A DNA stretch of 64,000 nucleotides from Felis catus (lineage: Eukaryota): assembly GCF_018350175.1 (NCBI RefSeq), contig NC_058368.1:59088001-59152000 (forward strand), given 5' to 3'. Shown here in pieces: positions 1-64,000 of this stretch; the stretch's first letter is position 1; every line of letters begins with the position of its first letter. A program made the translations under genes and the position numbers. The notes beneath the pieces were generated by a model. The model worked only from the letters and a program-made list of their open reading frames with translations, had not been told where the DNA came from and ran no database searches.

Positions 1-527
1 CCCTGTGATTTTAACTATCTGATGGATTTAAGAACAGTTGTTTATTTCCACTTTTGTGAAATTTCTTTCTTGTATTTTTTCTTGTTGTTGTAAGGATGGG
101 AGCGATGGCTTCCAAGCTCCTTACCTGTCAGAATGGAATTTGGAAGTCCCATATGACTATGTTTAGTTTATTTTATATTAAAAAATCCTCCTATTTCATA
201 ATATATATTTTACAATTATAGTTTGTAAATTAAATTAGTTTATGGTATAAAATACTTTATTTTTAATTTAATACTGCTCCTCAGTTCATTTTTTCTTCAT
301 TATTTTCAATATAGTTTTATTCTCTTGGAAAATGCTCAGTCACACAAATAATTTTATGTTTTTAATCACGTATTTATTAATTTGTTTTGTAGTCCATTCA
401 TAAATTATTGTAAAATGCTTAACGGAAACATCCTTAGTATTGCATGTCTCTAAAAGATGCATTATAAATAATTTTTAAAATGTAACCATTAGCTGTATAA
501 AAATGTAATATATGGTATCATCTGAAT

Positions 528-750
528 CAGGAGTTTACAAGCTATAGCCCATGAAAATCAAACCTGGCCCACCTCTTGTTTCTATAAATCAAATGGTATT
601 GAAATACAGCCACTTCATTTATTCATATATTATCTCTGGCTGCTTCCACATCATGGCATCACAGTTGAATGTTGTGACAAAAGCTATATGTCCCAAAAAG
701 CTTAAATTATTTGCTATTGTTCCTTTATAGATAAAGTTTGCTGACCCCTG
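528..750 (+). mobile_element. MER58A-like hAT-Charlie non-autonomous DNA transposon
   Basis: Begins CAGGAGTTTACAA, ends AAAGTTTGCTGACCCCTG; the internal sequence follows the recalled MER58A consensus (GAAATACAGCCAC..., TTGCTATTGTTCCTTTATAG). Confidence 0.8.
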
Positions 751-987
751 ATATAAATCATAATAATCACTGATCATGGAAAGTTTTCAAAAAATTAATT
801 TGGAAAAAAAGCACATTGTTTTAAACTGAAATGTCATTTCAGATTTTGTTAGAACAGCATTTCTCAAGTAGTTTTCAGTCTCCTTTAGAATGCTATTCTT
901 GTGCACATTTGAAAAATACTATGTTAGAGCAAACTAGATACTGAAATCTCAAAGTATTACTAGTTTAAAAGTAAATATTTGTGTTAC

Positions 988-1262
988 TTATTTTATTGAG
1001 ATATAATTGGCATATATTATGCTTCATGTATACAACATAATGATTTATGTTTTTATATATTGTGAAATGAACACCACATTAGAGTTAGCATCTATCACAA
1101 TAAAAAGTTAGAAACATTTTTTTCTTGTGATAAGGATTTTTACAGCTTACTGTCTTAGTAACTTTCAAATATATAATAAAGTATTATTAACTATAATCAC
1201 CATACTGTATATGATATCCCTATGACTTAATTATTGTATAACTAGAAGTTTCTACCTTTTAC
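988..1262 (-). mobile_element. Old L1 3' UTR fragment (L1MA/L1_Carn-like)
   Basis: TTTTATTGAGATATAATTGGCATAT...GTATAACTAGAAGTTTCTACCTTTTACC, typical antisense L1 3' end. Confidence 0.65.
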
Positions 1263-1671
1263 CAACCATAAAATAAATTTTATATAACATGAAAAAATTT
1301 ATAAATATTGTTGAAATTTTCAAAATATAAATATTTTATGTAATTGTCAACTATAGTTTCTTCACTCACTTATATCTGCCAGATTGCTAAAATGACTAAT
1401 CTGATGGCTTATAGTTTATATCACAGATGCTGTAATTTATTTTTTCTATGATGGCTATTTTCCCAGCTTTTTGGCACAATTGTGTTTGCAAAAGTAACTG
1501 GATTTTAGTGTGACAAATTTGCTAACAGCATACATTTCAAGTGTTACCACACACGCAATGGTAACCACCTGAAGTGGTGGACATGTAATTAGTTTGATTG
1601 TGGTAAGAATTTCATAATGTATAGGTGTATTAAAACAAGTACACCTTGTGTACACAAGCTCACAATGCTAT

Positions 1672-1978
1672 GTCATTCAGCTCACTTCATCTCATCATGT
1701 ATTTTATTTTCACATCATGACAAGAACAGTGAGTATAGTACAATAAGATATTTAGAAAAAGAGATCATATTCATATGTGTATTACAGTATATTGTTATAA
1801 TTGTATTTTATTATTAGTTATTGTTAATCTCTTATTGTGTATAATTTATAAATTAAACATTATCATAGCAGTATATGTATAGGAAAAAAGAATATATATG
1901 GTTTTACACTATCTGCAATATCAGGCATCCACTGGGGTCTTGGAAAGCATTCTCTGTGAATAAAAGGGGGAATACTCT
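1672..1978 (+). mobile_element. MER44/Tigger7-like TcMar-Tigger fragment
   Basis: Ends TCAGGCATCCACTGGGGTCTTGGAAAGCAT...ATAAAAGGGGGAATACT, resembling the MER44 terminus. Confidence 0.7.
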
Positions 1979-2254
1979 ATTTTCAAAACACCAAACAATT
2001 CAGTTGCTGGTTAAGATTACAGGGACCATAAAATGAGTTGCAGATGAGTCACATATAAAATTTACAGGTATGTAACCTATTACAAAATAAGAGCTGAATA
2101 TACTACCAATATATGTCTTAAGCACCTGTAGATAAGAGAGTGAAATCTGCTACCAGGGATTTTAAACAGGCATAATTATTCTGATGTAAAAAAATGAAGA
2201 AACTGATCGCAGAAGTGTTACTAAATTACTGGTGTTTTTAAAAGCCATTTTACT

Positions 2255-2463
2255 GGGGCGCCTGGGTGGCGCAGTCGGTTAAGCGTCCGACTTCAGCCAG
2301 GTCACGATCTCGTGGTCCGTGAGTTCGAGCCTGGCGTCAGGCTCTGGGCTGATGGCTCAGAGCCTGGAGCCTGTTTCCGATTCTGTGTCTCCCTCTCTCT
2401 CTGCCCCTCCCCCGTTCATGCTCTGTCTCTCTCTGTCCCAAAAATAAATAAACGTTGAAAAAA
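2255..2463 (+). mobile_element. Young felid Can-SINE (SINEC_Fc-like), full length
   Basis: GGGGCGCCTGGGTGGCGCAGTCGGTTAAGCG head, CT-rich body, A tail; TSD AAAGCCATTTTACT on both sides; CpGs retained. Confidence 0.95.
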
Positions 2464-2696
2464 AAAGCCATTTTACTGAGGTATGATGAAATACAAAAAG
2501 TACATAATTAATATAAAATACAAATATAAACATAAATGTATAAATACAAAAAACTAATATTAATATACACAACTTAATGAGTTTGGACATAACTATAAAG
2601 CCATGACACCGTCACTTCAATCTAGACCTTAAACATATCACCTCCAAAAGTTTCCTCAAACCATCCTATTTTTCATTATTTTTTGTGATAAGAACA

Positions 2697-4579
2697 TTTT
2701 TTAAATTTATTTATTTTTTAATTTACATCCAAGTTAGATAGCATATAAGAAAGGATGCTGGATTTTGCCTCCAGAGACATGCTGAGTGATTTAATGCCCT
2801 TACCCATTTAGACCAGCCCCCCTCCCTCAACCCCCCCAAAAACCTGTTTATTCTCTATATTTAAGAGTGTCTTATGTATGTCCCCCTCCCTGTTTTTATA
2901 TTACTTTTGCCTCCCTTCCCTTACATTCATCTGTTCTGTTCTTAAAATTCTCATATAAGTGAAGTCATATGATTTTTGTCCTTCTCTGACTGACTAATTT
3001 TGCTTAGCATAATACACTTTAGTTCCATCCACATAGTTGCAAATGGCAAGTTTTCATTCTTTTTGATTGCTGAGTAACACCCCATTATATATATATACCA
3101 CATCTTCTTATCCATTCATCCATTAATGGACGTTTAGGCTATTTCCATACTTTGGCTATTGTTGATAATGCTGCTTTTGAACAGCATACTTCTTTGCCTT
3201 GAATGAATACCTAGTAGTAGTGCAATTGCTGGATCATAGGGTAGTTCTGTTTTTAATTTTTTGAAGAACCTCCATACTATTTTCCAGAGTGGCTACACCA
3301 GTTTGCACTCCCACCAGCAGACATTTGAACAAAAAGAGATCCTCTTTCTCTGCATCCTCTCCAACATCTGTTGTTGCCTGAGTTGTTAATGTTAACCATT
3401 CTGACAGGTGTAAGGTGGTATTTCATTGTGGTCTTGATTTGTATTTCCCTGATGATGATGAGTGATGTGGAGCATTTTTTCATGTGTCAGTTGGCCATCT
3501 GGATGTCTTCTTTGGAGAAGAGTCTATTCATGTTTTTTGCCCATTTCTTCACTGGATTATTTGTTTTTTGGGTGTTGAGGTTGACAAGTTCTTTATAGAT
3601 TTGGGATACTAACCCTTTATCTGATATGTCATTTGCAAATATCTTCTCCCATTCCATCAGTTTCCTTTTAGTTTTGTTGATTGTTTCCTTTGCAGTGCAG
3701 AAGCTTTTTATTTTGATGAGGTCCCAATAGTTCATTTTTGCTTTTAATTCCCTTGTCTCCAGAGACGTGTTGAGTAAGAAGTTGCTGCAGCCAAGGTCAA
3801 AGACGTTTTTGCCTGCTTCCTCCTCGAGGATTTTGATGGCTTCCTGTCTTACGTTTAGGTCTTTCATCCATTTTGAGCTTATTTTTGTGTATGGTGTAAG
3901 AAAGTGGTCCAGGTTCATTCTTCTGCATGTCGCTGTCCAGGTTTCCCAGCACCACTTGCTGAAGAGACTGTCTTTATTCCACTGGATATTCTTTCCTGCT
4001 TTGTCAAAGATTAGTTGGCCATACGTTTGTGGGTCCATTTCTGGGTTCTCTATCCTGTTCCATTGATCTGAGTGTCTGTTGTTGTGCCAGTACCATACTG
4101 TCTTGATGATTACAGCTTTGTAGTATAGCTTGAAGTCCGGGATTGTGATGCCTCCTGCTTTGGTTTTCTTTTTCAAGATTGCTTCGGCTATTCAGGGTCT
4201 TTTCTGGTGCCGTACAAATTTTAGGATTATTTGTTCTAGCTCTGTGAAGAATGCTGGTGTTGTTTTGATAGGGATTGCATTGAATATGTAGATTGCTTTG
4301 GGTAGTATCGACATTTTAACAATATTTGTTCTTCCTATCCAGGAGCATGGAATCTTTTTCCATTGTTTTGTGTCTTCGTCAATTTCTTTCATAAGCTTTC
4401 TATAGTTTTCAGTGTATAGATTTTTCACCTCTTTGGTTTATTTATTTCTAGGTATTTTATGGGTTTTGGTGCAATTGTAAATGGGATCGATTCCTTGATT
4501 TCTCTTTCTGTCACTTCATTGTTGGCATACAGGAATGCAACCGATTTTTGTGCATTGATTTTATATCCTGCAACTTTGC
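2697..4579 (-). mobile_element. L1-A: 5'-truncated L1 (ORF2 C-terminal part plus 3' UTR), composite, no TSD seen
   Basis: ORF track 3487-4176 and 4192-4428 give L1 ORF2 peptides ([21 protein letters not shown]); T-rich tail at about 2697-2720. Confidence 0.95.
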
Positions 4580-4700
4580 CATTGGGCTCTCCTCATTCAG
4601 TGCAGGGCTCACTTGGGATCCTTTGTCTCCCTCTCTCTCTGACCCTCCCCTGCTTGTACTCTTTCTCGCTCTCTCTCAAAAATAAAAATAAAATAAAAAC
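4580..4700 (+). mobile_element. 3' half of a Can-SINE fused directly to L1-A
   Basis: CATTGGGCTCT...CTTGGGATCC...CTCTCTCAAAAATAAAAATAAAATAAAA; the tRNA-derived head is missing. Confidence 0.85.
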
Positions 4701-5147
4701 CTTACAAAAAAGTTGTGATTTCATGTAAGAGCAATTAAAGACCATGAGAGAGTTCAGAGAAGCAAATGTCTTCACAGAATTAAAATACTACCTCAGGAAA
4801 ATCATTCTTATTATTGTAATATTTTTGAAAAATAGAAAAGTGTAGAGATGAGATAATTATGCTTAAGATATGTAAAACATTAGAGTTCTGATTTTTTAAA
4901 TACCTGGCTTAATACTGAGAGTTAAAAGAATGTGATATAGAAGACCCTTTATGGAGAATTTGACATGAAGTTTAAGGTGGAAAGATCCAGGAATACAATA
5001 ACTTATCCAGGATGTTATATCTAAGAGAATTGTTAAATTTCTCCCAATTCTGAGATGTAGCAATAATTAACTAAAAACTTTGTGCCAGTTTTGAAGGCTG
5101 AATTTTCAGGTGTCCCTAAATGGTTGTAATACATCTGCATAAGCCAG

Positions 5148-5148
<1 letters not shown>

Positions 5149-5192
<44 letters not shown>
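5149..5192. repeat. (TA)n microsatellite
   Basis: About 22 TA units read directly. Confidence 0.95.
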
Positions 5193-5201
<9 letters not shown>

Positions 5202-5243
5202 TTTTAATTTTTTTCTTAACTGACTGAGCCACCCAGGAACCCC
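5193..5243 (-). mobile_element. Minimal Can-SINE: 5' ~29 nt joined to an A-rich tail
   Basis: Reverse complement reads GGGGTTCCTGGGTGGCTCAGTCAGTTAAG then AAAAAAATTAAAAAAAAAAAAA. Confidence 0.75.
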
Positions 5244-5562
5244 TTTATTTCTTTTTTTGTTTTTATTTGAATATAATTTATTGCCAAATTGGCTAACATA
5301 CATTGTGTAAAGTGTGCTCTTGGTTTTTGGGATAGATTTCCCATGGTTCATTGCTTACATACAACATCCAGTGCTCATCCAAGAAGTGTCCTCCTCAATG
5401 CCCATTACCCATTTTCCCCTCCCCCCATCCCCCATCAACCCTCAGATTGTTCTCGGTATTTAAGAGTCTCTTATGGTTTGCCTCCCTCCCTCTCTGTTTG
5501 TAAATATTTTCCCGCTTCTCTTCCCCCATGGTCTTCTGTTAAGTTTCTCAAGATCCACATAT
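5244..5562 (-). mobile_element. Carnivore/felid L1 3' UTR fragment
   Basis: ATAATTTATTGCCAAATTGG...CAGTGCTCATCC...CCTCCTCAATGCCCATTACCC. Confidence 0.85.
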
Positions 5563-6425
5563 TTTTAAAAAAGAATAAAGATGAAAATGAATTATTCACA
5601 ATAAAGACCAATGAACGAATGAGATAAATGGACAGCTACATTTCCACTGTTTCTTATGGCACATGGAAATCTCCAGCTTTGCTTGGAAACCCAGCTTTGT
5701 CTTCCCATCTAGTTATAGAACATTTATAGAAATTTTATTGGGATGACATCCACCCACTAGGAGCTGTCTGAACAGCTGAGAAGAAATCTGTACCCCTGAC
5801 ACCCATCTTTTGGTATAGTACAGGTATTCATAAACCTTCCCAGAACAAGATTGCAGTAGTTAACCACAGCATGTGGAGGAAGTTTTTCCTGTGAAGGGTT
5901 TTGTTTGGACTTCTCTTCATGGAAATGACTATGCCCTCTTAACCTCTGTAGATCACTGTAGGTAATAACTCACCTGCCAAGTAGGTGGACCTCTCCTTTG
6001 ACTTCAGAGAGAATCATCCTTACTGCATACACCCTTTATAAAATAATTAATTGGCAAATCCCTAATGAAGTTCTTACTTCAATGAAATAAATGGAGTCAT
6101 TGCAATTACACTAAGGCTTAACCCATGCCACCCACAAAGGCTGTTTACATAGTTTTAAAACCAAATATTGGCAGTGAAAGAGATAAATAGACTTCATATA
6201 GACTTTTTAAAATGGAGCCCTAATAAGTAATTTGTTGAAAAACTTCATAAATCTACCCAGTATTTCTGCCCCCAATTTGGAGTTGTAGTACTTTTTCCAT
6301 CCATTTCTATTGGAAACACAATAATAAAATTTTAAATAATTCCAGGGTAAACAAATACCTATATAGTAATTACATAAAATTTATTTTAAATATCATAGTG
6401 TAAAATTAAATGTATATATATGTAT

Positions 6426-6472
<47 letters not shown>

Positions 6473-6854
6473 CATATGTTTTAATTCAGAGGGAAGGATT
6501 GGGGGGATTTTTTAAATTAAGATACATTTTTAAAACTATTCAGACATTATTAAAACCAGTTAATTTTTAGGCCTGGTAAATAGGTAAAATATGTGTGCTT
6601 CTTGCCTTCTATTTCCTGCAATGAAATGGAGTGCTTTCAAAGGAAATAATGCTGTAGATATTCCTGGAATAAAATATAAAAGAGAGAATATATTTTTGTT
6701 GCAATAGCCTCTTCTACTTGGCTCAGCTGTTTTAAAACACATTGCATTTGAGAGCTTTTTTATTATTTAGACTGACTAAAGTTTAATTTACATTAGCTTT
6801 ATGTTCTTGTAGGAAAGAGTGGTTATTTGTGACCAAGGAATCCATTTATTACTG

Positions 6855-6932
6855 ATTCTACCATTGATTTACTGTGTGTCCCTGAGCAAGGCAATTAACT
6901 TCTTTTTGACTCTATTTCTTAATTTATAAGGT
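6855..6932 (+). mobile_element. MIR core fragment
   Basis: TTACTGTGTGTCCCTGAGCAAGGCAATTAACTTCTTTTTGACTCTATTTCTT resembles the MIR core. Confidence 0.5.
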
Positions 6933-7987
6933 GCAGGTGCCACTATTATGCAGAAATGGTGGAATAAATTTTAAATTTCCAATGAAGAAGAAACTAAGGG
7001 ACAGAGTGTACAATGTGATGGAAATCTTGTCAGCTGTTTTAAAATGCTTGCATTTAAAGTCTATGGAAGCTACTTAACCTAGCCAGATTTCTCAGTCTAT
7101 ACAATGCTTAAAAGGAAGTGCTAGAGAATTTAAAGGAGTAATATATCTAATTCATCTTGCCAACAAGGAAGAAATGCTATTTTACATATGAATAATGTCT
7201 CACCAACATTAGCTGGCTTCCATAGAGGAGTAAGAATGCAATATAATGCCAATCAGAGCACAAAAAATGGGTTAGAAATAATTTTTCTTTCCTTATCATA
7301 GAAAACTATGAAAAAATCTGCACTGCTAGTCTTCAACTTTATAGAAGATTTTCACATTAAATGTGGTTTTGCATAAAAATACCTCCCTTGATAACAATTC
7401 AGATGCCTGAAATTATAACATTAGAAGTGTATTTTCTTTGCAAATATGGAAATTTCCTTTTACTGGATAAAATGAAAACTCTTCTCCAATCAAAGCACCT
7501 AAAACATTAATTAAATATAGCAAACATCCTCTAATATTTCTGTAGTAATGAGTGTAGGCAAGTGACCAGGAAGATGATGGAATCTAGAATTGGAAGATGA
7601 TGGAAACTTGAACTGAAATTATAGCTGCCCTGGAAAATGGTCAGTGTTGGGAAAAGGTTTGAAGATGGCAAGAGAGAAATAGGATGCAAATCTGGATCCA
7701 AACAAGAGGGATAGTTTCACTTCTAACAAAAGATTGATGTAGAAGAAATACATACATATATACATATATACATACGTACATATACATACATATGTACATA
7801 CATACAGCCAGAGAGACACAGAGATAGAGAGAAAAGGAGAGAAGGGAATACAGGAGAGGAAGAAAAGAAATTTACCTCACCTGAGATTTGGTTAGTGAAG
7901 AATATTTCCCTCCAAAATTATAGAAACAGCATTTTCTCCTATTATTCCATAGTTATCATCACCCAGTTTATAAAATCTGTATTATCT

Positions 7988-8154
7988 CAAAGAGAGGGTG
8001 GGTGGAGGCTAGGTTAAATAGGTGATGGGGATTAAGGAGTGCACTTGTGATGACCACCAGGTGTTTTATGGAAGCGATGAACCATAAATTGTACATTTGA
8101 AACTAATATTATACTGTATGTTGCCTGACTGGAATTTATATAAAAAAAGAAAAA
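7988..8154 (+). mobile_element. Short L1_Carn-like 3' end with TSD
   Basis: GGTGATGGGGATTAAGGAGTGCACTTGTGATG...GAAACTAATATTATACTGTATG, A tail; TSD AAAATCTGTATTATCT at 7972-7987 and 8155-8170. Confidence 0.9.
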
Positions 8155-8320
8155 AAAATCTGTATTATCTGAAATTTAGAACTGAAGTCATAGTAGTCAC
8201 ATATTAGTACTTGTGTTGTTGTCTAGAAAATGTAAAAATAAACCCTGGTATTAAAGAGTTCACAATCTTACATTGCTCAACTTAAATAAATATGTTTTAC
8301 AAATGGAGTCATGATAAATT

Positions 8321-8322
<2 letters not shown>

Positions 8323-8364
<42 letters not shown>
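8323..8364. repeat. (AC)n microsatellite
   Basis: About 21 AC units. Confidence 0.95.
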
Positions 8365-8365
<1 letters not shown>

Positions 8366-8653
8366 AGAAGTAGAAGCCTGAGTATTCTGTTGAGGGAATT
8401 GTCAACTATACAAATTATACAAAATATAAAATAATGGATAGCCAAATTAGGAAAATATATTATTTAAAAAGAACAAGTAGAATGTCAAAAGGTCTAATAA
8501 AAGCTTTATATGTGACTTAATAATCATTACAACTTGAGGAATGAACAAAATTACAGAAATAATGGGACTGAAGATAAAATTAGTGAAATAGAAGATAGAT
8601 TTGAAGAAATAATTCAAAATGAAATATAGAACAGGAAAGAGATGGAACATGTG

Positions 8654-11600
8654 AAACCAGAAGCTGGTTGTTTGAAAGAATTAACCAAATTGATAAACCA
8701 CTAACAAGTTTTATCAAAAAGAAAAAGGAAAGGACCCAAATAAATAAAATCAAGAATGAAAGAGAGATCACAACCAACACAGCAGAAATACAAACAATAA
8801 CAAAAGAATATTATGACTAATTATATGCCAATAAAATGGGCAATCTGGAAGAAATGGACAAATTCCTAGAAACATATACAATACCAAAACTGAAACAGGA
8901 AGAAATAGAAAATTTGAACAGACCCATAACCATCAAGGAAATTGAATTAGTAATCAAAAATCTGCCAAAAAACCAGAGTCCAGGGCCAGATGGCTTTCCA
9001 GGGGAATTCTACCAAACATTTAAGGAAGAGTTAACACCTATTCTCTTGAAGGTGTTCCAAAATAGAAATGGAAGGAAAACTTCCAAACTCTGTCTATGAA
9101 GCCAGCATTACCTTGATTCGAAACCAGACAAAGATCCCACTAAAAAGGAGAACTATAGACCAATTTCTCTGATGAACATGGATGCAAAAATCCTCAACAA
9201 GATATTAGCCAACCGGATCCAAAAATACATTAAAAAAAGTATTCACCATGACCAAGTGGGATTTATCCCTGGGGTGCAGGGCTGGTTCCATATCTGCAAA
9301 ACAATTAACGTGATTCATCAAAACAATAAAAGAAAGGACAAGAACCATATGATCTTCTCAATACATGTAGAGAAAGCATTTGACAAAATACAGCGTCCTT
9401 TCTTGATAAAAACCCTCAAAAAAATAGGGACAGAAGGAGCATACCTCGAGGTCATAAAAACCATATATAAACGACCCAACACTAATGTCATCCTTAATTG
9501 GGAGAAACTGAGAGCATTCCCCCTAAGGTCAAGAACAAGACAGGGAAGTCCACTCTCACCACGGTTATTCAACATAGTATTGGAAGTCTTAGCCTCTGCA
9601 ATCAGACAACATGAAGAAATAAAAGGCATCCAAATCGGCCAGGAGGAGGTCAAACTCTCACTGTTTGCAGATGACATGATACTCTATATGGAAAACCCTA
9701 AAGATTCCACCAGAAAACTGCTAGAACTGATTCATGAATTCAGCAAAGTTGCAGGATATAAAATCAATGCACAAAAATCGGTTGCATTCCTGTATGCCAA
9801 CAATGAAGTGACAGAAAGAGAAATCAAGGAATCGATCCCATTTACAATTGCACCAAAACCCATAAAATACCTAGAAATAAATAAACCAAAGAGGTGAAAA
9901 ATCTATACACTGAAAACTATAGAAAGCTTATGAAAGAAATTGACGAAGACACAAAACAATGGAAAAAGATTCCATGCTCCTGGATAGGAAGAACAAATAT
10001 TGTTAAAATGTCGATACTACCCAAAGCAATCTACATATTCAATGCAATCCCTATCAAAACAACACCAGCATTCTTCACAGAGCTAGAACAAATAATCCTA
10101 AAATTTGTACGGCACCAGAAAAGACCCTGAATAGCCGAAGCAATCTTGAAAAAGAAAACCAAAGCAGGAGGCATCACAATCCCGGACTTCAAGCTATACT
10201 ACAAAGCTGTAATCATCAAGACAGTATGGTACTGGCACAACAACAGACACTCAGATCAATGGAACAGGATAGAGAACCCAGAAATGGACCCACAAACGTA
10301 TGGCCAACTAATCTTTGACAAAGCAGGAAAGAATATCCAGTGGAATAAAGACAGTCTCTTCAGCAAGTGGTGCTGGGAAACCTGGACAGCGACATGCAGA
10401 AGAATGAACCTGGACCACTTTCTTACACCATACACAAAAATAAGCTCAAAATGGATGAAAGACCTAAACGTAAGACAGGAAGCCATCAAAATCCTCGAGG
10501 AGGAAGCAGGCAAAAACGTCTTTGACCTTGGCTGCAGCAACTTCTTACTCAACACGTCTCTGGAGACAAGGGAATTAAAAGCAAAAATGAACTATTGGGA
10601 CCTCATCAAAATAAAAAGCTTCTGCACTGCAAAGGAAACAATCAACAAAACTAAAAGGAAACTGATGGAATGGGAGAAGATATTTGCAAATGACATATCA
10701 GATAAAGGGTTAGTATCCCAAATCTATAAAGAACTTGTCAACCTCAACACCCAAAAAACAAATAATCCAGTGAAGAAATGGGCAAAAAACATGAATAGAC
10801 TCTTCTCCAAAGAAGACATCCAGATGGCCAACTGACACATGAAAAAATGCTCCACATCACTCATCATCATCAGGGAAATACAAATCAAGACCACAATGAA
10901 ATACCACCTTACACCTGTCAGAATGGTTAACATTAACAACTCAGGCAACAACAGATGTTGGAGAGGATGCAGAGAAAGAGGATCTCTTTTGCATTGTTGG
11001 TGGGAGTGCAAACTGGTGTAGCCACTCTGGAAAATAGTATGGAGGTTCCTCAAAAAACTAAAAATAGAACTACCCTACAGCCCAGTAATTGCACTGCCAG
11101 GCATTTATCTACAGGATACAGGTGTGCTGTTTCAAAGGAACACATGCACCCCTATGTTTATAACAGCACTATCAACAATAGCCAAAGTATGGAAAGAGCC
11201 CAAATGTCCATCGATGGATGAATGGATAAAGAAAATGTGGTAAAGATATGCAATGGAGTATGACTCAGCAATCAAAAAGAATGAAAACTTGCCATTTGCA
11301 CCTACGTGGATGGAACTGGAGGGTATTATGCTAAGTGACATTAGTCAGTCAGAGAAAGACAAAAATCATATGACTTCACTCATATGAGGACTAAGAGACA
11401 AAACAGATGAACATAAAGGAAGGGAAACAAAAAAAATATAAAAACAAGGAGGGGGACAAAACAGTAGAGACTCATAAATATGGAGAACAAACTGAGGGTT
11501 ACGTGAAGGGTTGCGGGAGGGGGGGATGGGCTAAATGGGTAAGGGGCACTAAGGAATCTACTCCTGAAATCATTGTTGCACTATATGCTAACTAATTTGG

Positions 11601-11656
11601 ATGTAAATTTAAAAATTAAATAAATAAATAAATAAAATTAAGTAGTAAAAAAAATG
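8654..11656 (+). mobile_element. L1-B: 5'-truncated L1, 3.0 kb, with 17-bp TSD
   Basis: ORF2 peptides in several frames, 3' UTR and A-rich tail; TSD AAGAGATGGAACATGTG at 8637-8653 and 11657-11673; the flanks resemble an older L1 ORF1 remnant. Confidence 0.97.
8656..11386 (+). pseudogene. Disrupted L1 ORF2 (RT domain and C-terminus, no endonuclease domain)
   Basis: RT motifs RQGSPLSP and LFADDMILY in ORF 9172-9897; frameshifts near 8765, 9061 and 9885; stops at 10128-10130 and 10833-10835. Confidence 0.95.
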
Positions 11657-11740
11657 AAGAGATGGAACATGTGTATGAAAGAGCAAGATGATGGATTGAA
11701 TAATATATGACTAAATGGAGCTTCAAAATTCAGAAAGAGT

Positions 11741-11783
11741 ATTATATTATATTATATTATATTATATTATATTATATTATATA
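11741..11783. repeat. (ATTAT)n microsatellite
   Basis: About 8 ATTAT units. Confidence 0.9.
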
Positions 11784-12219
11784 TAAAGGTCTGCAATAAT
11801 CCAAAAGATTACCAAGAAAAGTATATAGATTTTAAAAAACTAAATAAATTCAAATTGTTGCAAAATTCCAGAATATCAAATATGAATCCATTATTTTTTT
11901 AAAAAGTGAAAAAAGAAAACTTTTCTGGAAGGAATCATTAAAATATTTGGATAATTAGCAATAAAAAAAACCACAAAACAGTGAGATAAAATCTTTAAAG
12001 GCTGAGAAAAAAATGTTTTTTCCAGACACCTACCTACCTAATGAGTGTGTGGAATGCAAACAGTTTGGTGTCCTAATTTCCATAATGAAAGAGAGTGCAG
12101 TGTTCACTCAAATTCAAAAGTGGCTAAAGTGAGAATAAAATGTGGACATAGAGAAGGGACTTAGTAAATAAAGTATTTGAAAGATACATTTTGGCTGGTT
12201 TAGAAATATTTCTTCTTTT

Positions 12220-12338
12220 GGGATGCCTGGGTGGCTCAGTCAGTTAAGCGTCCGGCTCTTGGTTTCAGCTCAGGTCATAATCTCACAGTTTGTGGGTTGG
12301 AGCCCTGTGTTGGGCTCTGTGCTGACAGCTAGGAGCCT
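12220..12338 (+). mobile_element. 5' half of a Can-SINE, no tail
   Basis: GGGATGCCTGGGTGGCTCAGTCAGTTAAGCG...GCTGACAGCTAGGAGCCT then an abrupt end. Confidence 0.9.
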
Positions 12339-12344
12339 ATACGT

Positions 12345-12450
12345 ACACTATTAAATTTGATTTTTTCTTACTAATCTGTCCCATGTCAATTTGATTCCTT
12401 GTCTAACTAGAAGGACCATTGAGAGGGATAGGAATTCTTGTTCCCCAACA
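12345..12450 (+). mobile_element. 3' end (U5-like) of an ERV1-type LTR
   Basis: ATTAAA poly(A)-like signal then CTAATCTGTCCCATGTCAATTTGATT...TTCCCCAACA ending in CA; resembles recalled LTR 3' ends. Confidence 0.55.
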
Positions 12451-12769
12451 GTCTCAAATATTATGGTTTTATTTTCTGTTTATTGGTTTATCCCAAATAA
12501 ATAAGACAGCTTGCCTTTAAAAAAGTATGTGTTTTGTCAACTGAGAATATTGTCAGCTACTTGGATATAAAAATCATCTGAATTGTTAATTTTTGTAAAA
12601 GCTATTAAAATTATTTAAGAAACGTTCTCATCATTAGTCTGTGAAAAAAATCCATAATATTAATTTTGCCATCAGAGTTTCTTTCTTTATGAGAGAGTGA
12701 ATTTAGCCAGAATATCTTAAGAAAAACTAAGGATAATATTTTCATTTGTAGATCTGAGATTTTGAAACA

Positions 12770-12991
12770 ATGTTTTTGTTGTTGTTGTTTTTGTTTGTTT
12801 TGGTTCTATTTGACTGTTTTTTTTTTTTTTTTTTGAGAGAAAGAGCAAGCAGGGAAGGGGCAGAGAGAGATCTAAAGTAGGCTCTGCGCTGACAGCAGAG
12901 AGAGCCTGATGCAGGGCTAGAAATCACAAACTGTGAGATTATGACCTGAGCCTAAGTCAGATGTTTAACTGACTGAGTCACCCAGGCACCC
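12770..12991 (-). mobile_element. Can-SINE
   Basis: T-rich tail, GAGATTATGACCTGAGC, TTAACTGACTGAGTCACCCAGGCACCC. Confidence 0.9.
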
Positions 12992-13462
12992 AAAGCAGTT
13001 GTTTTTTAATTTAAAAACGGCCTTGAGTTCCAAGGTTCTCTATCATTTGAAATTGCAGGATACAGGTAGAAACTCTGTGCTATTATTTTCATATATATGT
13101 TTGAAAAACAGTTGTTTATTATCTGAGGTTATATCTGATAAAACTTATTTTAAAAAGTGAAAAATTCAACCTGTGATGAAGTTCAGAATTTCCAAAGCCT
13201 TGCTTATATGGCAATATTTTTCAATCCTGGCTATAGAGATTCTTTAGAATTTCTCTTTGGTGGAACATAGACACTGGCATTCTTATTTTATTTACACAAT
13301 TCATTATCATGCACATCGATGGTTGATACCCAATGCTTTAGAGCTCTGTGCTCAGCATTCTCAGTCAAAAGTTATATAAATATTCTCTTGGGGACAAAAA
13401 ACACAAACAAAACAAAACAAAACACATTAGTTTTCCAATCTCATAGGTATGTGACATTACAT

Positions 13463-13497
13463 CTACATTTGGTCTAGCCAAAAGGCCGAAAAGCAAT
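13463..13497 (-). pseudogene. 3'-truncated (tailless) U2 snRNA retropseudogene
   Basis: Reverse complement ATTGCTTTTCGGCCTTTTGGCTAGACCAAATGTAG versus U2 5' end ATCGCTTCTCGGCCTTTTGGCTAAGATCAAGTGTAG; flanking repeats GTGACATTACATCT and GTGATATCACATCT. Confidence 0.88.
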
Positions 13498-14299
13498 GTG
13501 ATATCACATCTCTGTCTTTGATAGTATCTGCCTGATTTTGCTACAACAGTGCTCTACTTCTAGGTACCAAATTTTGTATGATCTATCTAAACTGAAGAAA
13601 TAAGAAGAATCTAAAATAAAAGTCCTAAACAAATATTGTATTGAACATTTAGTACAGTGGACCTGCCATTATCAGTATATGACTTTCATTCTTAGGGACA
13701 TTTTGTCTCAAGAAGAGTGAGAGAGAAGAGTCTATGCATATCTAACAAGAGTTTCACCTATAAATGACAGACAGAAACATGTTTACAACCCCAATTAGCC
13801 AGAATTCAGATTCAGGCCCATAGGCTGCTACAAGGGAGCCTGGAAATAGTCACTAGCAAAAAGCCAGTGACTAAGTAAACAGATTGTTTTTATTAAAGGG
13901 ATAATAAAAGAATGGATATTCATAATATGCCTAATTGTCTAAAATAAAAATTAGAGAATATACTGTTTTATGTAGAGGGATACTTTCATTTTAACTTTGT
14001 ATATGGTAGAAAATATAATATTTTAAAAGTTATAATATCTACTAAAAATACATCGTTCTTTAAAAGAAGTACTTGAATTTGCAAGGATAATAAAAACAAT
14101 GGTGTCGAATTCCGTGCAAATTAATGTTATATATAATCTCACCTGATTTGTGACAAATGTTCTACAATAATTCTATGGGGAAATTAATATAATATGGAAC
14201 TGAAACAACTAGATATCTTTATGACATAAGTAATTCCTAGTCTCTATATCAAGTGTACACAATTTGACATAAATGATAGATGTGATAATAAGGTAAAAT

Positions 14300-15315
14300 T
14301 ATTATCTAGAAAAACGCTTAAGGAAATAACATGTAAACTTAGGGTAGGCAAAGATTTCTTAAACAGAATACAAACCACAAACTCTACTGATAAATGGTAC
14401 TTCCATAAAATAAAGAACTATTCTTATGAAAGAATTTAGAGAGATGGCAAAATCATAAGCTAGAGTTTGGGAAAAAATATACTTGCTTTTTAAATACAGA
14501 TAAGACACTTATATCCAGTATATAAAATGATTTTTAAGTCAATATTTAAAAAAAAGAAAAACAAAAACAAAAAACAAAAGATGGACATTTAAGAAAGAAG
14601 ATATCTAGATTATCAGTATTATTATCAGATAAATACAGTTAAAATCATAAATTATTTATCTGAGTGACTAAAATTAAAGAAACAGAAAATAGCAGGTGTT
14701 GGCAAGGATTTGGAGGAATTATAACTCTTATACTTTGATAGTGGGAATGTGCATTGTGTTATCCATTTTGGATAATTGTCAGTTTCTACTAAAGCTAATA
14801 TATGCTAATCTATTAATGTGTCCTCTGGCAACATATCCAAAATAAACTAATGCTTACATATATCTAAAACACATGCCAAAATGTTTATAGTGGATTACTC
14901 TCAATTGTACAATACTGGACATTACCTAGTGCTCATTAACAGAAAAATGCAAAAATAAATGCTGATATATGTCCACAATTGAATACTATGAAGCAACAAA
15001 ACTATTTTGAATACTAATACAAACAGTGGTATAAATGAATCTCAAAGTCTTTACCATAAGGAAAAGACAATAACAATATAAAAGCATATTTTGTTTCCAT
15101 TTATATGAAATTCAAAAACATTAAAACTGATATAGACTGATAGAGTTTTTAGTTTTGTTTACATCTTTGGGAAGGGTTTGAGTGGGAGAGAACTTGAGTA
15201 TGGTGCTAAATATTCTATACCTTGACTGGTTTTGTGTCCACATGTGTACAATAATTTATTGAGTGTGTACTTAAGATTTGTACAGTTAACTTCATGTAAA
15301 CAATAGATCAACTAA
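14300..15315 (+). mobile_element. Ancient L1M (L1MC/L1ME-like) ORF2 end and 3' UTR
   Basis: TTAGGGTAGGCAAAGATTTCTTAAACAG, GGTGTTGGCAAGGATTTGGAG, CCATTTATATGAAATTCAAAAACA. Confidence 0.75.
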
Positions 15316-16079
15316 ATTATATCTTTTCATGCTTTCAAATTAATTGCCTTGTACATTTGCAAAGTTTCGATACATAGCAAATAGTATAATTTACCTGATT
15401 CACTATTTTGTGGGATCTTACTCTAATACTGACTTTGTTTACAATGTGTTTATATGTTAAAAATGCAAGTCTTTAATACCATCACACAACTTATTAATTT
15501 AGAGCAACATTTTTTCTACATTTCTTCCTCTGAGTGCAATGTACTAAATATGCTCTACTATGTAACTATAACTAACTTGATTCTTCTACCTATGACCAAG
15601 AAATGTATCTAAAGCAACTATTCAGTATTGTTCAGTTGATTCAGTATTGTAGTTGATAAAAATGTGTATATTTTTAATGAAATTTATACAGATTATTACA
15701 GAATGGTAGTAGTTTTTTTGTTACCCTGTGATCCCTTGAACCAATGACTCATATGCAAAGTTTCTGGTAAAGTACATTAACTAATACATACCAGAAGACA
15801 AAAAGTCACTGGTATCAGGGACATCTGTCTTAACTACCTCCAATTGTTACAGAAAATAGAATCTCTTTATATTTCATCCTCAGGATCCAAATAGTACCTG
15901 GCATGTAATGTATGAAAAATAAATATGTATTAAAACCAGAAACACAGATTATTATTAAATTCATGATCAGACTTATCAAATATATTTACACATTTTACCT
16001 AACTTACTTAGCTAACAGAATATAGTTATAGAATAACTATTAAATAAAGCATCCATCTATGTGTAGTTGTGTGGAATTA

Positions 16080-16099
16080 AAATTTTAATCAACTCTCAG

Positions 16100-16138
<39 letters not shown>

Positions 16139-16142
16139 TTAT
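16080..16142. repeat. (TATT)n microsatellite
   Basis: About 10 TTTA units at 16100-16142. Confidence 0.85.
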
Positions 16143-17249
16143 GTAAATATCTATTTACATATTTAAACACATTTTATACTATTTTATCTTATCTTTATAC
16201 CACTATGAAGGGTGTCTATTCACTAATTAATTTCAATATATATTCAAAATATAATGTGGTAGGTACTGCTTTATATAGGTAAGAAAAAATACAAGGTAAT
16301 TATTCTGATGGTTTATTATGTAGTAAACAACACATAAACAAGTTAAATGTAAATATTAATACACATATTAATGATATTTCTAGCACCATTAAAATTTTAT
16401 GACTACATAAAGAATAAGAAAAAGAAATAAAGCTTAGAATATTTTATATATTTTCTTCTTCTATCTTCTTCCAAAAATATATTTGCAATAAAAATGTATA
16501 TTTATGAATTAAAACATTTGAATGATTCTTAGTCTGCTGGAATCCTTGAGTACAATTTTGTGGAGTATACATTTAAGAAACCTTGGCATTTTTTTTTTGG
16601 TGCAATATTGATTTGGTTAATTAAATAAGTCACTTTTGACATTTGAAATCAGAATATTAACCTTTCATTTCTCCATTATTCCCTCAACTTATGGGATCAA
16701 GAGAGCAAACTGAAATGGAACCATATGGTTCTAGTGTCCTTTGAACATGCATTCACTAAATTCAAATGCACTGTACTTTTGATTTCCTTTAAGATAATTC
16801 TATTCCTCAAAATTAAATTTATAATAGATGTGCCCTTAAATTTGTCTTTGCAATCTGCAATTACCCCTTAATAGTTTAAAGATACTTTAAGAAAATAACC
16901 TATGGAGATAGAAGACCAGTGTAGACTATAAGAGAATCTGTTTGAAAGGTTATCATTTTCAAGATAACTTGCTGGTGGATAAAATATTTTGTATTATTAA
17001 AACATATAAATGTGAATTTTCCAACATTTTTTATTCAAAATATGTGAGATATTTTACGGGAAAATCTGCTAATATTAAAGCCATGTTCAGTGAGTACTGT
17101 TGATGTAGGAATCATATTTTCTTTTCTAAATTATGAAATTGAAAATGAAAACACAAATACCTGAAAAAATTACAAAAATAAATACAGTATTTAAACCAAC
17201 AATCCATAGTCTTCAAGATGAAACATACCCATACTAGACAATACTTTAT

Positions 17250-17481
17250 TTTATTTTATAGTTTATTTTGTTTTAATGTTTATGTATTTTTGAGAGAAAG
17301 AGAGAGAGAGAGAGAGAGAGTGCATGGGGAGAGGGTCAGAGAGAGGGGGACAGAGGTTCTGAAATGAGTTCTGTGCTGAGAGGAGATAGCCCCACCCGGG
17401 GCTCAAACTCGGGAACCATGAGATCTTGACCTAAGTTTAAGTGAAATCAGACACTTAACTGACTGAGCCACCCTGGCTCCA
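17250..17481 (-). mobile_element. Can-SINE (older)
   Basis: (GA)n tract, CACTTAACTGACTGAGCCACCC; TSD-like ACAATACTTTA/ACAATATTTTA. Confidence 0.9.
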
Positions 17482-19605
17482 GAAACAATATTTTAAATTT
17501 TGGCAATCTAAAACTCATTTTGGAAGATGTATTTTATTATTTATTATAATTAGTATCAATTAATGTGATCAGAAACATTAATTCCTCAGTCTTTTGTGGG
17601 TTATCTTCTTACAAATAATACTAGTGTGTTCCAATCATATATTCAGTACTTGCTTGTCATTAAGTTACACAATTAGAAGAAAACACTGAACTTCAAAGCT
17701 ACTTAAAATATTAATTTAACCAGATAAAACCATATAAACTTGATAAAACCTTAAATTTATTATTTGTTACTAAAATGAATGGTGATATGATAGAATGTTT
17801 TACCAATACCACACCCTAGTGTTCTGTACAGAAAAGACTACATGGGTGACTATTACATTTACAAATATAAATCAGGGTGTTTTGATTACTTTAAAGGAAA
17901 AGACAAAGACACTCCTATCAAGATAAATAAGGGTTGGCCTAATGAGATGATGCCAAAGTAAAGTAGTCCTCTCAGGTTATTTAGTAGTGAAATCAATAAA
18001 AAAATATCTCCCAGGTCAGATGGAGGTGCAAATTAGTAAACACAAATTAAATTCCAGCAACAGCTAAATGTTATTTTCCAACGGGCTTGTACTGCAATTA
18101 TCTGTAGATAAGGCCAGTTATACAATACATTTATAGATGTTTTTGGGTCTCCACATCTGCTATGTAGAGAGTGTATCTGTTGAATAGTCAGAAGACTTTT
18201 GACACTCGTATCTGGAAGGCTTAGTATAAGTGATTGACCCCTAAAAGGAATAACTTATAGATCTGAACTTTTGTAACATGTTCCATAGTTTATTTAATTT
18301 TCAAAACACAGATCAGTGGCAGTTATTTGGAATTCTCTCAAAAAGTGAAGTAATGTCCCAGCAGTTTTAAAAGAAAATAATATAGTCCATCTGCAAATCA
18401 GGGTGCATTGTATTTACAGCTATATCTGCTGCCATGTAACCATGACATCTAAAAGCCTCTCCCTTTGCCATGAAGAGTCTCCACATATCTCTGCCAGTCT
18501 CAAAATAAAAGGATGCATTTTAAACAATTTCCTTTTTTTTTTTCAGCCACAGCTATTTGTCCAGAAGTCGTCAATCTGAATTATGAAGTCATCTTTGTTC
18601 TGCAAAAAGGTTTGGAATCTTTAGTAACTTCTAAGGATTTGATATGCATAAGTAAGTGGTTGCAATCCTGATAATAGTTTATCCTTGTTTAATTAGACAG
18701 ACTGTCTCATTATGAGACCTAATAAGAAGATTTAAATGGTGAACTCATTTGAGGCAGGTTTGAGACTTTCCTCCACTCATGATGGCTCAGTTCTGATTTC
18801 TTCAGGGACAGACATTCAGGCAGGTAACAGAAAAAACATTATAAAGACTACAAAAGATAAATGGGAATAGAAATACTGAGGATGAGACATCAGAATAATC
18901 ATACTTGAAATTACTTGATAATTGACTTTTCCTTGCATGGGATTTTTCTAATTATAATTATTATTAAAATGATGATTTGACCTAGATAAAATAGTTTATC
19001 TCTGTGAGTCACTGGAAGCACAGTCTTCATTTCATTTTCTATCTATTCATATTACTTACAACATAAAAGAGCAAAATCGTACACCTCATTCCAATTTTGA
19101 AACAGAAATAATAAAAATAATAGACTCCTTATCAATGACAAGAATTTGAAGAATACAGAGTGTTTATACCATTGTTCTATTATTTTTTCTTTAATGCGTT
19201 TATACTTATAGTGAGTCTGGATTAGCTGTAAGGCTGAGAATATCTTCCTTACTTTTTTACTCTGTCTCAAATCTAAAATGTTGGCACACATTGCATTATG
19301 TAAGACAATTGTTATCTTTTCAAGTGAGCACTGACCCCTTGCGCTGGCTTTAGGATTCATATTTCACCCCCATACAGAGGAAAGTCTGTTCCAGAGTCTG
19401 GGTGATACTATGGTTCCATCATTCAAATTCTATCAGTTCCACACAATATTTCATTGATGTATTGCACAAAATGTCACCCCATAAGGATGAAAATGTATTT
19501 TTATTAATTTTTAGTTTATTTATATTTATTTTTGTAATAGGTAAGTCATTACGCAAATAATCAAATAAGAAATGTCCTACACCAGATTTTAAAATTCATC
19601 AATCA

Positions 19606-19820
19606 GGGGCGCCTGGGAGGCGCAGTCGGTTAAGCGTCCGACTTCAGCCAGGTCACGATCTCGCGGTCCGTAAGTTCGAGCCCCGCGTCGGGCTCTGGGC
19701 TGATGGCTCAGAGCCTGGAGCATGTTTCCAATTCTGTGTCTCCCTCTCTCTCTGCTCCTCCCCCGTTCATGCTCTGTCTCTCTCTGTCCCAAAAATAAAA
19801 TAAACGTTGAAAAAAAATTT
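19606..19820 (+). mobile_element. Young felid Can-SINE
   Basis: Full head with CpGs retained; TSD TAAAATTCATCAATCA. Confidence 0.95.
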
Positions 19821-20398
19821 TAAAATTCATCAATCATCTTCAAAAAACAGTAAACTTGTATATGCACATATGTGTGTGCATCTGTGTGTGAAAAATAAAT
19901 TGTGGTGAATCTTAATAAATTTACTACAGATTAGTTAAGTGAAGAAAAATAAGTTATTATATTGGAAATTAGTTCATGTTAAGATTTAGAAATGGCCTAT
20001 GTAATTTTTTAATTTAGATGAAATGAAATCTGTGAATGTTAACACTTATAAGGATGCTGAAGATGATGATGACTATGCTAGTGATTAATATGATTGATGG
20101 ATGGATTGATTGATTATAGATAGCAGATCGTCTTTGGAGTCCTTTGCCTATTATCAATTGTTTGAGCTTTAAATTGAATGGTATTTTTGTTAAAATTTAT
20201 TAGTCTTAGGAGAACTTAAGGAAGAGAGATGTGGGGCGGTTTTCCTAAAACGGTACAGCTTGTGAGTGATTCAGCTAATTCCTCAGCACAAAATGCATTA
20301 GAGTAAAAGTCGTGATTTGTAGTATTAAGCTAATGACTTACTAAAAAAGTTATGACATATCTTAAATATATTTTAACAGTATGATTTTCTCTAATAGT

Positions 20399-20487
20399 GA
20401 TAATATAAAATTATGAAATGTATCATATTAAAATGTTAGCGATAATATGATAAAGTTATGAAATGTTATCATATTAAAATGTTAAGC
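20399..20487. repeat. Imperfect tandem duplication, 2 x ~43-47 bp
   Basis: GATAATAT..TTATGAAATG(T)TATCATATTAAAATGTTA(A)GC occurs twice head to tail. Confidence 0.85.
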
Positions 20488-20885
20488 AACCAATATATAT
20501 CTATTGAAATGACAGAAAGTGACTGAATAGAATGAAAAAAATGAGGTCTAGTACTTACATTAGTTTATATGCCATGATGTCCTATCAAATTTTTAAACTG
20601 TAATAAATGTGTTTTGTTTTATGTAACTCATATACCCTTTTGTTTGAGCAAAATAATTAGGTTGAAAAGATTGTTTCTTAGAGTCAAGGACTCAGAATTA
20701 TTCTGCTAATTGTATAGGTGCCCTCCAAATGAAAACACAATATATTTTTTAAGAGAATGAAAAACATTAATGAGTCAAGTATGATTTTGTTTAGTTAAAC
20801 ATGTCATTCCTTAACTGAGAGGAAATAAGGCAGTAAGCCCGGCTCTTGTCCAGATATTAATTTTGGGGGCGAAATACTAAGATGA

Positions 20886-21269
20886 TGTACTAGTTTGCTG
20901 TCGTTGACATAACAAAATACCACAGGCTGTGGGGTGGAAAAACAGAAACTTATTTTCTCACAATTCTGAAGGCGAGTAGTCCAACCTCAAGTTGTTAGCA
21001 AGGTTGGGTTCTTTTTAGTCTCTCTCTGTTACTTGGACATGGCCATCTGCCTCTTGTGTCTTCACATGATCTTCCCTTTTTCTGTGTCTGTGTAAGAGTT
21101 TCCTCTTACACAGGACGGTGTCCTATATGGACACCTGCCATATAGGAATTGGGGTCGCCACAATGACCTCATTTAAACTTAATTATCTCTTTAAAGTCAC
21201 ATTCTGAAGTAGTGAAATTTAAGATTCAACATATGAATTTGGGGGGGACCACAAATTCAGCCCATAACA
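20886..21269 (-). mobile_element. MLT1 (ERVL-MaLR) solo LTR
   Basis: TG...ATAACAAAATACCACAG...TTTTCTCACAATTCTG...TTCAACATATGAATTTGGGGGGGACCACAAATTCAGCCCATAACA. Confidence 0.85.
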
Positions 21270-21659
21270 GGTGGTATAGATACATTTGGGATGATTTTAT
21301 GCTGTCTGAAGTCAGGAAACAAAAATTAGGCTTCTGAGGCCTGTCCTTTTTCTTTATGAATATACATAGAGGGCATATTAAATATATAAAAGTGGGATAG
21401 GTATATTATTAGCCTAATTAACAGAGTAGACATATTTCTGACACTTGGAATCTGGGGGAAAAGCTAAATACAGGATTGTCTTTGCATGAGAGCTAAAATG
21501 AAAGAAAACAGAAAGGGGTTAACTTCTAACTAGACAGCAGGTATTTTTCGTCCCTTTCTGTGTTTGGTGCAGACACAGTTGAGTTGCAGTAGGCAATCAG
21601 GGATGTGGCTAAGATGCAGTAGCCAGAATAATAATCCCTTTAAGAAATTTGTGGCCTGA

Positions 21660-21852
21660 GGGGCGCCTGGGTGGCATCCGACTTCGGCTCAGGTCATGAT
21701 CTCACGGTTCATGAGTTCGAGCCCTGTGTCAGGCTCTGTGCTGACAGCACAGAGTCTGGAGCCTGCTTCGGATTCTGTGTCTCCCTCCCTTTGCTCCTCC
21801 CCCACTCATGCTCTCTCAGTCTCTCAAAAATAAATAAAATTAAAAAAAAAAA
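21660..21852 (+). mobile_element. Can-SINE with a short deletion in the A-box region
   Basis: GGGGCGCCTGGGTGGC joined to ATCCGACTTCGG; TSD AAGAAATT(TG/CA)TGGCCT. Confidence 0.9.
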
Positions 21853-21989
21853 AAGAAATTCATGGCCTTTTCTCTGGAACCTGCAAATACCAGTTGTTTA
21901 CCTGGCAAAAAAGAATTAAAATTACAAATCAGCTGACTGTAAGTAGTTGCTCTGGATTACAAGAACAAGCTCACTATCTAACAAGCATT

Positions 21990-22215
21990 CTTAAAGATGG
22001 AAGAGACAGTATAAGAGTGATGCAACATGAGAAAGACTTGACTGACTTCTATGGCTGGCTTTGAAGATAGAAAGAGGCCACTGGCCAAGGAATCCAGACA
22101 TATTCTAGAAACTGGAAAAATTATTGAAATTGATTCTATTTAGAGCCTTCAATAAAATGCATCTCTGTCAACATTCTGGTTTTACTAATTTTTATAGTAG
22201 CAATAAGAATACATA
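21990..22215 (+). mobile_element. MLT1 LTR fragment
   Basis: GCTGGCTTTGAAGATAGAAAGAGGCCACTGGCCAAGGAAT...TCTAGAAACTGGAAAA...TTATAGTAGCAATAAGAA. Confidence 0.65.
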
Positions 22216-23731
22216 GGAGAACATCAAGATAAATTCAGTAAAACAAATCTGTCCCTGAGAGATGGGAAAAAAAGAATCCATGTTTATAAGAGAGAGAAAT
22301 CCAAATGAAGAACAGTCCCAAAGAAATGGATGTATCTTGCTAAAGAAAGACTGAGACTGAGCAAATTTCTAGGTCCTGTTCACCTTGAAACACCAAAAGA
22401 CTTTGATATAATTGAGACTAAAAAGCCCTAGTAGGATTTAGAGGTAAAACAAACAACCACACAAACACAAGAACTTGTGTTTATAGTTACTTTCCTTAGT
22501 GAATAAAACTGCTAATCAGAAATTCAAAATACAAATGTCTATCCATAGTACCATGATTAGCCAATCCTCAGCCAGACTTCAAGTAAAAAAAAAAATCAGT
22601 TATTGGTGCACAGGAGCAAGAAAGCCACTCTTTTTTTTAACCTCTAGATTTTGCCTAAAAATTGCATATCATACTAAAGGATTTAAGTCAAAATGGTACA
22701 CCCTAAAAAGTGCCTTTGTTTTTTGTTCTCTATGGGTAGTATGCATTTGCCATAAATCAAAATAGGATAGGAGGTCCATAAGACAACTGAAGAGAAATCT
22801 GCCTGGAGGCTACTGGAAAAGCTTCTTAATAAGTTGGTTCTTACAATTTTCCCAGCAGACTACATTAGTAAATTTTCCAGGCAGTTCCATAGGGAAAAAG
22901 AAAGAGACAGAGCTCAGCAGTTTCTCTGAATTGAGGGCATGGGGATGGGAAGCCAGGGAGAGCAACAAGGACTGTATTTAGAATCCACAGGGCACAATAC
23001 CAGAGAGAAAACTGCACAGAGACAGAGATCTCTGGAGATTTGCAGATGACCCCATGAGAGTCTTAAACTGATTTCCAACAAGGATATGTATATGAAGAAA
23101 TTCTTCATGCTGAGAAAGGAGCCACACAAAAGAACTAGAGCAACCCCAGGAGCACATACAAGGATGGCAACATTTCTGCCCTCATCAGCAACAGTCACAG
23201 GACGTCAGATATAAAAAGCCATAGCGTTTGTCTCAGTCTTTGATTGAAATATATAGTAAACATTGTTCTAGTTAAACATAGCAAACCTTAAAACCAAGAA
23301 CTAAAAAGACCAATTGTTTTTAAGCAACTTAATATTATAACAGAAGAAAGCGCAAGAATATTTGTAAAAATATGAAATATACATCATCCAACAAAGTAAA
23401 ATTTGTAATGTCTAGAATCAGAAAAAAAAATTACCAGGTATGTAAAGCAGCAGGAAAATATGACCCATAAGGGAAAGAAATAACTATATAGATAAATATA
23501 TTTTCTCTTATTTGCATATTTTTAAAGATAATTATTTGTTAAAAAGTAGTAACAATTTTTGTGTGGTTATAATATTTTAGTAGTAAAATATATGACAAAA
23601 CTAGTACAAAGGCTGTTCAGGAAGAAATGGTAGCATCCTGCCTTAAGGTTCTTATGCTACATGCAACATAGTATAAAATCACTTAAAAGTAGATTCTAAC
23701 AAGTTAAAAATATATATTGTGGAGGCTAAAG

Positions 23732-23920
23732 CAAGGTTTCTCTAAGTTGGCACTGTTGGTGTTTTTGGACAGATGACTCTGTTGTGGAAGGCTATCTTCT
23801 GCATTGTAGAATGTTTAGCAGTATCTCCTGCCTCTACCCGCTAGTCACATCCTTCAGTGTGTCTTGATGTATCGTCAAAAGACATCTAGGGAGAAAAACT
23901 TCCCAACCTAAACAACTGGA
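23732..23920 (+). mobile_element. MER20-like hAT-Charlie element
   Basis: GGTTTCTCTAAGTTGGCACTGTTG...TGCATTGTAGAATGTTTAGCAGTATCTCCTGCCTCTACCCGCTAG. Confidence 0.75.
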
Positions 23921-24166
23921 GGCCTAAACCAACTAATACCATATTATAATAAAGAGTAATTCCTCATAAGTCAACAAAAGAGATAAAATAGAATTATAAA
24001 AATATTAAATTAATTTAGAAGTGGACAGACGCAAGAAAGATACAGCATAAACAGAAAATAAATAACATGATGGTGCATTTAAACTCAGTTGTATCAATGA
24101 TCACAAAATATAACTGACTCAAGTAAAAGGCAGGGGTTCTCAGATTTGAATTAAAAGACAAGGCCT

Positions 24167-24397
24167 GGGGTGCCTAAGTGGCCTGTTGGTTAGGCATCCA
24201 ACTCTTGATTTCAGTTCAGGTCATGATCTCAGCGTTCACGGGATCGAGACTTGCACTGGGCTCTATGCTGATAGTGTGGAGCCTGCCTGAGATTGTCTCT
24301 CTCCCTCTCTCTGCTCCTATCTTACTCAAGCGCAAGTGCGCGCATGCACTCTCTTCCTCGCTCTCTCTCAAATAAATAAAATTTTTAAAATTTGTAA
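24167..24397 (+). mobile_element. Can-SINE (older)
   Basis: GGGGTGCCTAAGTGGC...CAGGTCATGATCTC; TSD ACAAGGCC. Confidence 0.9.
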
Positions 24398-27193
24398 AAA
24401 ACAAGGCCCAATTGTATGCTTCCTACAAGTTGTGCATTTTAAACATAAAGATGCAAATACTTAAAATTTCAAAGAATGGATATATTTTATCATGCTAACA
24501 CTAACAAGGAGAAAGGTGGGGTGGCTATATTTAAATTAGACAAATAAGATTATAGAGCAAAGCATATAACCAAGGGTAAACAAGGTCATTTTATTATCAT
24601 AAAGAGAAAAATTCATCAAAAGAACACAAAAATCTATTTATGCATCTATCTAATAAGAGTTTTTCAAAGCACATGAAGCAAAAACAGAACAATTGGGATA
24701 AAGAGACAAATCTGCAATTATAAATGGAGATTTCATCACTTTTTCATTAATTTTAATAAAAAGAAAAGGAAAATCAGTAAGAATGTAGAATATTTGAATT
24801 ACACTTTTGAAAATGTGACCTAATTGACATTCACAGAATTTGCCATCCAACAACAGAACACGTTATTTTCCACGAAAGAAGAAGCAAGACTGTGATTGAT
24901 CACATAGTGGAGTTTATGCCAGGACCTGGAAATGGTGACACCCACTTCTATCCACCTATTTATCAGAACTCCAGACTCATAAGGTTATCTGCAAATTATT
25001 CAACTTACCCTCAGAGAAGATGATTGGAATGATAAGGAGAATAGGTAACAAAACCTTGTAAAATTAGTTAATAGTTATATAGTAAAGTGAGTTCTTCTAT
25101 CACTGGATAGATAAATTAGAAAATTCCAGGTAGGATTTTTTTTCTTCGTACCATGTACACTGTGGCTTTTCAACAGAAGAATGTTTCTATTTATCCCTAA
25201 AATACAAATACTACCTGAGGTATTCCAACTATCTACCCAGTAATAAGGGGAACTCCTTTTTCTGGACTGTTATTCATGAATTTAATCATGTTTTGGTTTT
25301 AGATTTGGAAGAAGAATGAAGCTACAGTAAATTTCTAGTACATAGCTATTCAAGTGAAAGCAATTAATTTTGACTATGTTTAGTAACTGGGACACTAAAG
25401 AAAGCTCACTGTAAAGCTGTTACACTAAAAATGTCTTCAGAGTTACCCAAGCTGATTTTTGTTAGACATTGTTGTGGAGCAGTTGCTAATTCCTTACAGA
25501 ATTTGGACACATTTATATCCTTCATTATTAGATTTTGAGAAGGTAAAATAGATGAATTACAGGGCCTGGTAAAAGAACTATTAATTCTTTTTTTTCTCTC
25601 AAATTGGCTATAATTGGCCTAAGATCAGCATTAAGAAAATATTGAGGAAATTTGATAAACAGTTTTGATATAACAATCTGGACTCTGTGCTCCAAATTTT
25701 CTAATTATGTACAAGGAATCTTTTGCTCATAGATTCTTAGATGACAGCTAATTTTTATTATTTATTAAATTATTTTTCAGGTAGGAATATTAATGCACAG
25801 GTCAGTTGTAATTTTGTTATGCATGTAGAAGAGTTTTCTGACATATGTGAACCTAGAGTTTATGTAATTTTGTATTTCCACTTGAAAATACGATTTCTCC
25901 CTATTTGATTTTTAGAGAATGTGCCACAAAGAATAAAGGAATACTCTAATGATAATGGTGCCAATGCAACAGTTAAGAGTTTGGGGAATAGGAAAGGACT
26001 TACCAATTGTTAGAAATTTCCACTACTACGTCTTTTAGTACTCCAAGGGGTCTCTTGTTATATGCTGGAGGGACAGATGATAGTAATAGAAAGCTGTTTT
26101 GTTATTCATTTAAATCTATAGAAAATGACCCTTGGGAGGAGGACAAGTAATCAGGGAGTATTATTAGCTCTTCTTACAGCAGCATAGTTTGATTTATTTT
26201 TAGTACTGGTCCTCTTGTTTCTTAGCCAATATGAGCTGGTTATTCTTCTAATGGAGATTTTGCTTCAATGTTATAAAGATCCCTTTTAACAAGTTCACAA
26301 TTCAATGATAAGAGAGAACCTCTCTGTATTCTATTATATGGACACCAATTATTTTATCTGGTGAGCCACAAAATTATGTCCAGCTTGTTTAATTTCTACT
26401 GCTCTTGAAAAATACTCAGCCATATATTGATTTTCAGCCATATATTTGGAATGTCAAATTCCCAATTCCTTTCCTTTTCCTTGCAAAATACCTATTTCAA
26501 ATTGAGATACTAGGCAAAATGGGGAGAAACTTCCAATAAGCTTCCCATTAGCTTATTTACTCAGAATATTTTGGAAATTTTTCTCTAAATTTTTAAAATT
26601 GTTTATTGATTCATCTTCATTTCATTTGTAATTTGGAATCTCTGCTTAGTCTACTCTTAATGGAAAGGTTTCTGAAATAGTGTTATGTGGTACATATCAC
26701 ACTTTCAAACACATTTATTTGAATTATGAACAGCTCTGCTATTTAAATTTTGTGCCAGCTTTTTGTACTCCGCTGCTTTTAACACTTCCCTCTAACATGT
26801 TAACAATTAAGTGAACTGTTGGATTAAATAAGTATCAACAAAATCCTTAATTCAGATGCAAATTCTACCTGTCTTCCTGATTTAAGAAAATCTCTAATTA
26901 TTGACCTTGTCTTGGCTGTAGATCAGGGTTTAAATGCAACTTGTATAGATCCAACATTTGGTCCAGAAATCTGGATTGCTCTTCCTCTTAGAACAAAAAG
27001 TAATGGAAGAGTCACTAATTTACAGAAACCAGAAGCAGCAGGAAAAAGAAGAATTTTAAGTGGATGGTAGAATAAAAATATGTATATAGAGAGAGGCAGG
27101 TTTTAAGAAGTGTTAAGTTTAAATTATTTGTGAATTATTTTCCTTCACTTTTGTTAGTTTTTAAAATAGGATAGCACTAAAGAGTACTGAAGA

Positions 27194-27407
27194 GGGGCGC
27201 CTGGGTGGCTCAGTCGGTTGAGCATCCGACTTCAGCTCAGGTCACGGTCTGGCGGTCCGTGAGTTCCAGCCCCGCGTCGGGCTCTGGGCTGATGGCTCAG
27301 AGCCTGGAGCCTGTTTCCGATTCTGTGTCTCCCTCTCTCTCTGCCCCTCCCCCATTCATGCTCTGTCTCTCTCTGTCTCAAAAATAAATAAACGTTAAAA
27401 AAAAAAA
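27194..27407 (+). mobile_element. Young felid Can-SINE
   Basis: Full length; TSD AAAGAGTACTGAAGA. Confidence 0.95.
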
Positions 27408-27567
27408 AAAGAGTACTGAAGAGAGGATATCTTTAATTTTGAGGCCTCATGATGCAAATCAAAGAAAGTAAAGTATTGATTTGGTTTTCTCCCTCTTGTA
27501 GAATTTTTTAATGATTTTTTTAAATATGGCAAATTCGTTATTCTATGTATCTTTTTTTAGAAGGGAC

Positions 27568-27774
27568 ATTTTTTAGTTCCAGTATAGTTAATATACAGTA
27601 CTATATTAGTTAGAGGTGTACAATATAGTGATTCAACAATTTTATACATTACTCATTGCTCATCATGATAAGTGCACTCTTTAATCCCTTTCACCTATTT
27701 CAGCCATCCCCCCACCCACCTCCCCTCTGGTAACCATTAGTTTGGTTTCTATAGTGAAGAGTCTGTTTCTTGGT

Positions 27775-27831
<57 letters not shown>

Positions 27832-28025
27832 CCCGTCTGTCTCTCTCTCTCATTTTTCCTTTGCTTGATTTTTTTTTGTTTCTGAAATTCCACATATGAG
27901 TGAAATCGTATGATATTTATCTTTCTTTGATTGACTTACTTCATTTAGCATTACATTCTGTAGCTCCATCCATGTCGTTGCAGATAGCAAGATTTCATTC
28001 TTTTTAATGGCTGAATAATATTCTA
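27568..28025 (-). mobile_element. L1_Carn-like 3' end containing (CT)n
   Basis: CCACATATGAGTGAAATCGTATGATATTT...GCAAGATTTCATTCTTTTTAATGGCTGAATAATA; (CT)n at 27779-27827. Confidence 0.85.
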
Positions 28026-28559
28026 TTTATTTTAATTAAGTTTTGCCATTTATATTAAGGTAAATAAAGAAGTTAGGCTTTTATTGAGAGTATATTTAGG
28101 AAAACATTTTTCCCCCAGGAGAAGACTGCAACTTTCTTATAGAATCATATAAGAATGAAGCCACTACAGTTCTAACATGTATACTTCTAAAAAGAGGTTC
28201 TACTTCCCAACTAGGCAGAGGCAAAAACTGATATTAGAATTTATGTCTCTACTACTGATCTCAGAAACAGACTGTACAAAATGACCCTGTTTTGTACTTT
28301 TTCATGTCAGAAAATGTTCCAAAGTTTCTACTGAGTGATGCAAGGCAAAGTTTGAGCAATTGTCTTTGTATGAATTAGCCATCAGATGAATGCAGTTAAA
28401 ATATTATTCTTTTGTGACAGCTCAGATTTGAGACTTATTAGAACTATGCCTTCATCCGTTCCTTATGGCACACTCCCTCACAAACTCAACAGAGACAGAA
28501 CAATCAAATGAGATGAGATTTTGTACTAGACAAACAAAAACCAAGCACCAACTGTCACA

Positions 28560-28815
28560 GCCACAAATGGCCTAAGAATACATAGGGACTATATTTCAGA
28601 TGGGATCTTAGAACAGAAGATTAGTATTAGGTAAAAACCAAGGACATTTGAGTAAATTATGGACTTAGTTAATAATAATAACATATCAATATGGGTGACA
28701 AATGTGCAATACTAAATTGAAGATGGGAAAATTAAATGTGGAGTATATGGAAACTCTCCATCCTATCTTTGCATTTTTCTGTGAATCTAAAACTATTATA
28801 AAATTCATTTTAAAA
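28560..28815 (+). mobile_element. L1MC-like 3' end
   Basis: GATGGGATCTTAGAACAGAAGA...TATATGGAAACTCTCCATCCTATCTTTGCATTTTTCTGTGAATCTAAAACTATT. Confidence 0.7.
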
Positions 28816-30123
28816 AAGGAAGAATAAGGAAATCACTAAAAGAATAAGCAGATTAATGTCAAGAAAATATGCAAATAGTGTTTCTTCCAAGTCAAAGATC
28901 TAATGAATTTAAACAAGGACCTAATTGCTTACAAATTCTAGGATAACTAAGTAAATTAAGAAAATCTCAATGAAACAAATTGGAGTTCAGACTGTCGAAA
29001 GACTCGTCAGACAGCAAATCTGAAGGACTATCAAGACACAAAGACACTAATAGGCACCGTTTTTCCCCTGAGAGGAAAATCACAAAAAGATAGTCTTCAA
29101 AACAAAAAACAAACAAAATATCATTGAAGCCTTCAGTTGTCAGTGCTATAGCCTCTGAAACAAAAGTAAAATGCTTGTCTTGTTTATGAAGTTTGCTTGT
29201 AAGTCACAGCCTCTTTGAGCAGAGCAAAAGGTGTTGATCTTATATAGGATTTGAGGAAGTATGAATGAAGTTCAGGAATTGGCAGACTTTCAGAAATGGG
29301 AGTGTTTAGCAATGTTTGACCTTTATCTGTAGAAGTATATTTAATGGATTGTTGCTGTTGCTTATTGGCTGACTTCCAGAAGTATTCACTGAAGTGAATT
29401 GTCATTGATTTATGAAATGAATATAAACGAGTTGTAGTGGTTATGCTTTATCTTGGCTAGGAAAAAAACACGAGGAATTTTTATTATCACATCAAATGGG
29501 CTATAGTATATTGTTGTTCAACATTTTTTATTTGATAACAAATTCACTAGTTTCCATAATGATATCTGACAAATGTTACATCTTGTATACTATCTGTGGG
29601 GACCAAAGCAATTTCAGTGTTATAGACCCAGTGAGAGGATGTAGGAAGAACTGTATAATAATTGTGCTTCCTTCTCATTTTTATTGGGTTTTCTCCTATT
29701 TCAAAAAAAGAGATCTACCAAGAGTGTCTTAGATAATCATGATTCACAAGTGAAATAAATTTGCATTTACTACCATTCTATTATAACTTTAGGTTTTGAC
29801 AAAGCAATTAGTGGAGTTTGCAAACTTCTGCCTTTGATAAATGCTCCTCATTACATTTAAAGGCACTATGGTTTGATAGTAAGATTATACAATTATATTT
29901 ATAGTGGTCATATTTCGAGTTTATGTTTCAAGTTATATAGTCACTTTACTACATCACAATTGATCATTACAATAATCCCATGAGATAATAGAAAATGTAA
30001 TAATATAACTAGCAAATCCTACCTTTAAAAGTCCTATTGAATTGGAAATATGATTCTTATTTAAGAGTTTTAATTAACATGAAATTGTGAGACAAATTAT
30101 TTTTACTTAAATGCTCTTAATAT

Positions 30124-30602
30124 TTAATTTTTTAAATTGAAATGTAGTTGACATACAACATTATATTAGTTTCAGGTATACAACATAGTCATTCAGCATT
30201 TGTATACATTATGAAATGCTCACCACAATTAGTGGTTATCATTGGTTACCATAGGAAGTTATTATAATACTATTAAGAATATTCCCTATGCTATACTTTA
30301 CATCCCATGACATTTTGGTATAACTTGAAATATGTACCTGTTAATCTCCTTCACCTATTTTGCCTATTCACTCCTCCTCCTCTCCCTGGCAATCCCGTTT
30401 ATTCTCTGTATTTATAAATCTCTTTCTGTTTTGTTTGTTCGTTTGTTTTGTTTTGTGTATTCCACCTATAATTGAAATCATATGGTATTTGTCTTTCTCT
30501 GACTTTGTTTTTTTTTTTACTTATCATAATACACTCAGCCCATCCATGTTGTCACAAATGGCAAGATTTCACTCTTTTTTTATGGCTGAATAATACTGCA
30601 TT
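30124..30602 (-). mobile_element. L1_Carn/L1MA9-like 3' end
   Basis: TTGAAATGTAGTTGACATACAACATTATATTAGTTTCAGGT...AATGGCAAGATTTCAC. Confidence 0.85.
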
Positions 30603-30621
30603 TTAAATATGGTAAGCATTT

Positions 30622-30811
30622 ATTCTTTTTAAATGTTTATTTATGTATTTGAGAGAGAAAGAGAGCAAGGGAGGGGCAGAGAGAATATCCCCAGCAGGCT
30701 CCATGTTTCCAGACACAGCTGGATGTGGGGTTGATCTCAAGACCCTGAGATCATGAACTGCACCAAAATCAAAAGTCAGATGCTTACCCAGCTGAGCCAC
30801 CCAGGTGGCCC
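30622..30811 (-). mobile_element. Can-SINE
   Basis: CTGAGCCACCCAGGTGGCCC; TSD AAT(A/G)TGGT(A/G)AGCATTTA. Confidence 0.9.
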
Positions 30812-31499
30812 TAATGTGGTGAGCATTTAATGCTCTTTAATTAATACAGTTTCTTCAATATTTATAAGATGAGAAATACAGACATAATAAGATGAAAAAT
30901 TACAACCCACATCATGAAGCCAATAATCATTACATTTATTCATCTGGATGATAGGTTACAAATATGATTAAATTTGAAGGAGTTCTGTATGTGGCAATAG
31001 ATAGGTAATTTTTTAGACCAAGATTCCCACAGAGAACTCAAAATGTTAGACAAAATATAGATATCTTCCTTTTTACGGTTTCAGAAAGATAGAGGACAGT
31101 AAGGAAGTGTGTGGCCTGGATTTATTTGGAAGAAGAAAGTGAAAAGAACATACTCTGGCATGGAGGGCTGCTTTTCCCTCAGCGCAATTGCCTATTCAGA
31201 AGAAAAGGTATAAACTGAAAAAATGATTAGAGCTTTCATCTGTATCATTCATTTGGAGAGCTCTGGTAAATAATTCAGGCTTTTGGACTTCAAGAATCGT
31301 ACCTTATAAGTAATAGAGAATGAAAAATAGACCCTCATACAACAATTGAAACCCAGTGTCAAATTGTCTTAATACCTGAGCCTATTAAGGATATCTGCAT
31401 TTATTCTAGCTAGCTTCTAGAAGTAAAAGCAAATTCACTTGGGAAAATTAGTCTAATCTAGAACTTCATATTACTTTGAATCTTTCATTCACATTGTCT

Positions 31500-32666
31500 A
31501 GATTTCTATTTTTAAAAAATAAAGAATATAAGAAGTAATAATTAATTTTTAAAGAGAAAAAAACAAAATAAAACAAATGCATAAGAGCTCCAAATATTGG
31601 AGTTGTCAATCAAGAAAGTTAAAATAAGTATGATTAATATATAAAATATTAAATGAAAAAATAGACAACTTCAGCAGAGAGCTGAAAACTATATCATGGA
31701 AACAAATGGAAATTATGTAACTGAAATTACAAATACTTAACAACTAAACAAATGGCCTTAGTGACAGACAAAGCACAGCTGAACAGCTAACTGGTGAAAG
31801 CATATATTTCAAAAGGAAGAATATAGGGATGAGCAGAAAAGAGGCAAAATATACAAAATAAAGAAAAATTTAAAGAAAGCATGTAAAACACAGTGAAACA
31901 TATGACACACTTGTGATTTAACTCCCAGAAGGAGAGTAGAAATAAGGAGGCAGAAAGCACTTTGGAGGAGAAAGTGTGGATGATATTCTAAAATGAGAAA
32001 CCATAATAAGTTATAGTTTTAAGATCCACTCAAAACTGAAAAGCAAAAAATAAAAAAAGAAGAGAAACATGACTAAGCACAAACTAGAAAATATGTGAAA
32101 AACTAATGACAAAAATGAACTCAAGCACAAGTAAAAATATATATATTGCTTTCAATTACTCTCACCACTGAGACTCAGCATTCATACTTCAAAAGAGTAA
32201 AATGAAATCCAGAAGATAATGAAGTCATATCTCCTATAACGACCAGCCTAGACCACTATATTAAATAAATCACACTTTAAAAATAAGGTTGAGGGGGCTC
32301 CTGAGTGGCTCAGTTGGTTAAGCATCTGACTCTTGATTTGGGCTCAGGTCATGATCTTATGGTTTGTGATTTTGAGCCCCACATCAGGTTCTGTGCTAAC
32401 AGTACAGAACCTGCTTGGGATTCTTCCTCCCCTCTCTCTTTCTGCCTCTACTCCACTTGCACGCTCTCTCTCTCAAAATGAATAAACTTAAAAAAATTGG
32501 AAGGGCACCTGGGTGGCTCAGTCAGTTAAGCATCTGACTTTGATTCAGGTCATGATCTCATGGTTCATGAGTTCAAGCCCTGTGTCAGGCTCTGTGCTGA
32601 CAGCTCAGAGCCTGGAGCTTGCTTCATGTTCTCTGTCTCCCTCTTTCTCTGCCCCTCCCCAGCTTG

Positions 32667-32724
<58 letters not shown>

Positions 32725-33020
32725 AATAAATATAGATTAAAGATTTAAAGTTTTTTTTAAATAAATGTTAAATAGTAGTGAAATAGAACAACAACAAACA
32801 AACAAAAAAACCCCACAAAACCTTGAGACAATTAGGCAACAGCAAGCACAACCCAGGAGATAACAAAGGTAATTCTTCAGTGAGAAGGAAAAGTGAAGCT
32901 TGGAGATGAAGGGGGAAATGAAGAGCAATGGTAAATACACAGGAAATTCTATTTGAATTTTACTTGAAAAATTACATTGTTGGCATTAAAAGTATAATTA
33001 TATATCAAAAAAATAGGACC
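31500..33020 (+). mobile_element. Ancient L1M ORF1-region remnant interrupted by SINEs
   Basis: CAAATATTGGAGTTGTCA, GACAACTTCAGCAGAGAGCTGAAAACTAT, CCCAGAAGGAGAGTAGAA. Confidence 0.65.
32293..32745 (+). mobile_element. Two Can-SINEs in tandem (32293-32497 and 32503-32745)
   Basis: Two heads (GGGGCTCCTGAGTGGCTCAG and GGGCACCTGGGTGGCTCAG), two CT tracts and two tails. Confidence 0.92.
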
Positions 33021-33031
33021 AAATCAATAGG

Positions 33032-33119
33032 TCCAACGTGGGGCTCCAACTCAGGAACGGTGAGATCATGACCTGAGCCGAAGTCGGACACTTAACCGAC
33101 TGAGCCACCCAGACGCCCC
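33032..33119 (-). mobile_element. 5' half of a Can-SINE
   Basis: GAGATCATGACCTGAGCCGAAGTCGGACACTTAACCGACTGAGCCACCCAGACGCCCC with no body or tail. Confidence 0.88.
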
Positions 33120-33994
33120 TCCTTTTTCTATCTTAAAATAATTTTTCCCCTAAACTGAACAAGTGACTTATTATAATATATGTGCTGGATTTGAAAAGTT
33201 TACCTCAAGCTATGTTAATGGATTTAGAAAATAGTCAATTTATATGTACTGTTTTCTTCAATTTCAAATTTGTAAAATAAAGAAAGAAAGAAAGAAAAAA
33301 TTGTGAACGTATAAAAAGCCCAGTGGTGTAGATATAATTGAAAGACAAAAAACTTGTCCATAATGTACATTTTTCGAAGACTTAATTTATATTATTTTCT
33401 AAATATTTATGAAAATTATTACCCTAAGTGTGTGTTACTATATTTGCATGTTTGCACCTTTATGACTAGCATTATACCAAATAATTCACTATCTACATGT
33501 GGACAATCAAATGAAAATATAGTAGATGTTATATTTTTTAAAGTTCCTCCCTACTTTGAATACTCATAAGCAGTTTGGAAATGCTCATGCTAATCCCTAG
33601 AGTTGCTGCCTAAAGTGTTACTTCCCAAAGGCAGGTAATGGCAGGTGTTTCCCATGCAGGTGTTTTTCTATGGAAAACCGCTGCCAGTCAGTGCAAGTCA
33701 CAGCAGCTCTTCCAGCAACAGAAAATAACCCAAAGGATTTTTTTCCAGTCAAATGTAAACTATAGGATACCCACAATAAAAATGCAAATTATATACTGAG
33801 TTTTCAAATTGGAAACCAGAAATGCCAACCGATTCCCTTGTGTATACAAACAAAAGATGCTGGTTTGTAAAAATTGAGCAAAAAGCAATATTTTGTGGAG
33901 TGATACTATGGGGATCTACAAGAAGAATGTCTTTTGATAAAAATGAAAAGGAAATAAAATACTGTGGGATTTTTTTTAAAACCTGTACAATGCT

Positions 33995-34203
33995 GGGGCA
34001 CCTGCATGGCTCAGTGGTTAAACATTGGACTCTTGATTTAGGCTCAGGTCATGATCTCAGTTTGTGAGTTGGAGCCCCACATCAGGCTCTGTGCTAACAG
34101 TGCAGATACTGCCTGGGATTCCCCATCTTCCTCTCTCTGTCTGCCTCTCTCTCTCTCTCAAAAAATAAATAAAAATGTAAAAATGAAAAATAAATAAAAA
34201 ATA
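33995..34203 (+). mobile_element. Can-SINE
   Basis: TSD AAAAC(C)TGTA(C/T)AATGCT. Confidence 0.9.
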
Positions 34204-35164
34204 AAAACTGTATAATGCTGTCATGTATGCCTACTACTATTGTAAAACTGAAATTCTGGACTGTACATTTTTCTTTCTCATCTTGCTTTTGTCTGCTTTG
34301 TTCTGGTTTTAAATACAAAAACCCATATCAGGGGCATATATACACTTTAATCATGACAGTACCCAGATATTTATTATGAGATGTCATTTAAAGAGGAGAA
34401 AGTGTGTCACTAGGATTGGGGAAGTGGAAGAAAGTATTGATTGACTCTGGGAACAGTCATGAAATAATTCAGAAAATATCGGTACATTGTGTTGAGTAAT
34501 TGGATTTAATGAGTAAAATTCTCCAACCAGAGTTTGGAGAGCTGTATGAGTAACATTCCAGAAAGTAACCCACAAAGTGATGGCAGCTACTGCATTTTTG
34601 CACTCCCAGATTCAAATCACCATCTACATACTATTGAGTCACAAATTTATATCTAGTAGAATAACACAAGAAAAGGACTTTGCAAGACATTTTGGTCAAA
34701 TTCTCATTTGAAAGAAGAAATATTTCTGTGCATACCTTTCGAAGCTTAATTAAGCTGGGGGTGAGAGGACAGAACTGAACTTCCATGCCCTGGCAATAAA
34801 TTTCTCCCTATTATGTAATGATGCAAACATGAGTGTCTTTGCATTTCAATGTCTGCTGATAATAGACCTCCATGTTTGACTTCTAATTCAAGAAGTCTAA
34901 TTGTTTGGAATGGAATTTAAAAATAAGAGATAACAAGAATGAGGTACCAAAGGGGACATGTTCTCTCCAGCGTAGAAATAAAAATAAGAGGAATCACCTA
35001 TTAACATTTAAATCATTATTTTGTTTATATTTAGGAAAAAGATATTTGAATTGTTCTTATATTTATTATATAAAATAATTATAAATTTCTATATTTGTGG
35101 CATCTATCATCAAAAATTTATATATAGTTTTTAAAGATCATTTTCTCATCAATTATCTGACTTT

Positions 35165-35389
35165 ATTATTTTTTTAATTTTTTAATGTTTTATTTATTTT
35201 TGAGAGAGAGAGAGAGAGAGAGAGTGAGCAGGGTAGGGGCAGAGAGAGAGGGAGACACAAAATCTCAAGTAGGCTCCTGGCTCTGAGCAGTCAGCACAGA
35301 GTCCAATGCAAGACTTGAACCCATGAATCATGAGATCATGACCTGAGCTGAAGTCAGATGCTTAACAGACTGAGCCACCCAGGAGCCCC
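35165..35389 (-). mobile_element. Can-SINE
   Basis: TSD TATCTGACTTT. Confidence 0.92.
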
Positions 35390-35423
35390 TATCTGACTTT
35401 ATATTAATAGATGACAGTTACCT

Positions 35424-35474
35424 AAGACTTATTTGAAAGACTTATTTGAAGACTTATTTGAAAGACTTATTTGA
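35424..35474. repeat. Minisatellite, 4 x AAGACTTATTTGA
   Basis: Four head-to-tail 13-bp units, one lacking an A. Confidence 0.95.
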
Positions 35475-36868
35475 AATTCTGTGAAAAATGAAGTCAATCC
35501 CCTTAAGTGACTAGAAGTTGCAAACTTTTAAGAACTTTGTATTACCTCATTCTGACTTCTTGCTTTACCACATGGTCAAATCAATTTCTGTTATACTTCC
35601 CTACTGGCTAAAATAATGTATTTAAAATAACCATCTGCACATTATAGGGCAATTCATTAATGGTATGGCATGAACAATCTGCTTATGGCTTTACAATAAC
35701 TAATATAATGTAAATTTGAGTTTAAAATTTAAAGTAATTTTTACTGTTTAAAAAATCATGTTTAAAAATTCATTTTTAATTTAAAATTAGCTATTTATTT
35801 GATTTTAAAAATTAGCAAGACCCATAATCAACTGGATATGTAAATTAAAGTTTTATGACACATAGGACTCAAAAATAATTATTTTGTAGGCTATAAAAAT
35901 TCAACATGTATAAAATATTGCTTCTACCCTGTAGTGACAAGGGAATAATTCACAGAGGACTCTGATGACAGATGCCATTCCCCACTGTATTTATCTTAAA
36001 TTCTTTATGTGTACCACAAAGATAAAATATTTTATAAATTGCTGTAACCTTGATTTTAAGTGTAGAATCAATTACTACTATCAGAAACCTGCAACATAGT
36101 GATAATAATACTATTTTAGTGAAAATGAGTTTGACACTCTAATATTCCTAATGAGATGTTCATTTTTCGACTTTCCTACAGAAAAGTTACTGCTTTCAGT
36201 TAATCATTAAAAGTAGCTCTCTGTTCTAACTGATTTAGTTACATATGCCTTAGAAATAAAAATGTTTAAAATTCTTTTAAACTGTGAATATGGTAAATTC
36301 TGAAATATGAAATAAATTTAACTAGAGATTATACTCTCTTGACTTTTAACCCCCATTTAAACCATTTCTTCTGAAAAAATGCTCTTTTTATTTTAATATT
36401 ATTTATCTTTGATGGTTAGGAGGAAATTTTATCTATCAATATTTTATCATTATATATGCCTTTGAACAGTTTAAACTTCACATATATTTTCACTTTTCAA
36501 AATCATTGCTAGCTGTACACTTTTTTATATACTGTTAACAGGGCGTTAGTTGAAAACAATGAAAGACTCCTATATTTCCTTTCTTATGATTTATAGGAAA
36601 GTCACTGTTGGTAGATTGAAAAAATCAAAACACAAGAACTCAATGACTTACGATTAAACTGTAATTCTTACATATGAGAATATTTTGCCTCATTTGGTGT
36701 ATATTGAAAAATCACTTGTGAAATATAATAAACATATATTTAAATGATAGATTTAAAGATATATTTAAACAATTTCCAAACCTCCTGATTTCACCAACCT
36801 AATATTTTAAATCTTTTTGAACTTAGAAATACAAGACATAAATAAATTTTGGTTAAGAATGAGACAAT

Positions 36869-37096
36869 GGAGCAGTGTCTGGGTGGCTCAGTTGGTTGAG
36901 TAGCCGACTTCGGCTCAGGTCATGATCTCAGTTCATGGGTTTGAGCCCTGCATCGGGCTCTGTGCTGACAGCTCAGAGCCTAGAGCCTGCTTCAGATTCT
37001 GTGTCTCCCTCTGTCTCTGCCCCTCCCCAACTCATGCTCTGTCTCTCTGTCTCTCTCTCTCTCAAAATTAATAAACATCTTTAAAAAATTAAAAAA
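36869..37096 (+). mobile_element. Can-SINE
   Basis: TSD AATGAGACAA. Confidence 0.92.
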
Positions 37097-37494
37097 AAAA
37101 TGAGACAACAGAGAGCTATCCAATGGGCAATGACTAATTCGTTCATATGTACTTATTCATGTGTTTATAACCATTTGATTTGCTATCCTGCAAAAATTCT
37201 TCTAAGCAAAAGACTCAACATTAAATCCATGAATACAGTCTCATCTTTAAGTCTTCATATAATTTTATAAGAAGGATTTGTTCAGCATTTGGCCTAAGTT
37301 GCTGGCATTCTAAAAATATCATTGTGTTCTTTGTGGTCTGAATTTGAAGATTATTTTTCCAGCAGTGATTTTAAGTTTTCATTTGCTTCTGTCCAAATTA
37401 CTAAGTAACAAACAAACCCCAAAAAACCACAGGCTGATCTTTTTTTGCCCCAAACCTGTGTGAGAAGCAGATTTGTTTTTAGGAATTGATAAAT

Positions 37495-37540
37495 TAATAA
37501 TAATAATAATAATAATAATAGTAATAATAATAATAAATAA
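37495..37540. repeat. (AAT)n microsatellite
   Basis: Read directly. Confidence 0.9.
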
Positions 37541-37689
37541 TGATATCTTCTCCTCAATGCAAAGGCCAATACAGGCAAGCGTGTTTTCACAAGTTGTAAC
37601 TAAAGATAGTATTCTATTGACTGGGGCTGCCAATGATTGATATCTACTGTCACATCAGTTTTTTTTCAATCCTTTTTTTTTCCAGATCT

Positions 37690-39305
37690 AATATAATTGG
37701 AATGTTGGGCATATATATAAATGTACAGAAAAGTTGCAAATCCACTACAGAGAGTTTCCAGATACTCTTCATTCAGTTTCTCTTGCTGTTAAAATGTTAC
37801 ATTATTGCGGTGCATCTGTTAAATGATTAAATTGATGGTATTAGTACAATATTACAAATTAAGCCCAGACTTTGTGTGTTTCAACAGATTTTCCATTAAT
37901 ATCTTCTTTGTATTCTAACATCCAATCCAGACTACCATATTGCATTTAGTCACCATATTTCTTCCAGTCCTTTCTGGTCTGTGACAGCAACCTGGTCTTT
38001 CTTTTTCATCATCTTGCCAGTCCTGAAAAGCAAGGGTCAGATATTCTGCAGAATGACTGTTTTTCTCATGATTCGATTGCAATTATACAAAAGAAGTGAA
38101 GTGCTCTGCTTGTCACATCATATCGGGAGACACATGACATTATTGGTTGTATTGATCTTTATCACTCAGTTCAGGTAGTGTTTGCCACTTTTATCAACTG
38201 TGTATTTTCTATTTTTTTCTTTCCCTATTCTACTCTTAGAAAGTGATTGACTAAAACAAACTCACTGTCAAGGGGATGAGGGCCAGAATTAAGCTCCACC
38301 CCCTGGAGGGAGAAATATCTACAAATATTGTTTGGAATTCTTCTGTAAGAAAGATTTGTCTTGGAGTGCCTGGGTAGCTCAGTCGGTGGAGTGTCCAACT
38401 ATTGATTTCAGCCCAAGTCATGATCCCAAGATCATGGGATCCAGCCCTGCATTGGTCTCCACACCGAGCTTGGAGCCTGCTTGAGATCTCTCTCCTTCTG
38501 CCCTTCTCCCCTGTTTGTGTTCCATCTCTCTCTCTCTCTTTCTCTCTCTCTTTAAAATACATTTTAAAAAAAGAAAAATTTATCTTATCCTCTACACGTA
38601 TTTGATTTATTCACTTATTTATATTACTATGGGCTCATGTATGTGTATCTTATAAATTTCATTATAGTCCAATACTATGTTATTTATTTTGTTGTTCAAA
38701 TTTCTTGTTTTGGAAACTCTCTGAGTTTGGCCTCTGTGGTCCCTTGGCATGCTACCATTTAGGATTTTTTGAGCATTTAATTACTTTCTGGTACTTCAAG
38801 ATATCCTAGACTCATCTTGTACTTCTCCCTTCCCTGGTCACAGAATCAACCAATTTTACCAAGGAACTCTAGTTTATTTTATTGGAGAATGGTATTTGGA
38901 AACTGAGATCTCTAAGCTGGATGTTCTCATTTCTCCTAGAGCTTCAAACCTTCTAGGCATTCTCAGTCAACAGAAATTGGAAATTGTGTGTATATACTAA
39001 CCACATACATATACATTTATAACAGTTTCTGTATCTATCCATGTTATGTGTATATTAAGTTACATATGAGTTTATGTTGTCTCCAGCTCTAATTTGGTAC
39101 CATTTGATTTATTCTAGCTTTCTTTTCTTGTTTATTGGTAACATCCCTCTCTGACAGCAGGAAACATGGCTCCCTTCCCTTTGTATGACATTTCACTTAT
39201 TTTTTTTTATCCATATGCAAAGCAGGTTCAGGACAGTTTACCTATATTGCCATATGAGAAACATTTACCACAGGAGTACAGTGTTTATATACAGTTTCAT
39301 TTGTC
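37690..39305 (-). mobile_element. Old L1MC/L1MD-like 3' region, interrupted by a Can-SINE at 38362-38570 (+)
   Basis: ACAGAAAAGTTGCAAA..TACAGAGAGTTTCC, ATTGCATTTAGT, TTTATTGGAGAATGGTATTTGGAAAC; SINE TSD AAGAAA(G/A)ATTT(G/A)TCTT. Confidence 0.75.
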
Positions 39306-42220
39306 TGTAAACAATGGGCACTTTTATAGTAAATCTAAGTGATCATTATTGTTTATCATGCTCTGCACTTGAAGAAAAGAGTATATACTTTAAAGCTGGC
39401 ATTTTAGTTCCTTCTTCAATGCTACAAATGTTTTACTGCTATTTTATCTGAAACTGCTTCTCCAGGATGCCCACCCCTTCTTTCTTCTGATACTCACATT
39501 AGATGTAAGTAGGAAATTCACAATATAAGCTTGATGACTCTTATTTCATTTTGAATTCTATTCTTTATATAGAGTCTTAAAGAATTCTTTAATATATATT
39601 TCAGTTCACTATTTTTCTCTCTAAAGGCTTATATGATATTTTTCATTTTCAAAATTTATAACTGATGTCATATCCATATTATTTGATCAATATTTCTTTA
39701 CACTGTATTTATCATTGTTTTCTATTCCATAATTTCTTATTTTATGAATAGTAGTATATCATTTTGCTTCTTAAACATCTTTAACATGCTTATTTTCAAA
39801 GTCAATTTTATACTGATCTAATATTTCCATTTCCTGCTAGGATAAATCATCATGCACATGCTGTTCTTTAGAGATATCTTGCTTAGTACTTGTCTTTCTA
39901 TGTGTTTTGAAATTTTAGAGTGTGAATTGTAGATTTTTCTCCCTTGCATTTAGTATACTATATATAATAATTTTTAGGTAGGTTCCATGTATTCTTTACA
40001 AAATATGTACATGCCAGAGTCTGGTATTTGTGCTAAGACTCCTTCCCAGTGATTTGACATTGCAGATGTAGTCATTGAGTCAGTGAAGAATTTAGTCCAA
40101 GTCCTGTCTGGGTAGTGTTTGCAACTCCTTCCTGCTGTAGCAGAGACTGATGTTTAATATTTATATTAGTCATTTGCAAGATAAAAAAAAATCTGGCTTT
40201 TTTTCCTTTTCATATGTCAAGAGTACTTCTCCAGGTTGTGGATATTGGATATGGCTTGCCACATTTCTTATACTTATTTTTCTTACAGCACTAAGATTTA
40301 GCCTCACCTACTGCTGTGCGTTTATGCTCAGTGTGTGTCCTGTAAATGTATTTGTTTTGCTTGGAAACTTTTGTGACTTCAAAAAGCTCATCTTTACTCT
40401 GGTGCAAAGAGGGAAGCAAAGAGGAACTTCTTGGTTGGAGGCTGATGTTTCTGTCCTAATATTCAAAAATATCATTTCATTCATTAGCAATTCTTGGTCC
40501 GTTTATAATGGCCTATTTTTTTAGAACTCTATTTAGAGACTAGTTTCGGTTTTTATCTCATGCTGAAACCTGCTATTGTAGGTTGTTCTGTATTGGGGAG
40601 GTCAGATGACCAACTGGCCCAGCTGCTATGAACACATTCCTCCAATTAATAAGAGTCAAATTATACAGTGCTGCTCCTGTTCTTTTTATTGACTCAAAGA
40701 TTTCAGCTTGGTTTATGTCCCTCCAGTGTCTCCGTCCAGTATATTAGGTGTCTACCAATTCCCACCACTATCCTTATAAGACATTCTCTGTTGTTGCACA
40801 TTCATATGACATTGTAACTCTACACATTTGCAAAGAGGCCTTAGATTGTTTTTCAACTATATCTCCCTTGTGATTACAATAGGTAAGAGATTTCTTTTAC
40901 AGTTTTCTGATTTCCCCCCCATGCCTTCAGTTGGGTATTTAAAGCCATCAATTATTTGCTTTTCTACCCACTCTAGCCAGCCTATGTCATAATGTTTATT
41001 ATCACAATTGTTCTGGTGACAAAGTATAGTATTTTCACAATATTTCACCAACTTGTGCTCTGTTTGCTCATTATCATATGCCAGTATTGGGTAATTGTTA
41101 CTCGAATGACTATTAACATCTCATATTCTCCTCAGAAAGAATATTTTAATAGTTTTTATAAAAATTGTGAGCTATGCTATTCCAATTAAATTCAATTTGG
41201 GATCTGTTTTTCATAGGGCAAATTGCACTTTAAGTCAAATTGACAGCCTTCTCCCTCCCCCCAAAGAGGTGACATATACACAATGGATCACTGTATTTAA
41301 TGTAAGGGATTTTTGCAAAGATATAGACAAAAGGACCATTAAGGAGTGGTAAAGTGCTACAAGATCAAGAAGAGTAGGAAGCCATTATCTCTCTGTTTAA
41401 GGGACAATGGTGGGGGTGATGCTGAATTGTTACTGGAACTCAAGTAGCTGGAGGTAAGTAGTCCCGTCACACTTGTGGCCTCTAGTGGAGGAAGAGAGCC
41501 AGTACCTAAACCATGAACCCTTAAGAAATGAACCCTAGAGTAAATCATTTATTCTTCTACTGGTGCATCCTTTAAAGTAGTTCAACTTGAAACTAACGGA
41601 CAAAGGAACCTGTGTTCCTGAGTTGAAGCAGTCTTTAGAGATCACTCTTCAGGGACACATAGCATGGTGAAAAGAATAGAGTGGGTTTCAGGTGCATACA
41701 GAGAATATTCACTGTATGAGCACACAACCATTGAATTATTATTAAGCATAAGCATTCAGATTTTTCTTATATGCTAGAAAATGATATATTTTACTAAGTT
41801 GCATAATATTCATTGAATATTTAGAAAGTATTACCAGAACTTTTTTCATAACTATTTTTTCATTTCCTCTGTTTATATATTTATCTTATTGCTTGACATG
41901 TTGTATTTGTTTAACTGCCCACTAAAGGACCTCCTCAGGAGAAAGGAAAACCTTTATAAATTTTATTCTTTGAGAGCCTAGTCAATAATTGAATCCCTGG
42001 TAGAAATTCTCAATATATATTTTTAAGCTGAACTATAAAGATTTTTGTCTCAATTCCTTAATTATTAAAACAGATTAATTGTATGTATTTTATGAATCTA
42101 AAGTGACCAATATAATATTGAGAAGAGACATTGCTAAGTATTGAAAATTGTAAAACATGCTGTTCACCAATTACCCTTATCTAAATTCTATTTTATTTTC
42201 ATTTACTGACTGTATTTTTC

Positions 42221-44264
42221 TTTTTCTTCTTTAAAATATTTATTTTTTTAACTTTATTTTTTATTTTTAAAAATTTACATCCAAATTAGCATATAGTGAA
42301 GCAATGATTTCAGGAGTAGATTCTTTAATGACCCTTACCCATTTAGCCCATACCCCCTCCACAACCCCTTTAACAACCCTCAGTTTGTTATATTATTTTT
42401 GTTTCCCTTCCCTTATGTTTATCTATTTTGTCTCTTAAAGTCCTTATATGAGTGAAGTCCTATGATATTTGTCTTTCTCTGACTAATTTCACTTAGCATA
42501 ATACCCTCCAGTTCCATCCACGTAGTTGCAAATGGCAAGATTTCATTCTTTTTGATTGGCGAGTAATACTCCATTGTATATATATATATACACCATATCT
42601 TCTTTATCCATTCATCCATCAATGGACATTTGGACTCTTTCCATACTTTGGCGATTGTTGATAGTGCTGCTACAAACATAGGGGTACATGTGTCCCTTCG
42701 AAACAGCATAACTGTATCCCTTGGATAAATACCTAGTAGTGCAATTTCTGGGTGGTAGGGTAGTTCTATTTTTAGTTTTTTGAGGAAACTCCATGCTGTT
42801 TTCCAGAGTGGCTGCCCCAGCTTGCATTGCCACCAACAGTGCAAAAGAGATCCTCTTTCTCCGCATCCTCTCCAACATCTGTTGTTGCCTGAGTTGTTAA
42901 TGTTAGCCATTCTGACAGGTGTAAAATGGCATTTCACTGTGGTTCTGATTTATATTTCCCTGATGATGAGTAATGTTGAGCGTTTTTTCATGAGTTGGTT
43001 GGCCATCTGGATGTCTTCTTTGGAGAAGTGTCTATTCATGTCTTTTGCCCATTTCTTCACTGGATTATTTAGTTTTTGGAGGTTGAGTTTGATAAGTTCT
43101 TTGTAAATTTTGGATACTAACCCTTTATCTGCTATGTCATTTGCAAATATCTTCTCCCATATTGTCGGTTGCCTTTTAGTTCTGCTGATTGTTTCCTTGG
43201 CTGTACAGAAGCTTTTTATTTTGATGAGGTCTGAGTAGTTCATTTTTGCTTTTGTTTCCCTTGCCTCCGGAACATGTTGAGTAAGGAGTTGCTGCAGCAG
43301 AGATCAAAAAGGTTTTTTCCTGCTTTCTCCTGGAGCATTTTGATGGCTTTCTGTCTTACATTGAGGTCTTTCATCCACTTTGAGTTTACTTTTGTGTATG
43401 GTGTAAGAAAGTGGTCCCGGTTCATTCTTCTGCATGTCGCTGTCCAGTTTTCCCAGCACCACTTGCTGAAGAGACTGTCCTTATTCCATTGGATATTCTT
43501 TCCTGCTTTGTCAAAGATTAGTTGGCCATACATTTGTGGGTCCATTTCTGTGTTCTCTATTCTATTCCATTGATCTGAATGTCTGTTGTTGTGCCAGTAC
43601 CATAGTGTCTTGATGATTACAGCTTTGTAATATAGCTTGAAGTCTGGGATTGTGATGCCTCCTGCTTTGGTTTTCTTTTTCAAGATTGCTTCGGCTATTC
43701 AGGGTCTTTTCTGGTGCCGTACAAATTTTAGGATTATTTGTTCTAGCTCTGTGAAGAATGCTGGTGTTACTTTGATAGGGATTGCATTGAATATGTAGAT
43801 TGCTTTGGGTAGTATCAACATTTGAACAATATTTGTTCTTCCTATCCCGGAGCATGGAATCTTTTTCCATTGTTTTGTGCCTTCGTCAATTTCTTTCATA
43901 AGCTTTCTATAGTTTTCAGTGTATACATTTTTCACCTCTTTGGTTTATGGTTTATGGTTTTGGTTTATGGTTTTGGTTTGTGGTTTCACTTCTAGGTATT
44001 TTATGGTTTTTTGGTGAAACTGTAAATGGGATTGATTCCTTGAATTCTCTTTCTGTTGCTTCATTGTTGGTGTATACAAATGCCACTGTTATTCAACATA
44101 ATATTGGAAGTCTTAGCCTCTGCAATCAGACAACACAAAGAAATAAAAGGCATCCAAATTGGCCAGGAGGAGGTCAAACTTTCACTCTCTGCAGATGACA
44201 CGATACTCTATATGGAAAACCCAAAAGATTCCACCAAAAAACTGCTAGAACTGATTCATGAATT
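42221..44264 (-). mobile_element. L1-C: 5'-truncated L1 with 5' inversion (minus part 42221-44087, plus part about 44083-44264)
   Basis: ORF2 peptides on minus (43240-43683, 43699-43935) and plus (44056-44268, LSADDTILY); degenerate TSD CTGACT(G/C)TA(T/G)TTTTC at 42206-42220 and 44265-44279. Confidence 0.93.
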
Positions 44265-44519
44265 CTGACTCTAGTTTTCAAATCTGGTTTGTGTATAATG
44301 AATTATATAGAAATTACTATTTTTTTGTTGATCTATGCTTCACAATTCAGTCATTTCACCTATTTCATTTACTTGAATTTGTATCAATATATTTAAATGT
44401 ATCAATAAGTATAATATCAATATGTATTTATAGATGTAAATAATATGTGTAGTTTTTAGTTAAATATGAAGGAATTAAAGTACACTTTACTTCTGATAGC
44501 TTTAAGAAGTAGTAAAATG

Positions 44520-44742
44520 AGGGGTACCTGGGTGGCTTAGTCGATTAAGTGTCCAACTTCAGCTCAGGTCATGATTGCATGGTTTGTGAGTTCAAGTCCC
44601 ACGTTGGGCTCTGTGCTGACAGCTCAGAGCCTGGAGCCTGCTTCAAATCCTGTGTCTCCCCCTCTCTCTCTGTTCCTCCCCCACTCACACTCTGTCCCTC
44701 TGTCTCTCAAAAATGAATAAAAACGTTTAAAAAATAAAACAG
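44520..44742 (+). mobile_element. Can-SINE
   Basis: TSD AGAAGTAG(T/C)AAAATGA. Confidence 0.92.
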
Positions 44743-45344
44743 AGAAGTAGCAAAATGAAAACACAGGGATGCGTGGAATGACAAAATAATATAAACAGTA
44801 AAAAAAAAAACACAAATAAATGCAAGAAGAGACAACATGCACAAAAAACATAACCTCAGGAACAAAGGGAGAAGTGCCAATTGATTAAGTTTGATAGAGA
44901 AGACTGAAATGTGCCCCTATTGCGGGGAACCCAAGACAAGTTATATTACACAAATCCTAAAATTGTAAAAAATTGGAGCACCAGACATCCCTGAAAAAGA
45001 AAATAGAGAAACACATAAAATCAAATTATTGGTTATAATTTATACATATGAGAAGCAGTTAGAACTCTCAGATTTTTCTTCCATCCTGAGAGGCAGGCAC
45101 AGCAATACCCACCCCATTCCAGCAGAAGAATGAAGATTTACTTTCAGGAATGCTTTCATTAGAGTTGGTGGGTATACAAAACTAGAAATCAAAGGACTGA
45201 ATAGTAGAAGACTAAATACTAATAATCCCCACCCACCCCCTAACAGGCACTCTGTTTAGTGACAGCATCGCTAATTTCCCTGGGGACAGTTTCTTTCAGG
45301 GGTAAGGGATTATAAAACATAGACACTGATGTTGTGAATTTCTC

Positions 45345-45461
45345 CTTAATGAAAGCTCCACCTTCATGACCTAATTGCTACCCAAAGGCCCCTCCTAATA
45401 CTATCACAGGGGCATTAGCTTTCAACATATGAATTTGGGGGGCCACAAATATTCATAGCAC
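45345..45461 (-). mobile_element. MLT1 LTR fragment
   Basis: CACCTTCATGACCTAATT...TTTCAACATATGAATTTGGGGGGCCACAAATATTCATAGCA. Confidence 0.75.
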
Positions 45462-45573
45462 ATATATTCATTTAAAACATGGAAGTATATAAAAATGTGC
45501 AAGAATTAAGAATTAGTGATCAACAAGGGAGGAAAACTTGTTTTACTTTTGAATCTTTTAAAACAATTTTATA

Positions 45574-45740
45574 GGGGCACCTGGTTGGCCTCCAACTGTT
45601 GATTTCAGCTCAGGTCATAATCTCATGGTTCATGAGTGAGTTTGAGCCCTATGTCGGGCTCTGCACTGACAGTGCAGAACCTGCTTGGGATTCTTTCTCC
45701 CTGTCTTTCTGCCCCTCTCCCACTCGCTCATGTGCACATG
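45574..45740 (+). mobile_element. Degenerate Can-SINE
   Basis: GGGGCACCTGGTTGGC...TTCAGCTCAGGTCATAATCTC. Confidence 0.85.
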
Positions 45741-45977
45741 TTAAAAATATAACATATGCAAATGCACATAATATTTTTAATAAAAATAAATTTTCCTCAT
45801 TCCTTTACCTACTGAAAAGTAAAATGACTTTTCCAAAGGCAAGCTCTGATTAGATTTTTCCATTTACTCAAAAATTATCTATTTGTATATGAAAACATTT
45901 GTATACAGTATTCTCCACTCACTTTTCTTTTATTAAAACATTTTAACGTCTTTTCAGTTTGTGTTTATGCTATTTTA

Positions 45978-46197
45978 TTCTTTTAATGTTTATTTATTTA
46001 TTTTGAGAGACAGAGAGACAGAGACAGAAAAAAAAGCATGTGTGGGGGAGGGGCATAGAGAGAGGGAGAGAGAGAGAGAATCCCAAGCAGGCTCCATCCT
46101 GAGCATGGAGTCTGTCCCGGGGTTCGATCTCACGACTGTAAGATTATGAATTGAGCAAAAATGAAGAGCCAGATGCTTAACTGAAGCTAAGTGTCTC
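45978..46197 (-). mobile_element. Can-SINE (older)
   Basis: TTTTGAGAGACAGAGAG...GAATCCCAAGCAGGCTCC...GATGCTTAACTGA. Confidence 0.85.
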
Positions 46198-48285
46198 TTA
46201 TAATAATATAATGATAGTCTTTCTGGTATAATTGATAAGTTTTTTTGTTTATAAATAGTACATAAAATAATAATGCAATTTACAATAGTGTGTTAGATGA
46301 AATAAAATTTTTAGTCAGACCTTATTGGTGTACATTTAGTTTATTTCCTAAACTTGGAAAGTAAGAACAATATTACAATGTTGCAATACACATGTTAGAA
46401 TTCATTGTTTGGTGGGGTGGGGAGCCTAAGTGGAAGTGTGTCAATAGGATTAAAACCAGAGAATGGAACTTCTGATTGAAGTGCATGTTCATTTTTACTT
46501 TAGAAAAATATTAGGGGATCAGCCTGTAAAGAAGATACAGCAATTATCCACAATGAGTCTTTCAAAGTATCTCATCTCTCCTGAAAAACTCTTTTTGTTT
46601 TAAAACACTATCACTGCCAAGCGGATAGGTTGAAAATTAATCTTGTATTATTGTTTTTATTCATGTTTATTTAGTAATAAGAAAGTGAGATATATGTTTA
46701 AGTTGTTAATTGTAATTTCACTCAATGTGAACTATTCTTCATATTCTTTTCATATTTCCTAGTGTTATTGGTCTAAAAAATGTATAACTCTTTAAATATT
46801 AAGTAGTATTATTTCAAAATATTCTTTGTAAGTATGGTTTAACAAATATGTAATTATCCTAATATTTTAAATATGGTACATTTACTATATTCTATTTCAG
46901 GCTAATGATCCATCCTAAACCATAATTATGTCATTTGTTTTTGCTTTGGTTGGCCCAAAGTTCATTTGGGAGAATTACTATTTCATTAAAGAATTTATGG
47001 AAGTGGGTGGGGGGTGCAGAATAATGGGAATTTAAAATATTATAGTTTTATAGTTTAGAAAATAATCATTGTTTTCTGTACTTCAGCCCAGATAATTCAA
47101 AACTATATTAAGGAAATAAAATCATATGTGCCTTTCAAAAATTTCAGACTGTAAAACATTTTAAGTGTTTTACAAGGCATTTATATTATAAACATTGTTA
47201 CATAAATATCTTTCACATTAAGATAAATCTGCAGTTATCTACATTTTCTCCCATGGGTAAAATATTTTTCTGATTATCGTGAATGATACAAATTTGTGAT
47301 CGGACTGGCAATACACTGGTAAATATTGAAATTGTTCCAATTTGCATCAGAGTGGCCAGTCTAACTTCACCTAGACAGTGAACATACCCTTATTGTATTT
47401 TCAGCTATTTTTTTCTCTTGGAGATACAATCACTGTGACACACAAATATAAAAATAGGAAATTAAACTAGATAAGAAAGTAGCAATGACAGGCAAAGACA
47501 GTGTAAAAGAGATATGCTGTATCTACATCTACCAGAATCAATTGGAGCTGGCCGCACCAGGGAGAGCGGAGCAACCTCGTACCGCCGCTGATATCCCAGC
47601 CATGGCATTCAGGAACTGTCACAATGAAGCCTTAACTGATCCTAATTTCCAGGATGATATATAGCAGCAGACAGTGCCTCTGTGAAACCTTGTTTACTTA
47701 CAACTTTAATAACCTAGGTTACTAAGATGGGAAAAGTCTATAAACTGCTTTCAAAAGACATTTTATTAACCTTCACAACAACCTCATCTCAATTTTTAGC
47801 ATATGAATTATAATTTGAAACCATGTGGCAAATGTTCCTGAGCTGGATTGGTTATGTCTTTATCAGCCGTCAGAAGAAAATTCACTGTGACATTACAGCC
47901 ATTTATGTTTCACATTTCTCATAGTATATTTTATTCGGCAACTTATTGATCACAGAATGTGAATAAAGTACCATTGTGCTAACTATTGGTAAGACAGAAA
48001 GAAAACAAGGCAAGGATATCATTCTACAAAGTTTCAAAGTATAATTTGAACTAGTAATTCTAGTAAATTTCATTTGACATATTTGGAGAGTCCATATTTT
48101 TTCTCCACCTATCACTTGGCACATTATAGATTTTACAAAGAATAGTCTTCCTAAGTGTGATGGATTACTGTATTAGGTTTAGACGCCACTGAAAATTTTT
48201 CATAGCTAGACAAGCTTTTGTAATTACAATTAAGGAAATATAATAAGATTTTCCTATGTATACAAGGCCTTCAACTAGAAATTTT

Positions 48286-48484
48286 ATTTTTTATTATTTT
48301 TTAAATATTTACTTATTAATTATGAGAGAGAGAGAGGGAGAGAGAGAGAGAATGAAGAAGGAGGGGCAGAGAGAAAGGGAGAGAGAGAATCCCAAGCAGG
48401 GGCTTGATCTCATGAACCCTGAGATCATGACCTGAGCCAAACTCAAGAGTCAGATGTTTCACCAACTGAACCACCCAGGTTCCC
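48286..48484 (-). mobile_element. Can-SINE with internal deletion
   Basis: TSD TAGAAATTTTA; AATCCCAAGCAGG joined to GGCTTGATCTC. Confidence 0.88.
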
Positions 48485-49339
48485 TTAGAAATTTTAAATT
48501 GTATATCATACACAACACATATTAAATGTGACAATTATATAAATGTGATTTTTTCTGAAATCTTTGGTGATGAAGGGGAAAATGCAAAAATAATCACCTT
48601 GGCATTTTTCCGGCACTACCTATGACATTGTCTTGAAAAATTCATTGAAGAATACTTAATAAAGCAAATTGGACTTTGCTATAAATTTATTTCCTTAACT
48701 TGAAAGTCAGGAAACAACATGAAAACTAGGTAATGTCTTCTGGGAAAAGAGAAAGTTACTGGATGCCAACTCCCACAGACTCTGAATCAAATCTAGTCAG
48801 TGTAGACCTGAAGAAACCTGAGATCAAAATAGTATCTGATCTTTTAGATGACCCCTGGAGGTCAGTTATACAACTGCTTTTCTTAAATTTTTATCATTTA
48901 ATACATATTTATTGAGAGCTATCCATGGGTTAGGTGTCATGCAGGGTCATAGGGATACAAAACTTGAGTGATAGCAATATGCTTTCAAAAGCTTTTCAGT
49001 TTTTGGAATACCCAGGCAATAAATGTACAATCCTAGAACAGATTGAGAAAGAAGAGGTTTTTCAAATGGGTAATATACCCAACAAGAAGGCATTTGGAGA
49101 TGGTTTGGTTGACACAATAATTGTGTATTGGCATTTATTGGGAAGAAGCCAGACATATTAGATGTCCTATAATATAATAATAGCTTCATATAACAAAGAC
49201 TTATTCAGCATCTCTTATGACTCAAATATCCTGTGGGACCTGTTTTTCAATTGACTTAGAATCTTCTTCAATTTGACATGCAAGTATAAATTAATTTTTG
49301 ATCAATTTAAATATGCTCTTCCTTTTTGTACCTTTAAAA

Positions 49340-49352
49340 TGTTATATATCTA

Positions 49353-49395
<43 letters not shown>

Positions 49396-49558
49396 AGAGA
49401 GAGAGAAGGGGAAAGGCAGAGAGAGAGAGAATCCCAAGCAGTTTACACTCTGTCAATGCAGAGCCTGTTGTGGGGCTCAGGCTCACCAACTGTGAGATCA
49501 TGACCTGAGCTACAATCAAGAGTGGGACGCTTAACCAACTGAGCCACCAAGGTGCCCC
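49340..49558 (-). mobile_element. Can-SINE with a (TCTA)n-expanded tail
   Basis: (TCTA)n at 49349-49395; CTTAACCAACTGAGCCACCAAGGTGCCCC. Confidence 0.88.
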
Positions 49559-49561
49559 AAC

Positions 49562-50742
49562 ATTTTTTAACTTGAGTATATTTGACACATGTTACATTAG
49601 TTTCAGGTGTACAACTTAGTGATTGACAAGTTTACACTTTATGCTGTGTTGACTGCAAGTGTAGCTACCATCTGTCCTGTTACATCAGCATTACAATATC
49701 ACGGAGTGTACTTCTTAAGTCTTTTATTGCCTTGACTTATTCGTTCTATAACTGGAAGCCTGTATCTCCTTCTCCACTTCACCCATATTGTCTAAGCATC
49801 AATCATCATCTCCCTCTAACAACTCTGTTTGTTCTCTGTATTTATAGGTCTGATTCTGCTTTTTGCTTGTTTATTCATTTGTTTGTTTTTAGATTCCACT
49901 TATGAGTGGAATCCTATGGTATTTGTTTTTCCCAATCTGACTTATTTAACTTAGCATAATACCCACTAGTTCCATCCATGTTGTCTCAAATGGCATGATC
50001 TCATCCTTTTTTATGACTGCACAATATTCCATTGTACATTTGGGTGTATGTGTACATCCTTATCTATTATTCATCTGTTGTTGGTCACTTAGGTTGCTTC
50101 CATATCTTGGCTATTGTAAATAATGCTGCAGTAAACAGGGGTGCAACATCTTTTCAAATTAGTGTTTTCATTGTCTTTGTGTAAATACCAAATAGTCGAA
50201 TTATTGGATCATATTGTATTTCTGTTTTTAATTTTTGAGGGAAACTTCATATTATTTTCCACAGTGGTTATCCCAGTTTACATTTCCACCAACAGTGCAT
50301 AAGGATTCCCTTTTTTTTCCATATCCTCACCAACACTTGTTACTTCTTGTCTTTTTGATATCAGTCATTCTGACAGGTGTGAGGTGATATCTCATTGTGG
50401 TTTTGATTTTCATTTCCCTGATGGTGAGTGATGTTGAGCATCTTTTCATGTATCCGCCAGCCATCTGTATGTCTTCTTAGAAAAATATCTATTCAAGTTC
50501 TCTGCCCATTTTTAATCATATTTTTTTTTTTGGTTTTGAGTTGTATAAGTTATTTACATATTTAACATATTAACCCCTTATTGAATATATCATTTGCAAG
50601 TATTTTCTATTCAGTATGTTGCCTTTTAATTTTGTTGATGTTTTTCTTGACCGTACAAAACCTTTTCATTTTGGTCTAGTCCCAACAGTTTGTTTTTTCT
50701 TTTGTTTCTCTTGCCTCAGGAGAAATATCAAGAAAAACGTTG
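49562..50742 (-). mobile_element. L1_Carn/L1MA9-like 3' UTR and ORF2 end
   Basis: CATTCTGACAGGTGTGAGGTGATATCTCATTGTGG, GATGTTGAGCATCTTTTCATG. Confidence 0.9.
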
Positions 50743-50749
50743 AGTCCTT

Positions 50750-51400
50750 AGTTATTAATGTCCAGTAGGAAACTGTGTTCACACATTTTTAAAATATTTT
50801 TTAGTATTTCCTTTTCCTGGTATATGTTTACCTAAGTAGCTATAGGCCACTTTGTGGGAAGAATGGAGAAATCATTATTATATATGCTTGCTATAGTGTT
50901 CCAGCATCTCTCCTTATAGAGAGCCAGGTTTCCTCTCAGTCAAGAAATCTCTTGGCTAAGAACTGGTTCAAATTTGAAAACAGGTTGAGGGATTAGGCCA
51001 ATTTATCAGTGATACTGCCTGCTGCCTCCTAATCATCCATCCTGGATTTACTTTGTGTGTTATATAAGGAATATCCTTTTTGACCATGACTCTTAGCCCT
51101 GAGAGGTCCATGTGCTATAAAATGTTTTCATTGCTCTCCATGGGTCAAGCCTTCCTAACACCCAGTTTTAGAGCTTGGCTCATTACAATAATTGGATTCA
51201 CCTGGCTTCATTTGATTAAGTACCACCACCTGGCCTCCATTATTTTATTAGATCTTATCATGCTTATTACTATCAGGGAACCCAGTTCTGTAACAGCATC
51301 TCTTCTCATCAACCCTTGCTTACAAAAGATAGTCACCACAGAGCAATTTAATGATGCTGGTTCTTCTCTCACCGGTGCATTCCTGTGTCTTCACCTGTCT
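50750..51400 (-). mobile_element. Ancient ERVL internal remnant (gag C-terminal region into pro)
   Basis: Minus-strand translation VREEPASLNCSVVTIFCKQGLMRRDAVTELGSL then, after a frameshift, GGQVVVLNQ; resembles the recalled ERV-L Gag VRGAPASLKSSVVA.LC...ELGSL...GQVAALN. Confidence 0.7.
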
Positions 51401-51748
51401 GTTCTCTGTGAGAGCCAGATGGGTCAAGACAGATGATGGTGTTTATCATAAACACAACAAGGTCTTGTCCTTACTGCTCTACTCTGTAAGATGTGTTGTC
51501 TTCACTGGAACAAATCAATGAACATTATATGCAGCTATTGATTCTATGAATGTATTCTTTTAAATACTCAGCAGGGAGAATCAAAGCAGATTATCTTCCA
51601 GTGGAATAAAAAAGACAGGAGTGCATCACTGTCTCTCTAGATTATATAACTACCTCACTATCTGCCATATTACCTTGCACAGCAATTTTGATTGTATTCA
51701 CATACCAAATAGCAACGTACTGGACCTCTAAATTATAACGGGTTCTGG

Positions 51749-51952
51749 TGGTGCACCTGGGTGGCCCAGTTGGTTAAGTGTCTGACTCTTGATTTCCGCT
51801 CAGGTCATGATATTACAGTTATAACCTCAAGCATCGCGACAGTCTCCACATTGAACATGGAATCTGTTTGGGATTCTCTCTCTATTATTCTCTCTCTGCC
51901 CTTCCCTCCTGCGCATGCTCTTTCTCTCTCTCTCTGTCAAAATAAATAAATA
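51749..51952 (+). mobile_element. Can-SINE (older)
   Basis: CACCTGGGTGGCCCAGTTGGTTAAG...AAAATAAATAAA. Confidence 0.88.
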
Positions 51953-52464
51953 GTGCTTTGAAAAGGCACTAAAAAAAAACCCACAACTGGTTCTAGTGAA
52001 AAAGATTTGTTGCTACCCAGTTGCCTATTAGATATCCTGGATAATCTACAAAGATAAATTCAAAGAGATAAATTTTCAGGGAGTGAAAATAAACTTCATA
52101 AATATTCAGAGAAATTTCAATATACTCACATTTTTATTGGTCCATTGTCTTGGTCATACTGGGAGATCACTTTTAAGTAGGATGACAATACCAACCCCTT
52201 CTGTGCTGGACAGACCCTTTACTTTCAGAATGGATGATAATCTACTTCCATGCTAAAAAGACAAATTGTTGCAAACTGTCACCATTCTCACACAAATATT
52301 TAAATATTGGGACAGATAATCACAAAGTCCCCTCAGAGTATGGCATTCCAATTTTTAAAAGACCTCATTTGCAAGCTAAGAGCTGAGTCATATCAGCAAG
52401 CTAGGAGCCCAAACCCCAAAGGATGCCTGGGAGGAGGTTGCCTTTGTTTTTCAGAAGTTCAGCA

Positions 52465-52665
52465 GGGTACCTGGGTGACTCAGTCCTTTAGGCTCAGGTC
52501 ATGACCTCACTGTTCTTGGGTTCAAGCCCTGCATTAGGCTCTGTGCTGACAGTGGGGAGCCTGGAACCTTCTTGTGAGTCTTTCTCTCTGTCTGCCCCTC
52601 CCCCACTTGTACTCTGTCTCTCTCTCTGTCAAAAATAAATAAAAAATTAAAATAAAATAAAAAAT
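52465..52665 (+). mobile_element. Can-SINE
   Basis: GGGTACCTGGGTGACTCAGTC...GGCTCTGTGCTGACAG...A tail. Confidence 0.88.
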
Positions 52666-52799
52666 ATAATTGCCCCAGCACTTATGGGATGAAGAATTAC
52701 AACTATATAGCATATCAGTTACTATACATTCTCATGTAGAAGAAACAATAGAACTGAATTAGTCCAAAGGGTGTTAAATGCAAGGTCATCATCCTTATA

Positions 52800-53416
52800 T
52801 TTGTTCTTCTGTATGTAATGAGTCTTTTTACTCAGGTTGCTTTTATGATTTTCTCTTTATCATTGATTGTGAGTGTTATGATGTGACTTTGTGTTAGCTA
52901 TTTTCATATTTCTTGTTCTTGGATGTTGTTGAGACTTCGGATGTATGGGTCATGAGATTTTGCTTCCTGGCTAGTAAACAGGCAGCACACCCAGACCTAA
53001 GTGGGTCTTGGAAATGGTATTTCTAATTAATTTGGGGGGTTCTTCCCTAGACTCAAGTAATTTTCTCACAGGTATGTTCTGATTGGTACTCTAATGAATA
53101 ACAAAAGAAGACTCTCTGAAGGTGGTTGGTGGGTGGTGCAGATTCCCTGCATCTCTCTTTTCTCCGTTATTCTGTCCTATCCAGATTACCATTTCCATCT
53201 CCTCCACTCAAGATATCCACTAGGCTTTACTTGAATTTTCTTCCCTGATCTGCATTCAGTAAATTCTCTCAGGGCAGTAAGTTTGAGTGAGTATAGGTCT
53301 CATCTTGTTTGCTTCCTGTGTCTTTAAGATCACTGATCTTCTTAGTTATTTTTGGTCGTTATGCAAGGCAGAGTAAATGTGGGTTCTGTTACTCCATCTT
53401 GGCAGGGAGCAGAAGT
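52800..53416 (-). mobile_element. Ancient L1M 5'/ORF1 fragments
   Basis: TTTATGATTTTCTCTTTATCATTG; CTGTTACTCCATCTTGGCAGGGAGCAGAAGT. Confidence 0.6.
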
Positions 53417-53499
53417 GTGTGGGTTCATAAGTGAAACACTGTTGCATTTCAGAGTCCTGCCATTTTTCCATATCCCAAATCCAAGACTGCTGGAATATT

Positions 53500-53880
53500 T
53501 GCTAAGCTTCTTATTTTTCCAGTGTGTTGTAAGGGTTAATTCCACCTGGCCTAGATTAAGGCTGAGCTGTTTTATTGAAATGTGATATGTATCTCTGTGC
53601 CACTGACCCTTGGAGAAGACATACAATTTTCTGATTAATAGTGTGTTTTGTAACCATGGGTCTGAAGATATATGGAGTGGTTTATACCAGCTTGTCAGTA
53701 TTTTTATGGATAACAGTGAGATTGATGATTTGCACCTGTCCTCAGTGAGAACTCCATAGGGCTCTGCCATTGAAGCTTCATTACATAGCAAAAATATACC
53801 TTCTAAACTAGCAGGATATTAGGAATTCTGGATGAAACTCTATTTTGGACTCTGTGGTTCTAAGTTGTTCCATCAGTATC
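53500..53880 (-). mobile_element. Highly decayed LTR-retroelement integrase core remnant (class III/ERVL-like)
   Basis: Across minus-strand frames: GANHQS, KILTSWYKPLHISSDP (cf. P..ISSDQG), YISH and RWN*PLQH (cf. ERWNGLLK), in the expected order. Confidence 0.45.
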
Positions 53881-54235
53881 AGTTCTCCATCCAAGAGAGA
53901 AAACTCTTTCAGCATGGTTTGTACAAAGGAAGAAATGGGATTTGCACCTGGATTTTGCTTACCTTTTTAAGTTGGAGGCCAACTTTGGCTGTTTTGCATA
54001 CGCTTGCTATTTGTATCATTTTTCAGTAATAAACTATACATGAACATTTTTATTTTGAGTATAGGAGTTTTCTTTTTGCTTTTCTTTTGTTTTCTTTGAC
54101 ATAGATCTATTGATTTCTGGGAGATTCATACTCGTTATACTTTAATTAATATTTGGAAAAGCCTTGAGAGAAAATGGCATTCAGTATTTTAGGGTACCAC
54201 CATAAGACACTTTCTCCTCTTTAAATCCAAGTCTC

Positions 54236-54460
54236 GGGGCGCCTGGGTGGCGCAGTCGGTTAAGCGTCCGACTTCAAGCCAGGTCATGATCTCGCGGTCC
54301 GTGAGTTCGAGCCCCGCGTCAGGCTCTGGGCTGATGGCTCCGAGCCTGGAGCCTGCTTCCGATTCTGTGTCTCCCTCTCTCTCTGCCCCTCCCCCGTTCA
54401 TGCTCTGTCTCTCTCTGTCCCAAAAATAAATAAACGTTGAAAAAAAATTAAAAACAAAAA
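54236..54460 (+). mobile_element. Young felid Can-SINE
   Basis: TSD TAAATCCAAGTCTC; CpGs retained. Confidence 0.95.
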
Positions 54461-54924
54461 TAAATCCAAGTCTCCATGGAAACCGGGAACCCCTTATTCT
54501 GTATCCTCAGCTCATAAAGAATGCTACAAACTCCCTGCTGCTCTTTTTTGGCTCCTTCTACATTTCCTTTATCCATGAAACAACAAATGAACCAAAAAAG
54601 AAAAAAGAAGAAGAAGAGGAAGAAGAAGAAGAAAAGAAAAAGAAGAACAGGAAGTAAACGCACTGCTCTCATTTGTGTGCCCTCTTATCTCAGGTATTTT
54701 GGATCTTCAACCTGCCTATCCTAGTTGTTCTTCAATGAATTCTAACAGCTTTTCATGTATTTTTTTAAATATATCTTTGTGGTTTTTCCTAGTGTAAGGA
54801 TTGGTCTGATATGGTGTTTAATCTAACCAATTACTGCAATTGAACACCTGAGTTACATTTTGACATCATGCATATTGGACTGAAGTTACATACCTACCAC
54901 TTTATTTTAATGTGCGTTTCTAGT

Positions 54925-55134
54925 TCTGCACTATGTGATATGGTGTCCATTAACCAATAGGTGGATTTAAATTTAAATCTGAAGTAATTAAAATTAACTT
55001 TAATTCCTCCATTAAATGAAATTTCTTAAATTAAATTTGATTCCTCAATTGCATTCACTACCTGCGGCAAGTGGTTACTTATTGGATAGTGCGAAACACT
55101 TCCATCACCACTGAAAGTTCAATTTGACAGTTCT
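54925..55134 (-). mobile_element. MER3-like hAT-Charlie element
   Basis: ATTTAAATTTAAAT core; TATTGGATAGTGC...TTCCATCACCACTGAAAGTTC...GACAGTTCTG. Confidence 0.7.
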
Positions 55135-55718
55135 GGACAATCTACATCAGACTTGTCAAAATTACAGCGTCAAAATTTTTTTCTAACTTTGGTAATCACA
55201 TTCAGTCTAACAATTCATTCCGAAGTAAAATAATGTAGAGAGAGAGAAAGTACTCAGAATGCTGTGAACACACTATTCCAGACCCACCTCTTTAAACCAA
55301 ACGAGGAGGACTTAAAAACATTATCTCATTATCCATGGAACTTCTATTAGCTACATGGCCCCAAAGCTCAAAGCTAAATTACATGATGTTCATGTAGATT
55401 TGCTACCTTATGGTAATCTACACCTCTAGGGGCAATTGCAGCATGTACCTTAACTCCACATTAACTCTGTTCCCTTGAGGCCTGAAGCTTTCCATAGTCT
55501 AGAAACTCAAACATTTCCAGCTATTCTTGTGGCCAATCAGGTGGAGGTGGATCCTTGACTGAAGGTGGATCAAAGACCATGAGATTTCCAATTAATGAGC
55601 CTACTCAGGTTCCTCTTCTCACATAAAATATATTCAGAGAAACTTATTATCTATCTTTCATTGCCTGAGCTACAGTCCAAAAGTCATTTTATGCATCATT
55701 TCCACTTTTCATTTATAG

Positions 55719-55720
<2 letters not shown>

Positions 55721-55756
<36 letters not shown>

Positions 55757-55885
55757 CACACACACACACACCTATATATATACATATATATGTGTACATA
55801 ACATATATACATATATATAACATATACATATGTGTGTATATCATAGCAATATATGTACATATATGTGTACATAATATATATAACA
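55721..55885. repeat. (AC)n followed by TA/CA low-complexity tract
   Basis: Read directly. Confidence 0.9.
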
Positions 55886-55942
55886 CAACAGCAATATATC
55901 ATAGAAAAATAGATATTAGATTTAACTCCACAATATATCTTT

Positions 55943-56166
55943 TATTTTTTTTTAATTTTTTTTCAACGTTTATTTATTTTTGGGACAGAGAGAGACAGAG
56001 CATGAACGGGGGAGGGGCAGAGAGAGAGGGAGACACAGAATCGGAAACAGGCTCCAGGCTCTGAGCCATCAGCCCAGAGCCTGACGTGGGGCTCGAACTC
56101 ACGGACCAAGAGATCGTGACCTGGCTGAAGTCGGATGCTTAACCAACTGCGCCACCCAGGCGCCCC
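55943..56166 (-). mobile_element. Young felid Can-SINE
   Basis: TSD ATATCTTTTA; CTGCGCCACCCAGGCGCCCC. Confidence 0.95.
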
Positions 56167-57485
56167 TATATCTTTTAAAAATTAATTTTATCTACCTTAA
56201 ATTTCACTGCTTTTGGTCCAGAGCAAAGTTAATCAAGTCTTGTTTACTGTACAGTTTCACTATCAAAAGCATGATGATTATGAACCATTGGCATACAATG
56301 GCATAAATTATTCAACTATTTTATATTTCTTTTCGAGATTTTCTCCCTTGCCCTACTATCATTTTCTAGGAGTCTTCCTATTTCTGAACTTTTGGTGCAT
56401 AATTAAATGATTTCCTGATACTGGGTTTCCATATTTTGTAGGTTCAACCTGTTTGTATTTCTGTGATCTCTCTTGATGCTTGGCTGTGAATTAGATTTGT
56501 TATCTGTTTAATGTTTAAACTCCCCCTGAAGGCTATTTGAGTGGGTGCGGTAGGCTACAGAAAGAACAGTTACAATCTTGAAATTTTATCATATGTTTTG
56601 CACTGAGGTATTTCCTTCTTATACTTTGACAATTATAGCTGGCTTTGGATTTTAAAAATATTATTCTTTGTATCTTCTGTATAAATTACTATGTTGCTTG
56701 TTCCATATCATAAACCATATTTAATTAATGGAGTTATTCATTCACTGCCTTAAACCAACAATCGAACATAAAATATTCATATTTTTCACATTAAAAATTT
56801 GTCATTTTATTCCCTTTCATTTTAATTGCTTCTTGTTCACAATATAATGTTATTACCTATATTGAACATAAACATAAATAACGTATTTTCTATTTGAGGC
56901 ATGCAATTCTCTTTGCTTCCAAAACAGAGTGGTTTCTCCTTTTCCTCCTTCTCCTCCTCCTACTCCTTATCTTCATGTCAGTCTCCTCTCTATCTATTTC
57001 TCTCTTTTCCTTTTTATTGGCTTAGTTTTGTTTTACAGTGTGGGATAACACTAGGAATCCAGGGTAGTTTCTAAACAACATTATGATATCTATGTTATAC
57101 TTTATTTTTTATTTGTAAAATGAAATACTTTTACTATTTGTGTAATTGTTTTTTATTTATCAAGCTAAGTTATTATTATTGTCATTTCTCTTTGAGTGCA
57201 ACTGTTCTCATCATTCATGTTCATTTTTCAACACACATATTTTTATGTGCCAGCACACCCAATGTTGTGGAATTATTTTTAGGAAATACACTTTATTCTG
57301 ATATATTCTTTTTTTGAAATGAACAAATGAAAAAGTGAAGCACATGAGTTATAAGCCAAGAAGTATTCCCAAGAGGACAATACACAGCCTTTATGAATAT
57401 GAAATCTATGTTTTCAAACAAAATTATATTATTGACTTAAATATTTTTCACATTGATTGTCTAGTCTACCATATATTTTTATATC

Positions 57486-57856
57486 TGCTGTGCTTTGAAT
57501 ATTTGTATCCATCCCCACCCCCCTCCCATCAGTTTATTGAAATTCTAATGCCTAATGTGCTAGTATTGAGAGGTGGGGTCTTGGGAGGTACTTAGGTCAT
57601 GAATGTCAAGCTCTCACGAATGAATGAGATTAGCTTTCTTAAAAGAGAGGCCCCACAGAGATCCCTGGATCATCTATTATGTAAGGATACAGGGAGAAAG
57701 TACAGTCTATGAACCAGAAAGAAGGCCTTTACCAGAATCTAATAATCATACAAGCCATTTTGGACTTTCCAGTCTCCATCAATGTGAGAAATAAATTTCT
57801 GTTGTTTTAAGCCTCTCAGTCTGTGGTAGTTTCTTATAGCAGTCTGAACAAAGACA
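57486..57856 (+). mobile_element. MLT1A-like solo LTR
   Basis: TG...GTATTGAGAGGTGGGGTC...TAGGTCATGA...TGTGAGAAATAAATTTCTGTTGTTTTAAGCC...TTATAGCAG...AAGACA. Confidence 0.85.
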
Positions 57857-58736
57857 AATATCTGATCACATATCAGAATATTAATGTTGATATACTTTTG
57901 TCATTGTGTAAAATTACAGATATATTTCCTGATGTGTTTATCTCTAGGTAAGTAAATAGAAAAGTTATTTTCTTCAGGCTCAGCGATGAATCTTTATAAA
58001 ATAATTGCTTCAATAATCAATGTTAACACAAAATAAGTTTCATTTTTAGAAATTAATGGTTAGATTTGAGAACACTGAAATTATTCAGTTATTATGGAAA
58101 TTTTAAAAAAGCAGCTTATATATGATCTCTTGCACATTTTGATCATGATAGTCTTGGTTGTAAAAATCTTTCAGAAATTATCCTTAATGAGTAAGAAAAC
58201 TAGCCAACAATTAAACTGAACTTAATGGCTGCCATAAAGATGGACAGATGCTACATTAATTTGTCATCTGTGCATTAGTAGAATCATTTAATTACCAATG
58301 AATGGTAAGATTTTTCACTGCACAATTCTGAGAATGAGTGATACTTGACTAGAAAATTGTGTGGCAAGTATTATGGAATAAAATGCTTAAGGTTCACACA
58401 TTTTAAAAAAAAAGTGAAGTCTGAGCAGAATAATGTTTTCTATCATCACATGCTTGGTCAAACAAAAGTTAAAGAGCAAAAATTTTATTTTCAGATACAT
58501 TGGTAAGTAGCACTTCTTTGCAGAAACAGTTTCTAAGTGTAGATTTCTATAACAATAACAGTTCTCTATGCTTTTTGTTAAATTATCCAATTTCTGTCTA
58601 AATGGATAGCATTTATAAAAGGTTCAGAAATAAAATAAACTTTAAAAATACTAATAACTTGACCTTATATATTTAAATTCAGTTGTTTTATAATGGACTT
58701 TTAAAGAAATTGTTAGTTCTAATATTTAAATGTATA

Positions 58737-58777
58737 TGTGTGTGTGTGTGTCTGTGTGTGTGTGTGTGTGTGTGTGT
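58737..58777. repeat. (TG)n microsatellite
   Basis: Read directly, one TC interruption. Confidence 0.9.
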
Positions 58778-59611
58778 CCCAAATCTCTAACCACTATGCA
58801 GCGGAATCATTAGTTCATATGACTGAATCTGACTGACCTGATGGTAAGTGTGTTTATTAGTGGCTTCTGCACAAAGTCTTTGTATTATAGTAGACAATAA
58901 CATTGACCTCTACCAAAATATTATTTTGGTTGCTATAATTTGCACCCACTTTTGACTTTCTTGACTTGTGAGATAAGGAAAGGTAGATTTCTCCTCCATG
59001 ATTGCAAAGACTGTAGCCAATAATGGAAAAATTCCGCCTAGGAGAGTGTATTAATCAAAACTGCTGGATTTTTCCCCCTACAATTAGTATAGAGTTCTTA
59101 CAATTAAATACCACATGTAATTCTGAAAATTAACAGATTAGATAAAGACCTAATCGGAGTTCTTTTTCAGGTCAATATTAAATATCAGGCATCAGGATAC
59201 ATATTGTAATAAATTCTATGTTCTAATTGTATTCTATGGTTACTATAACTTATTAGAAAAGGAATTTCACTCTTAATTTAATGCATTATTTTAACGCATG
59301 ATAGTTTACCAGTTTATCCATTCATCTCTGAGTATTAAAAATCGCAAAAACTAAGGAACATGCATTCAAAGAATGCAAACCTGTAATAATGAATTAAACG
59401 ATATTACTGATGGCTTTTTCTTTACCTTCCAGTAACTGAAGAGATATCTTTGCTCTTTAAATCTTAAAATTTGCTACTATTGATATATATATTAACATAC
59501 TAGAATTTTATTTGAAATCAATCTTATGATAAAGATTATTTTGAGTCATAAAGGATTCTGGTGAACAAACGAAATACTATGTTTTTTCATAAGAGATAAA
59601 ACTACTATTAT

Positions 59612-59837
59612 TCTTTAAAATATTTTTTAATGTTTATTTCTTTGTGTGTATGAGAAAGAGAGAGAGAGACAGCGTGAACAGGGGAGGGCCAGAGAGAGAG
59701 GGAGACACAATCCAAAGTATGCTCCAGGATCTAAGCTGTCAGCACAGAGCCTGACATCAGGCTTGAACTCATGAGCCGTGAGATCATGTCCTGAGCTGAA
59801 GTCAAACACTCAACCGACTGAGCCACCCAGTTGCCCC
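59612..59837 (-). mobile_element. Can-SINE
   Basis: CTCAACCGACTGAGCCACCCAGTTGCCCC; TSD-like AAACTACT(T)ATTATT. Confidence 0.9.
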
Positions 59838-60840
59838 TAAACTACTTATTATTAAACTGAGATTTCCAGATATATAGATGATCATTGAAATCATGAAATA
59901 AAATTATTTTTAAATTCAAAATATTTCTTTATAATATATATTTTTGAGTTCTAAGTACTAGGAAATGTTTCCAGTAACAAATGCTCAACTTTATGCCTGT
60001 TTCTTAAAATTCCTACTTGTTTTATCCACATTATTCACCTTATTATTAGTCAATCAATATAACTAGAATTTTATTAGAAATAATCATTTAAAGTGTAAAT
60101 TTCCATTACAGGGGTATATTGAAAACAAACACAATTGGGAATAATTAGAAGAAAATATATTACATGATAATTAATAATTCCTTTAAATGTTATTAGATCA
60201 GCTAGCATATTGTGCCAGGATGAATGTAAAAATCTCATTTCCCCAACCTCATATAAGATTTATCTTTGCCTTTCATCTGACATTTATCAATTAAGATTTT
60301 CCATGTAAGCTGAAAAGTGGGAAAAATAAAATACTCTCACTCTTTTCAAACTCAGTAACTCAAATTCTGAAACTAGACAGCCAATTTTACTTCTCAATAG
60401 CCTATTGATGACTTAACTGCTAGCTGAAAAATAAAGTCACCCAAAGTTCTATCATCCACTGAGAAATTTGATTATTTGAAAGTAGGAAATAATCACAGAT
60501 TATTGCAAAATTCAATATCTAAACCCATATATCAATGCACTGCTCACATGCTATTTCTATAAAACATTCTTACAATGTGATTGTGAGATATCCCAACCTG
60601 AATTATGCTTTGCATTAAAGAATGAAATCTGGGTGAGTCAATGGATTTCTGACTTGGGACAAGATTTTTGTTCATAAATAGGAATGGAAGTTTCATTCAA
60701 TATTAGCAAAATTTTAAAGTTTTGGGGTTTTAAAATAAGCCTAATTTATTCTTTTTTTATAATTAAAATTCTTACTGTGCCCTTGGCATATAATATTAGC
60801 ATATAAAATATTTATGCTCACTTAAGAATTGACAGTTACT

Positions 60841-61085
60841 GGGGTGCCTGGGTGGCTTAGCTGGTTAAGCATCTGATTTTTGATTTTGGCTCATGTCGTC
60901 ATCTCGCAGTTCCTGAGATGGAGCCCTGTGTATGGGTCTGCACTAACAGTGAGGAGTCTGCTTGGGATTCTTTCTCTCCCTCTCTCTCTTCCCCTCCCCC
61001 ACTTGTGCAAGCTCTCTGTCTCTGTCTGTCTCTGTCTCTCTCTCTCAAAATAAATAAACATTAAAAAATAAAATATATAAAAAAA
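60841..61085 (+). mobile_element. Can-SINE
   Basis: TSD TGACAG(T/A)TACT. Confidence 0.9.
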
Positions 61086-61784
61086 TGACAGATACTATCT
61101 TGAGCTTTTCACACATTAGAGAAACTGATGAACTTGTTCCAGTTTTAAGTGTTGTATGACATGATTGAATAAACATTGACTATGAGTTTTGTTTACTTGA
61201 ATTTGTGGTCTATCTTCACTACATATACTTTGTCCTAGAAAATTACCAATTAACATTGACAAGTTTGAAATTTCATTCATTATGTATATTTACTGTCCTT
61301 AGCTCATAAAGTTTTAATTACAAACTTTTTATTGCCAAATATGCTAACATATTAGAAATGAATTTGCAAACTATATGGTTTCTCAGTTTCCAACTCAAAC
61401 TTTTCCTTTGCCAAATGGCTTATTTTAGTCTTTGTCATTAGGAGTTGCTAGAAGCAGACTAGAAAGCTGGACTAGAAGAAGGAAATTTGTTCTATTTACT
61501 GTCTTTTCTTGCTAATGTTATTTCATCTCAAGTTCTTTATCCAGTAGCGGCAGTGGGTTCCAGCTGGCAGACTCTCTACCTTAATGGGACCACTCTTCAG
61601 TGTCCTCTCCTCATGGCCCTTAATCCTAGCCCTGCAGGGCCTGATCTCTGAGCTCTGAATAAACATCTTGAGGGCTCCAGAGGTCTGAACCACAGCAGTC
61701 GACCCTCCTTAGAAGTCTGGGTTGTACTTCCATAGAGACACTATTTCAAGTTCTTTGTGTATTTGCTAAATAATATCTCTTCCT

Positions 61785-62016
61785 GAGGTAGCTGGGTGTC
61801 TCAGTTGGTTAAGCCTTCGACTCTTGGTTTTGGCTCAAGTCATGATCTCACAGCTCCGTGGGTTAAAGCCCGCATCAGGCTCTGTGCCAGCAGTGTGGAT
61901 CCTGCTTGGGATTCTCTCTCTCACCCTGTAACTCTCTGACCCTCTCTGACTTGCACTGTCTCTGTCTTTCTGTCTCAAAACAAACAAACAAACAAACAAA
62001 CCTTAAAAAATAATAG
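61785..62016 (+). mobile_element. Can-SINE with (CAAA)n tail
   Basis: TSD TAATATCTCTTCCT. Confidence 0.9.
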
Positions 62017-62947
62017 TAATATCTCTTCCTCAAAAGTCTGATTATCATCTGAATAGAGACTTTCTTCCAAAATCAACTTTTAGAATTCCAGTCTGTTCCC
62101 ATTATTATGCCAGCCTTAGTGATATCTATTTTCTGCAATCACTGCCTCTCTGATCTGTCAGTACTTCCTATTTTGACATACATTTCTCTAATATTCTGTT
62201 GAAATAATTGTTTGTTTCCTGACTAGAGGTGATTAATACAGTAATAACTACCAGGATGAGGATATAGTCATTAAGATTATCATTTGTGTCTTTATAGATT
62301 TAACTAAGCATAATACTAACAATAAAACTATGATGTTGAATATTGAACAATATCTTATAAGATTATTATGTATAATATATATCATATAGAGAATAATAAT
62401 GCATTGGTTTATGTTCAAGTAATGTAATTACTTGAACAATATTTACTTCTCTATATTTTTTGTGACCTTCATTTCAAACATCTGGTAAAAGAGGTTTATT
62501 TGTTTTACTATGATTCCTACATTCAATAGTAACTAATCCTTGACAATATAGATTTATAAACATTTGCCATTCAAAGCAAAAGTCAAATAGAATAGCCTTA
62601 GTTTTTTTTTAATGCCTAGATTGTATTTTATTGTATGGCTTGTATAATTATATATGTAGTTTTACTAGTAGGCATAGAGGCCTTTAAAGTTGTTTCATGT
62701 AAATTATTAATTTTTCCATTCTTCTAATATCCTCTGTGATTGAGCAATTGACATTCTTGTTACATCTAAAGATTAAAATAATGAATACTTAAGAATAAAA
62801 TTTTATAATTTTATGTATGTCATATAATTAAATTATTTTAAACAATATATGCATTGAAATATGTGCTTGGAAAAATATATCAGATGCTGAGGCTATTTAG
62901 TAATTTTTGAAGGAATTAGGGGTTATTTGTTCATATATTATTCTACA

Positions 62948-63155
62948 TTTTAAAGTTTATTTATTTATTTTGAGAATTGAGAAAGAGAGAAGGCACACAT
63001 GTGCCAGTGAGTGGGGAGGGGCAGAAAGAGAGGGAGAGAGAGAATGTCAAGCAGTGCAGAGCCTGACAAAGGGCTTGATCTCACCAACCATGAGATCATG
63101 ACCTGAGTCAAAATCAAGAGTCAGATGCTTAAACAACTGAACCACTTAAGTGCCC
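62948..63155 (-). mobile_element. Can-SINE
   Basis: GAGATCATGACCTGAGTCAAAATCAAGAGTCAGATGCTTAA. Confidence 0.88.
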
Positions 63156-64000
63156 ATATGTTTTGTGATATTCCATAACAAATCTATGATTTTAATCATT
63201 ATATATTTGCTGGATTGATTAACAAAAAATAACTATAGCTTTATAATACACAAATGATTTTTGGTTTTAGAAATTGCTAGAATGTCTCTCCTTGTAGTTT
63301 CTTTTTTCTCAGCCTACATTTTTTTTTTTTTTTGCCTAATACTTGCCTTTTATGATTTATTGTTACCACCTAGGGCTTTCTTCTCATTATCACTCCATTC
63401 TTAAAGAACTGGAATTTTTTAAGGGGCTTTCGGGAGCTTTGACTCCCATCACTGAACTGTCATATATTTGGCAGAGTAGGAGTAAGAGATTTGGGGCTGT
63501 GAAAAAGAAATTGAGGCAAGAATAAAATGGCTTATTCTAACCTACTAGTGTAAACTTCCTAGCTAAATTTTCCATTTATATTTATTCTTATGTGCCTTAA
63601 AAGATCGACTAAATGTAAATTATAGATAGTATACTGTGTAGAAAATGTTGAAGGCAACCAGATATTTATCTGCACCTCTTATATCTGAGGATCAATTTAT
63701 TACTCACTGTGGTATCCTTAGGGTTTCCATAGACGTTGACTCTTCTCCAGGCATATGGTGGGACTATATTTTTGCATTGATTTGAAATTTGTGGTCATAT
63801 TTTTTTTTATTTCTTGTGCTTTTTTGTATTTATGTGAATGAATTGTCAGCAAAAATGACAGTGTCATTTCTAGGTTTAAGAGTAATATTGTTAAAAAAAA
63901 AAGTAACATTGTAATTCACCATGATATCTTTCCAGTCCCTGCTATCAGTATCACTGTGACCCCTGATAGTGACCAGCAGCTAATAGACTGTGTTAATTAT

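Follow-up and report, generated by a model that had tools for sequence, protein, structure and literature searches.

Introduction

The rearrangement class discussed here is already known and well documented, and the locus described below appears to be a well-preserved example of it. The Loss-invDup class is represented by 472 somatic cases (PMC7025897) and the same class by 14 de novo germline cases (PMC12583596). A further study (PMC4352052) outlines a two-step model in which entry relies on homology and exit does not. For human genomes, 277 polymorphic inverted duplications with a median length of 284 bp have been described (PMC12350158), and extra complexity was seen in none of eight L1-mediated inversions (PMC9675761).

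Results

The window analyzed here is a stretch of 64,000 nucleotides from Felis catus (contig NC_058368.1), of which positions 1-36000 and 41500-45000 were read by eye while the remainder was searched by script. It harbors an L1 element on the minus strand (L1-A) and a neighboring L1 in inverted orientation (L1-B). Positions 3332-4579 (minus strand, termed D) are the reverse complement of 9743-10990 in L1-B, with 0 mismatches in 1248 bp on a diagonal of coordinate sum 14322, exactly as reported in the first-pass annotation; this identity refers to the assembly sequence. Since positions 3331 and 4580 are mismatches flanking D on the same diagonal, the exact tract cannot be extended. The arms are separated by a spacer of 5163 bp (4580-9742). 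At 8% divergence, the rate among the L1s of the window, 1248 identical bases have a chance probability of about 6e-46, and the next-longest exact repeat of the window, shared by two young SINEs, measures 131 bp. Three stop-to-stop open reading frames are the same in both copies because the DNA is already identical; counted from stop to stop they measure 234, 103 and 81 aa, and the peptides had been noted as identical before, with lengths of 229, 99 and 78 aa. D represents a downstream part of ORF2 (PDB match, E 6e-31). Both of its ends lie inside ORF2; it is 3'-truncated and carries neither poly(A) nor target site duplications (TSDs) around the piece. The window is free of N through both junctions.

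L1-B (8654-11656, plus strand) is 5'-truncated and disabled, with a reverse transcriptase domain, frameshifts, stops, a 3' UTR and an A-rich tail. Its assignment to LINE-1 ORF2 is based on Pfam RVT_1, detected in one of the four pieces scanned (E 3e-42), and on matches to human ORF2p (E 6e-31 and 7e-58). The 17-bp TSD proposed earlier was confirmed at 8637-8653 and 11657-11673 (plus strand), and both copies still bracket L1-B in direct orientation. The spacer was therefore not simply inverted, which rules out a spacer inversion with duplicated ends, or an inversion of the TEMR type by NAHR. The donor span covers 1306 bp (9743-11048, plus strand), of which 1299 are present at L1-A by exact matching. 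L1-B is seamless at both ends of this span, as judged by comparison at 11048 and by an open frame across 9743, and when examined for non-reciprocal transfer it looks seamless and of B/C type. All scars, namely a 15-nt bubble and an abrupt join to a SINE, lie on the side of L1-A. At the level of the assembly, both junctions are phased in one contig stretch and the donor is unbroken. Neither copy has a coding function, because frameshift and stops are present in both. The shared lesions listed before were found again (frameshift near 9885, stops at 10128-10130 and 10833-10835, an extra codon near 10865); the stop at 10128 also occurs in a third element, L1-C, and is hence not private to the pair.

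The sequence of L1-A itself (2701-3265, minus strand) comprises an A-rich tail, 3' UTR and the end of ORF2, and differs from L1-B at 81 of 537 sites, in line with the earlier observation that both elements diverge beyond about 3265. In a three-way comparison, 70 private sites were counted for A and 30 each for B and C. Along the L1 at the A position, divergence to L1-B jumps from 0 to 15%, and the original L1-A may have measured no more than about 620 bp. It is hosted by a fragment at 2466-2700 (probably minus strand) that we take to be an old L1-type 3' end and that can be aligned with a further old copy located around 1000-1140. Profile and fuzzy searches did not recover a continuation of this host element right of L1-A or elsewhere in the window, and the window contained no usable second copy showing the sequence after the target site. 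At its other end, D joins abruptly to the 3' part of a SINE (4580-4712, plus strand), presumably of an older tRNA-type carnivore family. Some 90 nt are missing from the 5' head of this SINE, as four of 15 SINE copies of the window align from its first base at offsets 90-95. The exit junction thus falls within the SINE at this distance from the head, without visible homology, and no TSD partner was found near 4580. In the window sequence, the landing site consists of a headless SINE and a missing host continuation, which may reflect a loss of flanking sequence. This loss is a presumed one, as the SINE at 4580 could have been 5'-truncated from the outset. Target-primed insertion of L1-A as a single 1.9-kb copy was rejected, given the jump in divergence to L1-B from 0 to 15% and the missing TSD partner near 4580.

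Beyond the bubble, another exact match, 51 bp in length, was detected at 3266-3316 (minus strand), corresponding to 10998-11048 in L1-B, so the length of 1248 bp given before is correct for the exact copy and too short for the copy as a whole. In this tract, 8 of 8 informative sites join A with B (Fisher p 3.4e-6), and the probability of finding no difference at A-B rates is 7e-6 to 9e-5. A and B have in common a nonsense codon, TAG, where human ORF2p has Gln; L1-C has CAG. For the 51-bp tract alone, the outgroup comparison gives no direction between A and B. The two diagonals are offset by 8 nt (sums 14322 versus 14314), so that the copy begins in the register of L1-A, which points to a homology-guided entry. 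Two independent retrotranspositions are ruled out by the exact tracts of 1248 and 51 bp.

In the bubble (3317-3331), 15 nt replace 7 nt of L1-B (10991-10997) in the A/B alignment; four are L1-like bases differing from B and 11 are non-aligned. Six nucleotides of the bubble (3321-3326) are identical to 2694-2699, with a chance of 1.2% under strict and 11% under loose counting. Positions 2694-2700 (plus strand), located beside a poly(T), are therefore a candidate left TSD copy of 6-7 nt, and the bubble may hold L1-A's own short TSD. The earlier statement that L1-A has no TSD may therefore not hold. A stretch of 13 nt inside the donor, with one mismatch and a chance of 1.5%, scores as well as the TSD candidate, so that TSD and donor-templated origin of the bubble are tied. 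A 12-nt exact match in L1-C was dropped as its source, because 19% of 3000 random 19-mers find a match of that length in the window.

L1-C (42217-44265, minus strand, with an inverted 5' piece at 44083-44265) was aligned to A and B and served as comparator. D differs from L1-C at 62 of 564 sites and the coding end of L1-A at 24 of 168, a modest contrast that is consistent with D being of B/C type. L1-B and L1-C, which lie 32 kb apart, share an older tract of low divergence with rare residues (B 9860-10409), which may reflect an older B-C exchange; such an exchange would suggest that conversion happens at this locus.

Sequence collections beyond the window were searched as well. For 24 listed sequencing runs from 13 studies, the share of 883 sampled words ranged from 0.51 to 0.81; as this share is blind to carrier versus non-carrier status, it provides no evidence either way. 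Pattern scans of metagenomes with two locus-specific 22-mers returned 0 loci each. When the junction-spanning frame was used as protein query, SINE-side residues were matched in none of the best 120 of 606 matches, all of which cover the L1 side only, and the 29 alignments crossing the junction among them do so with other L1 residues. Exact look-ups of two junction peptides and four control peptides from L1-B gave 0 of 6 matches; since the controls were empty too, the look-up had no power. None of the papers returned by literature searches named felids.

Discussion

About 1.3 kb of L1-B sits inverted at L1-A, L1-B is intact and both new junctions lie at L1-A. We consider it probable, to judge from the sequence, that this arose by a recent germline copy-and-paste event resembling Loss-invDup, in which L1-B acted as donor, entry was guided by homology, about 1.3 kb was copied and the product was end-joined with loss of flank. 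L1-A would originally have been a short member of an older L1 subfamily, truncated at its 5' end and oriented opposite to L1-B. After a break or collapsed fork just past its 5' end, the 3' end would have paired with L1-B via the roughly 85% homology of L1-A. The final 51 paired bases would then have adopted the B sequence, a 15-nt unpaired end would have been retained as the bubble, and synthesis would have started 7 nt further along L1-B. Once 1248 nt had been copied, end-joining with hardly any homology, or none, would have linked the new strand to the middle of a SINE at the cost of the intervening flank. This would have left an L1 lengthened by its neighbor, and two perfect inverted arms of 1248 bp on either side of a 5.2-kb spacer. 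By homologous entry, end-joining and flank loss, L1-A would thus have gained length, which goes beyond a simple conversion.

Such an extension is favored by the contrast between a 1248-bp tract free of mismatches and 81 differences in 537 sites of L1-A's own part. The recent DNA-level transfer from B into A proposed in the first-pass annotation is likewise favored by identity that includes changes absent from L1-C, by a seamless donor with its TSD and by scars only at A. A conversion between two long L1s fared less well, as the copy ends without visible homology in a headless SINE and L1-A was maybe only about 620 bp long. Human rates count against a homology-guided extension: homology-driven L1-L1 rearrangements have a median similarity of 93.5% (PMC9675761), above the 85% of this locus, and only 8.8% of inverted duplications have breakpoint homology (PMC12350158). 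A more far-reaching version, which we regard as speculative, holds that copying was repeated among dead L1s of 85-90% identity. An old B-C exchange over 32 kb would have been followed by the recent copy from B to A, and the latter would have frozen a repair intermediate: the original 5' end of L1-A, its TSD and four flank bases would persist in a bubble that was never repaired, with a converted heteroduplex on one side and the new 1.25-kb tract on the other.

Among the alternatives, two-sided non-allelic gene conversion survives best, although we think it unlikely. L1-A would already have been about 1.9 kb long and joined to half a SINE by an older deletion; 1.3 kb would then have been overwritten from L1-B, and the bubble would be a long-standing difference specific to A that repair had missed. 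No retained flap is then needed to explain the register or the 51-bp tract; this reading also agrees with the putative older B-C exchange as a sign of conversion at the locus, and fits a bubble that resembles ORF2 sequence. However, flanking homology is present on the left side only; on the right, the tract joins the SINE where L1-B continues as ORF2, a gap that the older deletion could hide. Identity reaches the last L1 base before the SINE, so no unconverted homology is left for annealing. Conversion further requires pairing over 1.3 kb at about 15% divergence in addition to a separate deletion, and the bubble repeats 6 nt of the left flank of L1-A in a TSD-like manner.

An assembly artefact, in which a gap or misjoin beside L1-A was filled or polished with reads of L1-B, is improbable as well. 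Reuse of the same reads would yield the observed 0 differences in 1299 bp, and outside datasets gave no confirmation of the junctions, yet those searches had little or no power, the controls of the peptide look-up being likewise empty. Moreover, the window contains no N, neither junction has an overlap of k-mer length with L1-B, and an exact tract beyond a 15-for-7 bubble would not be expected from overlap-based gap filling.

Far less plausible is an RNA-templated patch, i.e. an endonuclease-independent, non-classical L1 insertion with a read-through transcript of L1-B reverse-transcribed into a break. Taken alone, D is 3'-truncated, without tail or TSD and with a presumed target deletion, as in 21 human loci (PMC1920257). 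L1-B is 5'-truncated and disabled, however, and such a patch predicts neither the nearest neighbor as source nor a copy in register with L1-A and reaching into it. Very unlikely, too, is a B-identical donor elsewhere or the overwriting of B by A: the copies of D were compared at DNA level within the 64-kb window and the outgroup leaves the direction of the 51-bp tract open, but the best match to the 81-aa piece of D is 94% identical among the best 120 of 7502 protein matches, and the donor span shows no seam in L1-B at either end.

If real, the locus is a natural case, resolved to the base pair, in which copying between diverged L1s began under the guidance of homology, ended without it and kept the bubble. 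One apparent 1.9-kb L1 can then be a patchwork, and the perfect inverted repeat could mediate a 5.2-kb inversion. If such events are common, neighboring copies would lengthen and rejuvenate truncated L1s without retrotransposition, bias estimates of L1 age and length, and continually seed perfect inverted repeats. No gene affected by the rearrangement was identified at the locus and the class is well documented; its weight is therefore that of a clean case study.

With Loss-invDup, or local 2-jump, events (PMC7025897; PMC12583596) the locus shares a nearby segment duplicated in inverted orientation, two inverted junctions on one chromosome and, presumably, a loss at the landing site; at assembly level, an extra inverted copy and two junctions were found on one contig with the donor intact. 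It differs in being of kilobase scale and made of L1 sequence, in having one junction guided by homeology of a neighboring L1, and in being represented by one felid assembly with a presumed loss. Human inverted duplications (PMC12350158) are likewise short, local inverted copies, the commonest class there among inversions outside mobile-element insertions, whereas the copy described here is about 1.3 kb long and entered in register with a homologous L1, compared with 8.8% breakpoint homology in that set. In TEMRs (PMC9675761), breakpoints also lie in retroelements, here two L1s in opposite orientation with about 5 kb between them, but one junction is L1-L1 and the other L1-SINE, and the spacer is not inverted. 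Non-classical L1 insertions (PMC1920257) resemble the locus in that the piece is internal to L1 and lacks both tail and TSD, and in target loss, presumed here; they differ from it in that its source is an adjacent dead copy matching base for base and the copy reaches into a resident L1. DUP-TRP/INV-DUP rearrangements (PMC4352052) share a first switch in inverted repeats and a second by microhomology or end-joining, whereas the feline locus shows no triplication, involves L1 ends of 85% identity instead of low-copy repeats of about 99%, and nets one extra copy plus a loss.

Results

Self-comparison of the window bore out the first-pass annotation in its claim of an exact inverted copy: 3332-4579 (- strand, here D) and 9743-10990 are reverse complements without a mismatch over 1248 bp, and the match cannot be extended, the flanking bases 3331 and 4580 both being mismatched. 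The window holds 0 Ns. D and its counterpart, which lies in a second L1 (L1-B), are L1 ORF2 sequence: pieces of D matched human ORF2p (E 6e-31 and 7e-58), Pfam RVT_1 was found in the upstream frame of L1-B (one of four pieces scanned), and a Felis catus entry (91%) was the closest named protein among the matches listed. Taken together with the type of SINE present, this points to a felid as the likely source. Zero differences over 1248 bp give a 95% upper bound on the age of the copy of 0.4-1.2 million years if 3e-9 to 1e-9 changes per site and year are assumed. The runner-up exact repeat (131 bp) lies between young SINEs, of which five copies (2255-2465, 19606-19817, 27194-27410, 54236-54464 and 55941-56167) share 92-97% identity, as is ordinary for a recent family. 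Small local tandem duplications were seen by eye at about 35425-35476 (a 12-13 nt unit repeated about four times) and at 20405-20487 (a unit of roughly 30 nt present twice).

L1-B (8654-11656, + strand) is 5'-truncated, disabled and flanked on both sides by a 17-bp TSD. For the neighbouring L1-A as a whole, the search for a TSD partner was negative. The own part of L1-A (2701-3265, - strand) differs from L1-B at 81/537 sites; the two are separate insertions, as had been proposed. When a third element, L1-C (42217-44265, - strand), was aligned with both, private sites numbered 70 in A, 30 in B and 30 in C. L1-C carries an inverted 5' piece (44083-44265, matching B 9559-9741), which we take to be a twin-priming layout, and a short tandem expansion at about 43940-43990, the site corresponding to the frameshift of L1-B; no convincing TSD was found for it. 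By eye, L1-B is apparently nested in a far older, presumably L1-like remnant (about 8380-8636 and 11674-12000) that continues across its TSD.

The copied interval is longer than first annotated: the 1248-bp limits stand for D, and to its left, beyond a 15-nt bubble (3317-3331) that replaces 7 nt of B, another 51 bp are exact (3266-3316 = B 10998-11048). The copied span is thus B 9743-11048, with 1299 of 1306 bp present at A and an 8-nt offset between the two diagonals. Informative sites pair A with B in 8/8 cases within the 51-bp tract vs 22/123 elsewhere in A (Fisher p 3.4e-6), and zero differences over 51 bp would have a probability of 7e-6 to 9e-5 at A-B rates from the same alignment. Both A and B carry a TAG in this tract at a position that is Gln in human ORF2p and CAG in C; comparison with an old outgroup copy from the window does not indicate in which direction this short tract was copied. 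Judged from the alignment, the copy entered in register with A.

The bubble consists of 4 L1-like, non-B bases and 11 non-aligning bases. Six of its bases (3321-3326) equal 2694-2699, immediately left of the poly(T) of A (chance 1.2% with the place fixed, 11% without), and may represent a candidate short TSD of A. What we take to be the identity of the old host family, an L1-type 3' end fragment left of A (2466-2700), would agree with this reading; no copy of that family within the window shows sequence beyond the target site of A. The bubble also matches the donor at 4310-4322 over 12/13 nt (one mismatch, chance 1.5%). The 12-nt match between the bubble and L1-C is no better than chance (19%) and was given no weight.

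At the right junction, D ends within ORF2 and directly abuts a SINE, which likewise showed no TSD partner. Only 4 of the 15 SINE copies in the window align from its first base, the other 11 doing so from later bases; because these four align at offsets 90-95, the SINE appears to lack about 90 nt of its head. Within the window, the host element was not found to continue past A, and we infer that flank was lost there.

L1-B also shares an older similarity with L1-C, 32 kb away and inverted relative to it. They differ at 138/1621 aligned sites overall and at 18/550 in B 9860-10409 (C about 43424-43970; permutation p 2e-4, the smallest value that 5000 shuffles can give; 0.004 to 2e-4 across three window sizes). 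Four residues common to both in this tract occur in 1, 1, 3 and 1 of the best 120 of 7502 protein homologues (96-120 covering each site), and of the 5 non-majority residues that B and C share, none of these 120 carries more than 2. An older B-C conversion is probable and is the simplest reading of the alignment; a rare chimeric source element is the alternative. The stop at 10128 is also common to B and C, and may reflect independent CpG decay. It weakens, for this one lesion, the earlier argument from lesions shared by A and B, and leaves the case from exact identity unaffected.

Discussion

Every scar is on the side of A and L1-B is free of them, so that L1-B was likely the donor. The intact TSDs of L1-B rule out that the 5163-bp spacer was inverted. 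We favour, with somewhat better than even confidence, a single repair event. An end broken just past a short A would have invaded L1-B one-endedly, guided by homology (one-sided invasion); the last 51 paired bp would have been converted to the sequence of B, the unpaired end retained as the bubble, 1248 nt synthesized on B, and the new end joined into the SINE by end-joining. These steps are inferred from how synthesis-dependent and template-switching repair is generally modelled (PMC4888836; PMC4352052).

That a longer A was converted after an older deletion is unlikely: two-sided conversion requires homology at both ends, and no extended homology is visible at the right junction. An assembly artefact is likewise doubtful, and slightly more so. 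The structure is known from the assembly alone. Among 24 listed runs, the share of 883 sampled words (window 1300-9700) reached 0.81 at best, with 19 at 0.76-0.78; the window may stem from a near relative of the organisms behind those runs. Metagenome pattern scans with two locus-specific 22-mers returned 0 loci. A junction-spanning protein frame had no match carrying the SINE-side residues among the best 120 of 606, and exact look-ups found 0 junction peptides and likewise 0 control peptides from B. Two L1 ORF2 fragments among the protein matches (P0137 and P0229) come from contigs about 400 bp long and are entered under Borreliella garinii and Fusobacterium necrophorum as hypothetical proteins; they are likely host DNA in bacterial records. 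An RNA-templated patch is very improbable; D by itself resembles a non-classical L1 insertion (PMC1920257), but with the neighbouring L1 as its source and an entry in register with A, a DNA template is favoured. Another donor or the reverse direction is equally remote.

The copy is real at sequence level and probably so in the animal, and the locus belongs to an already known class of rearrangement. Loss-invDup, known from 472 somatic instances (PMC7025897) and, in the germ line, from 14 de novo cases (PMC12583596), has the same layout, and at assembly level the duplication has the features of that class; a loss at the landing site may be reflected in the SINE without its head of about 90 nt and in the host element that does not resume. 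Homology-driven human L1 rearrangements have a median similarity of 93.5% (PMC9675761), and breakpoint homology is found in only 8.8% of human inverted duplications (PMC12350158); an entry at 85% identity would thus be out of the ordinary. What raises this locus above most others as a case study is the retained bubble together with the second, older tract.
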